64,000 nt of DNA, taken from positions 5,797 through 69,796 of the forward strand of contig CAKPOA010000005.1 in NCBI GenBank assembly GCA_934169575.1. Reading direction: 5' to 3'. Of the stretch, positions 1 to 64,000 are shown one piece after another (within the stretch, counting starts at the first letter, position 1; each line of letters starts with the position of its first letter). The position numbers were made by a program, and so were the translations under genes. Under the pieces are notes generated by a model. That model worked only from the letters and a program-made list of their open reading frames with translations. It had not been told where the DNA came from and did no database searches. The DNA comes from an uncultured Clostridia bacterium (GTDB lineage: Bacteria > Bacillota > Clostridia > TANB77 > CAG-508).

Positions 1-569
1 TTTGCTTCTCCTTTAAATTTATATGCTCCATGGCTTGTTCCAATAGCAATTGCTAAAGAATCACAACCTGTTCTTTTTACAAATTCTTCAGCTTGTGCTG
101 GATCTGTATACATTGCATCAGATACTGCAACATTTACATCATCTTCTATTCCAGCAAGTTTTCCAAGTTCAGCTTCTACTACAACTCCATGTGCATGTGC
201 ATAATCAACAACTTCTTTTGTTAATCTAACATTTTCTTCAAAATCATATTTTGAACCATCAAACATTACAGATGTAAAACCTGCATCTACACACATTTTA
301 CAAGTTTCAAAATCTGGTCCGTGATCTAAATGGATCGCAATTGGAATATCTGGGTGTTCTTCAACTGCTGCTTCTACCATTTTCATCAAATAATTTATTT
401 TTGCATATTTTATTGCACTTGATGATGCTTGTAATATTACTGGAGATTTTTCCTCTGCAGCTGCATCAACTATTGCTTGTATTATTTCCATATTGTTTAC
501 ATTAAATGCTCCTATCGCAAATCCTTCTTTCATAGATTTTTCAAACATTTCCTTTGTTGTTACTAACAT
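1..569 (-). CDS. fba: Class II fructose-1,6-bisphosphate aldolase (N-terminal part; gene runs off left edge)
   Basis: Hand translation of the minus strand from ATG at 569-567 gives MLVTTKEMFEKSMKEGFAIGAFNVNNMEIIQAIVDAAAEEKSPVILQASS...HLDHGPDFETCKMCVDAGFTSVMFDGS, typical of class II FBA. Absent from the ORF track because it is truncated by the window edge. Confidence 0.85.
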   Translation of the reverse strand, partial: MLVTTKEMFEKSMKEGFAIGAFNVNNMEIIQAIVDAAAEEKSPVILQASSSAIKYAKINYLMKMVEAAVEEHPDIPIAIHLDHGPDFETCKMCVDAGFTSVMFDGSKYDFEENVRLTKEVVDYAHAHGVVVEAELGKLAGIEDDVNVAVSDAMYTDPAQAEEFVKRTGCDSLAIAIGTSHGAYKFKGEA

Positions 570-691
570 ATAAATCATTCCTTTCATTTTTGATTTTTTT
601 TATTGTATTACATTTTCAAAAAAATTACAATAGTTTTTTCTCAATCTTTACAAATACTTTTTTTCATGGTAAAATAATTTTGGTGATAAGA

Positions 692-1156
692 ATGAATAAT
701 AAAAAAATAATTGCAAAAAATCCTACAGCATATCATAATTATTTTATTGAAAATACAATAGAAACTGGTATTGTTCTATCAGGAACAGAAATAAAATCAA
801 TTCGTGCTGGCAAAGTAAATTTAAAAGACAGTTATGCAAATATTAAAAATGGAGAATGTTATATATATGGAATGCATATAAGTCCATATTCTCATGGCAA
901 TATTTATAACAAAGATCCATTAAGAGATAGAAAATTGTTATTAAATAAAAGAGAAATCAATAAATTATTTATAAAAATAAAACAAAATGGTTGTAGCCTA
1001 GTTCCTATATGTTTATATTTTAGTGGAAATTTTGTTAAATTAGAACTTGGTATTGGAAAAGGAAAAAAATTATATGACAAAAGGCAAGATATTGCTAAAA
1101 AAGATGCCCAAATGAAAATAAAAAAAGCAATTAGGCAAAATGAAAAAAATATTTAA
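692..1156 (+). CDS. smpB: SsrA-binding protein SmpB
   Basis: The C-terminal 154 aa of ORF 554..1156 (MNNKKIIAKNPTAYHNYFIENTIETGIVLSGTEIKSIRAGKVNLKDSYA...) match the SmpB family. The start is moved to the internal ATG at 692 because the upstream part is low-complexity read-through. Confidence 0.9.
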   Translation: MNNKKIIAKNPTAYHNYFIENTIETGIVLSGTEIKSIRAGKVNLKDSYANIKNGECYIYGMHISPYSHGNIYNKDPLRDRKLLLNKREINKLFIKIKQNGCSLVPICLYFSGNFVKLELGIGKGKKLYDKRQDIAKKDAQMKIKKAIRQNEKNI

Positions 1157-1186
1157 AAAAACGGCTTTACATTAGCCGTTTTTTGT
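1155..1186. terminator. Bidirectional rho-independent terminator between smpB and acpP
   Basis: AAAAAACGGCT-TTACATT-AGCCGTTTTTT: a 7-bp GC-containing stem flanked by an A-run and a T-run, lying between convergent genes. Confidence 0.6.
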
Positions 1187-1188
1187 TC

Positions 1189-1431
1189 TTATTGAACATT
1201 TTCTTTTATGTAATTTACAACATCTGCTACTGAAACAACTTTTTCTGCATCAGCATCAGGAATTTCTATATCAAATTCTTCTTCTAAAGCCATTATTAAT
1301 TCAACTAAATCAAGAGAGTCTGCTCCTAAGTCATCTATAAATGATGCTTCTTGTGTTACTGCATCCTCATTTACTTGTAATTGTTCAACTATTATTGCTT
1401 TTACTTTTTCAAATATTTCATCTGAACTCAT
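1189..1431 (-). CDS. acpP: Acyl carrier protein
   Basis: [20 protein letters not shown]...[27 protein letters not shown] carries the phosphopantetheine-site DSLD motif. Start set at the ATG at 1431, preceded by GAGGGGGTGAAC. Confidence 0.9.
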
Positions 1432-1497
1432 TAAAAGTTCACCCCCTCTCAACATGGTTATTTATTTCAAATAATTTCTTCATATTTGTCTGTTACA

Positions 1498-1526
1498 TTT
1501 ATAATATATGTTTTGTTTTTTGTCAA
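1498..1526 (-). promoter_or_regulatory. Candidate sigma-A promoter for acpP
   Basis: The minus strand reads TTGACA-N17-TATAAA upstream of acpP, inside the plsX-acpP gap. Confidence 0.35.
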
Positions 1527-1530
1527 TAGT

Positions 1531-2553
1531 TTATTTATTATTTTTTTCAAATTCTGTAATTAAATTTTCGACAGTTTTATTTTCAACAAATTTTTCTGCT
1601 TGTTTTATAGTAAATTCAAATAATTTTTCATCACTACTTCCATGTGCTTTTACAACAGGTTTTTTTACACCTAAAAACAATGCACCACCATATGATTTAT
1701 AATCTACCGTTTTAGCAAATCTATTTATAGCAGGTAATGATGGGCAAGCTAAAATCTTTGATAATAGATTTTTTGTCAAACTTTCTTTTAATGTAACTTT
1801 AACCAATTTTCCAAGTCCTTCTGCTGTTTTTAAAAAAACATTACCTGTAAAGCCATCTGTTACAATTGCATCAACATTACCAGAAAAAGCATCTCTTCCT
1901 TCAACATTACCAATAAAATTAATATTTAATTCTTCTGATTTTTCTTTTAATAATTTATATGTTTCTCTTACAAGTTCATTTCCTTTTGTTTCTTCAGTTC
2001 CAATATTTAATAGTCCTATTTTAGGATTTTCTACCCCAAATGTATTTCTAATATAAATACTTGCCATTTGAGCAAATTGTACTAAAGTCATTGGCTTACA
2101 ATTTGTATTTGAACCCGCATCAATTAATACTAGTCTGCTTTTATAAGCTGGTAATATTCCTGCTAATGCTGGTCTATCAATTCCTTTAATTCTTCCAACA
2201 AGTAAAGTTGCACCTGTAAGTAGTGCTCCAGAATTTCCAGCAGATATAAATACATCTCCTTCATCTTGTTTTAACATTTTAAATCCTACAACCATTGATG
2301 AATCTTTTTTTCTTTTTATTGCGACTGTAGGTATATCTTCCATCTCAATTGTTTCTGTTGCATCTTGGATTTTTAATCTTGGTGAAATTTCTTCAATTGT
2401 TTTACCATAAAATTCTTTTATTTTGTTTCTAATCACTTCTTCTTTTCCTATTAATATAACCTCAGCATTTATTTGATCAATTGCTTTAACAGCACCTTTT
2501 ATATTTGCATCTGGGGCATTATCTCCACCCATTGCATCTAATAGTATTTTCAT
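1531..2553 (-). CDS. plsX: Phosphate acyltransferase PlsX
   Basis: 340-aa ORF: MKILLDAMGGDNAP...ISAGNSGAL...VKAHGSS matches the PlsX family, in the conserved plsX-acpP arrangement. Confidence 0.9.
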   Translation of the reverse strand: MKILLDAMGGDNAPDANIKGAVKAIDQINAEVILIGKEEVIRNKIKEFYGKTIEEISPRLKIQDATETIEMEDIPTVAIKRKKDSSMVVGFKMLKQDEGDVFISAGNSGALLTGATLLVGRIKGIDRPALAGILPAYKSRLVLIDAGSNTNCKPMTLVQFAQMASIYIRNTFGVENPKIGLLNIGTEETKGNELVRETYKLLKEKSEELNINFIGNVEGRDAFSGNVDAIVTDGFTGNVFLKTAEGLGKLVKVTLKESLTKNLLSKILACPSLPAINRFAKTVDYKSYGGALFLGVKKPVVKAHGSSDEKLFEFTIKQAEKFVENKTVENLITEFEKNNK

Positions 2554-2675
2554 TTTAAAAACTCATTCCTTTCTCAAGGTTCAAACCTAATTCATATGTT
2601 CTTCCTTTTGTTTTGATATTTATATTTTAGTATCATTTCACAAAAAAAGCAATAGTTTTTTTAAAACTTTCAAAT

Positions 2676-5291
2676 TTAAATATATTTTTCTAATAATTTT
2701 TTACTAGAATTCACATTATTAACCTTTTTTTGTAATTCTATAATAAATATAGGCATAATAGAAATAATTGCTGTATATAGCCATTGTAGTCCATTTAAAG
2801 GTATTAAATCAAATATATTTGCAATATTTGGAACAATAACTACAATAATCTGTAAAATACTTCCTAAAATAAAACTTCCAATTAAAAATTTATTTTCAAA
2901 TAAACTTGAATTTAAAATAGAATTTTCAGATTTTATATTAAAACTATGTACTAATTCCAAAAGCCCTAAACACACAAAAGCCATTGTTCTACCAACTTCT
3001 AAGCCATAATATTTATTTCCAAGTGAAAAGGCAACAAGTGTCAATACACCAATCATAACACCTTCTGTTATAATTTTATTCCATAATCCTCCTGCAAATA
3101 AACTTTCTTTTGAATTACGTGGTTTTTTACTCATAATATTTTTTTCTTCTTTTTCTAATCCTAAAGCAATTGCAGGAAAAGAATCTGTAACTAAATTAAT
3201 CCACAATAATTGAATTGCAAGCAAAGGAGTTTCAAGCCCTAATAATAAGCCAACAAAAATTGTAACAATTTCTCCTATATTTGTTGCAATAAGAAAATGT
3301 ATTGCTTTTTTAATATTATTATAAATATTTCTTCCTTGTTTAACCGCTTCTACAATTGTAACAAAATTGTCATCTACTAATATCATATCAGCAGCATTTT
3401 TAGCAACATCTGTCCCTCCTTTTCCCATAGCAATACCAATATCCGCTTTTTTTAATGCAGGACTATCATTTACACCATCACCTGTCATAGCAACAACTGC
3501 ACCTGTTTTCTGCCAAGCTTTTACAATTCTAACTTTATGTTCTGGAGTAACTCTTGCAAAAACAGAAAACTCTGAGATTCTTTTTTCTAATTCTTTATCT
3601 GAAATATTATCTAATTCTGCACCAGTAATAGCCATATCTTTTTTGGTCAAAATACCAAGTTCTTTTGCAATTGCTTTTGCAGTTGCAATATGATCTCCTG
3701 TAATCATAACAGTTTTTATTCCAGCTTGCTTACATGTTTTAACAGCTTGTTTCACTCCATCTCTTGGTGGATCAATCATACCAATTAATCCTACAAATAC
3801 TAAATCATTTTCTATATTTTTTATATTATAATTTATATTAACATCTCTAAATCCAACTGCTAAAACTCTTAAGGCATTATCAGCCATTTTAGTATTTTGC
3901 ATTATAATTTTCTTTTTCTCATCTTCAGTAAGAAATTCTACTTTTCCATTTTTCCAAATTTTATTGCATTTTTCAATCAATACATCTGGAGCTCCTTTTG
4001 TAATACTTTTATATTTCCCATTCCATTTATGAACTGTTGTCATCATTTTTCTATTAGAATCAAATGGAATTTCATCAACTCTAGGTCTTATTTTATATAA
4101 ATTATCTTTATTAATTTTTTCATCTAAAGCTCTATTTACAATTGCCTTTTCTGTTGGTTCACCACAAATATCATATATTCCATTTTCTTGTTTTATGATA
4201 CAATCTGTACACATGCTTCCTAATTCCAATAATAATTTTGTGTCATCACTCACTACTTTTACTACAGTCATTTTATTTTGTGTAAGAGTACCTGTTTTAT
4301 CAGAACATATTACACTACTACTACCTAGAGTTTCAACAGCAGGCAATTTTCTTATTATACTATTTTTCTTTGCCATCTTTGTAACTCCAATTGAAAGCAT
4401 TATTGTAACAATAGCTGGTAATCCTTCTGGAATTGCCGCAACTGCAAGTCCAACAGAAGTCATAAACATTTCAATAGGCGGGATTTTCTTTAACAAACCA
4501 ATACCAAATATTACTATACAAATCACTAAACAAACAATACCTAAAATTTTTCCAACTTCACCCAATTTTTTTTGAATAGGTGTTTCAGGAGCATCTTCTT
4601 TTATTATCATATTTGCAATTTTTCCAATTTTAGTATCCATACCTGTTTCAGTAACAATTGCTTTTCCATGTCCAGATACAACAATACTTCCCATAAAAGC
4701 CATATTTCTCATATCACCTAATGTTATTTTTTCTTCATATATTCTATCAGTAATTTTGCTAACAGGTTCTATTTCGCCTGTTAAACTAGATTCTTCAATT
4801 TTTAAATTATAAGTTTCTACTATCCTACAATCTGCAGGCACAAAATTTCCATCTGAAAGTTCTATTATGTCTCCAGGTATAATTTCTTCTACATTTATTT
4901 CTTCAATATTTCCATCTCTTATAACCTTTGCCATATTAGGGGTTAATTTTTTTAAACTTTCTATAGACTTTTCGGCTTTTTGCTCTTGAATAAGTCCCAT
5001 AATTGCATTTAAAACAACAATTGCAATTATTATTATTGAATCAAAATAATCATTTTGTCCTTGTACATATGATATTCCTGCAGATATTATTGATGCAATA
5101 ATTAAAATTATAATCATAAAATCATTAAACTGCTTAAAAAATTTTATTATAATACTTTCTTTCTTTTTTTCATCCAATCTATTTTTGCCAAATTTGTTCC
5201 TCCTTTTCTCAACCTCTTTTTGTCCTAAACCATATTTTATGCTTGTCTTTAATGTTTCCTCAACATCTTCAATCTTTTTTGTATACCACAT
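2676..5291 (-). CDS. P-type (IIA-like) cation-transporting ATPase, probably Ca2+
   Basis: Contains the CSDKTGTLTQNKM phosphorylation motif, MITGDH, TGDGVNDSPALKKADIG and about 10 TM segments. Start moved to MWYTKK (ATG at 5291) behind AGGAGAGG. Confidence 0.85.
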   Translation of the reverse strand: MWYTKKIEDVEETLKTSIKYGLGQKEVEKRRNKFGKNRLDEKKKESIIIKFFKQFNDFMIIILIIASIISAGISYVQGQNDYFDSIIIIAIVVLNAIMGLIQEQKAEKSIESLKKLTPNMAKVIRDGNIEEINVEEIIPGDIIELSDGNFVPADCRIVETYNLKIEESSLTGEIEPVSKITDRIYEEKITLGDMRNMAFMGSIVVSGHGKAIVTETGMDTKIGKIANMIIKEDAPETPIQKKLGEVGKILGIVCLVICIVIFGIGLLKKIPPIEMFMTSVGLAVAAIPEGLPAIVTIMLSIGVTKMAKKNSIIRKLPAVETLGSSSVICSDKTGTLTQNKMTVVKVVSDDTKLLLELGSMCTDCIIKQENGIYDICGEPTEKAIVNRALDEKINKDNLYKIRPRVDEIPFDSNRKMMTTVHKWNGKYKSITKGAPDVLIEKCNKIWKNGKVEFLTEDEKKKIIMQNTKMADNALRVLAVGFRDVNINYNIKNIENDLVFVGLIGMIDPPRDGVKQAVKTCKQAGIKTVMITGDHIATAKAIAKELGILTKKDMAITGAELDNISDKELEKRISEFSVFARVTPEHKVRIVKAWQKTGAVVAMTGDGVNDSPALKKADIGIAMGKGGTDVAKNAADMILVDDNFVTIVEAVKQGRNIYNNIKKAIHFLIATNIGEIVTIFVGLLLGLETPLLAIQLLWINLVTDSFPAIALGLEKEEKNIMSKKPRNSKESLFAGGLWNKIITEGVMIGVLTLVAFSLGNKYYGLEVGRTMAFVCLGLLELVHSFNIKSENSILNSSLFENKFLIGSFILGSILQIIVVIVPNIANIFDLIPLNGLQWLYTAIISIMPIFIIELQKKVNNVNSSKKLLEKYI

Positions 5292-5353
5292 TTTATCCTC
5301 TCCTTGTATCAAATTTTCATTTTAATATATGTAGATTTAATATGTTTTAGAAC

Positions 5354-5381
5354 TAAAAAAGATATAGCTTTTAAGCTATAC
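5354..5381 (-). terminator. Candidate terminator after the peroxiredoxin gene
   Basis: The minus strand reads GGTATAGCTTAAAAGCTATATC followed by TTTTTT. Confidence 0.45.
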
Positions 5382-5391
5382 CTTTAATCTC

Positions 5392-6072
5392 TTATGATTT
5401 TTTCAAACATTTTTGTTCTGGCTCCTTAAAACTTAAATACCAACTAATGCCATTATTATTTTGTGATAAATATTGTTGTCTTTCTTCAAGTTCACAATAT
5501 GTTTGTGGCATTGGAACAATAACAGGATCTCCGGTCCTCCAATTTGCAGGTGTTGAACCATTTGTACAATCTGCCATTTGTAATGCTTCAACTATTCTTA
5601 ATATTTCTGGTATAAATCTTCCAACATTTAATGGATATACTAATATAGTTCTTATGGTCCCTTTATCATCAATTATAAATACATTTCTTACTGTTTGTGT
5701 ATTACTTATATCAGATGATATCATTCCATACATTCTTGCAATTTCTCCTGACCTATCTGCAATTATAGGAAATGGAATTTTTATTCCTGTTCTACAATAT
5801 ATGTCATACATCCAAGCTAAGTGTGAACTATTACTATCAATACTTAATCCTAATAATTGAGTATTCATATTTTGAAAATATGGATAAGCTCTTGAAAAAG
5901 CAATCATTTCAGTGGTACATACGGGTGTGAAATCCCCTGGATGTGAAAATAGTATTAACCAACTTCCTGCATAATCTTCTAAACAAACATTTCCATATGT
6001 AGTAACTGCATTAAAATTAGGTGCCTTTTGCCCTATTTTCACATTTCCATTCATCATTAATTCATAATCCAT
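5392..6072 (-). CDS. Peroxiredoxin (1-Cys/Prx6-like, AhpC/TSA family)
   Basis: FSHPGDFTPVCTTE peroxidatic-Cys motif, 226 aa, GGAGG 7 nt upstream of the ATG. Confidence 0.85.
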   Translation of the reverse strand: MDYELMMNGNVKIGQKAPNFNAVTTYGNVCLEDYAGSWLILFSHPGDFTPVCTTEMIAFSRAYPYFQNMNTQLLGLSIDSNSSHLAWMYDIYCRTGIKIPFPIIADRSGEIARMYGMISSDISNTQTVRNVFIIDDKGTIRTILVYPLNVGRFIPEILRIVEALQMADCTNGSTPANWRTGDPVIVPMPQTYCELEERQQYLSQNNNGISWYLSFKEPEQKCLKKS

Positions 6073-6142
6073 AAATAATCCTCCAATATTGTTTTGTTAA
6101 TATATTATGAATTTATTTTACTTTTGTGATTAGACATTACAA

Positions 6143-6340
6143 GTCAGCCTTAAAACGATTTAAACCTAAATATGGATATAGAATTGTTTTTGAAATACTG
6201 CGTAAGCGATCAAACGAGCAAAGCGAGTGCGATTGGAGCAATTTTGATTATATTAAATTTAAAATATGGAAATTGCGACTGCAAAGTATGAAAAAACAAT
6301 TCTATATACATATTTAGGTAATAAATTTAAAATAGCTGAC
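6143..6340 (+). repeat. Foldback element with conserved core, copy 1 of 4 (core 6195-6289)
   Basis: Core ...CTGCGTAAGCGATCAAACGAGCAAAGCGAGTGCGATTGGAGCAATTTT...GGAAATTGCGACTGCAAAGTAT is shared with 26253-26346, 36244-36338 and 45502-45595. The flanking arms (6165-6199 and 6285-6320) are complementary, and the ends are GTCAGC/GCTGAC. Confidence 0.85.
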
Positions 6341-6345
6341 ACTTT

Positions 6346-6789
6346 TTAGTAAATTTCTTTTGAAAGCAAAAATGCATCAGAATTTTTGTAATATTTTTTC
6401 CTTAATCCTACCTGCTTAAATCCATACTTTTTATACAAATTAATTGCAATAGTATTTATGGAAGAAACCTCCAAATTTATAGTTTTGCACTTACTTTTTT
6501 TAGCAATATTGATTAAATTTTCCAAAATAAAATTTGAAAATCCTTTACCTCTGTAGCATTTTTTTACAACAATATTATTAATTTCTGCAATATCTAAAAT
6601 GATTGAAATTCCAGCAAAACCAATAATTTCAGTATTTATTTTACACACACAATAGTAAGAACTTTCAGTTTCTAATTCATTTTTTAATATATTATAATTC
6701 CAAAAATCATCAAAATCTGTTTCTAAAATATCAGCTATTTGATTTAAATCGGAAGTTGTCATCTTTTCTATAATTAAATTATTTTCCAT
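6346..6789 (-). CDS. rimI: GNAT acetyltransferase, ribosomal-protein-alanine N-acetyltransferase-like
   Basis: 147-aa GNAT fold (VKKCYRGKGFSNFIL) located downstream of tsaE-tsaB in the canonical tsaE-tsaB-rimI order. Confidence 0.75.
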   Translation of the reverse strand: MENNLIIEKMTTSDLNQIADILETDFDDFWNYNILKNELETESSYYCVCKINTEIIGFAGISIILDIAEINNIVVKKCYRGKGFSNFILENLINIAKKSKCKTINLEVSSINTIAINLYKKYGFKQVGLRKKYYKNSDAFLLSKEIY

Positions 6790-7468
6790 TAGACAATTTC
6801 TCCTCTAACATTCTTTCAGCTTGCGGTTTTCTGAGGTACAAAGGAAGAATATCATCACATTCATTATTATTAAAATGTGACAATCCAGCAAGGCCTAAAT
6901 TATAACTAGATAAATCATTATTGGAAACAAATTTGCAATCAGAAAATTTTTGTTTTATTTCATTTTCATAAGCTATTGCACCATCTCCAACAAATGTAAT
7001 AGAAGATGAAAAAACTAAAAGTTCAGATAATATATTATCTATTGTATCAACAGAAAAAGTTTTTATTAAAATATATTTATCTAATTTTTTTTCAAATACT
7101 GCATAATAAGCATTCAAATTTTTTGCATCAATCATAGAACATATTATTCCATCTTCATGACAATTATAAACTAACGCTTCTAAAGAACTAATACCAACCG
7201 TATTAATATTTAAACTATCTTGAAAACCTTTCGCAGTTGCAATCCCTATACGAATCCCAGTAAAAGAACCTGGTCCTTTATCACAAACTATTAAATCAAT
7301 ATCACTTAAACTTAAATCAAGACTCTCAAAAATCCCCTTAATAATTGGCATAAGTGTTTCTGAATGTGTTAAACCATTATCTTTAGATATTTCCTTTAAA
7401 AGTTTAGTATCTTCTAAAACTGCAACTGTACATATTTTACTTGATGTATCTATACTTAATATTTTCAA
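6779..7468 (-). CDS. tsaB: tRNA t6A37 biosynthesis protein TsaB
   Basis: MKILSIDTSS...GPGSFTGIRIGIATAKG matches the TsaB/YeaZ family. It overlaps both neighbouring genes by a few nt. Confidence 0.85.
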   Translation of the reverse strand: MKILSIDTSSKICTVAVLEDTKLLKEISKDNGLTHSETLMPIIKGIFESLDLSLSDIDLIVCDKGPGSFTGIRIGIATAKGFQDSLNINTVGISSLEALVYNCHEDGIICSMIDAKNLNAYYAVFEKKLDKYILIKTFSVDTIDNILSELLVFSSSITFVGDGAIAYENEIKQKFSDCKFVSNNDLSSYNLGLAGLSHFNNNECDDILPLYLRKPQAERMLEEKLSNGK

Positions 7469-7944
7469 ATTAGTTCCTCCTTTAATTTATTTAAAATATT
7501 AGAATAATTTATGCTTTTTCCATGAATAATAAATTTTAAAATTCTTGAATTTTCTTCAAGACCTTTTTCAAAAGATATTTCAATATATAATTTAGGTAAA
7601 ATATCTTCAATAATTTTCCCCCATTCAATTAAACATATTCCACTTTCAAAATACTCTTCTCCACCGATCTCAAGAAATTCATCACTATTTTCTAATCTAT
7701 ATACATCAAAATGATATATTTTAACTTGGTTAGATATATATTCATTTACAATATTAAATGTCGGACTAGAAATTTCATCTTGCAAATTAAAACTTTGTAG
7801 AAATCCCTCAACAAATTTAGTTTTTCCCATTCCTAGTTCTCCATTTAATATTATTACATCTCCTGTATTTAGTTTATTTGCCAAGCTTTTAGCAATTTTC
7901 ATTGTATATTCTGGTGAATTTGAAATTATTTCTAGTTTATTCAT
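7465..7944 (-). CDS. tsaE: tRNA t6A37 biosynthesis ATPase TsaE
   Basis: Contains the LNGELGMGKTKF P-loop and SPTFNIVNEY motif typical of TsaE/YjeE. Confidence 0.85.
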   Translation of the reverse strand: MNKLEIISNSPEYTMKIAKSLANKLNTGDVIILNGELGMGKTKFVEGFLQSFNLQDEISSPTFNIVNEYISNQVKIYHFDVYRLENSDEFLEIGGEEYFESGICLIEWGKIIEDILPKLYIEISFEKGLEENSRILKFIIHGKSINYSNILNKLKEELI

Positions 7945-8095
7945 TTTTATTTACTCCATTTCATATAATTTACAAACTATATAATAACATAAATCGATAA
8001 AAAAGGCAAATCTTTTTATCGAATAGGTAACATAATTATACAAACACAATATAATATATAAAACAGTAATATATAAATAGAATTGGAGGTAGAAT

Positions 8096-8248
8096 ATGTG
8101 GTTTAATGCACTGAAAAAAACTATAGGTGTTTGCTTTATAGGTTTGGGGATCGGAATATTATTAGTTTTGCTACTTCCAATAGCTGGCTGGCTATTTTTG
8201 ATAGGTTTAATTATTACAATTGTTGGATTAATTTGGCTTGCATGTTAG
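8096..8248 (+). CDS. 50-aa two-TM micro-protein (not in ORF track)
   Basis: GGAGGT followed by a 6-nt spacer and ATG at 8096. It translates to MWFNALKKTIGVCFIGLGIGILLVLLLPIAGWLFLIGLIITIVGLIWLAC. Confidence 0.5.
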   Translation: MWFNALKKTIGVCFIGLGIGILLVLLLPIAGWLFLIGLIITIVGLIWLAC

Positions 8249-8265
8249 AAAAGGAGGTACATACT

Positions 8266-8340
8266 ATGACCATAGTTGTAAAAAAAGTCCCTAAAGCATT
8301 TAGAGGAATTGTAAAACTTATTTTCGGAATTAAGGATTAA
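8266..8340 (+). CDS. spoVM: SpoVM-like 24-aa sporulation peptide
   Basis: AAAGGAGGT followed by a 7-nt spacer and ATG at 8266. MTIVVKKVPKAFRGIVKLIFGIKD resembles the amphipathic SpoVM pattern (B. subtilis MKFYTIKLPKFLGGIVRAMLGSFRKD, from memory), and a strong terminator follows. Confidence 0.55.
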   Translation: MTIVVKKVPKAFRGIVKLIFGIKD

Positions 8341-8341
8341 A

Positions 8342-8384
8342 ATACAGCAATCATTAGGTACTTTCTAATGATTGCTGTATTTTA
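8342..8384. terminator. Strong hairpin terminator after the spoVM-like ORF (shared with the convergent gene)
   Basis: ATACAGCAATCATTAG-GTACTTT-CTAATGATTGCTGTAT: a 16-bp perfect stem followed by TTTT. Confidence 0.65.
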
Positions 8385-8948
8385 TCTATTTTTTCTTTTT
8401 TTCATAATAATTGTTGTTAAAATAATTATTGCTAATATTCCAATAATTATTACAACACCTGTCCAACCTAAAGCAGAAACAATTTTACTTCCAAGAGACA
8501 TAATAATACCTGCAAGTAATACACCAAGTGTTATTGCTGAAATGCTTGTCTTAAAATCTAGTTTTAAAAAACTTGCAGCTAATGTTCCTGTCCAAGCACC
8601 TGTTCCTGGTAGTGGAATTCCAACAAATATAAGTAATGCCCAGAAAATCCCCCTATTTCCAGCAGATCGTTTTAGTTTTTCTCCACCTTTTTCACCTTTA
8701 TCCAAACACCATGTAAAAAACTTTCCAATTATTTTTTTATCTTTTCCCCATTCAAGGACTTTTCTTGCAAATAAATAAATAATAGGTACAGGTAATATAT
8801 TACATATAATTGCAATTGGATAATATGCAAATATATTTAATCCTAAACTTTCAGCAATTGGTATTGCTCCACGAAGTTCAATTATAGGAACCATTGATAT
8901 TAATCCAACTAAAATATATTTAACAAAAATAGGTAAACTTGTCATCAT
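8382..8948 (-). CDS. Small membrane protein, COG2426 / putative small multidrug export family-like
   Basis: Contains the IELRGAIPIA motif and 4-5 TM segments. Start moved to ATGATG at 8948 behind GGAGGATTATTT. Confidence 0.55.
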   Translation of the reverse strand: MMTSLPIFVKYILVGLISMVPIIELRGAIPIAESLGLNIFAYYPIAIICNILPVPIIYLFARKVLEWGKDKKIIGKFFTWCLDKGEKGGEKLKRSAGNRGIFWALLIFVGIPLPGTGAWTGTLAASFLKLDFKTSISAITLGVLLAGIIMSLGSKIVSALGWTGVVIIIGILAIIILTTIIMKKRKNR

Positions 8949-8962
8949 AAATAATCCTCCAT

Positions 8963-9778
8963 TTAATTTTTCTTTAGGCACTCCATTGCAAGTTTATATT
9001 GCTCTTCACTAGGTGCTTTTCCATGCCATTCTGCTTTATTTTCCATAAAATCTACACCTTTTCCTTTTACAGTTTTTGCAATTATACAAGTTGGCATATT
9101 TTTTGTATTTCTTGCTTGTTCAAAACTTTCTATAATTTCCTTTATACAATGTCCATTTATATTAATAACATTAAACCCAAAATCTGCAAATTTTTTATCA
9201 ATTGGATATGAACTCATAACCTCTTCAATTGTACCATCAATTTGTAAATTATTATTATCAATTATAACACATAAATTATCTAATTTATATTTATTAGATG
9301 TCATTGCAGCTTCCCAAACTTGACCTTCTTCAATTTCACCATCACCTAGAATACAATAAACCCTATAATCTTTTTTATCAAGTTTAGCAGATATAGCCAT
9401 TCCATTTGCAACAGATAATCCCTGTCCTAAAGAACCTGAAGACATATCAACTCCAGGAACTTTATTCATATCAGGATGTCCTTGTAAATTACTGTTTATA
9501 TTTCTAAAAGTTTTTAATTTTTCTTTTTCAAAAAAACCTCTTTCAGCCAAACTTGCATAAAGTGCAGGTGTACAATGACCTTTTGATAAAACAAGTCTAT
9601 CTCTTTCTTCCCATTTAGGATTATTTTCATCTATATTTAATTCTTTAAAATATAATACTGTCATTATATCAGCAATTGATAATGAACCACCTAAATGTCC
9701 AGATTTTGCACTATATACTTGTTCAATTATATTTTTTCTAATTTGCCTTGCTTTTTCTTCAAAATCAACAATATCCAT
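8963..9778 (-). CDS. Transketolase, N-terminal subunit (split type)
   Basis: SGHLGGSLSIADIM, SKGHCTPALYA and GDGEIEEGQVWEA are TPP-binding motifs. At 271 aa this is the N-terminal half of a split transketolase. Confidence 0.85.
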   Translation of the reverse strand: MDIVDFEEKARQIRKNIIEQVYSAKSGHLGGSLSIADIMTVLYFKELNIDENNPKWEERDRLVLSKGHCTPALYASLAERGFFEKEKLKTFRNINSNLQGHPDMNKVPGVDMSSGSLGQGLSVANGMAISAKLDKKDYRVYCILGDGEIEEGQVWEAAMTSNKYKLDNLCVIIDNNNLQIDGTIEEVMSSYPIDKKFADFGFNVININGHCIKEIIESFEQARNTKNMPTCIIAKTVKGKGVDFMENKAEWHGKAPSEEQYKLAMECLKKN

Positions 9779-9795
9779 TTTCGTACCTCTTTAAT

Positions 9796-10272
9796 TTATT
9801 TTTTTATAGCAAGAATTTTATATTTTATAATTCCAGCAGGTGCATTAACTTCAACTATTTCACCTTTTTTAGCCCCTAATAGAGCTTTTCCAAGTGGAGA
9901 TTCGTTTGAAATTTTATTTTCTGCTAAACTTACTTCTGTTGACCCAACAATTGTATAATCTATGTCTTCATCAAATTCAATATCATGTACTTTAACTGTA
10001 TTACCAATTTGTACTGTTTTTGTATCGATTTCGCTTTCATCAATAATCTTTGCATTTCTTAATTTTGCTTCTAATTCAGCAATTTTAACTTCGTTTTCAG
10101 CTTGAGCACCTTTTGCCTCATCATATTCAGCATTTTCTGATAAATCTCCAAAACCTAAAGCAACTTTAATTCTTTCAGCAATCGCAGTTCTTTCTTCAGT
10201 TTTAAGATAATTTAATTCTTGTTCTAATTTATTATATCCTTCTTGAGTTAATATAACCTCTTTTTCTTCCAT
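9796..10272 (-). CDS. greA: Transcription elongation factor GreA
   Basis: [18 protein letters not shown]...[25 protein letters not shown] matches the GreA family. Start placed at the ATG at 10272, 9 nt after AGGAAGG. Confidence 0.9.
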
Positions 10273-10277
10273 TTTTT

Positions 10278-10943
10278 TCATCCTTCCTGTTTAATATTTT
10301 TATTATTTTTTAAATATTCGTTTCTTTTGTTTTCAAAAATACAAGTTAAAAATAGTATGATTACGAAATATAGTCCAATGCTTAATGCTATAGCCAATCT
10401 TCCAAATGGAATTCTCACTATAGCCATAATGCTATACATTAATATCTCAGCAATTATTGGATATAGTATTGTTTTTGCCATAACAACTTTCCAACCTAAT
10501 TTTCTAAATCTTATTAAGAAATATATTAAAACCACACCAAGTGTAATTGCACCTGGAACAATAAAATGTTTAATAACATCTTTTACTCTTGTAAATGGTA
10601 TATATTTTATTGTTACATCTTCAGATTTAACATCTTCTTCATATTTTTCATTAAATTTTTCAACTATACGATCTCTTTGTTCATCAGACATTTCTTCAGA
10701 AACAATTGCTACATAATTTCCAAAAGTTTCAACTTTTTGAACAAAATGTCTTGTATTTCCTAATACTTCTGATGCAATTTGTTCAATATCAGATACTTCA
10801 ATTCCAGTATTATTACTTAATTCAATTTGGTATCTTGATGAATATTGTAATTCTGTATTAAACCCCTTTGAATCCCAAACAGCAATTCCAGCAATAATTA
10901 TTAAACAAATTATTATATATATTATTATATTTTTTGTTTTCAT
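10278..10943 (-). CDS. Membrane protein, SecF-like (divergent, short)
   Basis: N-terminal TM segment, a ~100-aa extracytoplasmic domain, then 3-4 TM segments. It sits immediately downstream of a SecD-like gene. The call rests on topology and order only. Confidence 0.35.
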
Positions 10944-10964
10944 TTTTTCCCTCCTAGTTTTCCA

Positions 10965-12455
10965 TTAGTTATTTACTATATTTCTTGTTACAATAAAATT
11001 ATATAGTAATATTAATGCAATACCCCAAAACATTGTCATTCCAAATGTTACAAGTATTGACCATTTTGTAAAACAAAATATAATTGAAATAGCTAATGCA
11101 GGTATTACTTTTGCAATCATATTTAAATATTTTTTATTATATGATTTTTTATCATCATTTTCTGTTTTTAGTAAATTTATATTAAATACATAATTTAATC
11201 CTAGAGCAATAATTATTGCAACAATACTTTCTATAGATATTTGAACATTTGTATATCTTAATATTAATGAATAAACTGCTACTAAACCGATAAAGCATAT
11301 TGCTGATATAAATCCTTTTGATTTATATTTTATTATCATATATATTAATAAAATTCCAAATATAACTAATAAACTAATTATTACTTTATTTATAATATCA
11401 CTTGAAATATCTGTTGTTACATATTTGTTTTCATTTAATGTATAAGAAATTGGTAAAGCTCCATTGTCTAATAATATAGCAACTTTTGAAGCAGAGTTAA
11501 AATAATCAGATATTTTTGAATTATCTGTAGTTGCAGAATTCATTGTCAAATCAATTTTACCATCTTTCATTGGCTCATCAAAACTTGTTGATAATATTTT
11601 ACTTCCTGAAATCATAAGATCAATTTTACTTTGTTCTTTCTTGTTATCTTCACTTGAGCTTTCTTCATCACTTTTATTTGTTTCGTCTGTAGTATTTTCA
11701 TCTTCAGTTGTATTTGTATCTTCTGTAGTATTTTCATCTTCAGTTGTATTTGTATTTTCAGTTGTGTTTGTATTTTCTTCTGAAGATGTATCTTCACTAC
11801 TCTCTTTTAATGTTGCATATTTATTTGTACTTAAATCTTCTAATATTTTTGTTCCTTCTTTATTTAATTGTATTTCTAAGAAAACAACAGTACCATTTTT
11901 TGTTTGGTTATACATTACTTTTGCAGATTTCAAATGGCTATTGTCAATATATACTGTTCCATCATTTGAATCTTTAATTTGAAAATCTCCAACTTCTTTT
12001 ATATTACTAACTATATTATCGGCTTTCTCATCTTCAGGCACTTGAAGATAAACTTTTCCACTTTGCTTATCTACACTAATATTATACTCTTCAACACCTA
12101 ATCCTGCTAATCTTTTTTCAAATATTTTTTGAACTTTATCAAAATTCTCTTCATTCAATATATCATCACTATTAACTTTTTCCTCAGATTTTGTATATTT
12201 ATTGCTTTCAATTGTTGAATCATCAATAGAATCTGTATTACCAACAACATTGCCACTTTCATCTAAAACTTTTGTAGCATTACTTACATCAAATGTAATT
12301 TCTCTATATCCAGTTAAATCTTTACTTTTTGCATAATCTTTTACTACATTTTCCATTTTATTTAATTTTTGGTTATATATTCCTACAAAAGATATTAAAC
12401 ATATTGTAATTATTGCTAAAATTTTTGTAACTAATTTTAATTTTTTATATTTCAT
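10965..12455 (-). CDS. Membrane protein, SecD-like topology with an acidic Thr/Asn/Glu-rich insert
   Basis: N-terminal TM segment, a ~330-aa extracytoplasmic region including TNTTENTNTTEDENTTEDTNTTEDENTTDE, then 5 C-terminal TM segments. I did not find the canonical SecD LGLDLxGG motif. Confidence 0.35.
   Translation of the reverse strand: MKYKKLKLVTKILAIITICLISFVGIYNQKLNKMENVVKDYAKSKDLTGYREITFDVSNATKVLDESGNVVGNTDSIDDSTIESNKYTKSEEKVNSDDILNEENFDKVQKIFEKRLAGLGVEEYNISVDKQSGKVYLQVPEDEKADNIVSNIKEVGDFQIKDSNDGTVYIDNSHLKSAKVMYNQTKNGTVVFLEIQLNKEGTKILEDLSTNKYATLKESSEDTSSEENTNTTENTNTTEDENTTEDTNTTEDENTTDETNKSDEESSSEDNKKEQSKIDLMISGSKILSTSFDEPMKDGKIDLTMNSATTDNSKISDYFNSASKVAILLDNGALPISYTLNENKYVTTDISSDIINKVIISLLVIFGILLIYMIIKYKSKGFISAICFIGLVAVYSLILRYTNVQISIESIVAIIIALGLNYVFNINLLKTENDDKKSYNKKYLNMIAKVIPALAISIIFCFTKWSILVTFGMTMFWGIALILLYNFIVTRNIVNN
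11687..11790. repeat. In-frame 36-nt tandem duplication plus degenerate copies inside the SecD-like gene
   Basis: CTGTAGTATTTTCATCTTCAGTTGTATTTGTAT occurs at 11687-11719 and again at 11723-11755. Related GTTGT(A/G)TTTGTATTTTC units follow. Confidence 0.8.
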
Positions 12456-13530
12456 TTCTATATTCCTTTCTTGACAAAATACTCTCTAAAGTATTTTCTA
12501 CATTTTTATTATATTCTCGGACATTAAACGGATTTCTTATGTAATAACCATTATTTATAAATTTCTCCATTGATTTATAAATTCCCTCAATATTTTTAGT
12601 TGTAACTATACCTCTACCATTTTGAATATCTTCAAAATCAGAAATATTTGTAGTTATTATAGGTTTATTTAAAATATAGCTTTCTAAAAATACCACTGGA
12701 TATCCCTCATAATCCGAAGAAAGTACTACACAATTTGAAATTTTGTAATATGGATATGGATTTTCTTTTTTTCCAACAAAAATAATTTTATCTTGCAAAT
12801 TATTTTTGTTAACAATTTTTTTATATTTTTTTGTATCTTTACCATCACCCACAAAAATAATTCTAAATTCATAATTTCTATTTTTTAGTTTTTTTGCAGC
12901 TCCTATAATTCTTGTTAATTTTTTTTGTTTTTCATCATGTCTTCCCACATTTAAAAAAGTAACAATATTGGGATCATATTTAAGATTTATTTTTTCCTCA
13001 GATTGTTTGTATATTTTGTTATAATTAATCAAATTATTACAATAATAAGTATTTTTCTGTTCAGGAAATACACTTAAAAAAGTTTTTTGAGCTTGTTTTG
13101 AAACAAATACAATTTTAGAAAAATAATCATAATATAATTTCTCAAAAAATTCTTTTACTTTTGATTTATTTCCATCAAATAAACTTAAATAATCTGCATG
13201 GCACCATAAAATAGAATTTTTAGATGCCATTCTTGCAACAAAAGAACCAGATTTTAAATATGTTGCAAATGATATTGATGTATCAAATTTATTATAATAT
13301 TTAAATAAAAAACCTAATCTATTAAACAAATTTACAATTTTAAACCTGCTGGGTGTATAGCAAACAATTTTGACTTTATCACTTATTTCATCTAAAAGCT
13401 CTCCTTTTTTTTCTTCAAGAATTAATGTAACATCATAATTATTTGCTATAAGATAATTGATTAAGTTAATCAATGCTTTTTCTATCCCACCTATTTTTAA
13501 ATCTCTTGCTGAAAGTAAAATTTTATTCAC
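12445..13530 (-). CDS. Glycosyltransferase, GT4/GT1 family
   Basis: GT-B C-terminal signature SSDYEGYPVVFLESYILNKPIITT (E-x7-E), 361 aa. Confidence 0.7.
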   Translation of the reverse strand: MNKILLSARDLKIGGIEKALINLINYLIANNYDVTLILEEKKGELLDEISDKVKIVCYTPSRFKIVNLFNRLGFLFKYYNKFDTSISFATYLKSGSFVARMASKNSILWCHADYLSLFDGNKSKVKEFFEKLYYDYFSKIVFVSKQAQKTFLSVFPEQKNTYYCNNLINYNKIYKQSEEKINLKYDPNIVTFLNVGRHDEKQKKLTRIIGAAKKLKNRNYEFRIIFVGDGKDTKKYKKIVNKNNLQDKIIFVGKKENPYPYYKISNCVVLSSDYEGYPVVFLESYILNKPIITTNISDFEDIQNGRGIVTTKNIEGIYKSMEKFINNGYYIRNPFNVREYNKNVENTLESILSRKEYRNEI

Positions 13531-13580
13531 ATCTATCCCTTTAATATATCATATTTAGATTTTAGGAGCAATCTATAAAC

Positions 13581-14600
13581 CTATCTTTTTAGTTTATTCA
13601 TTTGTTCAACATAATTCCATGAATCACGACACATATCTTCTAATGTTTTTTCTGCAACCCATCCTAATTCTTCTTTAGCCTTTGTTGGATCTGCAAAACA
13701 TATTGCCAAATCTCCAGGTCTTCTACCTACAATTTCATATGGTACATCTATATTATTTACTTCTTCAAATGCTTTTACTATTTCAAGAACAGTATATGGT
13801 GTTCCAGTTCCAAGATTATATATATATATGCCAGATTTTTCCTTTTCTAATTTTTCTAATGCTTTTAAATGTCCTTTTGCTAAATCTACAACATGTATAT
13901 AATCTCTAGCACCTGTACCATCTTTTGTACCTTCATAATCATTTCCAAAAACATTAAGATGATCTAATTCTCTATTTGCAACTTTCATTATATATGGCAT
14001 TAAATTATTAGGTATTCCTTGTGGTTCTTCTCCAATTAATCCACTTTCATGTGCACCAATAGGATTAAAATATCTCAAAATTGCTATATTCCATTCATTA
14101 TCTGCTTTATAAACATCTTCTAATATAACTTCAATCATTGATTTAGTTGTTCCATATGGATTAGTAGTTTCTCCTCTTTTCATATTTTCTGTATATTGAT
14201 AACTATCTTGTATTCCATAAATTGTAGCTGATGAACTAAATACAAATTTTTTGACATTATATTTTTCCATAGTTTGTAATAGAACAATTAATCCTGAAAC
14301 ATTATTATAATAATATTTCAAAGGTAATTTAGAAGATTCTCCAACAGCTTTAAATCCTGCAAAATTCATTACAACATCAATTTTATTTTCTTCAAAAACC
14401 TTTTCAAGCTTTTGCCTTTCTAAATAATTTATTTCATAAAATTTAAAATCTTTACCTGTTATTTTTTTTATTCTTTCTAAAACATCTGGTTTACTATTTG
14501 AAAAATCATCAATTATTACAACATCTTTTCCAGAATTTAAAAGTTCCACAACAGTATGACTTCCTATATATCCTGCCCCTCCAGTTACTAATATTGACAT
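13581..14600 (-). CDS. galE: UDP-glucose 4-epimerase
   Basis: MSILVTGGAGYIGSHT Rossmann motif, SSSATIYG, YGTTK catalytic motif, 339 aa. Confidence 0.9.
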   Translation of the reverse strand: MSILVTGGAGYIGSHTVVELLNSGKDVVIIDDFSNSKPDVLERIKKITGKDFKFYEINYLERQKLEKVFEENKIDVVMNFAGFKAVGESSKLPLKYYYNNVSGLIVLLQTMEKYNVKKFVFSSSATIYGIQDSYQYTENMKRGETTNPYGTTKSMIEVILEDVYKADNEWNIAILRYFNPIGAHESGLIGEEPQGIPNNLMPYIMKVANRELDHLNVFGNDYEGTKDGTGARDYIHVVDLAKGHLKALEKLEKEKSGIYIYNLGTGTPYTVLEIVKAFEEVNNIDVPYEIVGRRPGDLAICFADPTKAKEELGWVAEKTLEDMCRDSWNYVEQMNKLKR

Positions 14601-14616
14601 AAAGTTACCACCTTTC

Positions 14617-16056
14617 TTATTTTTTTAGTTCCTTAATAAATAATTTATTTAATAATTGAGGATTAGCTTTTCCTTTTGTAGCTTTCATAGCTTGACCTAC
14701 TAAAAATCCTAATGCTTTTTCTTTTCCTGCTTTAAAATCAGCTACAGATTGAGGATTTGCATTTAATATTTGAATAACAACTTCTTTTATAGCACTTTCA
14801 TCAGAAATTTGAGCCCAACCTTTTTCTTTAACAATATCTTCTGGTTCTCTTGGATTTTCAAACAATTCCTCAATAACCTTTTTTCCAATACTTGAACTAA
14901 TTGTGCCTTTATCAATAATCATTACTAAATGTGCTAATTGTTCAGCAGTAAAAGGTATTTGAGATGGTTCTATCTCTTTTTCATTTAAAATTCTTGATAT
15001 ATCAGAAATTATCCAATTACTTACAGCTTTATAGTTTCCACATATTTCAGATGCTTTTTCAAATAAATCTGATAAGAATTTTGATGCAACTATAATTTTT
15101 GTATCTTTTTCACTTAATTTATATTTGTTTAAATATCTTTCTCTTCTACTTTCTGGTAATTCTGGCAAATTATTTTTTATATTTTCAATATATTCATCAG
15201 GCAATTTTATTGCAACTAAATCTGGTTCTGGGAAATATCTGTAATCTTGAGCATCTTCTTTATCTCTCATAACAAATGTCTTTCCAGATACATCATCCCA
15301 TCTTAAAGATTCTTGTTCTACTTGTTTACCATCTTCTATTAAATCAATTTGTCTATCTATTTCATATTCAATTCCTCTTGTGATACTTCTAAAAGAGTTC
15401 ATATTTTTCATTTCTGTACGTGTACCAAGTTTTGTATCATCAACTTTTTTTACAGAAACATTGACATCTGCTCTAAATGATCCTTCTTGCATTTTGCAAT
15501 CAGAAACTTCTATATATTCTAATATAGATTTTAATTTTCTTAAATATGCTTCAACTTCTTCACTTGATGATAAATCTGGTTCAGAAACAATTTCTATAAG
15601 TGGTACACCAGCTCTGTTTAAATCAACTAAACTTCCTCCTCCAAAATCATCATGATTTAATTTTCCAGCATCTTCTTCAATGTGAATTCTTAAAATTCTT
15701 ATTTTCTTTTTACCATTTTTTGTATCTATTTCAATATATCCATGTTCACATAAAGGTTTATCAAACTGAGATATTTGATATGATTTTGGTAAATCTGGAT
15801 AATAATAATTTTTTCTATCATTTTTACTATTTTTAGAAATTGTACAATTTGTAGCCAATCCAGCTTTTACTGCATATTCAACCACTTTCTCATTTAAAAC
15901 TGGTAATGTACCTGGCATTGCCATACAAATTGGACAAGTATTTGTATTTGGTGCTGCTCCAAATGTTGTTGGACAACTACAAAATATTTTTGTTTTTGTA
16001 GATAATTCTGCGTGTACTTCAAGTCCTATTACTGATTCATATTTTTCTCTTGACAT
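14617..16056 (-). CDS. gatB: Asp/Glu-tRNA amidotransferase subunit B
   Basis: YESVIGLEVHAELSTKTKIFC...DLNRAGVPLIEIVSEPD matches the GatB family, in gatCAB order. Confidence 0.95.
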   Translation of the reverse strand: MSREKYESVIGLEVHAELSTKTKIFCSCPTTFGAAPNTNTCPICMAMPGTLPVLNEKVVEYAVKAGLATNCTISKNSKNDRKNYYYPDLPKSYQISQFDKPLCEHGYIEIDTKNGKKKIRILRIHIEEDAGKLNHDDFGGGSLVDLNRAGVPLIEIVSEPDLSSSEEVEAYLRKLKSILEYIEVSDCKMQEGSFRADVNVSVKKVDDTKLGTRTEMKNMNSFRSITRGIEYEIDRQIDLIEDGKQVEQESLRWDDVSGKTFVMRDKEDAQDYRYFPEPDLVAIKLPDEYIENIKNNLPELPESRRERYLNKYKLSEKDTKIIVASKFLSDLFEKASEICGNYKAVSNWIISDISRILNEKEIEPSQIPFTAEQLAHLVMIIDKGTISSSIGKKVIEELFENPREPEDIVKEKGWAQISDESAIKEVVIQILNANPQSVADFKAGKEKALGFLVGQAMKATKGKANPQLLNKLFIKELKK

Positions 16057-16074
16057 AATTTTTCCTTTCCGAAT

Positions 16075-17547
16075 TTATTTTTTAAATTCTGGTTTATATT
16101 TTTCTCTAAATTTAAATTCTTTTTCAAAAGCATAAGCTGTATTAAGAATTTTTTCTTCCTGAAATTTATTTCCAATAATTTGCATTCCAATTGGCATTCC
16201 ATCACTATCAACACCACAAGGAATAGATATGCCTGGAAGTCCTGCAATATTTACAGAAACTGTACAAATATCTGCTAAATACATTTCTAAAGGATTTCCT
16301 GATTTTTCTCCTATTCCAAATGCAACAGTTGGTGAAGTTGGAACAAGAATAACATCATATTTTTCAAATCCTTTATTAAATTCATTTACAACCATTGTAC
16401 GAACTTGTTGAGCTTTTTTGTAATATGCATCATAATAACCAGATGATAATACATAAGTACCAAGAATAATTCTTCTTTTTACTTCATCTCCAAATCCTTC
16501 GCTTCTAGATTTTTTATATAACTCTTTTAAATTTTTATATTCTTTTGCTCTATAAGTATATCTTATACCATCAAATCTTCCAAGGTTTGAACTTGCTTCA
16601 GCACATGCAATTATATAATAAGTTGCTAATGAATATTTTGCAACATCTAACGAAAATTCTTCAACCTCTGCCCCTAAATTTTTATAAACTTCAATTGCAT
16701 TTTCTAAAGATTTTTTCACCTCTGGATTTATTCCTTCTCCAAAAAATTCTTTAGCAATTCCAATTTTTATTCCTTTTACATTTCCATTAAGTACTGATAC
16801 ATAATCTTTTTTAGGAACATTTGCAGATGTAGTATCTTTTTTATCATGACCTGCTATTAAATTTAATAACATAGCAGCATCTTTTACATCTTTAGTTATT
16901 GGTCCTATTTGGTCAAGTGATGATGCAAATGCAACTAAACCATATCTTGAAACTAAACCATATGTTGGTTTTAATCCAACTACACCACAAAAACTTGCAG
17001 GTTGTCTAATTGATCCACCAGTATCACTTCCTAATGCCCATGGTACCATATTACTTGCAACAGCAGCTGCACTTCCTCCAGAAGATCCTCCAGGAACTTT
17101 AGATAAATTCCATGGGTTTCTAGTTTTCTTAAAATATGATGTTTCTGTAGAACCACCCATTGCAAATTCATCCATATTTAATTTTCCCAAATTAATAATA
17201 TTTTCATTATTTAATTTTTCAATAACTGTAGCATTATATGGTGATATAAAATTTTCAAGCATTTTTGAACTGCATGTTGTTTTGGTTCCTTTTGTGCAAA
17301 TATTATCTTTTATACCTATTGGTATACCTGCAAACTCACCTTTTAATTCACCATTTTTCAATTTTTCTTCTATCTCTTCGGCTTTTTTTTGTGCTTCATC
17401 TGTAAATGTTGTAATAAAAGCTTGAACCTCAGGTTCTTTTTCATTTATTCTATTTATATATGCTTCATTTATCTGTTTGATTGTAATTTCTTTATTTGCC
17501 AATTTTTCTTGTAATTCATGTACAGTTAAATCTGTTAAATCGCCCAT
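16075..17547 (-). CDS. gatA: Asp/Glu-tRNA amidotransferase subunit A
   Basis: Amidase signature [13 protein letters not shown]...[16 protein letters not shown]. Confidence 0.95.
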
Positions 17548-17562
17548 TTTTCTTCCTCCTTA

Positions 17563-17853
17563 TTATAAAACTTTTGGTATTTTAAACATATTTGATTCTT
17601 TACTTACAGCATTTTGTAATAAAGCTTCATTATCTTCAAATACTTCAACTTCATCTTTTCTAAATACATTTTTTGCTTCATTTGCACCAATTGTAACATC
17701 TAGACCTTCTACAGGTGCATTATTTACAATATTTGCAAAATCTAAAATTTCTTCCAAATTTCCTAAATATTTATCTATTTCATTTTCTTTTAGTTCTAAT
17801 TGCGCTAAATTTGCAATGTGTAATAGTTCTTCTTTACTTACTTTCATTTTCAA
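17563..17853 (-). CDS. gatC: Asp/Glu-tRNA amidotransferase subunit C
   Basis: 96-aa ORF (VSKEELLHIANLAQLELKENEIDKY) located between aspS and gatA. Confidence 0.9.
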   Translation of the reverse strand: MKMKVSKEELLHIANLAQLELKENEIDKYLGNLEEILDFANIVNNAPVEGLDVTIGANEAKNVFRKDEVEVFEDNEALLQNAVSKESNMFKIPKVL

Positions 17854-17883
17854 TCACTTTCCTTTCTTTTTCAAATATGCCTT

Positions 17884-19641
17884 CTATTCTTTTTCAATAC
17901 TAATATGAACTTCTCTTAATTGTTCTCTGCTAACACCACCAGGTGCTCCCATCATAACATCTTCAGCTCTACTATTTAATGGAAAAGCAATTACTTCACG
18001 AATTGTTTCTGCATTAGTTAAAATCATTAACATTCTATCAAAACCAGGTGCTATACCAGCATGTGGAGGAGCTCCAAATTGGAATGCATTAAATAATGCT
18101 CCAAATTTTGTTTCAATATCTTGTTTTGTATATCCAACTTTTTCAAATGCTTTTATCATTATATCAATATCATGATTTCTTACAGCACCAGATGCAAGTT
18201 CTATACCATTACATACTATATCATATTGATAAGCTAAAATTTCTAATGGATTTTGATTTTCTAAAGCTTCCATTCCCCCTTGTGGCATTGAAAATGGATT
18301 ATGCGAAAAGTCTATTTTTTCTTCATCATTTATTTCATACATTGGAAAATCAACAATCCAGCAAAATTCAACTCTATTTTCATCTATTAATCCTAATCTT
18401 TTACCAAGTTCATCTCTAATTTGACCTGCAAGTCTTTCGACAACTCCAGGAACTTCTGCAATAAAGAATAAACAATCTCCAGGTTTTGAATTTGTTCTTT
18501 TAAGCATTTCAATTCTTGCATCATCTGGAATAAGTTTTGCAATTGGTCCTTGGAAACTTTCATCTTCCATAATTCTAAGCCATGCTAGTCCTTTTGCTTT
18601 CAAATCTTTTATTGCATAATCTGTCATTCCTTCAAAGAAACTACGTGGTTGATCTGCAACATCATGTGTTGAAATTATTCTTACTATTTTTCCAGCAAAT
18701 GCTCTTAAATCTATATTTTCAAAAACATCTGTTACATCTACTATTTCTAATGGATTTCTCAAATCTGGTTTATCTGTTCCATATTTTAACATAGCATCTC
18801 TATATTTAATTCTTGGAAACGGATATTTTGTAACTTTTTTATCTGAAAATTTTGTAAATGTGTTATACATAACCGGCTCTATTACAGAAAAAACATCTTC
18901 TTGTGTTGCATATGCCATTTCCATATCTAATTGATAAAATTCACCAGGAGCTCTATCTGCTCTTGCATCTTCATCTCTAAAACATGGTGCAATTTGAAAA
19001 TATTTATCAATTCCAGATACCATTAACAATTGTTTAAATTGTTGTGGTGCTTGAGGAAGAGCATAAAATTTTCCTTTATGAACCCTACTTGGTACTAAAT
19101 AATCTCTAGCACCCTCTGGTGATGAACTTGTAAGTATTGGTGTCTGAACTTCTAAAAATCCTTGTTTTATCATTTCTTGTCTTAAAAACTGTAATACTTT
19201 AGCTCTTAATATTAAATTTTGTTTTAATTTATCACTTCTTAAATCTAAAAACCTATATTTTAATCTTAAATCTTCTCGGATATCTTGATTACTATTTACC
19301 TCAAATGGTAAATTTTTTGTTCTTTTTCCTAAAATTTTTATTTCTTCAATAAAAATTTCAACTTTCCCTGTTTTTATTTTTAAATTTACTGTGTCTTCAC
19401 TTCTTTTTCTAACTGTTCCATATACTGTTACAGATGATTCTAATGGAATATGTGATGCAAAATCCACATCTTCTGCATCAGCAGATGTTACAACTTGTGT
19501 AATTCCATACATATCTCTAATATCTAAAAATACCACTCCACCTAAATCACGAATTGTATCTACAAACCCAGCAATTCTAACTTTTTTTCCAACATCCTCT
19601 AAACTTATTTCATCACATTTATGTGTTCTGTATTCTTCCAT
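17884..19641 (-). CDS. aspS: Aspartyl-tRNA synthetase (probably non-discriminating, given the fused gatCAB)
   Basis: 585-aa bacterial-type AspRS with FYALPQAPQQFKQLLM, FRDEDARADR and GFDRMLM class II motifs. Confidence 0.95.
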   Translation of the reverse strand: MEEYRTHKCDEISLEDVGKKVRIAGFVDTIRDLGGVVFLDIRDMYGITQVVTSADAEDVDFASHIPLESSVTVYGTVRKRSEDTVNLKIKTGKVEIFIEEIKILGKRTKNLPFEVNSNQDIREDLRLKYRFLDLRSDKLKQNLILRAKVLQFLRQEMIKQGFLEVQTPILTSSSPEGARDYLVPSRVHKGKFYALPQAPQQFKQLLMVSGIDKYFQIAPCFRDEDARADRAPGEFYQLDMEMAYATQEDVFSVIEPVMYNTFTKFSDKKVTKYPFPRIKYRDAMLKYGTDKPDLRNPLEIVDVTDVFENIDLRAFAGKIVRIISTHDVADQPRSFFEGMTDYAIKDLKAKGLAWLRIMEDESFQGPIAKLIPDDARIEMLKRTNSKPGDCLFFIAEVPGVVERLAGQIRDELGKRLGLIDENRVEFCWIVDFPMYEINDEEKIDFSHNPFSMPQGGMEALENQNPLEILAYQYDIVCNGIELASGAVRNHDIDIMIKAFEKVGYTKQDIETKFGALFNAFQFGAPPHAGIAPGFDRMLMILTNAETIREVIAFPLNSRAEDVMMGAPGGVSREQLREVHISIEKE

Positions 19642-19687
19642 TTTTACCCCCTAAAAATTATATTTTGCATATGGCTTTCAAAATACA

Positions 19688-19890
19688 AAAAAAGCCCACT
19701 GCATCAATGCAGGGACGAATATATATCCGCGGTGCCACCCTAACTTGAAAATTTTACATTCTAAAATTTTCCACTTTAAATCTATTTGCTCAAATGTGTT
19801 TCGATTATTATGTTTTCTAAAAGGGTTTCCAGCCTCGACCCTTACTCTCTATTAGTAACCTTTAATATCTTTGCATTCTCATCGCATTTC
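19688..19890 (-). promoter_or_regulatory. T-box riboswitch leader of aspS-gatCAB
   Basis: Minus-strand elements found:
- GCGATGAGAA, the stem I base (GA motif).
- AGAGAGT, the AG bulge.
- CTGGAAA, the distal loop.
- The T-box sequence GGGTGGCACCGCGG (19727-19740).
- The terminator CCCTGCATTGATGCAGTGGGCTTTTTTT (19688-19716). Confidence 0.8.
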
Positions 19891-19909
19891 TTATTTTATT
19901 ATCTTTCCT

Positions 19910-19939
19910 ATTATAATACTTTTTTATTCACTTTGTCAA
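19910..19939 (-). promoter_or_regulatory. Candidate sigma-A promoter of the T-box/aspS operon
   Basis: The minus strand reads TTGACA-N18-TATAAT about 20 nt upstream of the stem I base. Confidence 0.45.
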
Positions 19940-19949
19940 GGAATTTTCT

Positions 19950-21272
19950 TTATTTTGTTGGAATTTTAATAACAACTTCTGTTCCCTGATCAACTTTACT
20001 TTTAATATCTATACTTCCACCATTTTTGTCCAAAATTTCCTTTGCAATAGAAAGTCCCAGACCAGTTCCTCCCATTTCTCTTGTTCTTGCTTTATCCACC
20101 CTATAAAATCTTTCAAAAATCCTATTTAAATCTTGTTCTGGAATACCAATACCATTATCAATAATCTTAATATAAGCATCACTATAAACAAAACCAACAT
20201 AAATTTTTATATTTCCTCCATCTGGTGTATATTTTATACTATTAGTAAGTATATTTAATACAACACGTTGTATATCATCTTTATCAGCAAAAACAGGTGG
20301 AACATCAGCAGTCACAAAACATTCAACATTATGTTTTTTCTTTTTAATTTCAATAGCTAATTTTTGTTGGCATTCTTTAGCTAAAACCCCCAAATCAAAA
20401 CTACTTTTTACAACTTTCTTTTTATTACTATCAATTCTTGAAAGTTCTAATAAATCTGTAACAAGTCTTGCCATTCTTCTAGCTTCAGATGAAATAACTT
20501 GCAAAAATTCTTTTTGAGTATTTTTATCATATTCTCCTTCTAGTAATGTATCTGCATAACCCATTATTGATGTAATTGGAGTTTTAAGTTCATGAGATAC
20601 ATCTGCTACAAACTCTTTTCTCATACTATCTAAACTTACTTGTTCAGTAATATCTTGAATAACAGCTATAATTCCTTCAGGTTTATTATTTTCTTCATTT
20701 CTAAAAGGTGCAAAAATTACTTTTACAGATCTATCTTCAACATTAATATTTTGTTCCATAGATGTAAGTTCACCCAAATATATTAATTTTTCCATATTCA
20801 AATTATATTTATTAAAAACATCTTCAAAACTATCATCTTCAGGTGCAATTTTAAGAAGCATTTTTGCTGCAGGATTTATAAGGTCTATTTTCCCATTTAT
20901 ATCAAAAGCAATAATTCCCTCTGTCATATGTAATAATCTTGTTTTTATTTCTGTTTCTTCTGCACGTCCTTTTTTTTCATTGCTTTCTATCATTTTTTTC
21001 AAAGGATAAATCACCATTTTTGATAAATAAATAGCTAAAATTGCGGTTATTCCACCTAAAATTGCAATACCTGATATCATAGTTATATTTATATTTTTAT
21101 GTATTTGTTTATAGCTTTCTTTTATTTGTGATAACTCTGTTATTTCTCCATTATCAATTTGTTTTTCAATTCCATTAATTTTGTTTTCAAAACTAAAACC
21201 AACTAAAGTAATTATTGCAAGTTCAATTATAAATATTAATAAAATAAATTTTAATGGTTTTTCTTTTTTCAT
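19950..21272 (-). CDS. Sensor histidine kinase (TM-HAMP/PAS-HisKA-HATPase), orphan
   Basis: Two TM segments, the H-box FVADVSHELKTPITSIMGYADTL, the N box NILTNSIKYTP, and G boxes IDNGIGIP and GGTGLGLSIA. No response regulator is adjacent. Confidence 0.85.
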   Translation of the reverse strand: MKKEKPLKFILLIFIIELAIITLVGFSFENKINGIEKQIDNGEITELSQIKESYKQIHKNINITMISGIAILGGITAILAIYLSKMVIYPLKKMIESNEKKGRAEETEIKTRLLHMTEGIIAFDINGKIDLINPAAKMLLKIAPEDDSFEDVFNKYNLNMEKLIYLGELTSMEQNINVEDRSVKVIFAPFRNEENNKPEGIIAVIQDITEQVSLDSMRKEFVADVSHELKTPITSIMGYADTLLEGEYDKNTQKEFLQVISSEARRMARLVTDLLELSRIDSNKKKVVKSSFDLGVLAKECQQKLAIEIKKKKHNVECFVTADVPPVFADKDDIQRVVLNILTNSIKYTPDGGNIKIYVGFVYSDAYIKIIDNGIGIPEQDLNRIFERFYRVDKARTREMGGTGLGLSIAKEILDKNGGSIDIKSKVDQGTEVVIKIPTK

Positions 21273-21291
21273 AATTTATTGTATTCCTTCC

Positions 21292-22404
21292 TCAAACCAA
21301 TTTTTTTATTTGCTCATAAATTTTATCTTCAGCATCTATTGTTGCAACTTTAAGAGCATTTTTTCCCATTTTTTTGCAAACATTTTCATCTGATATAATA
21401 TTATTTATTGTATCATTTAATAAAATTCCATTTACTTCATCATTTCTTATAATAATACCTGCACCCACATTTTCTAAAACTTTTGCATTATACATTTGAT
21501 GATCATTACTAACATTTGGTAATGGGATTAGGATTGATGGTTTGCCAATATTTGATATTTCAGCAATAGTCATTGCACCACTTCTAGCAACAATAACATC
21601 TGAAATATTTTCTATTTCTTCCATATTATAAATATATGGAAGAATCTTAGCATTGTGAACATTTTCAATATTAATGCTAAATTGTTTTAATTCTTTTTTT
21701 ATTATTTCATATTGTTTTGGACCTGTTGCCCAAACTATTTGATAATTATTATTTAATCCATTTCCTAAAATACTAATAATAGCTTCATTTATTTTTTGTG
21801 CGCCTTGACTTCCTCCAAAAATTAAAACAATAGGTTTAGAAATACTCAAATTTAATTTATCTATTATTTCATTTTTTTGATTTAAAGAATATTCTTTTTT
21901 TCTTATTTTAACTGGTGTTCCTGTATAAACAACATTTTTACAATTTTTTATTCTTTTTTCAGCATCTTCAAAAGAAACAAGTACTGTATCAGCTTTTTTT
22001 GCAAGCATTTGAACAGCTTTTCCTGGATAGCTATTGCTTTCATGCAAAAGAACAGGAATATGATTTTTCTTAGCAGCCAAAACAACTGCACCACATATAT
22101 ATCCTCCCATTCCAATTACAATATCAGGTTTAAATTCCCTAACTATTTTTTTAGCCTCATTAATTCCTTTAATAGTTTTAATCATCTTTTTTAGATTGGC
22201 TAAAGAAATTTCTTTACTTAAACCATAAGCATCTATTGTCTTCAAACCATATCCAGCTTTTGGAACTAAATCATTTTCTAGTCCTCTATCTGTCCCAACA
22301 AATATTATTTCAGAATTGGGTTCTTCTTTTTTTATTTTGTTTGCTATCGCTATTCCTGGATTTATATGACCACCTGTTCCTGCTGCAGCAATTATTACTC
22401 TCAT
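21292..22404 (-). CDS. murG: UDP-GlcNAc:lipid I GlcNAc transferase MurG
   Basis: MRVIIAAAGTGGHINPGIAIA...GGSQGA matches the MurG family, in dcw context. Confidence 0.9.
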   Translation of the reverse strand: MRVIIAAAGTGGHINPGIAIANKIKKEEPNSEIIFVGTDRGLENDLVPKAGYGLKTIDAYGLSKEISLANLKKMIKTIKGINEAKKIVREFKPDIVIGMGGYICGAVVLAAKKNHIPVLLHESNSYPGKAVQMLAKKADTVLVSFEDAEKRIKNCKNVVYTGTPVKIRKKEYSLNQKNEIIDKLNLSISKPIVLIFGGSQGAQKINEAIISILGNGLNNNYQIVWATGPKQYEIIKKELKQFSINIENVHNAKILPYIYNMEEIENISDVIVARSGAMTIAEISNIGKPSILIPLPNVSNDHQMYNAKVLENVGAGIIIRNDEVNGILLNDTINNIISDENVCKKMGKNALKVATIDAEDKIYEQIKKLV

Positions 22405-22450
22405 TATATTTCACATTCCTTCCTTGAAACAATTTTCATACAAGTTTGTT

Positions 22451-23578
22451 TTATATTTTATTAACATTTCTCGATATATTCAGCAATATTCCCATCTCAC
22501 ACAGTAAAATCAATAATGCAGTTCCACCATAACTAAAAAATGGTAATGGCATTCCAGTTGCAGGCATTGATGATGTAACAACTGCAATGTTTATTATTGA
22601 TTGTATAGCAATTAATGATGTTATTCCTATTGCAAGTAAACTTCCAAACATATCTGGGGCTTTTATCGCAATTAAAATACCTCTCCAAATTAAAATTGCA
22701 AACAATATTATTACAAATAGGCAACCAATAAATCCTAATTCTTCTGCTAAAACAGAAAATATAAAGTCATTTTGTGGTTCTGGTAAATATAAATATTTTT
22801 GTTTACTTTGCCCAAGTCCAGTACCAAATAATCCTCCAGAACCTATGGCATATAAACTTTGTACAACCTGCCATCCATCACCTAATTTATCACTCCATGG
22901 ATCTAAAAATGCTGTAACCCTTTTTAATCTATATGCTTCTTTTACAACTATAAATATTAATGCTGGAACTCCAGCTATAACTCCTGGCACAATGATATGC
23001 CATAATTTGCAACCTGCTAATATCATCATTACTAGTACAATTCCAGTAATTACCATAGTTGCACTAAAATGTGGCTCTACCATTAACAAAGCAGCTATTG
23101 GTATTAAAAAAGCAAAATTTTTCACAAAACCTTTAAAGAATTTTCCTAAATCATCCTTATTTTTAGTAAGTACAGCCGCATAAAATATTATCATAAAAAT
23201 CTTGACCATTTCAGATGGCTGAAATGAAAAACTTTCTGTTATTCCAAGCCATCTTTTAGCTCCATTTACTTCTTTTCCTATAAGCATAACAAGTACTAAT
23301 AATATAATAGATGCAATATATCCTAATATATAAAATTTCCTATAAATTCTATAATTTATTTTTGATATTACAAACATACAAAATAATCCAACTATCGCAA
23401 AAGCTCCTTGTTTTGCAAAATATGTATAGCTATTCCCACTTTCAGAAAGTGCAGTTGGTGAACTTGCAGAAAGAACCATTATTAATCCAAGTGATAGTAA
23501 CAATAATATTGTAATTAATAAAGTATAATCTATTGAATTATCTGAAAAGTTTAAAATATTATTTTTCTTTTTTCTCAC
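22451..23578 (-). CDS. ftsW: SEDS peptidoglycan polymerase FtsW/SpoVE
   Basis: 375 aa, 10 TM segments, QPSEMVKI and PATGMPLPFFSYGGT SEDS motifs, located between mraY and murG. Confidence 0.85.
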   Translation of the reverse strand: MRKKKNNILNFSDNSIDYTLLITILLLLSLGLIMVLSASSPTALSESGNSYTYFAKQGAFAIVGLFCMFVISKINYRIYRKFYILGYIASIILLVLVMLIGKEVNGAKRWLGITESFSFQPSEMVKIFMIIFYAAVLTKNKDDLGKFFKGFVKNFAFLIPIAALLMVEPHFSATMVITGIVLVMMILAGCKLWHIIVPGVIAGVPALIFIVVKEAYRLKRVTAFLDPWSDKLGDGWQVVQSLYAIGSGGLFGTGLGQSKQKYLYLPEPQNDFIFSVLAEELGFIGCLFVIILFAILIWRGILIAIKAPDMFGSLLAIGITSLIAIQSIINIAVVTSSMPATGMPLPFFSYGGTALLILLCEMGILLNISRNVNKI

Positions 23579-23598
23579 AATAATCTCCTTTCATTTTC

Positions 23599-24579
23599 TT
23601 ATACAGCTAAAATTCCAACTACGCAAACTAAAAGTGTAATTACAGAAAATACTCTAACCACTTTATTTTCGCTCCATCCTGAAAGCTCAAAATGATGATG
23701 AAGCGGTGCCATTTTAAAAATCCTATTTCCTGTTTTCTTAAAATACATTACTTGTATAATTACAGATAATGTTTCAAGTATTGGTATAATAGCAATTATT
23801 ATTAATATTAGTGGCATTTTTAAATATAATGCTATACTTGATATCACTCCTCCTAAAAATAATGATCCAGTATCTCCCATAAAAACTTTTGCAGGATGCA
23901 AATTAAACATCAAAAACCCTAATATGGCTCCTACTGTTATGCTTCCAAACATAACAACTTCTGTTTTGCCAAAAATCATTGCTATTACAGTTAAACATGT
24001 TATTATAATTGCACACACACTTGATGAAAGTCCATCTATTCCATCTGTTAAATTAACCGCATTTGTTGTTGCTAAAATAACAATTATGGCAAATGGTATA
24101 TATAAAAATATTGGTAAATCTACATACATTTTTAAAAATGGTATATATGTTTCTGTGCCTATTTTGCAAAACTTTATTATAAATAATGTATATGCAACAG
24201 ATATTAAAAGTAAACCTAACATTTTATAACTTGGCTTTAAACCTTTTGTATTTTGTAAAACTAATTTTTTAAAATCATCTATAAATCCTATTGCTCCAAA
24301 CCCTATTGTTAAACACAACATTGGTAATATATTTTGTGCTAATTCAAGATGATTTGTCATATATAAATATATATAACAACCTGTAACACATATGATTATA
24401 GAAATCATAAATATTATTCCACCCATTGTAGGTGTTCCTTGTTTTTTTAAATGTGATTGTGGTCCATCTTCTCTTTCAATTTGCCCAACTTTTATTTTTT
24501 TTAAAATTGGTATAACTATAAGTGATATAATTATAGTTACAACAAAAGAGATTATTAACATTGTCATTTGAAGTTTCAA
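23599..24579 (-). CDS. mraY: Phospho-N-acetylmuramoyl-pentapeptide transferase
   Basis: NAVNLTDGIDGL, VFMGDTGSLFLGG and APLHHHFE motifs. Confidence 0.95.
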   Translation of the reverse strand: MKLQMTMLIISFVVTIIISLIVIPILKKIKVGQIEREDGPQSHLKKQGTPTMGGIIFMISIIICVTGCYIYLYMTNHLELAQNILPMLCLTIGFGAIGFIDDFKKLVLQNTKGLKPSYKMLGLLLISVAYTLFIIKFCKIGTETYIPFLKMYVDLPIFLYIPFAIIVILATTNAVNLTDGIDGLSSSVCAIIITCLTVIAMIFGKTEVVMFGSITVGAILGFLMFNLHPAKVFMGDTGSLFLGGVISSIALYLKMPLILIIIAIIPILETLSVIIQVMYFKKTGNRIFKMAPLHHHFELSGWSENKVVRVFSVITLLVCVVGILAV

Positions 24580-24585
24580 TTTTAT

Positions 24586-26067
24586 CTAACCTTTCTTGTT
24601 TAATTTTTCTATTATTTCTTTTACAATAATTCGTTCATCAAATGGGTATTTTTTTCTATTTATTTCTTGATATGGCTCATGACCTTTTCCAGCTAAAACA
24701 ATTATATCACTCTTAGATGCCATTTTTATTGCATATTTAATTGCTTCTGTTCTGTCAACAATTACTTTATATTTTCCTTTTGTTTTCTTAATTCCTTCTT
24801 CTATTTGATCAACTATTTTTTGAGGATCCTCTGTTCTTGGATTATCTGAAGTTATTATTGAAAAATCTGCTATTCTTCCTGATATTTCACCCATTATTGG
24901 ACGTTTTCTTGTATCTCTATCTCCTCCACATCCAAATACAGAAATAACTCTACCTTTTGTATAACTTTTTACTGCTCTTAATATATTTTCAAGGCTTTCT
25001 GGAGAATGTGCATAATCAATCATAATTGGTATTTCAAGTTTATTTTCAACCATTTCAGATCTACCTGGCACTTTTACATTTAATAAAGCTTGTTTAATAG
25101 TTTCTGCATCAACTCCAAGTTTTTGACAAACACATATTGTTGCCAAACTATTATATACAGTAAATCGTCCTGGTATATCAACTTTTACTCTTTCATTTTT
25201 TTCTCCAAGTTTTGCTTTAAAATCAACATAAGCATTTGTAACAGTAATATCTTTTGCCAAAAAATCTCCAGAATTATCAATTCCATATCTTGTTATATTG
25301 TTTTCAGGAAATAAACCAGGAATTTTTGCCCCATATAAATCATCTATATTTACAAAACCTGTTTTGCACATCTCAAACAATTTCAATTTTGATTCAAAAT
25401 AATCTTTCATATCTGGATGTTCTTTTGCACTTATATGATCTTCTGAAAAATTTGTAAACACAACCATATCAAAATCACATCCATCTACTCTATGCAATTT
25501 TAAACTTTGTGAAGATACTTCCATTACAACATATTCAACACCTTGCTCATACATTTCAGCAAATATTTTTTGTAATTCAATACTTTCAGGAGTTGTTCTA
25601 TCAGAATCTGCCTTTTTAATTCCATTTATATAAATTGCAATTGTTCCAATTAATCCAACTTTTTTTCCTGCTTTCTCTAAAACCTCTTTTATCATAAAAG
25701 TTGTTGTTGTTTTTCCTTTTGTTCCAGTTACGCCTATTAGTTTAAATTTCTTTGATGGATTTTTATAAAAATTACTTGCTGTAATTGCTAAAAATTCTCT
25801 TGTATCTTTTGCAAGAATTATAACAATATCTTGTGGTATATCTTTAATATTTACTTTTGCTCCTTGTTCTATTGCAATTGCCACAGCTCCATTTTCAATT
25901 GCTTTTTGTATATATTCATGACCATCTGTTTCAAAACCTTTTATAGCTACAAACAAATATCCTTTTTTTATATTTCTTGAATCCCTTTCTACTCCTTTTA
26001 TCTCTATCTCAAGATCTCCTTTTGCTTTTAATCCCTCTAATCCTACTAACATATTTTTTAGTTTCAT
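24586..26067 (-). CDS. murE: UDP-MurNAc-L-Ala-D-Glu:meso-DAP ligase
   Basis: GVTGTKGKTTT P-loop, plus a DNPR motif (SDNPRTEDP) indicating DAP specificity. Confidence 0.9.
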   Translation of the reverse strand: MKLKNMLVGLEGLKAKGDLEIEIKGVERDSRNIKKGYLFVAIKGFETDGHEYIQKAIENGAVAIAIEQGAKVNIKDIPQDIVIILAKDTREFLAITASNFYKNPSKKFKLIGVTGTKGKTTTTFMIKEVLEKAGKKVGLIGTIAIYINGIKKADSDRTTPESIELQKIFAEMYEQGVEYVVMEVSSQSLKLHRVDGCDFDMVVFTNFSEDHISAKEHPDMKDYFESKLKLFEMCKTGFVNIDDLYGAKIPGLFPENNITRYGIDNSGDFLAKDITVTNAYVDFKAKLGEKNERVKVDIPGRFTVYNSLATICVCQKLGVDAETIKQALLNVKVPGRSEMVENKLEIPIMIDYAHSPESLENILRAVKSYTKGRVISVFGCGGDRDTRKRPIMGEISGRIADFSIITSDNPRTEDPQKIVDQIEEGIKKTKGKYKVIVDRTEAIKYAIKMASKSDIIVLAGKGHEPYQEINRKKYPFDERIIVKEIIEKLNKKG

Positions 26068-26193
26068 AAAATCAACCCTTTCTTTATTTTGATAGCTATA
26101 TTTTTATTTTATTCTCTAACATTAATATATTATCACACTGTGGAAATATTAACAAGTATTTTTCTGATTTTTATGAAAAAAAATTACTGGATA

Positions 26194-26404
26194 GTTACTA
26201 GCCAGCCTTTTTAAATTTATTTCCTGAATATGTGTATGAAACTATTTTTGAAATACTGCGTAAGCGACCAAACGAACGGAGTGAGTGCGATTGGAGCAAT
26301 TTTCATTTATTTATTTTTAATTATGGAAATTGCGACTGCAAAGTATGAAAAAATAATTTCATACACATATTCAGGAAATAAATCTCTTTGTAGCTGACCA
26401 GTAA
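26194..26404 (+). mobile_element. Foldback element copy 2 of 4 (core 26253-26346), MITE-like with flanking 9-bp direct repeat
   Basis: Same core as copy 1. The terminal inverted repeat is TTACTAGCCAGC / GCTGACCAGTAA. TACTGGATA occurs immediately outside both ends (26185-26193 and 26405-26413). Confidence 0.75.
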
Positions 26405-26451
26405 TACTGGATAATGGTTTATTTAAAATTAATTCAAAACATTATTCAGTA

Positions 26452-26484
26452 ACAAAAAATAAAGAGTTCAATTAAGAACCCTTT
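26452..26484 (-). terminator. Candidate terminator of the 265-aa orphan gene
   Basis: The minus strand reads AAAGGGTTC-TTAATT-GAACTCTTT followed by ATTTTTTGTT. Confidence 0.5.
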
Positions 26485-26497
26485 ATAAAATAAATGT

Positions 26498-27295
26498 TTA
26501 TATATCCATTACAATTTTTCCAACTGATAACTCCCTCGGTTTATCAACATTAGAAAAATTATCTATATATGCTAATGGATAAGTTTTAGAATTATTTGTA
26601 TATGCACCTCCATATTCAAAAAAACTTTCTGTATTTGGATTATATGCTATCTTTGACGTATTTGCTAAATCAAAAAAAGTTCCAATTTTTCTTTTTCCGG
26701 TTTTTTCAAAATCACTCTTTGCTTTTTCGGCATTATAATAATGCCCTAATCTTTTGCTATTGCAACAGACAGCATACCAAGCTTGTTCAATTTTATATCC
26801 CTTATTCTCATAAAGATATTTAATTATATTTCCTAAAAAAACATCCATCTCAATAGTAGAAATAAGTCTGCTATTTTTTTTATAGCAAAATTTACTAGCT
26901 TGTGTTCTCCACCAAAAATAAGATTTACCAACAGCCGGTTTATGACCTTCCTCAAAAATTATTTTCTCTTTATCGTTATCTAAAGATGGATCAATTGCAG
27001 AAATTCTAAAATTTTTCATTTTTTCCTTTTTGGCTTTAAAAATGCTTTCTTTTATTCTTTTTCCATTTGAGTCTTGAGGGATAAAACTTAAAAATTCATC
27101 ATCTTCAGAAATCCCCTCTATATCAACTATTGGGAATTTTTCATTCAAATTATCTTCCGGTAATGATAAAACTTTTCCTTGATCTCCATCTACTTCAGTA
27201 AAATACACCAAGCTTTTTCCATCATCTGAAATTTTTACCCGTGTAATTTTCTGACCTTTTTCTGCTTTTACTACAAACCTTTTTTCTTTCTTCAT
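26498..27295 (-). CDS. Hypothetical cytoplasmic protein, 265 aa, no family recognised
   Basis: Clean ORF with its own consensus-like promoter and terminator. It has no signal peptide or TM segment, and I cannot place motifs such as GKSYFWWRTQ or AVCCNSKRLGHYYN. Confidence 0.6.
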   Translation of the reverse strand: MKKEKRFVVKAEKGQKITRVKISDDGKSLVYFTEVDGDQGKVLSLPEDNLNEKFPIVDIEGISEDDEFLSFIPQDSNGKRIKESIFKAKKEKMKNFRISAIDPSLDNDKEKIIFEEGHKPAVGKSYFWWRTQASKFCYKKNSRLISTIEMDVFLGNIIKYLYENKGYKIEQAWYAVCCNSKRLGHYYNAEKAKSDFEKTGKRKIGTFFDLANTSKIAYNPNTESFFEYGGAYTNNSKTYPLAYIDNFSNVDKPRELSVGKIVMDI

Positions 27296-27348
27296 TATTT
27301 TTTCTCCTTGTTAACATTTATTTTTAAGCATGTATTAACATAATATAT

Positions 27349-27377
27349 ATTGTATCACTTTTTTTCTTAAATGTCAA
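27349..27377 (-). promoter_or_regulatory. Candidate strong sigma-A promoter of the orphan gene
   Basis: The minus strand reads TTGACA-N17-TACAAT about 55 nt upstream of the ATG. Confidence 0.5.
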
Positions 27378-27450
27378 AATTGAATTTTTATAGCTTTTAC
27401 ATGCATTTTGATATATAAATCTACATTTGGTATTAATAATGAATATGCAT

Positions 27451-28833
27451 TTAATTTTCCAATTTCATATAAATAAGTTTCATCACAGCTACGCATTCAA
27501 CATGGCTTGTCCAAGGAAACATATCTACTGGTTGAATAAATTCAATATTATAATCATCTTCAAAAAAAGCTAAATCCCTAATTAAAGTAGCAGGATTGCA
27601 ACTAATATATGATATCTTTTTAGGCTTAATTTTCAAAATATTTCCAATTGTTGTTTTATCTAACCCTTTCCTTGGTGGATCAACAATAATAACATCAGGT
27701 AAAATCTTTTTCTTTTCTATTAATTCTTCTAAAACAAATTCAGTATCGCCAACCAAAAATTCCACATTATCAATATTGTTTCTTTTAGCATTATCAATTG
27801 CATCATCAATAGCTTGCTCAACAATTTCCACTCCATAAACTTTTTTAGCAAATTTAGATGCAAAAATAGAAATTGTTCCAACACCACAATATAAATCAAA
27901 AACTACATCATTTTTTGTTATATTTGTATTCTCTAAAGCAATATTATATAATGCCTCAGCTTGAACAGGATTTATTTGATAAAATGAATTAGTTGATATT
28001 TTAAATACATATTCACCTAAAATATCTTCTATATATCCATTGCCATAAATATTTATATTGTTATTTCCTAAAACAACATTTGTTTTAGCTTTATTAACAT
28101 TTGCTACAACAGATTTTATATTTTGAAATCTATTTATTAATTCTTCAGATATTTTTTTTAATTTTGAAATATCTTCTCCATTTATCACAAATATAACTAA
28201 TATTTCACCAGTATGTACTCCTTTTTTTATAACTAAATTTCGTACTAATCCTTTATGTGTTTTTTCATTATAAACTGAAATATTATATTTTTTTAATTCA
28301 TTAATTATAGTATCAACAATTCTAAGTGATTCCTGATTTTGTATCATACAATTTTTCATTTCTATAATTTCGTGTGATCTATTCGCATATACACCAACAA
28401 TTGGCTCATTATTTTCATCTATTCCAATTGGGCACTGTAATTTATTTCTATAAAAAAACGGATTTCCCATTCCCCATGTCTTTTTTACATCTATTTTGTT
28501 CTTCAATGTTTTATTAACAAGATTTTGCACTGTATTTTGCTTTATATTTAATGTTTCTTCATAATCAATATGACGCAAATTACATCCTCCACATCTTTTG
28601 TATGTTTTACAATCTACATCTATTCTATGTTCAGATTTTTTTAATATTTCAATAATTTTTCCAAATCCATGTGAACTTAAAACTTTAACAATTAGTATTT
28701 TTACCTTTTCACCTTTTATTGCATTTGGTATAAATATTGTAAAATCATCTATTTTAGCAATACCTTCTCCTTCAAAACCATAATCTATTATATCAACAAC
28801 ATATTCTTTATTTTTCTCTATTGGTACAGTCAA
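27451..28833 (-). CDS. rlmD: 23S rRNA (uracil-5)-methyltransferase RlmD/RumA family
   Basis: N-terminal TRAM domain, Fe-S Cys cluster CKTYKRCGGCNLRH, SAM motif DLYCGVGT, C-terminal YISCNPAT. TTG start behind AAGGAG. Confidence 0.85.
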   Translation of the reverse strand: MTVPIEKNKEYVVDIIDYGFEGEGIAKIDDFTIFIPNAIKGEKVKILIVKVLSSHGFGKIIEILKKSEHRIDVDCKTYKRCGGCNLRHIDYEETLNIKQNTVQNLVNKTLKNKIDVKKTWGMGNPFFYRNKLQCPIGIDENNEPIVGVYANRSHEIIEMKNCMIQNQESLRIVDTIINELKKYNISVYNEKTHKGLVRNLVIKKGVHTGEILVIFVINGEDISKLKKISEELINRFQNIKSVVANVNKAKTNVVLGNNNINIYGNGYIEDILGEYVFKISTNSFYQINPVQAEALYNIALENTNITKNDVVFDLYCGVGTISIFASKFAKKVYGVEIVEQAIDDAIDNAKRNNIDNVEFLVGDTEFVLEELIEKKKILPDVIIVDPPRKGLDKTTIGNILKIKPKKISYISCNPATLIRDLAFFEDDYNIEFIQPVDMFPWTSHVECVAVMKLIYMKLEN

Positions 28834-28950
28834 AATATCACTCCTTAAAATAATTTAGTTTTTGATAAAATCTCTTTAGTCATCAAACATTATTATAATA
28901 CTACACTTATTAAATTAATTCAAGTAGTTTTATTAATTTTTAACAAATGT

Positions 28951-28975
28951 AAACCAGCCCTATTAGAGCTGGTTT
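28951..28975 (-). terminator. Candidate terminator after the GGDEF gene
   Basis: AAACCAGC-N9-GCTGGTTT hairpin 5 nt after the stop. The T-run is weak. Confidence 0.4.
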
Positions 28976-28980
28976 AGGTA

Positions 28981-29808
28981 CTATTTACTTTTTTGTTTCT
29001 TTTTATGCTTATACATTTCCGCATCAGCGTATTTTATATTTTCCTCAAAAGTGCTTACCTTAGGGACAAACATTGAGCAGCCATAAGAAATATTAGGTAA
29101 CTGTTCCATTTCATTTCTTTTTTTCTGTATATTCTCAATAAACTCAAAATTTAATTTATCTAAATAATGAAGTTTATTTTCAAGAATTACAGCAAACTCA
29201 TCGCCACCAATCCGGTAACATTTGCCATACTTTTTGTATGTTTCCATTAAGATATTAGCAACAGTTATTAATACCTCATCTCCAAAGGGATGTCCATATG
29301 TATCATTAATATATTTAAAATTATTTACATCAAATATTATAATAATACACTTTTTTTTAGGATTATAATTTTTGAAATTGTTTTGATTTAACAATTTGGT
29401 TAAACCATCAATAGATTGTTCCATTTTGCACATCTTTAAATATATAAATGTGCTTGCAATAGATATTGTAATCCACCTAATTTCAAAAATATTTGGGTTA
29501 GTTTTTGCAAATACATATGACAATATTATAAATATTCCTATTAATATCCATTCAGCCATATTTATTTGATAAATCTTTTTTGCTATTATTATCATTTTTA
29601 CAACAAATGTTAATAATAGCAAATATACTCCTAACTCAATTATAGTGAAAAAGCAATTCTCTGCTCCAACTATAAATTCGGTAACAGCCCCAACTAATAC
29701 TAGAACTGAAAAACAGAAATACCTCCGTCTTTTTGTTGCAATAATGTTTTTATTAAATATTATTGCAATAACAAGCATTATACTTATGAAAATTGTGTAA
29801 TAACTCAT
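28981..29808 (-). CDS. Membrane-anchored diguanylate cyclase (GGDEF)
   Basis: About 5 TM segments followed by a GGDEF domain (DVNNFKYINDTYGHPFGDEVL...RIGGDEFAVIL). Start moved to the ATG at 29808 behind AAAGGAGAA. Confidence 0.85.
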   Translation of the reverse strand: MSYYTIFISIMLVIAIIFNKNIIATKRRRYFCFSVLVLVGAVTEFIVGAENCFFTIIELGVYLLLLTFVVKMIIIAKKIYQINMAEWILIGIFIILSYVFAKTNPNIFEIRWITISIASTFIYLKMCKMEQSIDGLTKLLNQNNFKNYNPKKKCIIIIFDVNNFKYINDTYGHPFGDEVLITVANILMETYKKYGKCYRIGGDEFAVILENKLHYLDKLNFEFIENIQKKRNEMEQLPNISYGCSMFVPKVSTFEENIKYADAEMYKHKKKQKSK

Positions 29809-30157
29809 TGTTTTCTCCTTTCTACACAATAGCCCCATAATTAAATTCAAAAAAATGAATTTTTAATAAATATTTATCTCTATTTTTTATTCTAACATTT
29901 TTTCACTTAAAATTCAATATATTTCGTCAAATTTCCACTAATTTTTTCCATTTTTATGATATTATCCATATATTCTTTTTAAATAAATTTCATCACCTTT
30001 TTTACAATCTTAATAACATCTATATCATTTAAATTTTCTATTTTTTTCCATATTTATTGTCAAAATTTCCAAATGTATAACTTGTACTATATCTATCATA
30101 TTTTTTATCTAATAATTTCTCATTTTTTCAACCTTTTTTCTAAAATTTTAAAGAATC

Positions 30158-30190
30158 TCAAAAAAGCCAGCGCCTAAATAGGTGCTGGCT
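30158..30190 (-). terminator. GC-rich terminator of the Nudix cassette
   Basis: AGCCAGCGCC-TAAATA-GGTGCTGGCT 10-bp stem. A T-run follows on the minus strand. Confidence 0.6.
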
Positions 30191-30210
30191 ATAGGTTTTT
30201 TATAGGATTT

Positions 30211-30786
30211 TTACAGCATCCCCATTACAACAGCTCTATTAGCTGCTATAAGTGATACTCCATCCATTGGAGCATCCGGGAGAATTGGCTCTTCAGTCTG
30301 CTGCTGAAGTAAAAGTCTTTTCTTAAACTCCTCTTTTTCCATAAACTGGAGTTTAGAGTCTATAAACTCTCCTGCTTCCAACTGCTGTTTAGCTCCCCTT
30401 TCACATATTGCAACAAAGAAGTAAACTTCTTCATCACATATGTGCAAAAAAGGCATTTGTTTGCCGAGGAACTTTAAGTCCTTGCAGATAAGTCCAGCCT
30501 CCTGCTCAAGTTCTGCAATTGCAGCTGTTGAAGGCGACTGACCGTCTTCAATTTTCCCAGCAGGGAAAGCTGCAAGTTTTCCTTCACAGAAAAGTGGCCG
30601 CTCTTCAGTTATCATACCAATCTTTCCATCCACGATGGGAATCATAATAACCGAATCTTTTGACGCTATTCCTTTAAATGGGAACTTATCATTTTGTTTT
30701 ACCCATGCCTCAACAATCGAAGCAAAAGGTAAGAAAGACTTTTCTTCATAAGATATAACGTTTTTATTTGTTTTAAAGAATCCCAT
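30211..30786 (-). CDS. Nudix-fold protein (ADP-ribose pyrophosphatase-like) with degenerate Nudix box
   Basis: The Nudix box region is GKIEDGQSPSTAAIAELEQEAGL against the consensus GX5EX7REUXEEXGU. About 50% G+C versus about 20% in the flanks. AGGAGGT RBS. Confidence 0.7.
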   Translation of the reverse strand: MGFFKTNKNVISYEEKSFLPFASIVEAWVKQNDKFPFKGIASKDSVIMIPIVDGKIGMITEERPLFCEGKLAAFPAGKIEDGQSPSTAAIAELEQEAGLICKDLKFLGKQMPFLHICDEEVYFFVAICERGAKQQLEAGEFIDSKLQFMEKEEFKKRLLLQQQTEEPILPDAPMDGVSLIAANRAVVMGML

Positions 30787-30849
30787 AATTTACCTCCTAT
30801 GGGTATATGAGAGTAATTATGCTCTCAACTTATTATAACGTATAAATTT

Positions 30850-30878
30850 ATTATATCACTAATTATGTAAAATGTCAA
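30850..30878 (-). promoter_or_regulatory. Consensus sigma-A promoter of the Nudix gene
   Basis: The minus strand reads TTGACA-N17-TATAAT, a perfect match to both hexamers, and abuts the spo0A stop codon. Confidence 0.55.
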
Positions 30879-30879
30879 T

Positions 30880-31689
30880 TTATGCACTTTTTAATTCTAA
30901 TCTTAATTTATCAGCAATCATTGCAATAAATTCTGAGTTAGTTGGTTTACCTTTACTTGCAGAAATAGTATACCCAAAAATATTTTCCATTATAGCAGGT
31001 TCACCTCTTCCCCAAGCTACTTCTATCGCATGTCTAATCGCACGTTCAACTCTTGATGGTGTTGTTGTAAATCTTTGAGCAATTTGTGGGTATAAACATT
31101 TTGTTATTTGATTAATAACATCAATATCATTTACTACCATCATAATAGCCTCTCTTAAATATTGGTAACCTTTAATATGTGCTGGCACACCAACTTCATG
31201 AATCATATTTGTTACAAGAGCTTCTAGATTATCTTCATCTTTTCTATCATTACCTATTTCAATATATTTTCTATTACTTTCTCTAGCAGTAATAAAATTA
31301 TTTTTTGGTAATGGCTTGAAATTTTTGATTTCTCTAATCCTTTTTATTAAAAGCCCAATATCAAAAGGTTTAACCACATAATAATCTGCACCAAGTGCTA
31401 TAGATTTTTGTGTTATTTTGTCTTGACCAACAGCTGAAAGCATAATACAAATTGGTGTTTTTTCTAATTCATTTACTTTTTCTAATACTCCTAATCCATC
31501 TAAATGAGGCATAATAATGTCAATAATTGCCACATCAGGTGATAATTCCTTTATTTTTTCTACTGCTTCAATTCCATCTTTTGCAACTCCAATTATTTCC
31601 ATATCTTTTTCATTTCCAAGATATGTCGCAAGTGTTCTGCTAAATTCTTGATTGTCATCTGCAATTAATACTGTAATTTTCTCATTCAC
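30880..31689 (-). CDS. spo0A: Sporulation master regulator Spo0A
   Basis: REC domain (VLIADDN...DIIMPHLDG) plus the Spo0A-specific C-terminal domain ([19 protein letters not shown]...[15 protein letters not shown]). Confidence 0.95.
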
Positions 31690-31734
31690 AGCTTTATCCT
31701 CCTATTCAAAAAATTGTAAAATATTTACATTTTT

Positions 31735-31763
31735 ATTATAGTATATTTTTTTACAAAAAGCAA
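31735..31763 (-). promoter_or_regulatory. Candidate sigma-A-type promoter upstream of spo0A
   Basis: The minus strand reads TTGCTT-N17-TATAAT about 45 nt upstream of the ATG. Confidence 0.3.
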
Positions 31764-31822
31764 TAGTTTTTGGAATTTTTTTCCATTTTTTATTGTTAGA
31801 TAATGTTTTATTTAAAATTAAC

Positions 31823-31890
31823 ATGAGGAAATAGTTGGAATATAAGCTTCTCATTACATCTCTTAGCTTATATTCCAACTATTTCCTTAT
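31823..31890. repeat. Long perfect palindromic hairpin between yigZ and spo0A
   Basis: GGAAATAGTTGGAATATAAGCT (31827-31848) and AGCTTATATTCCAACTATTTCC (31865-31886) form a 22-bp perfect stem extendable to about 26 bp, with a 16-nt loop. Confidence 0.8.
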
Positions 31891-31912
31891 AAAAATTAAT
31901 TCAAACCATTTT

Positions 31913-32536
31913 TTAACAAATCACTATATATTTATCACCAATTTTTTCATATTTTAATATATCAATCTTTTTATTTTCAACATCAGTTTCAAATATTGAA
32001 ACAAACTCATTTTTCAATTCAATATTGCAAATAGCATATTCAACATATTTAGTATCACTAATTTTAATAGAATTTTTATTACAATAATATTTAAAGTTTT
32101 CTAATTTATTATAATCAACATAAACAATAAATTCCATACCTAAGCACATTTCCAATTTTTCTGCATTATTTACCCCCTCGATAGTTGCATTTGAATATGC
32201 TCTTACAAGTCCACCAGTTCCAAGTAAAATACCACCAAAATATCTTGTAACAACAACTAAAATATTGCATAAATTATTATTTTTAAGTATATTAAGCATA
32301 GGTGCACCAGCAGTTCCTGATGGTTCCCCATCATCACTTGATTTTTCGATAATACTTCCATTTTCTAAAATTCTATAGCAACTACAATTATGTCTAGCAT
32401 CAAAATACTGTTTTTTTACTTGTTTAATTATTTCTTCAGCTTGTTTTTTGGATTCAACATAAAATATATTTGCAATAAATTTAGATTTTTTATCAATAAA
32501 CTCTCCAGATGATTTATCTTTTATTGTAACAAACAT
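31913..32536 (-). CDS. yigZ: IMPACT/YigZ family protein
   Basis: KSKFIANIF...ARHNCSCYRI...DDGEPSGTAGAPML matches UPF0029/IMPACT. Confidence 0.8.
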   Translation of the reverse strand: MFVTIKDKSSGEFIDKKSKFIANIFYVESKKQAEEIIKQVKKQYFDARHNCSCYRILENGSIIEKSSDDGEPSGTAGAPMLNILKNNNLCNILVVVTRYFGGILLGTGGLVRAYSNATIEGVNNAEKLEMCLGMEFIVYVDYNKLENFKYYCNKNSIKISDTKYVEYAICNIELKNEFVSIFETDVENKKIDILKYEKIGDKYIVIC

Positions 32537-32549
32537 ATAGCACCTACCT

Positions 32550-34676
32550 TTATAAATGTAATACTCTTGATTTAATTTCCTTAGTTTTACCTACATTCCA
32601 GAAATTTTCTCCAAGATATCCACATGTACGACGAACTACAGTTAATTTATTTCTATCTTTATTTCCACATTGTGGACATTCCCATTCATTTTGATTATTA
32701 ATCTTTATTTCTCCTTCATATCCACATTCATAGCAATAATCAGATTTTGTATTAAATTCAGCATATTGAATATTTTCATATATAAATTTAACTAATTCTT
32801 CTAATGCAGAAATGTTGTTCTTCATATTTGGAATTTCAACATATGAAATTGCTCCTCCACTTGATAAATCTTGGAATTCACTTTCAAACTTAAGTTTATC
32901 AAAAGCATTGATTTTTTCTCTAACATCAACATGATAAGAATTTGTATAATATCCTTTATCTGTAATATCTTCAATTGTTCCAAATCTTTCTTTATCAATA
33001 CGAGCAAATCTATAACATAAACTTTCAGCTGGAGTACCATATAATGCAAATCCTATATTAGTTTCAGCTTTCCATCTATCTGTTGTATCACGCAAATGTT
33101 TCATAACTCTATATGCAAAATCATGTCCTTCAGGATCTGTATGTGACACACCTTTCATAACTTTTGTAAGTTCGTATAAACCTATATATCCAAGAGAAAT
33201 TGAAGAATATCCTCCATAAAGCAATTTATCTATTTTTTCGCCTTGTTTCAATCTTGCAATAGCTCCATATCTCCAATGAACAGGACTAATATCTGCAGAT
33301 GTTCCAAGCAAAGCATAATGTCTACACATTAAAGCCTCTTTACAAAGTTCTAATCTTGCATCAAACTCTTTCCAGAATTTTTCTTCATCTCCATCTGCGA
33401 CAATACCAATTTGAGGTAAATTAATACTAACAACACCTTGATTAAATCTTCCTTCAAACTTATATTCTCCGTTTTCATCTTTCCATGGTGATAAGAAACT
33501 TCTACAACCCATTGGGCTAAATACATTTCCTTCATAATTTTCACGCATTTTTTTTGCAGAGATATAATCTGGATACATTCTTTTTGATGAACATTTTACA
33601 GCAAGTTTTGTTAAATAATCATATTTTCCACCATTTAGGCAATTAAATTCATCAAGTACATATACTAGTTTAGGGAATGCAGGTGTTATATATACTCCTG
33701 CAGAATTTTTAATTCCTTGGTATCTTTGTTTTAATACTTCTTCTATTATCATTGCATTTTCTTCAAGATATTCATCATTAGGGTCAAGATGTAAAAATAG
33801 TGTAACAAAAGGTGATTGTCCATTTGTTGTCATTAATGTATTTATTTGATATTGTATAGTTTGTACTCCTGCACTTAATTCAGTTTTTAATCTTCTATTA
33901 ACTAATTTTTCAATAATTTTTTTATCAACACCATGTCCTAATTCTTCTTTAATTTCTTTTTCAAATTTTTGTTTACTTATTCTTAAATATTTTCCAAGAT
34001 GTATAAGGTCTACAGATTGTCCACCATACTGATTACTTGCAACAGCAGCTATTATTTGTGTTGTAACTGTGCATGCAACCTGAAAACTCTTTGGACTTTC
34101 TATCATTTTTCCATTCATAACAGTTCCATTATCTAACATATCTCCAATATTTATCAAACAGCAATTAAATATTGGTTGTATAAAATAGTCAGCATCATGA
34201 AAATGTAGTACTCCATCTTCCCATGCTTTTGTAATTTTTTCTGGTAATAAAATTCTTTTTGTTAAATCTTTTGAAACCTCTCCTGCTATTAAATCTCTTT
34301 GGGTTGATGCCATTATTGCATTTTTATTTGAATTTTCTTCCATAACATCTTTGTTATTATTTCTGATTAATCCTAATATTGATTCATCTGTTGTATTACT
34401 TTTTCTAACTAATGCTCTTGTATATCTATATACTATATATTTTTTTGCAAGTTCATGTCTCCCCAGTTCCATCAATTTTTCTTCAATAATATCTTGTATA
34501 TCTTCAACTAAAATTCTTTTTTTATTTAGTTCTTCTATATATTCTATTATTGCTTTAATATCTTCTTTAGATGCTTTTTCCTTTCTTGATACTTCTTTAT
34601 TAGCTTTTTCTATTGCTAATTTGATTTTGCTTTGATCAAAATCTGTTACTCTTCCATCTCTTTTTATTACCTTCAT
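32550..34676 (-). CDS. nrdD: Anaerobic ribonucleoside-triphosphate reductase
   Basis: ATP-cone at the N-terminus, C-terminal Zn ribbon CYECGYEGE...CPQCG, and glycyl-radical motif RRTCGYLG. Confidence 0.95.
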   Translation of the reverse strand: MKVIKRDGRVTDFDQSKIKLAIEKANKEVSRKEKASKEDIKAIIEYIEELNKKRILVEDIQDIIEEKLMELGRHELAKKYIVYRYTRALVRKSNTTDESILGLIRNNNKDVMEENSNKNAIMASTQRDLIAGEVSKDLTKRILLPEKITKAWEDGVLHFHDADYFIQPIFNCCLINIGDMLDNGTVMNGKMIESPKSFQVACTVTTQIIAAVASNQYGGQSVDLIHLGKYLRISKQKFEKEIKEELGHGVDKKIIEKLVNRRLKTELSAGVQTIQYQINTLMTTNGQSPFVTLFLHLDPNDEYLEENAMIIEEVLKQRYQGIKNSAGVYITPAFPKLVYVLDEFNCLNGGKYDYLTKLAVKCSSKRMYPDYISAKKMRENYEGNVFSPMGCRSFLSPWKDENGEYKFEGRFNQGVVSINLPQIGIVADGDEEKFWKEFDARLELCKEALMCRHYALLGTSADISPVHWRYGAIARLKQGEKIDKLLYGGYSSISLGYIGLYELTKVMKGVSHTDPEGHDFAYRVMKHLRDTTDRWKAETNIGFALYGTPAESLCYRFARIDKERFGTIEDITDKGYYTNSYHVDVREKINAFDKLKFESEFQDLSSGGAISYVEIPNMKNNISALEELVKFIYENIQYAEFNTKSDYCYECGYEGEIKINNQNEWECPQCGNKDRNKLTVVRRTCGYLGENFWNVGKTKEIKSRVLHL

Positions 34677-34798
34677 TTTTATTCCCCCTAAAAATAGATT
34701 TTTTTTTGATATGTTTTAATTATATATTTAAATTTTAAAAAATCTGTTGCATTTGCAACTTTTTTATGATATATTTTTATTGAAAGGCGGAAAGACTT

Positions 34799-35431
34799 AT
34801 GAACACTGAATTTGAAATTTTTAATTTTTTTGATAAATTAAAAATAAAATGTTGCAAAGTAACAACTCGCTCTTTTCATAGGGGTGAAACTGTTACTACA
34901 TATATAGAAAAGCGTAATCAAATGTGTATAATGTTACATGGTGAAGCAGATTTAATTAGATATGATTTTAACGGAAATAAAACTATTATTGGTTCTTTTT
35001 CTACTAATGATATTTTTGGAGAAGTATTTTATCCAGCAAATACTAATAATGAGTTATTTGTACAAGCTAAGACTGATTGTGAAGTTATATTTTTTATTTA
35101 TAATGATATATTAACAAAATGTAAAAGCAACTGTACTTTTCATAAGGAATTTTCTCAAAAGCTTCATATACTTATAGTTAATCAAGTAGTTAGCTTAAAT
35201 ACAAGAATTGAACTTCTTACTAAAAAAAATATAAGAGATAAACTTCTTTCTTATTTTAATATTTTATCAAATAAAAAATTAAGTAAAACATTTGTCTTGC
35301 CTTATTCTCTTACAGATCTTGCAGATTACCTTAGTGTAGATAGAAGTGCCATGATGAGAGAACTCTCACACTTAAAAGAAGAAGGCTTTATTATAAAAAA
35401 AGGAAAAAAAATCACTCTACTTGGAGAGTGA
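34799..35431 (+). CDS. Crp/Fnr family transcriptional regulator
   Basis: cNMP-binding beta-barrel followed by a C-terminal HTH (LTDLADYLSVDRSAMMRELSHLKEEGFI). Confidence 0.8.
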   Translation: MNTEFEIFNFFDKLKIKCCKVTTRSFHRGETVTTYIEKRNQMCIMLHGEADLIRYDFNGNKTIIGSFSTNDIFGEVFYPANTNNELFVQAKTDCEVIFFIYNDILTKCKSNCTFHKEFSQKLHILIVNQVVSLNTRIELLTKKNIRDKLLSYFNILSNKKLSKTFVLPYSLTDLADYLSVDRSAMMRELSHLKEEGFIIKKGKKITLLGE

Positions 35432-35434
35432 TTT

Positions 35435-36136
35435 TTACTCTTTAAATTCCTCACTAAGTTTTCCAATTGCTTTTGTTTCTATTCTAGAAACATAAGAACG
35501 TGATATTCCCATAGAATTTGCTATCTCATTTTGTGTTTTAGGCTTTTTTCCATTAAGTCCAAATCTAAGTTCAATAATAGTTCTTTCTCTATCTTTTAAA
35601 ACATCTTTCATTTTTTTATATAATTTTTTGATTTTCATTTTTAGATCTACTATTTCTTCAATACTTTTATCATCATTTTCTAATACTTCTTCTAATGTAA
35701 CAACATTATCATCTTTATCTTTTCCAATTGTGTCATTTAAATATACTTCCGCATTTAACTTTTTTGTAGCTCTTAAATACATCAAAATCTCATTATCTAT
35801 ACATCTTGAAACATATGTAGAAAGCCTAGCTCCTTTTTCAACATTAAAACTGTTTATTCCTTTTATAAGACCAATTGTACCAATAGATAATAAATCATCT
35901 TGTTCTACATTTGTATTACAATATTTTTTACAAACATGTGCAACTAATCTTAAGTTTCTTTCAATTAATAAATTTCGTGCTTCTTCATCACCCTGTGATA
36001 ACTTTATAAGTGCATTTTTTTCTTCTTCAGATGATAATGGCTCTGGAAATACTGTTCCTCCAGAAATATATCCAACTGCAAATATTGCAGTCTGTAAAAA
36101 GCTAATAAAACCTGAGAAGCAAATAGTAGAAAACAT
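35435..36136 (-). CDS. sigK: Sporulation sigma factor, pro-sigma-K-like
   Basis: Hydrophobic pro-sequence followed by FPEPLSSEEEKNAL...ERNLRLVAHVCKKY...SIGTIGLIKGINSF. The LVAH and FPxPLS pattern favours SigK over SigE. The gene is uninterrupted (no skin-like insert). Confidence 0.65.
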   Translation of the reverse strand: MFSTICFSGFISFLQTAIFAVGYISGGTVFPEPLSSEEEKNALIKLSQGDEEARNLLIERNLRLVAHVCKKYCNTNVEQDDLLSIGTIGLIKGINSFNVEKGARLSTYVSRCIDNEILMYLRATKKLNAEVYLNDTIGKDKDDNVVTLEEVLENDDKSIEEIVDLKMKIKKLYKKMKDVLKDRERTIIELRFGLNGKKPKTQNEIANSMGISRSYVSRIETKAIGKLSEEFKE

Positions 36137-36203
36137 GATGGCACCTCCAATACATATATAACATATTATATGTAAGTAATACCTAAAATGTTACTACTAT
36201 TAT

Positions 36204-36381
36204 AATGTAATATCTTTCATGAAATTAGTATTATACTTTTTTAATATTGCGTAAGCGATCAAACGAGCATAGCGAGTGCGATTGGAGCAATTTTCATTTT
36301 ATTAATTTTTAATATGGAAATTGCGACTGCAAAATATTAAAAAAGTATAATACTAATTTTATAATAAAAACATATTACATT
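36204..36381 (+). repeat. Foldback element copy 3 of 4 (core 36244-36338)
   Basis: Same core. The clamp is a 27-bp perfect stem, AAATTAGTATTATACTTTTTTAATATT (36222-36248) against 36333-36359. A 10-bp outer stem pairs 36204-36213 with 36372-36381, which overlaps the argS stop codon. Confidence 0.85.
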
Positions 36382-38087
36382 TTATCAGGCATTTCAATTC
36401 CTAATAAATTTGCTCCTTGTTTTAAAACTTTTCCTGTTGCCAAAGTCAAAAATACTCTTGCATTTTGAATATTTTTATCATCACAAATAATCTTGTTTTC
36501 ATTATAAAAACTACTATAAGCTTTTGCTAAATCAAGTAAAAATCTAGCTAAAATAGAAGGCTCATTTTTTTCCGTTACTTGAATTAATACATTTTCAAAA
36601 TTATACAATAATTTAATAATATTTAAACTATATTCATCTTTTAAAATATCAATGCAAACATCTTTAGCATTTGGCATTATTCCACTTTTTTCAATTACAC
36701 TTTTTGTTCTAACATATGTATATTGTATATATGGACCTGTTTCACCTTGAAAATTCAATATTGTATTCCAGTCGAATATTTCATCTTTTAGTCTATTTGT
36801 TGACAAATCATTAAAAATAACTGCACCAATTCCAACTTTTTTTGCAACATCATCTTTATTTTCTAAATCAGGATTTTTTTCCTCAATAATTTTCTTAGCT
36901 CTATTTATAGCTTCATTTAATAAATCTTCAAGTTTTATAATATTTCCTTCTCTTGTTGACATTTTTCCTGTAGGCAATTGAACCATACCAAAAGGAACAT
37001 GAACAAGACCATCTATATATTTTTTATCTAGTCCTAAATATTTTGCTACTGCAAAGATTTGTTTAAAATGTAAAACTTGTTCATATGATGTAACATATAT
37101 ACTTTTATCATAATCATAAGTTCTTGCTCTATACATTAATGCTGCTAAATCTCTTGTAGCATATGTTGTTGAACCATTTGATTTTACAATTATACATGGT
37201 GTATCAATTCCATCTGATTCTAAGTTAACAATTTTTGCCCCTTGTGAATCAGTTAATTTTCCATTTTTTTCTAAGATTTCAATGATTTCATTCATCTTAT
37301 CAGCATAAAAAGCTTCCCCATTCCAAGAATCAAATTTGCTTCCAAGTATATCATAAACCTTTTTAAATTCTTTTAAACTAAGATCTTTAAATTTTTGCCA
37401 AATTTCAACACAATAAGGTTCTCTATCTTCAAGCATCTTAAAATTGTCTCTACATTTTTCTAATACACCTTCATCTTCTTTACATAGCTGATTTATTCTT
37501 ACATAAATTTTTGTTAATTCATTAATTGGGTCATTTTCAATATCATATTCATTTCCCCATAATTTATAACCTTCAATAAGTTTACCAAATTGTGTTCCAT
37601 AATCACCTAAATGATTTACTCCTATAACATTAAATCCTAAGTATTTATATATATTATATAATGAGCCACCTATAACTGTTGAACGTAAATGCCCAATATG
37701 AAAAGGTTTTGCAATATTAGGAGCAGAATAATCTATTACAACATTTTTATTTTTTCCAAATTCAGATTTTCCATATTCTTTTTCACTACCAACTTTTTCT
37801 ATAACTTGTTTAATAAATAAATCTTTATTAATATAAAAATTCAAATAACCACCTACAACATCAACTTTTTCTATATTTGCTCCTAATTCATTATTTATAT
37901 TAGCTTTTATTTCTGTTGCAATAATTTGAGGTGATTTTTTTAATGTTTTTGCAAGACGAAAACATGGAAAAGCATAATCTCCATTTTTACTATCTTTTGG
38001 TATCTCTATAAAAGATATTACATCATTTACATCAACATTTGTAATATCTGCAATTTTTTTTGCAATTTCTAATTTAAAATCTATCAT
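36375..38087 (-). CDS. argS: Arginyl-tRNA synthetase
   Basis: 570 aa, SAPNIAKPFHIGHLRS (HIGH) and MSTREG (KMSK-like) motifs. Confidence 0.95.
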   Translation of the reverse strand: MIDFKLEIAKKIADITNVDVNDVISFIEIPKDSKNGDYAFPCFRLAKTLKKSPQIIATEIKANINNELGANIEKVDVVGGYLNFYINKDLFIKQVIEKVGSEKEYGKSEFGKNKNVVIDYSAPNIAKPFHIGHLRSTVIGGSLYNIYKYLGFNVIGVNHLGDYGTQFGKLIEGYKLWGNEYDIENDPINELTKIYVRINQLCKEDEGVLEKCRDNFKMLEDREPYCVEIWQKFKDLSLKEFKKVYDILGSKFDSWNGEAFYADKMNEIIEILEKNGKLTDSQGAKIVNLESDGIDTPCIIVKSNGSTTYATRDLAALMYRARTYDYDKSIYVTSYEQVLHFKQIFAVAKYLGLDKKYIDGLVHVPFGMVQLPTGKMSTREGNIIKLEDLLNEAINRAKKIIEEKNPDLENKDDVAKKVGIGAVIFNDLSTNRLKDEIFDWNTILNFQGETGPYIQYTYVRTKSVIEKSGIMPNAKDVCIDILKDEYSLNIIKLLYNFENVLIQVTEKNEPSILARFLLDLAKAYSSFYNENKIICDDKNIQNARVFLTLATGKVLKQGANLLGIEMPDKM

Positions 38088-38096
38088 CTTGTCCTC

Positions 38097-39101
38097 CTAT
38101 TCAAAATAATCTAAATTCATTGCTTTTTTCACTTTTTTCATAGTTATTTTAGCTTCTTGTCTAGCATGCTCTGTACCTTCTTTTATTATTTTTTCAATTA
38201 TCTCTGGATGTTTTTCATAATATGCTCTTTTTTCTCTCATTGGTCTTAAATATTCAATAATAATATTTGCAAGTTGTTTTTTACAAGCAACACATCCACG
38301 TGCACCTTTTCTACATTCATTGCAAACTTTTTTACACTCTTCTTTTGGTGCAAACAAATTAAAATAATATGAAACCATACAAACATCTGGATTTCCCAAA
38401 TCATCTTTTCGAATTCTATTTGGGTCTGTTATAGCACTCATAACTTTTTTAGTGATTTCTTCCTCAGAATCTGAAATATATATGGCATTTCCAAGTGATT
38501 TTCCCATTTTGGCATTTCCATCTAATCCCTTAATTCTTTTGCCTTCAGAAAGCATAATTTCAGGTTCTCTTAAAATTTCTCCATATATGCTGTTAAATTT
38601 TCTTACAATTTCTCTACATTGTTCAATTAATGGTTCTTGATCTTCTCCTGCTGGTACTAAATTACCATTTAAAACTGTGATATCAGCTGCCTGACTTACT
38701 GGATATCCTAAAAATCCATATGTTACACTTTCTCCAAAAACTTCTTTTTTTTGTGCTAATTCAGTTTTTACAGTAGGATTTCTCTCTAATCTTGCAATTG
38801 TAACTAAATTAGAATAAAATACAGTTAACTCAGCTGTTTCAGGTATCATTGATTGAATATATATTGTGGATTTTTTAGGGTCAATTCCACAAGATAAATA
38901 ATCAATAATAAGTTCTCTAACATTTTTTCTAACCTTTTCCGGATTATTAAAATTATCTGTTAATGCTTGTACATCTGCAATCAAAATAAAAGTTTCATAT
39001 TCATTTTGTAATTTTACTCTATTGGCTAAAGAACCAAAATAATGACCTATATGAAGTCTACCTGTTGGTCTATCACCAGTTACTATTCTTTTTTTCTCCA
39101 T
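38097..39101 (-). CDS. trpS: Tryptophanyl-tRNA synthetase (Cys-rich, possible Fe-S type)
   Basis: TGRLHIGHYFG (HIGH) and KMGKS motifs, plus a Cys cluster C241-x21-C263-x6-C270-x2-C273. Confidence 0.95.
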   Translation of the reverse strand: MEKKRIVTGDRPTGRLHIGHYFGSLANRVKLQNEYETFILIADVQALTDNFNNPEKVRKNVRELIIDYLSCGIDPKKSTIYIQSMIPETAELTVFYSNLVTIARLERNPTVKTELAQKKEVFGESVTYGFLGYPVSQAADITVLNGNLVPAGEDQEPLIEQCREIVRKFNSIYGEILREPEIMLSEGKRIKGLDGNAKMGKSLGNAIYISDSEEEITKKVMSAITDPNRIRKDDLGNPDVCMVSYYFNLFAPKEECKKVCNECRKGARGCVACKKQLANIIIEYLRPMREKRAYYEKHPEIIEKIIKEGTEHARQEAKITMKKVKKAMNLDYFE

Positions 39102-39138
39102 TTATAACACCCTTTCTTAAAATCAGAAAAGAGCAAAA

Positions 39139-40530
39139 CTACTCTTTTCCGCGTTTTATTATTTCATAGTTATTTTTATTATCTTTTATTATATACCCTT
39201 TTGATAAAATCTCATCTCTAATTCTATCAGACTCAGACCAATTCTTTTCATTTCTTGCAACTTCTCTTTTTTCTGCAAGATTTATTATTTCTTCTGGTAT
39301 TTTTTCTTTATCTTCTTTTTTGTCAATTTTAAGTCCTAATACAGTATCAAATTTAAGTAATAAATCAGCAAATTTTTTTGATTTATTTGGATTTTTGATA
39401 ACTTCCCAAACAACACTCATTGCAAGAGGCATATTTAAATCATCATTTATTGCTTTATGAAAATTATTTTCATATTTCTGAATTATATCATCTGATACTT
39501 CATCATTTCCTTCAAGATGTTTTTGATAACCATTTCTTAATTTTGAAAGTGCTTTTGAATTTGATTCAATCCCATCCCAAGTAAAATTAATTTTAAATCT
39601 ATAACTACTTGAATATGTAAATAATCTATATACTAGTGGATCATATCCTCTATTTTCAATATCTTTTATTAAATAAACATTACCTAAACTTTTAGACATT
39701 TTTCCACCATCTATAAGTAAATATTCACCATGCATCCAAAATCTTGCAGGATTTTTACCACAAGCACCTTTACTTTGTGCAATCTCATTTTCATGATGTG
39801 TTGGTATTAAATCAATTCCACCTGTATGAATATCAAAAGTTTCACCTAAATATTTTTGCCCCATTGCAGAACATTCTATATGCCATCCTGGGTAAGATAG
39901 CCCCCATGGACTTTCCCATTTCATAATATGATTTTCTGGTGCTTTTATCCATAAAGCAAAATCATATGGATTTCTTTTTTCAGAATCAACTTTTACTCTT
40001 GCACCTGCTTTTTGCTCATCAAGATTAATCCCTGACAAAACACCATATTTATCTAATTTTGAAACATCAAAATATATCGCAGTAGAAGTTTCATAAGCAT
40101 ATCCATTATCTATCAATTTTTTAACATATTCTATCATCTCTGGAATATGATCTGTTGCTTTACAAATTATTTCTGGTATTTCAATATTCAATTTTTCTAA
40201 ATCTTCAAAAAATAATTTTGTATAATATTCAGCAATTTCTAGTGGCGATTTTTTCATCTCTTTTGCAGATTTAATCATTTTGTCTTCTCCCTCATCACCA
40301 TCAGAAACTAAATGTCCAACATCTGTAATATTCATTACATGTTTTATTTTATAACCATTATATTTTAATACTCTTCTCAAAACATCTTGAAATATATTTG
40401 TTCTCATATTTCCAATTGTTGCATCTTTATAAACTGTAGGTCCGCAAGAATAAATGCGAACCTCATCTCCTTTTAATGGCTCAAACTTTTCTTTTTGTTT
40501 TGTTAAAGTATTATAAAAATATATATCCAT
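39139..40530 (-). CDS. cysS: Cysteinyl-tRNA synthetase
   Basis: CGPTVYKDATIGNMR, HIECSAM and KMSKSLGN motifs. Confidence 0.95.
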   Translation of the reverse strand: MDIYFYNTLTKQKEKFEPLKGDEVRIYSCGPTVYKDATIGNMRTNIFQDVLRRVLKYNGYKIKHVMNITDVGHLVSDGDEGEDKMIKSAKEMKKSPLEIAEYYTKLFFEDLEKLNIEIPEIICKATDHIPEMIEYVKKLIDNGYAYETSTAIYFDVSKLDKYGVLSGINLDEQKAGARVKVDSEKRNPYDFALWIKAPENHIMKWESPWGLSYPGWHIECSAMGQKYLGETFDIHTGGIDLIPTHHENEIAQSKGACGKNPARFWMHGEYLLIDGGKMSKSLGNVYLIKDIENRGYDPLVYRLFTYSSSYRFKINFTWDGIESNSKALSKLRNGYQKHLEGNDEVSDDIIQKYENNFHKAINDDLNMPLAMSVVWEVIKNPNKSKKFADLLLKFDTVLGLKIDKKEDKEKIPEEIINLAEKREVARNEKNWSESDRIRDEILSKGYIIKDNKNNYEIIKRGKE

Positions 40531-40538
40531 ATATCCTC

Positions 40539-43253
40539 CTAATTTTCTTCTTTATTTGAATCTTTTTCATTATCTTTATCTGTTTTTTCTGTTCCTTTAT
40601 TATCATCAACTGTATTATCTTTTAATGTATTATCAGTTTTATTTGTATTATCTTGTTTTTTATTTTCTGTAACAACAATTGTTCTTGTAGCTGTGACTGT
40701 TTCTTTTCTTGAGTTTGTTACTGTATATGTTACAGTATATGTTCCAGCTTTAGATGTATTTACATTTCCAGATATTAATATTTTATTTGTTAGATCTCCA
40801 TCTATACCATCTGTTACAGTAGCACCTTTTTCAGTATAAGTATCCCCAACTTTTAGATTTATTTTTTTATCACCATTTAATTTTATTTCTGTTTTTGCAT
40901 CAGAATTATTTTCTGATTTTGTACTATTTTTTGTATGTTCTGTACATTCTTTTGTAGGTGCTTTTCCTTTATTTGTAGAACCACTTCCACTTAAATTAGT
41001 CCATAACCCTAAAGTTTCTTTTGGAATAGTATTTGAAAAATATTTTGTAATAACATTTGGGCAATATTCTGTAGCTAAATCTCCAGAATCTTCACATATT
41101 TTTACACCACCTGATTTATTATCACATTCTGTTGGTTCATTTCCTTTTGCAAAAATTTCTTTATGTGTTGAACTACATTCATCTGTTGCTCTTAAACCAG
41201 TTTGATCACATACATCAATTGTAACTATTCCATCTGGTTCTTTAAATTCTGATTTTGCTTTACCTTTATGTATAGAATTCATAATTGCACTATATATTTG
41301 ACCAGCTGGACTTCTCCATTTTGAAACAACATATTCATTTTTATCAAAACCATACCATGTTGCAGCTGTATAATAATCTGTAAATCCACACATCCATCTA
41401 TCATAATGGTTATTAGTAGTACCTGTTTTTGCAGCCATATCTATTCCAGATATTTTACAATAATTTGCAGTACCATTTGATGAATTTACAACCGATTTTA
41501 ATAAATCCTTAAGAATATATGCATTTTGTTTAGAACATACCTCTGTTGTTTCTTGTTTAGGTTTTACAACAACATTTCCTTCTGAGTCTTCAACTTTTGT
41601 ATAAAATAACGGTGTTCTATATACTCCATCATTTTCAATAGTAGCATATGCAGCTGCCATTTCAAGTGGACTTATACCTTTATTTAAACCACCTATTGCT
41701 ACAGATAATCCAACATCTTTAGAAGAATCTAATGTTGATATTCCCATTTTTTCTAAATAAGTTTTAGCAACAGGAACTGTAAGTTCTGCCATAATTTTTA
41801 CAAATGGTATATTTTGAGAAGTTGTAATTGCACTACGTACACTAATAATTCCTTTATATGCGCCTTCATCTTCTGGTCTATATTTTCCCTCTGGGAATTC
41901 TGTTGCACAATCATTATACATTGTTGAAGCAGTAATTATTTTTTCTTCTAATCCAGGTAAAACATCTGCTAAAGGTTTTATTGCTGAACCTGTTTGCCTC
42001 AAACTTTGTGTTGCTCTATTTTGGCCTCTTGATGTAGTTTTTTCTCCAAGACCACCAACACACCCAACAACATAACCTGTTTCATTATCTATTACAACTG
42101 TTGCAGCTTGACTTTTTACATATTTTCCATCTTCATCTTTTGTCTTTTTAGATTTTTGAGCATATTTATCTCCATTATCTTCCATTACAGTTTCCATATC
42201 ATTTTGAACATCTGTATTTTGTGTTGAATATATTGTAAGTCCACCACCATATACATATGTTTCAGCCATATCTTTTGACCAATTTTTCTCATCTGCAATA
42301 TCAGATATTACTTTTGTTATAGTTGCATCTGTATGATATGAATAAATTTTTCCTCTTTGTTTTGCTTGTTCAAATTCTATTCCATCATCAACTTCTTTAC
42401 AAGATTCGTCATATTGTTCCTGATTTATATAACCTAATTCAAGCATTTTACTTAAAACTGTTTTTGTTCTTTTATTGATTTTTTCTTTTTTATTACTATC
42501 TTCATCATATCCATTATCACCATATGGATTATATGAATTTGGTGCATTATTAATTCCAGCTAAAAATGCACATTCAACAATATCTAAGTCTTTTGCAGAT
42601 TTATTAAAATAATATTCTGCTCCAACTCCAACTCCTGAATTTCCAGAACCAACAAAAATGATATTTAAATACATTTCTAAAATTTGTTCTTTAGATAGCA
42701 TTTGTTCAATCTGATATGCTTTTGCCCATTCTTTAACTTTTCTTGCTACACCTTGAATACCACTTTTTTCATCATCTTTAGTTATGTTTTTAACTAATTG
42801 CTGTGTTATTGTACTTCCACCAAAAGATGAACTTCCAGCATGTGTAACATATGTAAAAATTGCTCCTGCAGTTCTTTTCATATCTACACCACTATGTTTA
42901 TAAAATCTTTCATCTTCAATTGCTACATATGCTTTTGGTAAATATTCAGACATTTCATCTAGTGTTATTATTTTTCTGTTTTCATTTCCACTTAATTCTG
43001 CAAGTACACTATTATCTGCATCTAAAATTTTTGAATTACCTGATATCAACAACTCTTCTTCTGATATTTCAAAATCTTGTCCCCATTTTCCATAAATCAT
43101 CCCAACAATAATACCAGTACCAACAACAATTAATATTACAATTAATAATATTATTAATTTTATTGCTAATGCTATTTTAGGATGTTTCTTTGAAAACTTT
43201 GCTTTTTTATTGCTATTTTTTTTGTTTGTTTTTTTTGTTTTATTATTTTTCAT
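40539..43253 (-). CDS. Class A penicillin-binding protein (glycosyltransferase + transpeptidase) with C-terminal Ig-like domain and low-complexity tail
   Basis: GT51 motifs (EDERFYKHSGVD, GGSTITQQL), transpeptidase motifs SAIKP and KTGTT, and a C-terminal GDTYTEKGATVTDGIDGDL...GTYTVTYTVT Ig-like module. Confidence 0.9.
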   Translation of the reverse strand: MKNNKTKKTNKKNSNKKAKFSKKHPKIALAIKLIILLIVILIVVGTGIIVGMIYGKWGQDFEISEEELLISGNSKILDADNSVLAELSGNENRKIITLDEMSEYLPKAYVAIEDERFYKHSGVDMKRTAGAIFTYVTHAGSSSFGGSTITQQLVKNITKDDEKSGIQGVARKVKEWAKAYQIEQMLSKEQILEMYLNIIFVGSGNSGVGVGAEYYFNKSAKDLDIVECAFLAGINNAPNSYNPYGDNGYDEDSNKKEKINKRTKTVLSKMLELGYINQEQYDESCKEVDDGIEFEQAKQRGKIYSYHTDATITKVISDIADEKNWSKDMAETYVYGGGLTIYSTQNTDVQNDMETVMEDNGDKYAQKSKKTKDEDGKYVKSQAATVVIDNETGYVVGCVGGLGEKTTSRGQNRATQSLRQTGSAIKPLADVLPGLEEKIITASTMYNDCATEFPEGKYRPEDEGAYKGIISVRSAITTSQNIPFVKIMAELTVPVAKTYLEKMGISTLDSSKDVGLSVAIGGLNKGISPLEMAAAYATIENDGVYRTPLFYTKVEDSEGNVVVKPKQETTEVCSKQNAYILKDLLKSVVNSSNGTANYCKISGIDMAAKTGTTNNHYDRWMCGFTDYYTAATWYGFDKNEYVVSKWRSPAGQIYSAIMNSIHKGKAKSEFKEPDGIVTIDVCDQTGLRATDECSSTHKEIFAKGNEPTECDNKSGGVKICEDSGDLATEYCPNVITKYFSNTIPKETLGLWTNLSGSGSTNKGKAPTKECTEHTKNSTKSENNSDAKTEIKLNGDKKINLKVGDTYTEKGATVTDGIDGDLTNKILISGNVNTSKAGTYTVTYTVTNSRKETVTATRTIVVTENKKQDNTNKTDNTLKDNTVDDNKGTEKTDKDNEKDSNKEEN

Positions 43254-43325
43254 ATATTTATACTATGCTAAACTTAATTTAGCAATCTCCTTTCTTTTTA
43301 CATGCTACTATTATATTATATTTTT

Positions 43326-45203
43326 TCAAAAAATGCAATAGATAATAGCACTTAAAATCCAAGCCAAAAATATTTGGTAAAACACGGCAAATAGTGTTTT
43401 TTTCTTACTTTTTAATTCATTTTTCATTGCACTTATAGCAGCAAAACATGGAGCACTAAATAAATTAAAAACTATAAAACTATATGCAGAAACACTATTG
43501 AAAAATCCAAAAGCAGTTTCTTTTGAAAATAACTGATTTTCTTGAAAGCCTGAAATTATAGCCATTGAAGAAATAACTTGTTCTTTTGCAATTAATCCTT
43601 GCAAAATAGATACTGTAGCCTCCCAACTATTAGTTCCAATTATCGGTTGAAAAATCCATGATATCTTTTTTCCTATTTGTGCTAATATACTTTCTTCAAT
43701 ATTTATACCATATTTTAAATCAAATGAAAAACTAAGCAAAACCCATATTATTACTGATGCTAAAAATATAGTTGTACCAGCTCTTTTTACAAAAGACATT
43801 ATTTTTTCTAACACATCTTTTATTACATATTTTAAATTTGGAAATTTATAATCTGGAAGTTCTGATATAAAGCTTGATGATGTATTTGCAAATACATATT
43901 TTCTCATAATACTACTACTTATAATTATTATAATTATTGATAAAAAATATAGTGAGCAACTAATCAATCCAGCATTTTTGCTGAAAAAATATCCTGTAAA
44001 TAATGCTATTATAGGTAATTTTGCACTACATGGTATAAATGGAACAAGTATTGTTGTCATGTTTTTTTCATCTTGATTTTCTATAATTTTTGTTGACATT
44101 ATTCCAGGTACACTACAACCAGTTCCTAATATAAATGGTATTAAAGATTTTCCACTAAGACCGATTTTTCTAAATATTTTATCTAATAAAAAAGCAATTC
44201 TTGACATATATCCTGATGTTTCTAATATAGAAATGCAAAAAAACAATATACACAATTGTGGTAAAAATTGCAATACAGTTGCAATTCCATTTAAAATCCC
44301 ATCACATATTAAACTTTTGAGCCAATCTGATGTATTAATATTTTTTAAACAATTTTCTATAACTACAATTATGTTATCAATTAGTTCATTTGTGAAATCA
44401 ACTGTATATTTTCCGATTATTCCAACAGATAAAAAATAAATTCCAAACATAATTACTATAAAAATAGGAATTGCAAAAATCTTATTTAAAAAAATTTTAT
44501 CTAACAATTCTGTATTGCTTATCCATCTTTTTTTCTGAAAAAAACATTCTTTTTTTATTTTTGAAATATATTCATATCTTTGATATGCTATTTCTTCTTC
44601 TATTTCATCATTATTTGTTTCTAAAAATTTTATTGCTTTAGTTCTCTTATTTGTATCTTTTATATTATTTTCTGTTTTAAGAATTAATTCTTCTAAACTT
44701 TTGTTATAAATCTTTATTTTATATCTATATTCATAATTTTTTATATAACTTATTAAATCATCAATACCTGTATTTTTTAAAGCTGATATTTCACACACTT
44801 TTGTTCCAAGCATTTTTTCCAACTTATCTACATTAATTTTTATTTTCTTTTTTTCTAATATATCAACCATATTTAATGCAATTATCACATCACAATCTAA
44901 TTCTAATAATTGTGTTGTAAGATATAAACTTCGTTCAAAACAGCTTGCATCAACAATATTTATAATCATATCAATATCATTATTTAAAATGTACTCACTT
45001 GTAATTATTTCTTCACTACTATATGAATTTAAAGAATAAATTCCTGGCAAATCAATTAAATTAAAATCTGTTTGTTTTATAATTCCTTCTTTTTTTTCAA
45101 TTGTTACACCTGGCCAATTTCCAATCTTTTGATTTAATCCTGTTAACAAGTTAAATAATGTTGTTTTTCCACAATTTTGATTTCCAACTAAACATATATT
45201 CAT
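43326..45203 (-). CDS. feoB: Ferrous iron transporter FeoB
   Basis: N-terminal G-domain (VGNQNCGKTTLFN, DLPG, NMVD) followed by a polytopic membrane domain. Confidence 0.95.
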   Translation of the reverse strand: MNICLVGNQNCGKTTLFNLLTGLNQKIGNWPGVTIEKKEGIIKQTDFNLIDLPGIYSLNSYSSEEIITSEYILNNDIDMIINIVDASCFERSLYLTTQLLELDCDVIIALNMVDILEKKKIKINVDKLEKMLGTKVCEISALKNTGIDDLISYIKNYEYRYKIKIYNKSLEELILKTENNIKDTNKRTKAIKFLETNNDEIEEEIAYQRYEYISKIKKECFFQKKRWISNTELLDKIFLNKIFAIPIFIVIMFGIYFLSVGIIGKYTVDFTNELIDNIIVVIENCLKNINTSDWLKSLICDGILNGIATVLQFLPQLCILFFCISILETSGYMSRIAFLLDKIFRKIGLSGKSLIPFILGTGCSVPGIMSTKIIENQDEKNMTTILVPFIPCSAKLPIIALFTGYFFSKNAGLISCSLYFLSIIIIIISSSIMRKYVFANTSSSFISELPDYKFPNLKYVIKDVLEKIMSFVKRAGTTIFLASVIIWVLLSFSFDLKYGINIEESILAQIGKKISWIFQPIIGTNSWEATVSILQGLIAKEQVISSMAIISGFQENQLFSKETAFGFFNSVSAYSFIVFNLFSAPCFAAISAMKNELKSKKKTLFAVFYQIFLAWILSAIIYCIF

Positions 45204-45216
45204 AATTTCTCCTTTA

Positions 45217-45447
45217 TTACATTTCTACAATAATTTTAGCTAAATCCTTTTTACTTACACAAATTTCATATCCCCTTAGTTCAATACTTACAGGGTCACC
45301 CATTGGTGCAATTTTCTTTATTTTTACTTTTGTTCCTTTTGTAAATCCCATATCAAGCAAATGTCTTTTTTTCTTTTTGTCATTAAATTCTAAACTTAAA
45401 ATTATTCCAGCTTGACCTCTTCTTAATTGTGATAAATTTAATTTCAT
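45217..45447 (-). CDS. feoA: FeoA family protein
   Basis: 76-aa SH3-like FeoA (LDMGFTKGTKVKIKKIAPMGDPVSIELRGYEI) immediately upstream of feoB. Confidence 0.85.
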   Translation of the reverse strand: MKLNLSQLRRGQAGIILSLEFNDKKKKRHLLDMGFTKGTKVKIKKIAPMGDPVSIELRGYEICVSKKDLAKIIVEM

Positions 45448-45471
45448 AACTTACTCCTTGTATATTTTTTC

Positions 45472-45625
45472 TTATATAGCTAATATTATATTATTTTATG
45501 AATACCGCGTAAGCGACCAAACGAACGAAGTGAGTGCGATTGGAGCAATTTTCATTATATTAATTTTTAATAAGAAAATTGCGACTGCAAGGTATGAAAA
45601 AAATAATATAATATTAGCTATATAA
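45472..45625 (+). repeat. Foldback element copy 4 of 4 (core 45502-45595)
   Basis: Same core. The 26-bp perfect clamp is TTATATAGCTAATATTATATTATTTT (45472-45497) against 45600-45625, and the core-closing helix is ATACC/GGTAT. The left end lies only 24 nt from the feoA ATG. Confidence 0.85.
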
Positions 45626-45690
45626 AAAGATTTTTATGATAATTAATTATATTCATATAAATAAAAAAAATGACAGAGAAAAATTCCCTA

Positions 45691-46044
45691 TCAAAATTTA
45701 TTGACTGTTAAATTTATTATCAAATTCATATCATCATCTTCTGCAGCTTTATTCTTTCTAATTGCACCACATTTTTTACATTTAAAAATAATAACATAAC
45801 CTTTTTTATTATTTATTTCAACACTTATAGGCTCTAAATCTCCATGACAAGTTTCTGCTCTATCACCCGGATTTTTATCAACATGTTTTGAATGCAAACA
45901 ATATGGGCAATGGTTTCTACAAGAATAGCCCAATTTTTTCACAAGCTTACCACAATTTTCACATACAAATTCCTCATCAATTTCTGTAAATACTCTTTTT
46001 TCCATAAACTCAAAATTGCCAAAAGGAATAGAACTTTTTGGCAA
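45691..46044 (-). CDS. RNHCP domain protein (Zn-ribbon)
   Basis: Contains CENCGKLV...SCRNHCPYCLHSKHVD...CKKCG, which includes the eponymous RNHCP motif. Confidence 0.7.
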   Translation of the reverse strand: MPKSSIPFGNFEFMEKRVFTEIDEEFVCENCGKLVKKLGYSCRNHCPYCLHSKHVDKNPGDRAETCHGDLEPISVEINNKKGYVIIFKCKKCGAIRKNKAAEDDDMNLIINLTVNKF

Positions 46045-46053
46045 TTTATCCTC

Positions 46054-46635
46054 CTATCTTATTTTAACTTTTGATAAATCAATATCTTTTGGATCATATT
46101 GTTCAATATAATCTAAAATTCCATCAGCATTATCTAAAACTTTATATAATTCTTTACAGTCATGTGTTATAAATTCTTCTTCTATAGATTTTGTCATCAT
46201 TGTATCTAATTCATCATAAAATCCATTTATGTTAAATAAGACAATAGCTTTATTGTGTCTACCTAGTTGTTTTAAAGTTAAAATTTCAAAAAATTCATCT
46301 AATGTTCCAATACCACCAGGTGCAATAATAAATGCATCACAATTCTTTTCCATTTCACATTTGCGTTCTCTCATTGTATCTGTATAAATATACTCCGAAC
46401 ATTTTTTAAATGATACTTCACTATTTGCTTCTTTAAAGAATTTTGGTACAACACCTAAAATATGGCCTTTTTCTTCATAAACACCTTCTGCAACAGCTCC
46501 CATTACACCATTGGCTCCTCCACCAAATACTAAACTATCTCCTCTTTTAGCTATTTTCTTTCCTAAATCTTTTGCAGCATCTTTGTATGATTGAGCAATT
46601 AAGCTACTTGCTGCTCCATATACACATATTTTCAT
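46054..46635 (-). CDS. LOG family / TIGR00730 Rossmann-fold nucleotide-binding protein
   Basis: Contains MKICVYGAAS, GGGANGVMG and PGGIGTLDEFFE motifs. Start moved to the ATG at 46635 behind GGAGGAAAA. Confidence 0.8.
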   Translation of the reverse strand: MKICVYGAASSLIAQSYKDAAKDLGKKIAKRGDSLVFGGGANGVMGAVAEGVYEEKGHILGVVPKFFKEANSEVSFKKCSEYIYTDTMRERKCEMEKNCDAFIIAPGGIGTLDEFFEILTLKQLGRHNKAIVLFNINGFYDELDTMMTKSIEEEFITHDCKELYKVLDNADGILDYIEQYDPKDIDLSKVKIR

Positions 46636-46702
46636 TATATTTTCCTCCTTCTGATTTTTTACATTCACACATTATACCACTAAATGATTTCATATGCAAG
46701 TA

Positions 46703-48463
46703 TTATTTTAATCTTAAATATCCAAGCTCTTCCCATATATTATATGCTAAATTTAATCTAAATAGAACTTTAGGTTTTGCACCAGCCCTATTTTTATCAA
46801 CTACACATGCATAATATCTAACATCTGGATCTTTACAATGTTTTAAATCAAAAAACTTTGTATCAACTTCTTCTAAAGAATATTCATATTTACCTAAATC
46901 CTCATTATGTATTTGTTTCATTAATATTAAAATATCTAAAACTTCTTTTACTGTCCTACTTACAGCTAAATCATTTATATTTAAATTAATTGGTAATGTA
47001 GATGTTTCTGACAATTGTAATGATGAAGCAATAAATATTCCTAAATTTTGCGCTAAATTTGACAATATTGTTGCTGTTTTTTTCAACTCCTCACCATTAC
47101 CAATATTTTCCGTATCAGTTTTCAATGTATCATAAAACATATACTCTATTTTTTCTTTGTAGTAATAATTTAAAACAACTTTTTCTAATTCATCATTTGT
47201 ATGATCTGTTATATTAACAAAATATATAGAATTTTTTATTTGTTCATCTATCCATTTTGTAACTTCAATTGTTTTTCTAAATTCTGATGAAACTTTACTT
47301 AATCTTTTAGCAAAATCCACTTGTTTTTCTCCATCTCTTTTTATAACATAACCATTTTTGTCTGTTTCAACTTTTTTTTCATCATCTGGTCTAAACTTAA
47401 ATTCTAATAATTCACCCTCAGTTTTTGTGATTTCTTGCTTATGTAATTTTTGCATTTCTTTATTATTAAGTATTGTTGTAATTAAACACAATCTCATTTT
47501 TTCTTCTGACATTTCATTTGAAATAACAAGCACTTTCTTTTTATGAATAAAAGCTATATATGCTGCTAAATCTACAGTTAACCTACTTTTTCCTGAGTTT
47601 GAGGGCATTGCATATGACATAGTTTCTCCTTTTCTGATTCCTTTAAATACACTACTTAATATTGGAAAAGGTAAATCTAAACCTGTTGTTAAACTATTAT
47701 CTCCTTGTATTAAAAAATCTGTTGTATCATTATTTAATACTGATCTTTTAAATTTTTCAGTTGCATTTATTTGTTCTATTGCATCTTTAACTTCCTGTAT
47801 TGTCATTTGTTTATATAACTCGTAATTCAATATATTTACAATTTCATCTTGATTTTCTTTAATTGGATTACTTAAATAACTTTTTCTTATTTCAAATAAT
47901 TTTCTAAGTTCTGTATACACTTTTTCAAAATTATCCTTCAACAAAAAGCCTTTTTCTCTTAAAGTAATTTTAGTTTCATATACATTTCCGCCTTCTTTTG
48001 CAAAATTATATCCATCTTTTGCTTTTTCTGGTGCATATGCTTCACCATCTGTAAATAATACACTTTTATATATGTTTAATAATACATCGCTTTCAAAATA
48101 ATTGTCATCATGCATTATATAGTACATTGATAATGCTTTTGGGTTTGCTAATAATAAACATATATATTTTTCTTCTAGTTTTTTATTTTGTAATTCTTTT
48201 GGATATATACTTTCTTTTTTATCTCTTACAATTTCTTCCTCATCTTCGTCATCATATTCTTCAATTTCTTGTTTTACTTTTTCTGCTTTTTCTTTCTTAT
48301 TTTTTAATATTATTTTATTATCTTTTTTTAATTTTTCTAATATTGCAAACATTTCCTCATATTTTTCTTCAGATAACAATCTTCTCATTTCTTCTATTTG
48401 TTTTTTATTATCTTTTGTAACTTCTAATTGATTTATTAAATTTTCTAGTTTCTCTATATTCAT
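46703..48463 (-). CDS. DnaB-family helicase-like protein, divergent, with charged N-terminal extension
   Basis: Walker A AMPSNSGKSRL, DnaB-like ISNEMSEEKMRLCL, and a C-terminal KNRAGAKP. About 90 aa of Lys/Glu-rich N-terminal extension. Start at the ATG at 48463 behind GGAGGG. Confidence 0.6.
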   Translation of the reverse strand: MNIEKLENLINQLEVTKDNKKQIEEMRRLLSEEKYEEMFAILEKLKKDNKIILKNKKEKAEKVKQEIEEYDDEDEEEIVRDKKESIYPKELQNKKLEEKYICLLLANPKALSMYYIMHDDNYFESDVLLNIYKSVLFTDGEAYAPEKAKDGYNFAKEGGNVYETKITLREKGFLLKDNFEKVYTELRKLFEIRKSYLSNPIKENQDEIVNILNYELYKQMTIQEVKDAIEQINATEKFKRSVLNNDTTDFLIQGDNSLTTGLDLPFPILSSVFKGIRKGETMSYAMPSNSGKSRLTVDLAAYIAFIHKKKVLVISNEMSEEKMRLCLITTILNNKEMQKLHKQEITKTEGELLEFKFRPDDEKKVETDKNGYVIKRDGEKQVDFAKRLSKVSSEFRKTIEVTKWIDEQIKNSIYFVNITDHTNDELEKVVLNYYYKEKIEYMFYDTLKTDTENIGNGEELKKTATILSNLAQNLGIFIASSLQLSETSTLPINLNINDLAVSRTVKEVLDILILMKQIHNEDLGKYEYSLEEVDTKFFDLKHCKDPDVRYYACVVDKNRAGAKPKVLFRLNLAYNIWEELGYLRLK

Positions 48464-48572
48464 ATATTTTCCCTCCAAATTAATTTGCTTTTCCAGCTCC
48501 TACAGTTAGAGTACAACATTGCATTATTTTTGTCAATACAATTTATGTTATTTTATTATATTTTTAAAAATA

Positions 48573-48616
48573 ACCTCTGAAATGTACTGATATATCAATA
48601 CTTTCAGAGGTCTTTA
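48573..48616 (-). terminator. Terminator after tRNA-Met
   Basis: CCTCTGAAA...TTTCAGAGG hairpin followed by TTATTTTT on the minus strand. Confidence 0.6.
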
Positions 48617-48620
48617 TTTT

Positions 48621-48697
48621 TGGTAGCGATGGTGGGACTTGAACCTACGACCTGCCGGGTATGAACCGGATGCTCTAGCCAGCTGAGCTACATCGCC
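48621..48697 (-). tRNA. tRNA with CAT anticodon (elongator Met-like; Ile2/lysidine not excluded)
   Basis: The reverse complement GGCGATGTAGCTCAGCTGGCTAGAGCATCCGGTTCATACCCGGCAGGTCGTAGGTTCAAGTCCCACCATCGCTACCA folds as a cloverleaf with an encoded CCA. One A-C mismatch in the T stem. Confidence 0.85.
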
Positions 48698-48810
48698 TTG
48701 TCAACAATAAATATTATAACTTCTAAAATCACATTTGTCAATAGTTTCAAAAGAAAAAATTTGCAAAATTCCAAAAAATACATTATACTTAATTTATGAG
48801 GTGATAAAAA

Positions 48811-49440
48811 ATGAATAAATCAAATGTAGAACAAATAATTATAAATTTAAAAAAGCAATATCCAGATGCAAAATGTAGTTTAGATTTTAGTACACCTTTT
48901 GAGCTTGTTGTAGCTGTAATGCTATCAGCACAATGTACTGATGAAAGAGTAAATAAAACTACACCAACATTATTTAAAAAATGTAAAACAATAGAAGATT
49001 TCGCAAATATAGATATTAAAGAATTAGAAGATATTATTCATCCATGTGGCTTTTATAGAAATAAAGCAAAAAATATAAAACTATGTGCTAACCAAATATT
49101 AAATAAATTTAATGGTGAAGTTCCATCAAATATGGATGATTTACTTAGTTTGGCAGGTGTTGGTAGAAAAAGTGCAAATGTAATTTTACTTGAAGTTTTT
49201 GGAATTGCAACAGGTATTGCTGTAGATACTCATTGCAAAAGAATTTCTAATAGACTTGGGATTTCTTCTGAAAAAGATCCAAATAAAATAGAACAAGATT
49301 TATTAAAACAAATTAATAAAAAATATTTAAAAGATGTTAACCATCTGTTTATTTGGCATGGTAGATATACTTGTACAGCACAAAATCCTAAATGTAATAA
49401 TTGTGTTCTGAAAGATATTTGTACATATAAAAAGCAATAA
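48811..49440 (+). CDS. nth: Endonuclease III
   Basis: HhH-GPD motif (LAGVGRKSANVIL) and 4Fe-4S loop C-x6-C-x2-C-x5-C (CTAQNPKCNNCVLKDIC). Confidence 0.9.
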   Translation: MNKSNVEQIIINLKKQYPDAKCSLDFSTPFELVVAVMLSAQCTDERVNKTTPTLFKKCKTIEDFANIDIKELEDIIHPCGFYRNKAKNIKLCANQILNKFNGEVPSNMDDLLSLAGVGRKSANVILLEVFGIATGIAVDTHCKRISNRLGISSEKDPNKIEQDLLKQINKKYLKDVNHLFIWHGRYTCTAQNPKCNNCVLKDICTYKKQ

Positions 49441-49443
49441 ATA

Positions 49444-49470
49444 AAAACAGGATTAACCCTCCTGTTTTTA
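49444..49470. terminator. Bidirectional terminator (nth / pilin-like gene)
   Basis: AAAAACAGG-ATTAACCCT-CCTGTTTTT. Confidence 0.65.
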
Positions 49471-49471
49471 T

Positions 49472-49609
49472 TTATTCACTATATGTTTCTGTTGTTCCAT
49501 CATTCCATATTATTTTATCTCCTGTCTTCAATCCCCAAATGCTATAATCAGATCTTTTAGGTTGATTTATATTTATAACGAAACCTGTCGATATTCCGTT
49601 CAAAAACAT
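49472..49609 (-). other. Out-of-frame 45-codon continuation of the pilin-like/LRR gene
   Basis: The alternative frame reads ...NGISTGFVININQPKRSDYSIWGLKTGDKIIWNDGTTETYSE and stops 2 nt before the terminator hairpin. It joins the annotated frame near GAACGG (49596-49601). Confidence 0.45.
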
Positions 49610-50801
49610 TTACCCCAATATTCTTTACTGATGCAGGAATATAAATTTCAGTTAATGAACACGACTGAAATGCATATTCACCTATACTTGTTACACCCTC
49701 TAAAATTTCAACTTTCTTTAGATTCTTACAGCTCACAAAAGCATACGCTCCAATATTTCCAGATATTGAACCTATTGTATTTAAACTTTCACATTCATAA
49801 AAAGCATCTGAACCTATTTTCTTAACTGAAGATGGAATTTTAACTTCTTCAACACTTAATTTAGTAAAAAAACTATTTGGTATTTCTGTTATCTTTTCTG
49901 GTAATACCACCTTTTTTAATTTTTTAAAATTATGATATTCTCCTAACTGTGTAGTTCCAATAATTTTTTCTACTGTATTTGGATATATTATTGTTCCAAT
50001 ATTTGGTAATGAAACTGTTCCCTTTTGTTCTCCATCTTCAACATAGGTTTGTGTTAAATCTACTTCAACAACTTTATATGATTTTCCATCAATGTTTACC
50101 TGTGCTGGGATTACTAATTTATCACTATTATATATACTTTCATAATTTATTCCATATTGTGTTTCGTCTCCTTGTTTATATTCAGTACCATATAGATATT
50201 CTGGTTTTATTCCTTTAATTCTAGCCGTTTCAGATGGGAGCTTATCAATTCCATTTTCGGATGCAACTTGTATATTGTTAGATGCTCCATTTGTAGGTAT
50301 AACTTCTTTTATAAAAATATCATCTGGTGCAACTTCGCTTTCTTCAACTTTTTCAGAATATACACCATCTACAATAACATCATGATTTCCGCCTGAACTA
50401 CTATCATCTTTCTTACCAACACTTAAATCTAAATTAACATATACTTTCGCATCTTCTTTTGGAAATATTATATTTGTTGGAAATGTATTTGCTTCAGCTG
50501 TTACATCAGTTCTTGAGTTATCACTATTTACTTGTGCTGCAACTCTGTCTGGAGTTATATTATCATTTTTACCTTTTTCATCAATTTGCAAAGCAAGTAT
50601 TGCTCTTCTTACTTCTTCTTCTAAAGTTGCTTGTCCATTTATTTTTTGAGCATTTCCTGCCCTGTTTAGTATTCCATTTTGACCTGATAGCATTATCAAA
50701 CTTATTGCTGCTAAAATTATCAACACAATTATAGTTATGACTAGCGCTATTAATGTAATACCTTTTCTGTTTTTTAAGTTTTCACTTTTGTTTCTTTTCA
50801 T
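49557..50801 (-). CDS. Prepilin-type N-terminal domain protein with C-terminal BspA-type leucine-rich repeats (probably frameshifted at the 3' end)
   Basis: N-terminus KGITLIALVITIIVLIILAAISL (pilin-like signal with Ala at +5), and C-terminal repeats such as IPSSVKKIGSDAFYECESL and GVTSIGEYAFQSCSLTEIYIPASVKNIG. Confidence 0.7.
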   Translation of the reverse strand: MKRNKSENLKNRKGITLIALVITIIVLIILAAISLIMLSGQNGILNRAGNAQKINGQATLEEEVRRAILALQIDEKGKNDNITPDRVAAQVNSDNSRTDVTAEANTFPTNIIFPKEDAKVYVNLDLSVGKKDDSSSGGNHDVIVDGVYSEKVEESEVAPDDIFIKEVIPTNGASNNIQVASENGIDKLPSETARIKGIKPEYLYGTEYKQGDETQYGINYESIYNSDKLVIPAQVNIDGKSYKVVEVDLTQTYVEDGEQKGTVSLPNIGTIIYPNTVEKIIGTTQLGEYHNFKKLKKVVLPEKITEIPNSFFTKLSVEEVKIPSSVKKIGSDAFYECESLNTIGSISGNIGAYAFVSCKNLKKVEILEGVTSIGEYAFQSCSLTEIYIPASVKNIGVNVFERNIDRFRYKYKST

Positions 50802-50877
50802 TTTTTCCTCCTAATCTAATAATGTTAAGTCAAAAAACTTGACGTTATTATTAAATTTTTTTACAAAAGGTAGTCTA

Positions 50878-53031
50878 TCACTTTAAATCATTATTGTCAA
50901 TAGAATTTCTTAATAATTTTAAAGCTTTTTCATATGTATCTTTATAATTTTCTAAAGTCATTTCTGATGCGACTTTTCCCATCAAATTTTTATCATATTC
51001 AATTATTCTAAATGCAGTATCTTTGTATTCACTTACAACAATTTCAAGTAACCCTTTAGGTTCTTGTCCTGATTTTTCATAGATATTCATAATAATATCT
51101 GTACGTTTTTGTGTCTGAACAATATTGTATAATCTTTCAGGAGTAACATTTTTTAAAACTTGTATTAATAGATCAATATTTTTCTTTTTTTCTGTTTCAT
51201 CTAATTCAAGTAATAAATTCCCCCATATTTCATATATTGAATTTTGTTGACTATATGGCTCATTTTTTATATATTGCTTTATTTTCTCTATTTTTTGTTC
51301 ATTAGACATATTTTTGCAAACAATATCATTAAATTGATATTGTTCTATCCATGGTGCAATATTTATATTTCCATTATTAAATGAAGTTATTGTACCACAA
51401 ATATTGCCTATAGTTATAATACTGAAAATAAATATTAAAATGCATTCTATTATATTTGTATTTTTATTTATTTTTTTATCTTCAATATTTATTATTGAAA
51501 TAAATAAGAAGTATAAAATTATCATTATTAAATATGACATATCAAAATCCATCATACTATGTAAAAAAATCATAACAAATCCAATAAATAAAGGCAATAT
51601 TGTTTTATTATTTTTTAATTTAAATCCATTTTTCAAAGTTATACAAACTATACATATATATGACAATATTCCAATTATTCCAAATGACATTATTATTTCT
51701 AAAATATAACTATGCACCTCTTTTGCATAATATAAATAACTTTGAACCTGCCCATATAACATTCTCCAAGTATTTCCGCCAGCTCCAAATAACCAATGTT
51801 TTTTTGCAATTTTTATTCCATCTTGCCAAAAATCCAATCTTTGATATGCACCTGTATATTTAAAATTAAATGTTACAAACATTCTAACTAATGGCTCTGG
51901 TATTATCTTATATTCTAAAATATATGGCTTATCATTTATTTTAAAATCTTTTATTGTAATTTCTTGATTTAGCGGATTTATTATTCTAACTTCTAAATGA
52001 GATAATAGTTCATCTGTCTGTATTTCAACACTTTTCCACCCATTATATTCCGCAAATGATAATATTCCTAATTGTTTTTCTGAAGAATATTTTGTAATTT
52101 CAACAATTATTATTTTAAAACTATCATAATCTTGATCTGATTTTGCATCAATATTAAAATCTAATTTATATTTTGCATTTTTTTCAAACATCCTTACAAT
52201 ACAATTTTTTTGGCTTTCTGTTACAACCAAATCTTTAGGTATTTGTATAGCAATAAAAAAGTATATAAAAAATAGTATTATTCCCAAAATGCCAATTACA
52301 ATCCACTTTTTTGAAATAGTTTTATTTCTTATCCTTAATATCACATAAATTAATACTATTAAACTACATAAAGCAATTACTGCTTTTGATGTTGTAAGAC
52401 CAAGTGTTATTGTTATTATAATAATATGTAATAAATACAAAACTTTTAAAAACTTTTTTTGTTCTTGCTTGTACATTGATATAGTTAAAAAATCAATTAT
52501 AGCAAGATATATTGCAAATGTATTTGCATATCCAAATATAGATATCATTCTTGAATCAGTAAGTTTTACAGAGTCTATTTTGTCTAAGATGTTTTCGAAC
52601 AAATTTATATTTAGTAATTTATCATAACCTAATATTATTGGAATTATTGAAGAAATAATTAAAGTTTTAATAAATATATTTATTTGCTTTTTTTGTGTTA
52701 TAGTATTTCTAGCTATTATATAAATTCCATATACACTCCAATATTTTAATATAAAATTTATAGTACCATTTAATGATACATATGTTTTAGCAATTAGAGG
52801 TATCATTGTAGATATCATAAAAACTAATACACATATATCAATTTTGCTTTTTATTATAACATTTTTTTCTTTTTGTACCTTTTTTATTACAATATAAATT
52901 ATTGATACAATACTCATAAAAAATTGCATTATCCATATTGGTTCTTTAATATTAGAACCAATAAAAATGTTTGCCATCACAATTGTTACTAATATTGATA
53001 CAAATCCAAATTTATCTGTTTTATTCATCAT
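50878..53031 (-). CDS. O-antigen ligase/polymerase-like (Wzy_C) polytopic membrane protein with soluble C-terminal domain
   Basis: More than 12 TM segments. The motif region FGAGGNTWRMLYGQVQSYLYYAKEVHSYILEIIMSFGIIG is typical of Wzy_C. Confidence 0.65.
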   Translation of the reverse strand: MMNKTDKFGFVSILVTIVMANIFIGSNIKEPIWIMQFFMSIVSIIYIVIKKVQKEKNVIIKSKIDICVLVFMISTMIPLIAKTYVSLNGTINFILKYWSVYGIYIIARNTITQKKQINIFIKTLIISSIIPIILGYDKLLNINLFENILDKIDSVKLTDSRMISIFGYANTFAIYLAIIDFLTISMYKQEQKKFLKVLYLLHIIIITITLGLTTSKAVIALCSLIVLIYVILRIRNKTISKKWIVIGILGIILFFIYFFIAIQIPKDLVVTESQKNCIVRMFEKNAKYKLDFNIDAKSDQDYDSFKIIIVEITKYSSEKQLGILSFAEYNGWKSVEIQTDELLSHLEVRIINPLNQEITIKDFKINDKPYILEYKIIPEPLVRMFVTFNFKYTGAYQRLDFWQDGIKIAKKHWLFGAGGNTWRMLYGQVQSYLYYAKEVHSYILEIIMSFGIIGILSYICIVCITLKNGFKLKNNKTILPLFIGFVMIFLHSMMDFDMSYLIMIILYFLFISIINIEDKKINKNTNIIECILIFIFSIITIGNICGTITSFNNGNINIAPWIEQYQFNDIVCKNMSNEQKIEKIKQYIKNEPYSQQNSIYEIWGNLLLELDETEKKKNIDLLIQVLKNVTPERLYNIVQTQKRTDIIMNIYEKSGQEPKGLLEIVVSEYKDTAFRIIEYDKNLMGKVASEMTLENYKDTYEKALKLLRNSIDNNDLK

Positions 53032-53045
53032 TTACTCCTTAGTTT

Positions 53046-53837
53046 CTATAAACTCTGTCTAACATATTCATATAATATAACTCCTGTTGCAACTGCAACA
53101 TTTAAGCTTTCAGTTTTTCCTCGCATAGGAATAATAAGTTTTTCATCTGCAAGTTTAATTACAGACTCAGAAACACCATTAGCTTCATTTCCAACAACTA
53201 TAACTTTTTTCTTGTATTTAACATCATAAATAGATTTTTTAGCTTTTAAAGAAGTAACCATTATTTTAAATCCATTATTTTTTGTAAGTGTTAAAGTGTT
53301 ACATAAATCATCACATTCAATAACATTTACTCTAAAAATAGCACCCATTGTAGAACGTATAACTTTAGAATTATAACAATCAACCGTATTTTTAGAAACT
53401 AAAACTTGTTTTAGTCCTATACTATCTATTGTTCTTAAAATAGTTCCTAAATTACCAGGGTCTTGTACATCATCTAAAGCAACAATAATATCTGTATTAA
53501 AATCAATTTTTTTGCTTGCATGACTTTTTTCTATAATTGCCATTATTCCTTGAGGAGTTTCAACATCAGACAAAGTCTTAAAAATATTATGTGGAACTAA
53601 AACACAATCAAATCTAGCTATTTCATATCTTAAATGATTTTCAATCATTTCTGTATTATCTTCACTTTCACAAATAATTATTTTGCTGATTTTAGCATTT
53701 TCATTTATAGCTTCTTTAATCAGTTTTAGTCCCTCAACAACATATTCTCCATATTGTTGTCTGTATTTTTTTTCTTTCAATTTTTTTATATGTTTAATTA
53801 AACTATTGTCTTTACTAGAAATTCTCTGCATTTTCAA
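53046..53837 (-). CDS. TrmH/SpoU family RNA 2'-O-methyltransferase
   Basis: SpoU motifs DVQDPGNLGTILRT, VVGNEANGVS and ESLNVAVATGVILYE. Confidence 0.8.
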   Translation of the reverse strand: MKMQRISSKDNSLIKHIKKLKEKKYRQQYGEYVVEGLKLIKEAINENAKISKIIICESEDNTEMIENHLRYEIARFDCVLVPHNIFKTLSDVETPQGIMAIIEKSHASKKIDFNTDIIVALDDVQDPGNLGTILRTIDSIGLKQVLVSKNTVDCYNSKVIRSTMGAIFRVNVIECDDLCNTLTLTKNNGFKIMVTSLKAKKSIYDVKYKKKVIVVGNEANGVSESVIKLADEKLIIPMRGKTESLNVAVATGVILYEYVRQSL

Positions 53838-53851
53838 ACTTTCCTTTCTCT

Positions 53852-55666
53852 TTAGGCATCATCATCTAATTTTAATACTGATAAAAATGCTTCTTGAGGC
53901 ATTTCAACTTTACCAATTTGACGCATCTTTTCTTTACCCCTTTTTTGTTTTTCCAACAATTTTTTCTTTCTTGTAATATCTCCACCATAGCATTTTGCAA
54001 GAACATCTTTTCTAAGTGCTGAAATAGTTTCTCTTGCAATAATAGTTCCACCTATTGCAGCTTGAATAGGAATTGTAAACAATTGTCTTGGAATAACAGT
54101 TTTTAATTTTTCAACCATTTTTCTTCCTCTATTATATGCCATATCTTTATGAACAATAAATGAAAGTGCATCAACATTTTCTCCATTTACCTTTATATCT
54201 AATTTAACCAAATTAGCTTTTCTATATTCTTTAAATTCATAATCAAAAGATGCATAACCTTTTGTTTTAGATTTCAAATTATCAAAAAAGTCATAAATAA
54301 TCTCATTAAGTGGCATTTCATAAATTAATGAAACCCTATTTTCATCAAGATATTTCATATCAACATAATTACCTCTTCTATTTTGACACATTTCCATTAT
54401 TCCACCAACATAATCTTTTGGAGTTATAATATTTGCTGTAACAACAGGTTCTTCAATAAATTGAATTTCTGCAGCTCCAGGTAAATCACTCGGATTATAT
54501 ATCTCCAAAATTTCTCCATTTGTTTTATAAACTTTATAAATTACAGATGGTGCTGTAGTAATTAGTCCTAAATCAAATTCCCTGTCTAATCTTTCTTCAA
54601 TAATTTCTAAATGTAGTAACCCTAAAAATCCACATCTAAATCCAAAACCTAATGCAGCAGATGTTTCCTGTTCAAAATCAAGTGCTGCATCATTTAATTT
54701 TAATTTTTCTAAAGCGATTTTTAAATCTTCATATTGACTACCATCTATAGGGTAAATTCCACAATATACCATTGGTGTTACTTTTTTATATCCATCTAAT
54801 GGTTTATCAACAGGATTATTTTTTAATGTTATTGTATCACCAACTTGAATTTCTGATAAACTTTTTATACTTGCTGCAACATATCCAACTTCACCTGCTT
54901 TTAATTCTTTACATGGCATATATGAACCAGGTAAAAAATATCCAACTTCAGTTACTATAAAAGAATCATTTGATGCCATTAGTTTAATTTCATCACCTGT
55001 TTTTATTTTACCATCAAAAACTCTTATATATGCAACAGCTCCTTTGTAATTATCATAATATGAATCAAAAATCAAACATTTTGTTTTTGCCATTTCATCA
55101 CCTACAGGTGCAGGCAAATCTGTAACAATCTTTTCTAAAACTTGTTTAACATTTAATCCTGTTTTAGCAGAAATACAAGGAGCATCTTCTGCAGGAAGAC
55201 CTATAATATCTTCAATTTCTTTTTTTACCTCATCTGGTCTAGCACTTGCTAAATCAACTTTATTTATTACAGGTATAACTTCTAAATTATTATCAATTGC
55301 CAAATATACATTTGCAAGTGTCTGTGCTTCAACACCTTGAGTACTATCAACAATTAAAATTGCTCCATCACATGCAGCTAAACTCCTTGAAACTTCATAA
55401 TTAAAATCAACATGACCAGGTGTATCAATTAAATTAAAAGTATATTCATTTCCATCATCAGCTTTATATTTCATTCTAACAGATTGAGCTTTTATTGTAA
55501 TTCCTCTTTCTTTTTCAATATCCATATTATCTAAAACCTGTGATTCCATTTCTCTTTTAGATAATACACCTGTCATTTCAATCATTCTATCTGCTAATGT
55601 TGATTTTCCATGATCTATATGTGCAACAATACTAAAATTTCTTATATATTTTTGATATTCGTTCAT
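53852..55666 (-). CDS. lepA: Elongation factor 4
   Basis: [32 protein letters not shown] and the LepA C-terminal domain. Confidence 0.95.
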
Positions 55667-55676
55667 TTATCCTCCA

Positions 55677-58600
55677 TTATTTAATTACTTCAACATCAAA
55701 CAATATTTTTTCACCATTTATTGGTGTTTCAACATAATTTTTACTATCAACATTATAATATATATTATCTGCTAAAGTATCATGTTTTATATCTGTTTCA
55801 AATCTTTTAATAATTTCTTCAATCTCTGAATTATTTGAAACATAAATATTTATTCTATCAAGTACTTCAAATCCGCGATCTTTTCTCATATTTTGAATTT
55901 TTGAAAGAATTTCACGTACAATTCCTTCTACTCTCAATTCTTCAGTAATATGAGTATCTAAAACAACACCCATTTCACCTTCTCCAGCAAAAGCAAATCC
56001 TTCTTTACCTTGCATTGTTACAAGTAGATTTTCTTTTGATAAGGCTATTTGATTATCGTCAATTTCAATATATTCAAATTTTCCTTCTTGAACTTTTACA
56101 GCTAAATCCATTTGATTGAATTTTGCTATTTCTTGTTTAATACGAGGAATCAATTTTCCATATTGTTTTCCCAGTACAGGTAAATTAGGTTTAATTTCAA
56201 AACTAACAAATTCTTTCATATCTGCACCTAACACAACATTTTTAACATTTAATTCATCTTTTATTATATCACTATAATATTCTGGAATATTTTTTACAGA
56301 AATAAGCATTTCTGATAATGGTTGTCTATTTTTAATATTTACAGAATTTCTAGCACTTCTACCTAATTTAACAATTTTATATGTTAAATCCATTTCTTTT
56401 TCTAATTTCTCATCAACAAGATTTCCATCAAACTCTGGCCATAAACATAAATGTACACTTTCAGGTGCATTTTTATCTAGACCAACAACAAGATTTTGAT
56501 AAATTTCTTCTGAAATAAATGGTACAAATGGTGCTGATATTTTAGAAATAGTTGTTAATACTTTGTATAGTGTTACATAAGCGCCTATTTTATCATCATT
56601 TAATTCAGAACCCCAGAATCTTTCTCTATTTCTTCTTACATACCAATTTGATAATTCATCAACAAATTCTCCAAGTTCTATTGCTGAATTTGTTACATCA
56701 TATTTATCTAATTTATCATCTATATCTTTTACTAATGTATTTAATTTAGACATTATCCATTTATCCATAACATTTTCAGATTTAAAATCAATATATTCTA
56801 ATGGATTAAATTTGTCAATTTCAGCATATAGTACAAAAAATGAATAAACATTCCATAAAGTACTTATAAATCCTCTTTGAGTTTCTTGTACATTTTCAAG
56901 AGATAACCTTGTTGGAAGCCAAGGAGCTGAGCATGTATAAAAATGCCATCTTGTGCTATCAGCACCTACTGTATCTAATAATAATAATGGATCAACACCA
57001 TTTTTCTTTGATTTTGACATTTTTTGTCCTTTTCCATCTAAAACATGTCCTAAAACTATACAGTTTTCAAAAGGAATTTTTCCAAATATTGCAGTTCCAA
57101 GAGCTGATAATGTATAAAACCATCCTCTTGTTTGGTCAATTGCTTCTGAAATAAATTGTGCTGGAAATTCTTTTTCAAATAAATCTTTATTTTCAAAAGG
57201 ATAATGTAATTGTGCATATGGCATTGAACCAGAATCAAACCAAACATCAATTACTTCTTTAAATCTTTTCATTTCTTTTCCACATTTTTCACATTTTAAA
57301 TGTACATTATCTACATAAGGTTTATGTAGATCAATATCATCTGGACAATCTACAGCTTTATCTTTTAATTCCTGAATTGAACCTATACATTCCATATGTC
57401 CACATTCACATTTCCATACAGGAAGTGGTGTTCCCCAATATCTATCTCTTGAGATTCCCCAATCTATTACATTTTCCAAGAATTTTCCAAACCTTCCAGT
57501 TCTTATAGTATCTGGATACCAATGTACTTTATTATTATTTGCAACAAGTTCGTCTCTTAAACTTGTCATTCTAACAAACCAACTCTCTTTTGGATAATAT
57601 AATAATGGTGTATCACATCTCCAACAATGTGGATATGAGTGCATATGTTTTTCTTTGCTAAATAATTTGTTTTGTTCTTTTAACCATTTGCAAATATCTT
57701 CATTACAATCTCTTACAAATCTTCCAGCCCATGGTTCAACTTCTTTAACAAAATTTCCAGATTTATCAACCAAATTTATAAATGCAATTCCATTTTGTTT
57801 TGAAACTAGACTATCATCTTCACCATATGCTGGTGCAATATGTACAATTCCTGTACCATCTTCAAGATTTACGTAATCTCCATGTATTACAACATATGCT
57901 TTTCCTTCTGGTTTTGCAAATGGCATTAAAGGTTCATATTTTATACCTAATAATTTTTCTCCTTTAAATTCATCTACAATTTCATATGGCATATCTTTTA
58001 CAACTTTTTCTAATAAATCTTTTGCCAATATATAATTTTCAAATTTTGGTTCTTCTTCAGTTCCAATATTTGCTTTTATTTCAACATAATTATATGATTT
58101 ATTTACACATAATGCTAAATTTGATGGTAATGTCCATGGTGTTGTTGTCCAAGCTAAAATATATTTATTTTTTTCTCCTTCTATTTTAAATTTTGCAATA
58201 CAAGTTAAATCTTTAATATCTTTATAACCTTGTGCAACTTCATGTGAAGAAAGTGCGGTTCCACATCTTGGGCAATAAGGCATTACTTTATGACCTTCAT
58301 ATAATAAATTCTTTTTCCATAATTCTTTTATTCCCCACCAAATTGATTCAATATAATCATTATGGTATGTTACATATGGATGTTCCATATCAACCCAATA
58401 TCCAACTTGTTCAGTCATTTTTTCCCAAGCATCAACATATTTAAATACACTATCTCTGCATTCTGTAACAAATTTTTCTACACCATATTTTTCTATTTGT
58501 TCTTTTCCAGATATACCTAATTTTTTTTCTATTTCAAGTTCAACTGGAAGTCCTTGTGTATCCCAACCTGCTTTTCTTGGTACATAATAACCTTTCATTA

Positions 58601-58817
58601 CTTTATATCTAGGAATTATGTCTTTCATAACTCTTGTTTCTATATGTCCAATATGTGGCATTCCATTTGCTGTTGGTGGTCCATCATAAAATGTAAAATA
58701 TCTTTTTCCTTTATTCATATCAAAATTCTTTTTTATGATATTTTTTTCTTTCCACATTTTTGCTACATTTTTTTCCATACCTGCAAATCCATCAGGCAAT
58801 TCTACTTTTTTATACAT
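55677..58817 (-). CDS. ileS: Isoleucyl-tRNA synthetase (long, type 2-like, 1046 aa)
   Basis: [12 protein letters not shown] (HIGH) and KMSKSKKN motifs, plus a CP1 editing domain. Confidence 0.95.
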
Positions 58818-58829
58818 ACAAATTCCTCC

Positions 58830-58943
58830 CTATTCTTTTGGCTTATCATTTTCTTTATTTTTTCTTTTTTGATGTTTTAAAGTATATATATATCCTAATA
58901 TTGAGCCAATTATAAATAATATTATACATAAAGGCCAATTCAT
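58830..58943 (-). CDS. 37-aa single-TM micro-ORF upstream of ileS (not in ORF track)
   Basis: GGAGATGATAAA followed by ATG at 58943. It translates to MNWPLCIILFIIGSILGYIYTLKHQKRKNKENDKPKE, and its TAG stop overlaps the ileS RBS (TAGGGAGGA). Confidence 0.4.
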   Translation of the reverse strand: MNWPLCIILFIIGSILGYIYTLKHQKRKNKENDKPKE

Positions 58944-58964
58944 TTTATCATCTCCTATTTATAT

Positions 58965-59317
58965 AATAAAAAAAGAGTAAATCTGTAAGCCGGGTTCTGT
59001 CATTTAAATTAGTCATTTATCTAGGACATATATCACTATATGCCTCAAGCCACGCATTTAAGAAGTGCCGAGCAAGCATATCTTCTCATTTAGGTGTTGC
59101 TCCAGATGGGGTTTACATTGACCCAGTATGTCACCATACTAGCGGTAAGCTCTTACCTCACCTTTTCACCCTTACCACTTTTGTGGCGGTTATTTTCTGT
59201 TGCACTTTCCTTAAGGTCACCCTCACTAGACGTTATCTAGCATCATCGCTCTATGGAGCCCAGACTTTCCTCTCGTAATTCCTTTCGAAATTTACCAGCG
59301 ACTAATCAATTTACTCT
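58965..59317 (-). ncRNA. rnpB: RNase P RNA
   Basis: The minus strand contains GAGGAAAGTCTGGGCTCC, ACAGAAAATAACCGCC, GGTAAGGGTGAAAAGGTGAGGTAAGAGCTTACC and ACAGAACCCGGCTTA. P1 pairs AGAGTAAAT with ATTTACTCT. The region is locally GC-rich. Confidence 0.85.
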
Positions 59318-59372
59318 TTCCCGATTATATCACATATTTTCCTACTTTTCAAGATGTAATCACAATAAATAC

Positions 59373-59401
59373 TTGACTTTATTTCATTTTTGAGTTAATA
59401 T
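59373..59401 (+). promoter_or_regulatory. Candidate sigma-A promoter of clpE
   Basis: TTGACT-N17-TAATAT about 40 nt upstream of the ATG. Confidence 0.4.
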
Positions 59402-59438
59402 ATATTATGTTATTTTAATAAAGAAATGAGGAAAATTT

Positions 59439-61808
59439 ATGTTATGTAATATATGTAAAAAGAATCAGGCAGTTATATTTTCAAGTAAAGAAGAAAATGG
59501 TAAACGCCAAATGGAAGGATTATGTATTCCATGTGCCAAAAAACTTGGGATAAATACTGATGAAATATTAAAACAGCAAAATGGAGCTGTTGCACAAATG
59601 CAAGCAAATGACCTTGGTAAGCAAATCGAAGGATTAATGAAAAGTTTAGCTGATAATTTAGATGGAATTGATGGAATAGAACTAAACGCTATTCAATTTC
59701 CAAATTTTAATGAACAAGATGATAATAATGATGACACTAAAAATAAAAAAGAAAATTCTTCAGATGATTCAGAACACCATGGTGTTCAACCTATTTTTGC
59801 AGGTGCATTTCCTTTAGGCTCAATTTTTAGTTCATTTAATAATATGGATTTTCAAAATCAACAAGAGGGAAATACTAAGCAAAAAACAAAACAAAATAAA
59901 AAATCTAAAAAGAAAAAATATCTTGATACATATGGTACAAATCTTACATTTAAAGCTAAAAATAATGAACTTGATATGGTAATTGGTCGCGAAAAAGAAC
60001 TTGAACGTGTTATACAAATTTTAAATAGGCGTTCTAAAAATAATCCATGTTTAATTGGTGAACCAGGTGTTGGTAAAACAGCTATTGCAAATGGTCTTGC
60101 AATTAGAATAGCAACTCAAAATGTGCCTGCAAAATTATTAAATAAAGAAGTTTATTTATTAGATTTAACCTCTGTTCTTTCTGGTACACAATTTAGAGGT
60201 CAATTTGAAGCTAGAATGAAAGGAATTATTAATGAATGCGCTAATTTAGGAAACATCATACTTGTTATTGATGAAATTCATGGAATAATTGGAGCTGGAA
60301 CAAGTGGTGATAATGATTCTATGAATGCTGCAAATATTTTAAAACCTGCTTTAGCAAATGGTGATATACAATTGATTGGTACAACAACATTAAAAGAATA
60401 CAGAAAATATATTGAAAAAGATACAGCTCTTGAGCGTAGATTTCAACAAGTTTTAGTTGAAGAACCTTCTACAGATGATTCTATTGGAATTTTAGATGGT
60501 ATTAAGAAATATTATGAAGATTATCACAAAGTAAAAATTTCAACAGATGTAATTAGGCAAACTGTTATTATGTCTGAAAAATATATTCATGATAGATTTT
60601 TACCTGATAAGGCAATTGATGTTTTAGATGAAGCTTGTTCAAGAATCAATTTAAAAAATATTGATTTATTTAAATTAGAAGTTTTAAAAAATCAATTAAA
60701 AGCTATTCAAGAACAAAAAGAAGATGCTGCAAATGCTGATTCTACTGAAGATTATCAAAAAGCAGCTACACTTAAAACTGAAGAATGCAAATTAATTGAA
60801 CAAATTGATGAATTAAATTCACATATGAAAGTTCAAAATCTTACAGTTCAAGATATTGCAGAAGTTATTGAAAGTTGGACAAAAATTCCTGTAACCAAAA
60901 TTACAGAAGAAGAAACACAAAAGCTTTTAAATCTTGAAAACAATTTACACAAACGTGTTATTGGTCAAGATGAAGCTGTAAATGCTGTAGCTCGTGCAAT
61001 TAGAAGAAATCGTGCAGGTTTAAAAAGCACTAAACGTCCACCATCATTTATTTTTGTAGGACCTACAGGTGTTGGTAAAACTGAACTTGCAAAAAGTTTA
61101 GCATATGAAATGTTTGGAACAGAGCAATCAATTATTAGAATAGATATGTCCGAATATATGGAAAGCAATTCTTCTGCAAAACTTATTGGTGCACCTCCTG
61201 GATATGTAGGTTATGATGAAGCTGGTCAATTAACAAACAAAGTTAAACATAATCCATATTCTATTATTCTTTTAGATGAAATTGAAAAAGCACATCCAGA
61301 TATATTTAATATTTTATTACAAGTTTTAGATGATGGTATTCTTACTGATTCGCAAGGTAATAAAGTTAGTTTCCAAAATACAATTATTATAATGACATCT
61401 AATGCAGGTTCTAATCTTAATAATAATTCAATTGGTTTTGGTAATGAAACTATTGATAAATCTAAAATTGAAGATAGATTAAAAGATGTTTTTAGACCAG
61501 AATTTTTAAATAGGATAGATGAAATTGTAGCATTTAATCCACTTTCAACTGAACAATTATTAAAAATAGTTGATTTAATGCTTGAAGATACTAAAAAAGT
61601 TTTACTCGATAAAGATATATCTTTACAAGTATCTGAAAAAGCTAAAAAATTTATATTAGAAAAAGGTACAAATTTAAAATATGGTGCAAGACCTTTACGT
61701 CGTGCAATTCAAAGATATATTGAGGATGAAATTGCAGACAAAATATTAAAAGGTGAAATAAAAAATGGTGAAACAATAAAAATTACTAAATTACCATTTA
61801 CCAAATAG
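59439..61808 (+). CDS. clpE: Clp/Hsp100 ATPase, ClpE-type (N-terminal Zn finger, two AAA+ modules)
   Basis: N-terminal C-x2-C-x22-C-x2-C (CNICKKN...CIPC), and two Walker A motifs (GEPGVGKTA and GPTGVGKTE). No ClpC-type N-domain repeats. Confidence 0.8.
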   Translation: MLCNICKKNQAVIFSSKEENGKRQMEGLCIPCAKKLGINTDEILKQQNGAVAQMQANDLGKQIEGLMKSLADNLDGIDGIELNAIQFPNFNEQDDNNDDTKNKKENSSDDSEHHGVQPIFAGAFPLGSIFSSFNNMDFQNQQEGNTKQKTKQNKKSKKKKYLDTYGTNLTFKAKNNELDMVIGREKELERVIQILNRRSKNNPCLIGEPGVGKTAIANGLAIRIATQNVPAKLLNKEVYLLDLTSVLSGTQFRGQFEARMKGIINECANLGNIILVIDEIHGIIGAGTSGDNDSMNAANILKPALANGDIQLIGTTTLKEYRKYIEKDTALERRFQQVLVEEPSTDDSIGILDGIKKYYEDYHKVKISTDVIRQTVIMSEKYIHDRFLPDKAIDVLDEACSRINLKNIDLFKLEVLKNQLKAIQEQKEDAANADSTEDYQKAATLKTEECKLIEQIDELNSHMKVQNLTVQDIAEVIESWTKIPVTKITEEETQKLLNLENNLHKRVIGQDEAVNAVARAIRRNRAGLKSTKRPPSFIFVGPTGVGKTELAKSLAYEMFGTEQSIIRIDMSEYMESNSSAKLIGAPPGYVGYDEAGQLTNKVKHNPYSIILLDEIEKAHPDIFNILLQVLDDGILTDSQGNKVSFQNTIIIMTSNAGSNLNNNSIGFGNETIDKSKIEDRLKDVFRPEFLNRIDEIVAFNPLSTEQLLKIVDLMLEDTKKVLLDKDISLQVSEKAKKFILEKGTNLKYGARPLRRAIQRYIEDEIADKILKGEIKNGETIKITKLPFTK

Positions 61809-61837
61809 AGCAGACTTTTGATGAAGTCTGCTTTTTC
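61809..61837 (+). terminator. clpE terminator
   Basis: GCAGACTT-TTGATG-AAGTCTGC followed by TTTTT. Confidence 0.7.
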
Positions 61838-61861
61838 GTTGTTTGTCAGTCTTGAAAAGAT

Positions 61862-62305
61862 TTATTCAAAATTTTCTAATGTTTCATTCAGATTTTCAAT
61901 TCCTATTACTTCAATCCCAATTTCTAAATCTTCTACATCTTGGTCAGATAAATAATTAACAGAAATTGTAGTTTTTTTGTACAAATATTCGTTATTATCT
62001 TTATCTAAATAATAAACATAAATATATCCATTTTCGTTTTTTATTAAATAATGTGTATTATTATCTGCAACATAATTTTGAGCAGGCTTTTCCTTTATTA
62101 TATTTTCATTTTTTACCTGATTGGTATTTTCTTCTATTTTTTTACTTCCTGATATATTTACAATATTTTGGACTTGTTCATTTTTTAAATTATTACTAAG
62201 TTCTTCATTTTTGTTGTCTTTATTTTCTAGCATAATCCAAACTATTAAGAACAACGCAATAGCTATAATTAAACTTATTATTGAAATACACATTTTTTTA
62301 TCCAT
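61862..62305 (-). CDS. Membrane-anchored hypothetical protein (C-terminal region faintly BofC-C-like)
   Basis: N-terminal TM anchor, Asn/Lys-rich linker, and a C-terminal beta-rich domain (GYIYVYYLDKDNNEYLYKKTTISVNYLSDQDVEDLEIGIEV). ATG at 62305 behind AGAGGGGA. Confidence 0.5.
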   Translation of the reverse strand: MDKKMCISIISLIIAIALFLIVWIMLENKDNKNEELSNNLKNEQVQNIVNISGSKKIEENTNQVKNENIIKEKPAQNYVADNNTHYLIKNENGYIYVYYLDKDNNEYLYKKTTISVNYLSDQDVEDLEIGIEVIGIENLNETLENFE

Positions 62306-62324
62306 CAATATTCCCCTCTTTCTA

Positions 62325-64000
62325 TTATTTGTTATTATTTACAAATTTAGAAATTTTATACTCAAAACCATCTGTATTAATTGCAATTTCACCCATTAGA
62401 TCTGTTCTGTAAATCAAAATATTCATCTTTTCCAAATTTTCAATTGTTTGACTTGATGGATGTCCAAAATTGTTATCTTCTCCAACACCAATTAGTACCA
62501 CTTCTGGAGCAACATTTTTCAAAAAATCTATTGTACTTGAAGTTTTAGAACCATGATGTGCAATTTTCAATATAGTTGATTTTAAAATACCATATTTTTC
62601 TAAAATTGCTTTTTCTGCAACTTTTTCTATATCACCTGTAAACAGTATTGAAAATTCTTTATAATTTAATTTGCAAACTAATGAATTATTATTTATCCAA
62701 TTATCTGATATCATATTTTTTTCATCTGGCCAAATCACATCAAAATATATATTTTTTTCGATATTTAATCTATCACCTCTTTTCGCAATATCAATTTTTA
62801 TATTTCTCTTTTTTGCAATATTTATAAATTTTTCAAAATTTTTAGATTTATCATATTGTTTCCCTATAATTATATTTCTTACATTTAATTTTTCCATAAC
62901 ATATAAAATTCCTTGACAATGATCTGTATCAAAATGACTTATAATAATATAATCTAATGTTTTTATTTTTCTATCTAATAAATATGGAACTAAAATATTT
63001 TTTCCAACATCAAAATCACCAAACTCTGACCCGCCACCATCTATCAGTATTTTTTTATTTTTAGGTGTTATAATTAAACTTGAATCACCTTGTCCTACAT
63101 CTATAAAATATATTTTCATTTTTTGTGGTATACAGTTTAATGTTAGTATAAGTATTAAAATTATAATACTAGATGAAATAATTTTATTTTTATTTCGTTT
63201 TACCCTAAATTTTAATAATGCTACTAAATTTCTAATTCTTTTTTGAAATACATTTGGATGTTTTTCTTTATAAATCTTATAAATATTTGAAAAAATAAAA
63301 ATAAATAAATAATACAAAATTATAGATATAACGCTTGGTGTTGTAACATAAATTTGATTTAATGGTAAATTACTCCCTACTTCTGCTAGATTTATTACAG
63401 ATTTTATGATAAATCCTAATATATTCACATAACTATTTTTAATCATTAATATTTCTAGTATTTTATAAAATACAACAAAAATAAGTCCACCAATTACAAT
63501 TAAGCCTATTAATACACCAATTATGATACTTATAATAAAACTTGATAAATAAATTTTATTAAAAAATATCATTATAATTGGAAATATAGCAATTGTTGCA
63601 GATATAGTTACAGATTTAGAAATCCTACTTACAATTCCTATAGTTGCTCCAAATGTCAAAATTGTGCTTACGTTTAAAATTGAAAAAGGGTTATAAATTA
63701 ATAATATAAGTAATGCTAAACTTAAGTTCTGCCATATATCACTTTTTCTATATACAATTCCTGAAAATAATAATAATATAGCCATTATTGTTGCTCTAAC
63801 AACAGATTGTGAAAATCCTGTTATACACATATATATAATAATGACAAATATTGTTATTATCCTTCCTGCTCTTTTTCCTGCAATTTTTTCAAAAATGAAT
63901 TTTGTAAATATTATTAAATATCCTATATGTAATCCAGAAACTGCCATAACATCAGCTAAATTGCTTTCTAAAAAATTTTCTTTTATTTCTTCATTAAGTT
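62325..64000 (-). CDS. comEC: ComEC/Rec2 competence channel protein (C-terminal part; gene runs off right edge)
   Basis: Contains a competence-domain TM region (AVSGLHIGYL) and a C-terminal metallo-beta-lactamase domain (IDVGQGDS...ISHFDTDH...AHHGS). The frame stays open upstream of 63947 to the window edge. Confidence 0.85.
   Translation of the reverse strand, partial: LNEEIKENFLESNLADVMAVSGLHIGYLIIFTKFIFEKIAGKRAGRIITIFVIIIYMCITGFSQSVVRATIMAILLLFSGIVYRKSDIWQNLSLALLILLIYNPFSILNVSTILTFGATIGIVSRISKSVTISATIAIFPIIMIFFNKIYLSSFIISIIIGVLIGLIVIGGLIFVVFYKILEILMIKNSYVNILGFIIKSVINLAEVGSNLPLNQIYVTTPSVISIILYYLFIFIFSNIYKIYKEKHPNVFQKRIRNLVALLKFRVKRNKNKIISSSIIILILILTLNCIPQKMKIYFIDVGQGDSSLIITPKNKKILIDGGGSEFGDFDVGKNILVPYLLDRKIKTLDYIIISHFDTDHCQGILYVMEKLNVRNIIIGKQYDKSKNFEKFINIAKKRNIKIDIAKRGDRLNIEKNIYFDVIWPDEKNMISDNWINNNSLVCKLNYKEFSILFTGDIEKVAEKAILEKYGILKSTILKIAHHGSKTSSTIDFLKNVAPEVVLIGVGEDNNFGHPSSQTIENLEKMNILIYRTDLMGEIAINTDGFEYKISKFVNNNK

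Follow-up and report, generated by a model that had tools for sequence, protein, structure and literature searches.

The repeats described here probably form a previously undescribed family of MITE-like transposable elements, small (~165-211 nt), non-coding and folded back on themselves, which occurs in a few lineages of spore-forming gut Clostridia that are uncultured and low in GC. As the sequences indicate, the moving unit is the entire hairpin, arms and core together, which generates 9-bp target-site duplications (TSDs); its landing sites are AT-rich spacers, near terminators or in place of them, and individual copies are subsequently eroded by hairpin-associated deletions. Our confidence attaches to this mobile foldback reading as a whole, and the single steps of the mechanism proposed further below are each less certain.

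Four copies, c1 to c4, lie in the stretch of DNA that was analysed (64,000 nucleotides; hereafter the window), which has a GC content of ~27% and holds nearly all of its genes on the - strand. Each copy occupies a spacer between housekeeping genes, 9-20 kb from the next: c1 between genes for a GNAT acetyltransferase and AhpC, c2 between those for a protein of unknown function and MurE, c3 between those for ArgRS and a sigma factor, and c4 between those for an RNHCP protein and FeoA, the FeoA call being taken from orthologous contigs. The 21-mer GAGTGCGATTGGAGCAATTTT has exactly four matches in the window, all on the + strand (6225, 26283, 36274 and 45532), where shuffled sequence is expected to give none. 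Reading the sequence from one P1 strand to the other, P1 being the helix that closes the core, delimits cores at 6195-6289, 26253-26346, 36244-36337/8 and 45502-45595, and a scan of the window with a covariance model built from 18 copies returned c1 to c4 only, at 109-119 bits. The four + strand copies of the preliminary description are thus borne out. In all four, the conserved block reads GCGTAAGCGAYCAAACGARN-loop-NYGAGTGCGATTGGAGCAATTTT-(AT-rich)-RAAATTGCGACTGCAA, is closed by ATACY/RGTAT or ATATT/AATAT, and is followed outward by the arms. The features are as follows.

6143..6340, + strand: whole foldback c1, outer stem GTCAGC/GCTGAC, without remaining target duplication
About 6136-6149 and 6334-6352: decayed subfamily-A termini of c1
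6199..6286, + strand: core module of c1, T + GCGTAAGCGA...CTGCAA + AG; covariance match 6192-6292, 111 bits
6195-6199 with 6285-6289: P1 of c1
26185..26193, no strand: left 9-bp target-site duplication of c2, TACTGGATA
26194..26404, + strand: whole foldback c2, 211 nt, termini GTTACTAGCCAGCC and AGCTGACCAGTAA, arms of 35 nt, 97% complementary
26257..26343, + strand: core module of c2, 87 nt; covariance match 26250-26349, 118 bits
26405..26413, no strand: right 9-bp target-site duplication of c2, TACTGGATA
36201..36384, + strand: whole foldback c3, where the argS terminator stands in a sister lineage
36219-36248 and 36333-36362: near-perfect arms of c3, 30 nt, 97% complementary, with looser pairing beyond
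36249..36332, + strand: core of c3 (GCG...GCAA), P1 ATATT/AATAT; covariance match 36241-36340, 118.9 bits
45469..45628, + strand: whole foldback c4, arms of 38 nt, 89% complementary
45507..45590, + strand: core of c4 (GCG...GCAA), P1 ATACC/GGTAT; covariance match 45499-45598, 115.8 bits

Arms surround every core in the window; they measure 28-38 nt, are 89-97% complementary and are separated by 84-100 nt. The foldback of c1 has a minimum free energy of -61.6 kcal/mol on the + strand (z = -9) and of -51.9 kcal/mol on the other; both strands lie far below their shuffles, and the + strand lies lower still. A recount by hand confirmed the five stem positions at which c1 and c2 differ in both partners with pairing intact, and the P1 variants ATACT/AGTAT, ATACC/GGTAT and ATATT/AATAT are as first described. 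A search of the window for additional terminus or inner-arm motifs found none above chance.

Beyond the window the family comprises ~25 copies, all from contigs of uncultured Clostridia with 23-30% GC, so that the label "four-copy" used at first holds for the window and fails for the family. A scan of species-representative genomes gave three copies (two in a rabbit-gut MAG named 'uncultured Clostridia bacterium', one in UMGS1229) and a metagenome scan ~20 further ones; at one locus (L002) the covariance model picked up a second, diverged copy. Four candidate loci (L019, L025-L027) were discarded as chance matches in high-GC coding DNA. The elements were originally said to run opposite to every flanking gene, and they do so in the window, whereas over the family ~16 of the scorable copies are antisense to their adjoining genes and 5 are sense (binomial p = 0.03). 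Orientation is therefore biased, not fixed; the copy at L003, for instance, lies in sense orientation between rnhB and the next gene. No reading frame is conserved across the copies. Two frames are open across the core, but the mini-hairpin loop, which measures 3, 4 or 6 nt, throws both out of register from copy to copy, and this rules out a small protein.

Conservation declines from the centre outward. Pairwise identity averages 0.84 in the core even with its variable loops counted, 0.70 over the inner 20 nt of the arms (ATTATTTTT-GAA-ATACY and RGTAT-GAA-AAAATAAT), 0.58 over the next 30 nt and 0.47 in the far flanks. The stems had been called copy-specific, which is only partly so, since c1, c2 and the copies at L002, L010 and L013 form a subfamily with homologous arms and termini (end GTTACTAGTCAGCC); another subfamily (L012, L020, L022, L023) ends in AAGTTTCGGTATTTTT, and the remaining copies have still different arms. 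Across the family the arms extend over 28-40 nt or longer to the ends of the element at 85-97% complementarity, and all arms together contain 743 Watson-Crick pairs, 22 G·T, 10 A·C, 62 other mismatches and 60 gap positions. Two copies (L006, L011) join left and right arms from different subfamilies and may be assembly chimeras. Many contigs terminate within the core, and the L010 contig is a chimera of 57% and 25% GC, which shows that the repeat breaks assemblies.

The ~87-nt core itself is predicted to fold on one strand only, the + strand, as a junction of helices that also holds invariant unpaired purines. We tested a specified pairing on the 18-copy alignment, composed of P1, the hairpin GC-GYAA-GC with its stem of 2 bp, P2 (YCAA/UUGG), the mini-hairpin that P2 bears, and P3 (GCAAUUUUCAU/AUGGAAAUUGC), which holds a conserved U·G. 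The mini-hairpin consists of C-G, G·A, A·G, R-Y and N-N pairs, hence with a tandem G·A, and is capped by a loop of 3-6 nt. In this alignment 97.6% of the cells are paired and six pairs have both sides changed. None of 500 shuffles reached the observed pairing and covariation, and sliding the partners by 1-3 columns left only 26-43% of cells paired. The G-C to A-U swap noticed earlier in the mini-hairpin is real, and in the wider set of copies the two positions concerned show five different pairings (GC/GC, AC/GU, AU/AU, GU/AC and GA/UC). RNAalifold mis-pairs this hairpin owing to the loop gaps, and the covariation favours the tested version over the RNAalifold one. The preliminary description is also right about the GYAA loop, the helix GCAATTTT/RAAATTGC and the mismatch GAA/GAA, each of which is present.

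That the + strand carries the structure, as had been proposed, agrees with two further observations. Cells of the G·U type outnumber those of the A·C type by 25 to 2 in the core; two inherited positions supply most of the G·U cells (19-48, with C-G in 12 copies and U·G in the other 6, and 57-88, with U·G in 12), so that the number of independent G·U events is nearer 8-9 against 2. In 16 of 18 copies, moreover, the core folds more stably on the + strand than on the other (mean -20.6 versus -16.3 kcal/mol); fold z-scores of the core alone are modest (-1.2 to -3.2). The GYAA loop, the GA, the GCGA bulge and the GAC...CAA tail are unpaired yet invariant, while the helices vary; this pattern is typical of what a fold under selection would leave. 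We regard the core as a clean candidate for a new structured motif of RNA or single-stranded DNA, and its sequence would fit either. A K-turn is ruled out by the Watson-Crick pairs that flank the tandem G·A on both sides, and the ribozyme classes are ruled out on anatomy.

These features could also be taken to mean that the core functions as a structured non-coding RNA, for example a protein-binding one or a ribozyme, which cleavage of the long double-stranded clamp would free from longer transcripts, with mobility serving dispersal only. Such an RNA would account for the invariant unpaired GYAA loop, tandem G·A, GCGA bulge and tail beside covarying helices, for the strong G·U excess on the + strand and for a core kept across lineages while the arms diverge, and at L003 the + strand lies within an operon spacer and would be transcribed. 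We nevertheless judge it unlikely. Single copies are dispensable, as strain deletions and the lack of the core in most contigs of the c2 site show (see below), and ~16 of 21 copies run antisense to the adjoining genes. Searching the copies for a conserved promoter or terminator of a + strand transcript gave none: some have the sequence TTGCGA-N16-18-(A)ATAAT on that strand, but shuffled sequences are as rich in promoter-like sites, which rules these out as promoters or terminators of the element's own. The modest z-scores and the lack of any resemblance in Rfam point in the same direction.

Evidence for mobility of the whole hairpin comes from its ends. Perfect 9-bp direct repeats directly abut the foldback on both sides in three copies of three different arm subfamilies, namely c2, L003 (TATTAAAAA, element of 165 nt) and L020 (TTGTTTGTA, element of 211 nt); most copies are without a recognisable TSD, which is either absent or decayed. 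The 87-nt core alone has none, and its 5' flank varies (ATAC, ATAT, ATTC) and covaries with the core 3' end. The termini of the three TSD-bearing copies are unlike one another (GTTACTAG..., TTTTATATAA... and TTTTAGCTCTGG...), while the TSD length and the centre are common to all three. One transposase recognising conserved terminal inverted repeats fits poorly with this difference in terminal sequences. There are two possible explanations: several related transposases may each act on their own termini, the core being kept for another reason, or recognition may be independent of terminal sequence. Neither in the window nor in the family loci examined was a transposase or an autonomous partner found, and an insertion sequence at L071 (DDE_Tnp_1) was rejected as partner because its ends are unrelated.

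Comparison with relatives shows where the element is absent. One sister lineage, whose sigma factor is 95% identical, has the argS-sigma synteny of the c3 site but not the element; its spacer of 94 nt, whose flanks align on both sides, holds an ordinary intrinsic terminator (AAAAAAGACTATTACC-ATTTTC-GGTAATAGTTTTTTT), although the site has diverged and does not amount to a clean empty site. The P0145 contigs show the occupied c3 state again or break at the core. At c2 a sister contig (L056) is without the element, with a spacer too diverged for a clean empty site, and at c4 the nearest relatives have lost synteny.

The location of c3 at the place of the sister lineage's argS terminator raises the question of whether the elements have been domesticated as regulatory hairpins (terminators, mRNA stabilisers or 5'UTR structures) and are retained for what they do to neighbouring genes. 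c4 could be read in the same way: only ~10 nt separate its left end from the ribosome-binding site of feoA, so that its - strand probably belongs to the leader of that gene, and c4 is present in all 7 contigs listed, of 24 read, with a constant spacer length and an identical core. Against this, c2 and c4 sit 43-55 nt downstream of the upstream genes' own intact terminators, the hairpins are not consistently followed by a U-tract, the folding signal lies on the strand opposite the genes, and copies have been lost without visible replacement, all of which makes a regulatory role very unlikely as the explanation of the family.

Losses of this kind are seen at three sites. In strains L034 and L036 only the outer GTCAGC...GCTGAC ends of c1 are left, with deletion junctions at TTTA and TTTAAAT repeats, and in strain L052 a deletion in c3 removes 128 nt between TATAA repeats. 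At the third, the c2 site, ~20 of 24 contigs have both arms intact and lack exactly 87 nt, that is T + core + AG, so that their + strand reads ...TTTTTGAAATAC|TATGAAAAAATAA... The junctions of this indel share a single T (..ATAC|TGCG.. and ..AAAG|TATG..), and the coreless remnant reads TGAAA-TACTA-TGAAA; a TGAAA/TGAA direct repeat on either side of P1 also occurs in c1, c2, c4, L006 and L016, and TTGAAA in L015.

Taken for itself, the c2 polymorphism would suit a core that is a separate mobile module, entering and precisely leaving the tips of palindromic carriers such as older foldbacks or terminator hairpins. Exactly 87 nt are present or absent between intact arms with a junction homology of 1 nt, the core varies far less than its flanking arms, a terminator hairpin is replaced by the element at c3, and the coreless sequence with its TGAAA-type repeats flanking P1 resembles an excision footprint; the movement of ssr9/MITEPpu9 into REP palindromes by ISPpu9 offers a parallel (PMC12288879). 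We consider this quite unlikely, because the same allele is better read as a loss. The near-identical arms found at other loci (L006, L013) carry the core; a BLAST search of all arms against ~313 kb of family-locus sequence found no arms-only copy besides the c2 allele, which also rules out the arms as an independent abundant palindrome family; and the P1 pairs that straddle the indel boundary covary, which suits a single co-evolving unit more than an insert and its target. The identical dinucleotide of IS110-type junctions is missing as well. Most likely, then, to judge from these sequences, the c2 element arrived with its core and lost it later. The coreless allele could have arisen when a polymerase jumped from one side of the P1 base to the other and so bypassed the hairpin; the c1 and c3 deletions, which likewise face across the stem, show that such jump-type events are common at copies of the family.

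That the hairpin forms during replication, as is revealed by these deletions between short direct repeats on opposite sides of the stem, bears on the compensated arms too. Compensation in a long inverted repeat can also arise by template switching within a DNA palindrome, and is alone no proof of RNA. Quasi-palindrome correction by template switching is established in bacteria. The arms might accordingly be a DNA-level by-product of intrastrand template switching and deletion, without any selection on RNA or single strands, and their near-perfect match over 30-60 nt, far beyond what transposase binding to terminal inverted repeats needs, speaks for it. We see this as a possible account, though one less likely to hold than to fail, as it leaves unexplained why an asymmetric 87-nt centre survives unchanged, why the GAA/GAA mismatch is retained instead of being corrected, and why G·U exceeds A·C on one strand.

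Under the mobile foldback reading that we prefer, a putative transposase acting in trans would insert the whole hairpin at 9-bp staggered cuts. Propagation or retention would then depend on the conserved core and the inner arms, since the centre is constant while the termini differ between subfamilies. Selection would read the core as a single-stranded + strand fold, either in a transcript or in single-stranded DNA, and the arms would stay complementary because a foldback is required, because template switching corrects the palindrome, or for both reasons. The core may serve as a cis-acting site or as an RNA. A bolder version, to which we give little credence, holds that the 87-nt core is a new structured motif that steers the element by its fold, be it as a single-strand recognition module through which a transposition system could mobilise any hairpin closed around it, irrespective of the termini, or as an excisable module, possibly specifying a catalytic RNA, that rides in palindromes. 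Were the former true, it would explain how constant 9-bp TSDs come to stand beside unrelated termini. On the practical side, the family adds to the repeats of uncultured gut Clostridia, its elements break or mis-join metagenome assemblies, and the cored, coreless and deleted alleles at fixed loci are strain-level markers.

Comparison with databases yielded no described relative. A scan of the window against Rfam 15 at gathering thresholds reported RNase P and one tRNA only, and scans of c1, c4 and the L015 copy with E-values up to 10 gave a best E of 0.09, far under gathering scores, in keeping with the initial view that the element matches no known non-coding RNA family; the unmatched families include hammerhead, twister, pistol, hatchet, the HEARO/IS605-orfB motifs, 6S and Y RNA. 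The family was not found in plasmid and phage collections (distant-mode BLAST) or in viral contigs (pattern scans), where every hit proved to be a chance match to coding DNA of high GC, and a full-text literature search gave no match to the core sequence.

Several classes of palindromic or strand-specific elements invite comparison. Integron attC sites carry R''/L''...L'/R' boxes (RYYYAAC...GTTRRRY) and bound gene cassettes beside intI. The copies described here stand 9-20 kb apart among housekeeping genes, with termini of GTTAC...GTAAC, the inverse arrangement, and attC sites are thereby ruled out. HUH-type transposition leaves no TSD and prefers the lagging-strand template, and PATEs of the IS200/IS605 type insert 3' of a fixed tetra- or pentanucleotide and have subterminal hairpins at both ends. 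REP/REPIN elements and these PATEs are, like the family, hairpin-forming, strand-specific, non-coding, intergenic and multi-copy, and the arms of REPINs stay complementary. The 9-bp TSDs rule out an IS200/IS605-type PATE for the whole element. A single-strand model of the IS608 type acting at the replication fork was also rejected: if gene orientation and GC skew are taken as guides to the direction of replication, the strand that folds is in most cases opposite to the gene-sense strand, presumed to be the leading one, and would thus mostly be the leading-strand template, contrary to the lagging-strand rule of HUH elements. REPs are 20-40 nt long, GC-rich and tagged with GTAG or CGTC (PMC3733652), so that a RAYT-dependent REP/REPIN origin is ruled out for an AT-rich element of 165-211 nt with an asymmetric 87-nt centre and without the tag.

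A further parallel is MITEPpu9 of Pseudomonas putida, the ssr9 module of the IS110-family element ISPpu9, which specifies a structured RNA, sits in palindromic repeats and has been read as a hitch-hiking selfish element; it recombines at an AG dinucleotide found at both junctions, leaves no TSD and has conserved A'/B' end boxes (PMC12288879). In both cases a small module lies inside a palindrome and is present or absent independently of its surroundings. The differences are that the whole foldback is here bounded by 9-bp TSDs, that an IS110-type gene was not seen, and that the junctions of the c2 core indel share a single T in place of the same dinucleotide, which rules out an IS110-type module.

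In behaviour, the closest described analogue would be bcr1 of the Bacillus cereus group, a mobile repeat of ~155 bp with direct repeats, whose structure is maintained at the RNA level by compensated base changes (Okstad 2004, Klevan 2007 and Kristoffersen 2011, as summarised in PMC3184786). As far as that summary goes, bcr1 shares with the family a home in Firmicutes, a length of ~150-200 nt, the lack of coding capacity, short direct repeats, a distribution that varies among related strains, and compensatory changes that maintain the fold, those of bcr1 being read at the level of single-stranded RNA. On the same account, bcr1 forms a cruciform of two stem-loops and is known to be transcribed, whereas the family forms a single long clamp that closes a junction of helices; the direct repeats are of 5 bp in bcr1 and of 9 bp in the family.

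The MITEs remain the class to which the family belongs. Prokaryotic MITEs are defined as AT-rich, intergenic elements of <500 bp with terminal inverted repeats (TIRs), flanking direct repeats and stem-loop transcripts (PMC10969869), and the family falls within this published definition as an unusual variant. Its TSD-bounded copies are non-coding and 165-211 nt long; the arms reach the ends of the element, with end sequences that depend on the subfamily; 9-bp repeats flank c2, L003 and L020; and ~25 dispersed copies, the absence of c3 from the sister lineage and the deletion alleles at c1, c2 and c3 attest to its spread. The preliminary description had set MITE and structured element against each other, an opposition that does not hold, given that the element is itself MITE-like in its 9-bp TSDs, in the absence of c3 from the sister lineage and in its strain deletions. 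Canonical MITEs such as Correia/NEMIS, ERIC, RUP and QMITE2 are likewise <500 bp and without a transposase gene, and share inverted-repeat ends, TSDs in young copies, AT-rich intergenic sites, stable stem-loops and presence or absence among strains (PMC10969869, PMC3184786). In those elements, however, inverted repeats of ~4-30 bp are conserved and the centre is free, whereas here the inverted repeats make up almost the entire element, the centre is conserved (0.84), the termini vary and the TSD is constant at 9 bp. A layout in which the folded centre is conserved, the termini are free and the duplication is fixed at 9 bp is that of the textbook MITE reversed, and leads to a concrete and testable question: what does the mobilising enzyme recognise?

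The copy 4 foldback (45469-45628) has its left end about 10 nt from the ribosome-binding site of feoA and 22 nt from the feoA ATG (window 45445-45469), and the terminator of the next gene upstream stands on the other side of the element.

Reverse complement of 45454-45459: feoA ribosome-binding site, AAGGAG
45693-45671: terminator of the RNHCP gene, upstream of feoA

Because the foldback end is so close to the feoA start signals and the RNHCP terminator is placed as it is, this layout of the sequence implies that the feoAB leader or promoter must run through, or sit within, the copy 4 element.

Copy 1 (6143-6340) differs between strains. At window position 6246 its allele carries a G that produces a G·G mismatch in P3, a helix inside the core, whereas the L029, L031 and L033 strains and the other aligned copies carry a C. 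In the L029 allele, moreover, the copy 1 arm has a pair in place of its G·A mismatch, and there is an additional G·T, which only the + strand reads as a wobble. In both strains that have lost copy 1 down to its outer ends (L034 937-1876 and L036 802-1402), only 58 residues of ahpC are left, and after them come an HTH_36 gene and further small ORFs; this looks like an insertion into ahpC.

Arms of different subfamilies, the groups of copies sharing arm sequence, also occur together in some copies as assembled. Two copies (L006 751-850 and L011 894-994) combine a left arm resembling that of copy 2 or copy 1 with a right arm resembling that of copy 4 or of L016, another family member. Either copies recombine via their common core, or separate loci were fused at the repeat during assembly. 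Numerous metagenome contigs end within the core (L002, L005, L009, L013, L014 and L075-L079), and in L010 DNA of 57% GC is fused to DNA of 25% GC beside a copy (1-3300 versus 3300-4004); the foldback repeat is a frequent break or mis-join point in assemblies. A solo left arm stands immediately upstream of the complete copy in L010.

Two inverted repeats without the core, and one transposase gene, were also recorded.

Window 31816-31897: long inverted repeat, arms of 33 nt, 88% complementary, loop of 16 nt
L003 2727-2855: perfect inverted repeat of 22 nt, halves 85 nt apart, unrelated sequence between them
L071 500-2440 (related lineage): DDE_Tnp_1 transposase gene, 576 aa, just inside a sigma-factor gene

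The first, directly downstream of a UPF0029 gene (31913-32536, - strand), is probably one of this genome's long AT-rich terminator-type hairpins; a similar 25-bp perfect hairpin lies between convergent genes at L001 1679-1734. The L003 repeat may represent a second foldback family with another centre. The L071 insertion is flanked on both sides by a duplication of about 105 bp of upstream region and sigma-factor gene start, and its ends, compared with the foldback family, showed no relation to it.

The window further encodes two RNAs.

58970-59317, - strand: RNase P RNA, bacterial class A (290 bits)
48624-48697, - strand: the one tRNA

In combination with BofC, ComEC and a sigma factor of the sporulation type, these fit a host that is a spore-forming member of the Clostridia.

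Follow-up and report, generated by a model that had tools for sequence, protein, structure and literature searches.

A probable MITE-like mobile palindrome with a conserved folded core in uncultured low-GC gut Clostridia

The spacer upstream of murE in an uncultured low-GC gut clostridium contains a repeat, copy 2, that we interpret as probably a non-autonomous, MITE-like palindromic mobile element with a conserved folded core. The element occupies about positions 26194-26405 of the window, the whole 64-kb stretch of DNA analysed here, and consists of 13-nt inverted ends, a long AT-rich stem and an apical 85-nt three-way junction on the + strand. In this layout P1 runs into the junction, P2 forms a hairpin with tandem G.A pairs and P3 a covarying stem with a free loop. 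We propose that the termini are recognised by a transposase provided in trans, whose staggered cuts would leave 8-10 bp duplications. Copy 2 would have inserted into one tip of a similar but older palindrome of 48 nt, at a neutral site with a terminator on one side and the murE promoter on the other. After insertion, copies lose their termini, as copies 3 and 4 have done, and undergo hairpin-associated internal deletions such as those of 87 nt (murE) and 128 nt (argS) in other strains. Decay by deletion can be read directly from strain alleles, whereas mobilisation in trans by a putative transposase is what the sequences suggest.

Bacteria often carry small palindromic repeats, most of which attract little notice. 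The present family inverts their usual pattern, as its ends and arms turn over and its apical junction is near-invariant across human, rabbit, marmot and shrew gut hosts. The junction is a candidate, open to testing, for a structured module of RNA (or single-stranded DNA) so far undescribed in these abundant uncultured gut bacteria, and the family offers a case for how mobile repeats spread functional RNA modules. Its copies also break metagenome assemblies and cause strain-level deletions beside essential genes.

Copy 2 carries inverted ends and lies between two copies of a short direct repeat

The original prediction described a foldback element with a 10/12 inverted match between its ends and a 9-bp repeat directly outside them, and all of these sequences are present where it placed them (Table 1). 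TTACTAGCCAGC at 26195-26206 faces GCTGACCAGTAA at 26393-26404 with 10 of 12 positions matching. On the minus strand both mismatches turn into G.U pairs, and the match becomes 11 of 13 once G26194 and T26405 are counted. The flanking 9-mer TACTGGATA occurs three times in the window against 0.40 expected, a count that no shuffle attained, and two of the three occurrences flank copy 2. The right one adjoins the element end directly and the left one is parted from TTACTAG by G26194. Since the elements of relatives start with GTTACTAG, copy 2 is best delimited as 26194-26405 with ends GTTACTAGCCAGC ... GCTGACCAGTAAT; the same left end reads GTTACTAGTCAGCC in the related loci L005, L022, L044 and L060. 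The predicted target-site duplication is thus real as a repeat, and judged by these boundaries it is probably 8 bp (ACTGGATA) rather than 9 bp long. Between the ends, a 35-nt inverted repeat encloses about 100 nt, and the 210-nt stretch folds far better than shuffled sequences (z = -9 and -12 for the + and minus strands, respectively). Copy 2 displays what is expected of a MITE: terminal inverted repeats, duplications outside the ends, near-identical copies elsewhere, and a small, noncoding body.

The window holds four family copies in one orientation, with model matches at 6171-6312, 26229-26369, 36221-36360 and 45478-45619, and the 19-mer GTGCGATTGGAGCAATTTT is identical in all four. Copy 1 begins with ATTACAAGTCAGCC at 6136-6149 and has AGCTGAC at 6334-6340; as first described, its ends are homologous to those of copy 2 and no flanking duplication accompanies them.

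Table 1. Coordinates of the family copies and of the parts of copy 2 in the window
Feature	Position	Strand	Remarks
Copy 1	6136-6352	+	copy 2's subfamily; homologous ends, degenerate right end, no duplication
Left flanking direct repeat TACTGGATA	26185-26193	+	likelier true duplication ACTGGATA, 26186-26193
Left terminal inverted repeat GTTACTAGCCAGC	26194-26206	+	L022 homology stops here
P1 outer, 5' arm of long stem	26215-26249	+	35 nt, 97% complementary to 26349-26383
P1-inner 5' strand ATACT	26253-26257	+	pairs with AGTAT 26342-26346
Conserved core, three-way junction	26258-26344	+	exactly the 87 nt absent from the core-less allele
P2	26268-26294	+	CCAA 26268-26271 pairs with TTGG 26291-26294
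P2 inner hairpin CGAAC-GGA-GTGAG	26273-26285	+	tandem G.A
P3	26296-26333	+	GCAATTT 26296-26302 pairs with AAATTGC 26327-26333; loop variable
P1 outer, 3' arm of long stem	26349-26383	+	pairs with 26215-26249
Right terminal inverted repeat GCTGACCAGTAA(T)	26393-26405	+	L060 homology stops at 26404
Right flanking direct repeat TACTGGATA	26405-26413	+	
Small palindrome X	26405-26452	.	TACTGGATAATGG - 21 nt - ACATTATTCAGTAA; absent from L156, L157
Intrinsic terminator of 265-aa gene	26459-26486	-	
Copy 3	36219-36362	+	short form, 30-nt arms, no outer termini
Copy 4	45469-45628	+	short form, 38-nt arms

Copy 2 is nested in the tip of an older palindrome. Palindrome X spans 48 nt, with arms TACTGGATAATGG ... 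ACATTATTCAGTAA that are complementary at 12 of 14 positions, and copy 2 sits inside its left tip. Together with copy 2, X occupies part of the interval from the 265-aa gene's terminator to the murE promoter region. The repeated 9-mer TACTGGATA is the tip of X, not anonymous target DNA. Before insertion X would have read TTACTGGATAATGG ... CAGTAA, and GAAAAAAAATTACTGGATAATGGTTTATT, which is X without the element and with a single ACTGGATA, is the predicted sequence of the empty site. The ends of X (TTACTGG/TTACTGA) resemble the element ends (TTACTAG). X probably derives from an element of this same kind, as its stripped relic, with copy 2 as a nested insertion, and since TTACTGG resembles the element tip, part of the TACTGGATA repeat could be end-related rather than target-derived. 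At 3712-3923 of L044, a complete GTTACTAG...CTAGTAAC element occupies exactly the apex of another hairpin, the arms of which are like those of copy 2, a hairpin-in-hairpin nesting that hints at a preference for insertion into palindromes.

Near-identical copies in unrelated flanks and target duplications argue for mobility

In two related loci, L022 and L060, identity to copy 2 is 96% and is limited to the element. Their flanks are unrelated to the murE spacer, and homology ends at window positions 26193/4 and 26404, the proposed element ends. L044 and L005 are 84-86% identical to copy 2. The flanks of L022 and L060 both read TTTATAAA beside G-TTACTAG ... CTAGTAA-C, which would constitute an 8-bp duplication if the two loci are the two sides of one insertion; the corresponding empty site is predicted to read ATGATGTTTTATAAAAAAATACAAGC.

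Flanking duplications recur in the family. Perfect ones abut the inverted-repeat ends in L017 (TATAGTTAAG, 10/10), L120 (GTTATATTT, 9/9) and L047 (TTTCTATT, 8/8), and L013, L053 and L115 have duplications matching at 7 of 8 positions. Against a null in which the left and right flanks of different copies were paired, duplications of at least 8 bp were found at three copies with crude boundaries (0.29 expected) and at 4 of 20 copies with motif-defined ends (0.42 expected). Most copies carry no recognisable duplication, and lengths vary from 8 to 10 bp even inside one subfamily. Mobility was to be given up, according to the original prediction, if no other copy showed a flanking duplication; L017, L120 and L047 show perfect ones. 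Insertions at separate loci, such as those of L017, L041 and L120, have arms in common, which indicates that the arms travel with the core.

Orthologous murE spacers from related species lack the element. In L156 and L157, where the 265-aa neighbour protein is 82% and 67% identical, respectively, the spacer measures 153-157 nt and contains no element, no model hit and no TACTGGATA. Such spacers accord with the expected element-free state and carry no pre-existing pair of TACTGGATA copies. The single TACTGGATA that was predicted did not appear: no empty site with one TACTGGATA or one 8-mer was found, L156 and L157 being diverged and also without X, and all same-species contigs carrying the arms.

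In agreement with the earlier statement that the window encodes no transposase, Pfam returned no transposase, integrase or reverse transcriptase among window ORFs of at least 110 aa; five window ORFs had no Pfam hit of any kind. No transposase with matching ends was found beside the approximately 100 relatives, in about 0.8 Mb of related loci or in phage and plasmid collections, and the related loci contained no distant pairs of termini. The suggested search for a larger element with the same termini and an ORF accordingly came back empty from the window and the related loci. MITE-like mobility as first put forward is thus supported by 96%-identical copies elsewhere, by duplications in the family and by element-free murE spacers, and comes without a transposase partner from these searches.

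One insertion sequence was encountered, in a related strain at the place of copy 1. In L150 (1-1700, Hadza sample), which encodes an AhpC identical to that of the window, an upstream IS with a DDE_Tnp_1_4 transposase (448 aa) occupies the place of the window's copy 1 and an acetyltransferase gene. Its inverted repeats are at least 20 nt long (CAGTAATAACGAATATAAAA), with the ends cut off by the contig. As a partner of the element this IS was rejected, since its inverted repeat differs and its polarity is opposite.

The core is conserved as a strand-specific three-way junction

We tested the fold of the core with RNAalifold and explicit pair counting on 60 non-redundant copies from gut metagenomes. 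The strands of the 85-nt three-way junction are invariant or nearly so in these copies, which come from many hosts, and GCGAUUGGAGC is invariant within the core. The fold contains 36 pairs, 27 of which show two-sided changes. Paired cells amount to 94.8%, compared with 75.9% in shuffles and 29-43% when partners are slid, and the covariation score is 0.52 compared with 0.18 in shuffles. P1 contains an asymmetric internal loop, and the five pairs of P1-inner each show two-sided changes in 7-18 copies with at most one unpaired cell per pair. In P2, the inner pair (51-67) occurs as GC in 25 copies and as AU in 20, 25 cells show C-to-U opposite an invariant G, and a T insertion on the 5' side accompanies an A insertion on the 3' side, which supports a stem with tandem G.A pairs. 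The pairs of P3 alternate (UA 33 / CG 27 and CG 38 / UA 19), and the pair linking GCGU with ACAA changes from U-A through C-G to U.G.

The types of non-canonical pairs reveal a strand preference. Read on the + strand, the core and P1-inner contain 47 G.U and 2 A.C cells, compared with 17 G.U and 16 A.C in the outer stem, indicating that the core is constrained as a + single strand and that the outer stem is a plain palindrome. The lengths of P2 and P3 vary between copies by non-multiples of three, and for this reason the 55-aa ORF across copy 2 (26230-26397) was discarded as a gene. The earlier observation that the core is better conserved than the termini holds at both scales, with one 19-mer shared by the four window copies, junction strands (near-)invariant in 60 copies and termini that differ between subfamilies.

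From these patterns we infer purifying selection on the core as a single-stranded fold, most likely of + strand RNA; covariation reads the same for an RNA fold and a single-stranded DNA fold. The core would either serve the element's own spread or maintenance or act on neighbouring transcripts. Tentatively, the junction might represent a new functional RNA class, a protein-binding scaffold or small ribozyme, that is spread by a MITE-like vehicle and kept while the transposon parts decay. A sharper version, which we likewise put forward as a conjecture we would not bet on, holds that the fold is needed for the element's mobilisation, so that the essential cis-element would be the central folded single strand and not the ends.

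Strong core covariation and strand-specific wobble pairs are also what non-mobile, paralogous small structured RNA genes or cis-regulatory RNAs would display, and the repeats and ends could then be chance features of AT-rich spacers or extensions of a basal stem. Duplications are indeed missing from most copies, and outer termini are missing from the short-form copies 3 and 4. We nevertheless consider such stationary genes unlikely. They would not account for 96%-identical copies whose flanks are unrelated and whose homology breaks off at the ends, nor for perfect 8-10 bp duplications above expectation by both counts (3 vs 0.29 and 4 vs 0.42), and the orthologous spacers of related species lack the element. 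Each genome has its own core subtypes, the elements point either way with respect to the adjacent genes, and the core is deleted at two of the four window loci in other strains, which makes individual copies dispensable.

Within copy 2, the core TTGCGA and the 3'-arm AATAAT at 26330-26357 (+), 16-17 nt apart, resemble an outward-facing promoter. The number of promoter-like sites found by a scan of the element is not above that of shuffles, and the element gave no significant promoter or terminator signal.

The family is a discrete set found in low-GC uncultured Clostridia

Searches with the core 19-mer recovered real relatives solely from MAGs of low-GC uncultured Clostridia. A gapped-pattern search returned at least 120 metagenomic stretches, sampled from the guts of human, rabbit, marmot and shrew. 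Among the listed matches (gut metagenomes and Clostridia MAGs), about 100 relatives are non-redundant. By covariance model the family is a discrete set in which every match scores at least 80 bits, with nothing weaker down to E = 0.01. At gathering score, Rfam 15 identified in the window only a class A RNase P RNA (58970-59317, minus strand, 290 bits) and a single tRNA (48624-48697, minus strand). At E up to 10 the element itself gave only spurious matches to miRNA hairpins, and four other members gave nothing. No match pointing to a phage or plasmid origin was present in IMG/VR (pattern search) or in phage and plasmid collections (blastn), and a full-text literature search with a core 11-mer together with a keyword search yielded unrelated primers and papers only.

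Elements range from 140 to 250 nt across the family. On the + strand, subfamily-specific outer arms are followed by a semi-conserved inner arm (ATAATATATTAnTTTTGAAATACC), the core and the complementary arm. The core in turn is ordered as GCGTA-AGCGAYCAAACG, the P2 hairpin, AGTGCGATTGGAGC, the P3 stem with its free loop, and GCGACACACAA. The termini of different subfamilies are related (GTTACTAGTCAGCC, GTTACAATTCACAG, GTTACAGTTCAGAC and TTCAAGTTTCGAC), and the family terminal inverted repeat comprises 13 nt with a consensus of roughly GTTACAAGTYCAG, the termini being also written GTTACNAGTYCAG. Core subtypes are genome-specific, for example GACTGCAA in the host species.

In some members the P3 loop has grown to about 100 nt and others are truncated in P3 by unrelated sequence (L021 3375-3597; L024 9036-9258; L038 4385-4606; L051; L124). 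L060, L005/L078 and L151/L152 end inside the element, where the repeat breaks short-read assemblies, and L022 is chimeric, switching to another copy's arm within the conserved core.

Strain alleles lacking the core point to internal deletion

At the murE locus, L132, L134, L135, L136 and L140 (several samples) have a spacer of 344 nt instead of 430 nt. Arms, termini and both TACTGGATA copies are intact in this allele and exactly 26258-26344 (87 nt) is missing; the junction reads GAAATACT|ATGAAAAAA, with 1-nt ambiguity and linked SNPs. At the argS locus (copy 3), L141 and L143 lack 128 nt, 36236-36363, comprising the core and most of both arms. This deletion runs between 5-nt direct repeats TTATA and leaves a stub of one arm. 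A third core-less remnant, with a joint that is not clean, is found at 945-1000 of L080. Core-less hairpins with family-like arms are absent from the window and number two in the approximately 1 Mb examined (the L132 allele and L080). Given the differing junctions and the rarity of core-less hairpins, we read these alleles as hairpin-associated deletions and not as excision of a mobile core. On this reading the strain-level polymorphisms seen are internal deletions rather than clean excisions, and with the core deleted at two of the four window loci in other strains, a single copy is dispensable. No polymorphism was seen at copies 1 and 4 among the contigs returned. The flank retained in the short allele of copy 3 is complementary to the missing arm, and we had entertained the idea that arms are copied from the target at insertion; it was dropped, since arms are shared across loci and the allele fits a deletion between 5-nt repeats.

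The core-less murE allele, which lacks exactly the core with 1-nt junction ambiguity and keeps both arms intact, can also be read as the excision product or pre-insertion state of a separate HUH/IS200-IS605-like single-strand mini-transposon, the 87-nt core, that homes to the apical loops of hairpins and excises precisely. The core has a hairpin about 10 nt from its right end, and ATAC-like bases close the flank on its left, a geometry that we take to be reminiscent of the IS608 family, and the L044 element sits at the apex of another hairpin. Several observations make a mobile core of this kind very unlikely. Core-less hairpins with family-like arms are too rare (2 in about 1 Mb, none in the window), every core sits in homologous inner arms, and P2 does not resemble P3. 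Instead of being a fixed 4-5-mer, the left flank covaries as a helix with the 3' end of the core. The copy 3 allele has lost most of both arms as well, between TTATA repeats in the manner of a slipped deletion, the joint of the L080 remnant is not clean, and the orientation of the elements is opposite to that of lagging-strand-template targeting.

Palindrome-associated transposable elements (PATEs) derived from IS200/IS605 are likewise tiny, noncoding, hairpin-defined single-strand elements. PATEs have no inverted ends or duplication and a fixed 4-5-nt target; the present family has inverted ends and duplications, no fixed target tetranucleotide and dissimilar hairpins. The triplet preceding the core varies (ACC, ACT, GCC, TCT and GAC, among others), in covariation with the 3' strand. 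The core-only murE allele resembles, and is compatible with, seamless excision of the PATE type, and the other two losses are not clean.

The family resembles known small repeats with the constraint moved from the ends to the centre

The closest known systems appear to be bcr1-type, Correia, ERIC and RUP repeats, as compared by their general features. In those repeats the constrained part is the ends, and in the present family it is the centre.

bcr1 of the Bacillus cereus group is a noncoding, multicopy intergenic repeat of about 150 nt with MITE-like ends, short target duplications and no known transposase of its own, and a conserved single-strand fold with compensatory changes has been predicted for it. 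Both bcr1 and the present family are noncoding intergenic repeats of Firmicutes with MITE-like ends, a conserved fold and no known transposase of their own. No sequence similarity was detected, and the present family has no Rfam hit. It further differs from bcr1 in its discrete apical three-way junction, which is kept across host species while arms and termini turn over, and in its duplication of 8-10 bp.

Correia/NEMIS elements of Neisseria and ERIC/IRU elements of enterobacteria are 100-160-nt palindromic repeats with inverted ends that are found near gene ends. Within transcripts they form long hairpins, which can influence adjacent mRNAs. Their termini are conserved and their interior is less constrained, and the target duplication is TA (Correia) or not clear. 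The present family shares their palindromic structure and inverted ends, and departs from them in its conserved core, variable arms and junction module; to our knowledge, neither Correia/NEMIS nor ERIC/IRU has a conserved junction module. RUP, BOX and SPRITE of Streptococcus pneumoniae and EFAR of Enterococcus are small, multicopy, hairpin-forming repeats thought to be mobilised in trans, with RUP tied to an IS630-type transposase and a TA duplication. They are likewise hairpin repeats of low-GC Gram-positives, with sequences and sizes that differ from those of the present family.

An integron attC site (RYYYAAC ... GTTRRRY) does not describe the element either, as its ends GTTACTAG ... CCAGTAA are in the wrong order and fail the R/Y pattern, and the copies are scattered among housekeeping genes instead of forming a cassette array.

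Elements favour gene 3' ends and lie among housekeeping genes

G+C content in the window is about 27%, and the minus strand encodes nearly all genes. They have housekeeping functions, including a mur/ftsW cluster, aminoacyl-tRNA synthetases, spo0A, gatAB and clpB, and spo0A at 30880-31689 places the host among the endospore-lineage Firmicutes. Across the family, neighbouring genes are both antisense to the element + strand at 30 copies, convergent at 28, both sense at 20 and divergent at 9, an arrangement indicating a preference for the 3' ends of genes and no link to a single direction of transcription. The + strand coincides with the locally C-rich strand at 45 loci compared with 19, a moderate bias (about 70% of relatives). 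In the window, where GC skew is very strong (about -0.27), all four copies have the structured strand on the C-rich strand and antisense to most genes.

The intergenic location and the excess of convergent (28) over divergent (9) gaps recall extragenic palindromes, similar to REP/BIME or to terminators, that the host maintains and that recombination would spread instead of transposition, and unrelated REP-like palindromes flank some copies in other hosts. That the family itself consists of such palindromes is highly improbable. REP/BIME units measure 20-40 nt and combine a GTAG-type head with a RAYT; the present elements are 140-250 nt long, have no GTAG-type motif and possess target duplications, and no Y1 transposase appears among the Pfam hits of the window. 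Nor is there a GC-rich stem with a T-run, the real terminator being beside the element and not inside it. A MITE-like mobile repeat remains the reading we prefer.

Several other palindromes and repeats were noted in passing. A 29-nt REP-like palindrome of another host, TGAACTTTGGGGACGTTCCTTAAAGTTCA, forms tandem and inverted pairs and sometimes brackets the hairpin element, mimicking long terminal repeats (L025 3613-4020 and 4929-5030; L106 6982-7090; L098, L109, L116, L122); it was excluded as an element terminus, being an independent palindrome. Another palindrome, CTGATTGGGGACGGTTCTTTTT-loop-AAAAAGAACCGTCCCCAATCAG, recurs at several loci between runs of A and T and has the look of a terminator acting in both directions (L033 690-746; L059 4470-4534; L071 6509-6568; L127 1-53; L043 844-900). 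Between the UPF0029 gene and spo0A, the window contains a 33-nt inverted repeat at 31816-31897, 88% complementary with a 16-nt loop, that is unrelated to the element family. Finally, five to six tandem 18-nt units at 11685-11795 lie inside the ORF 10965-12455 (496 aa, no Pfam hit), which suggests a repetitive, possibly surface or low-complexity protein.
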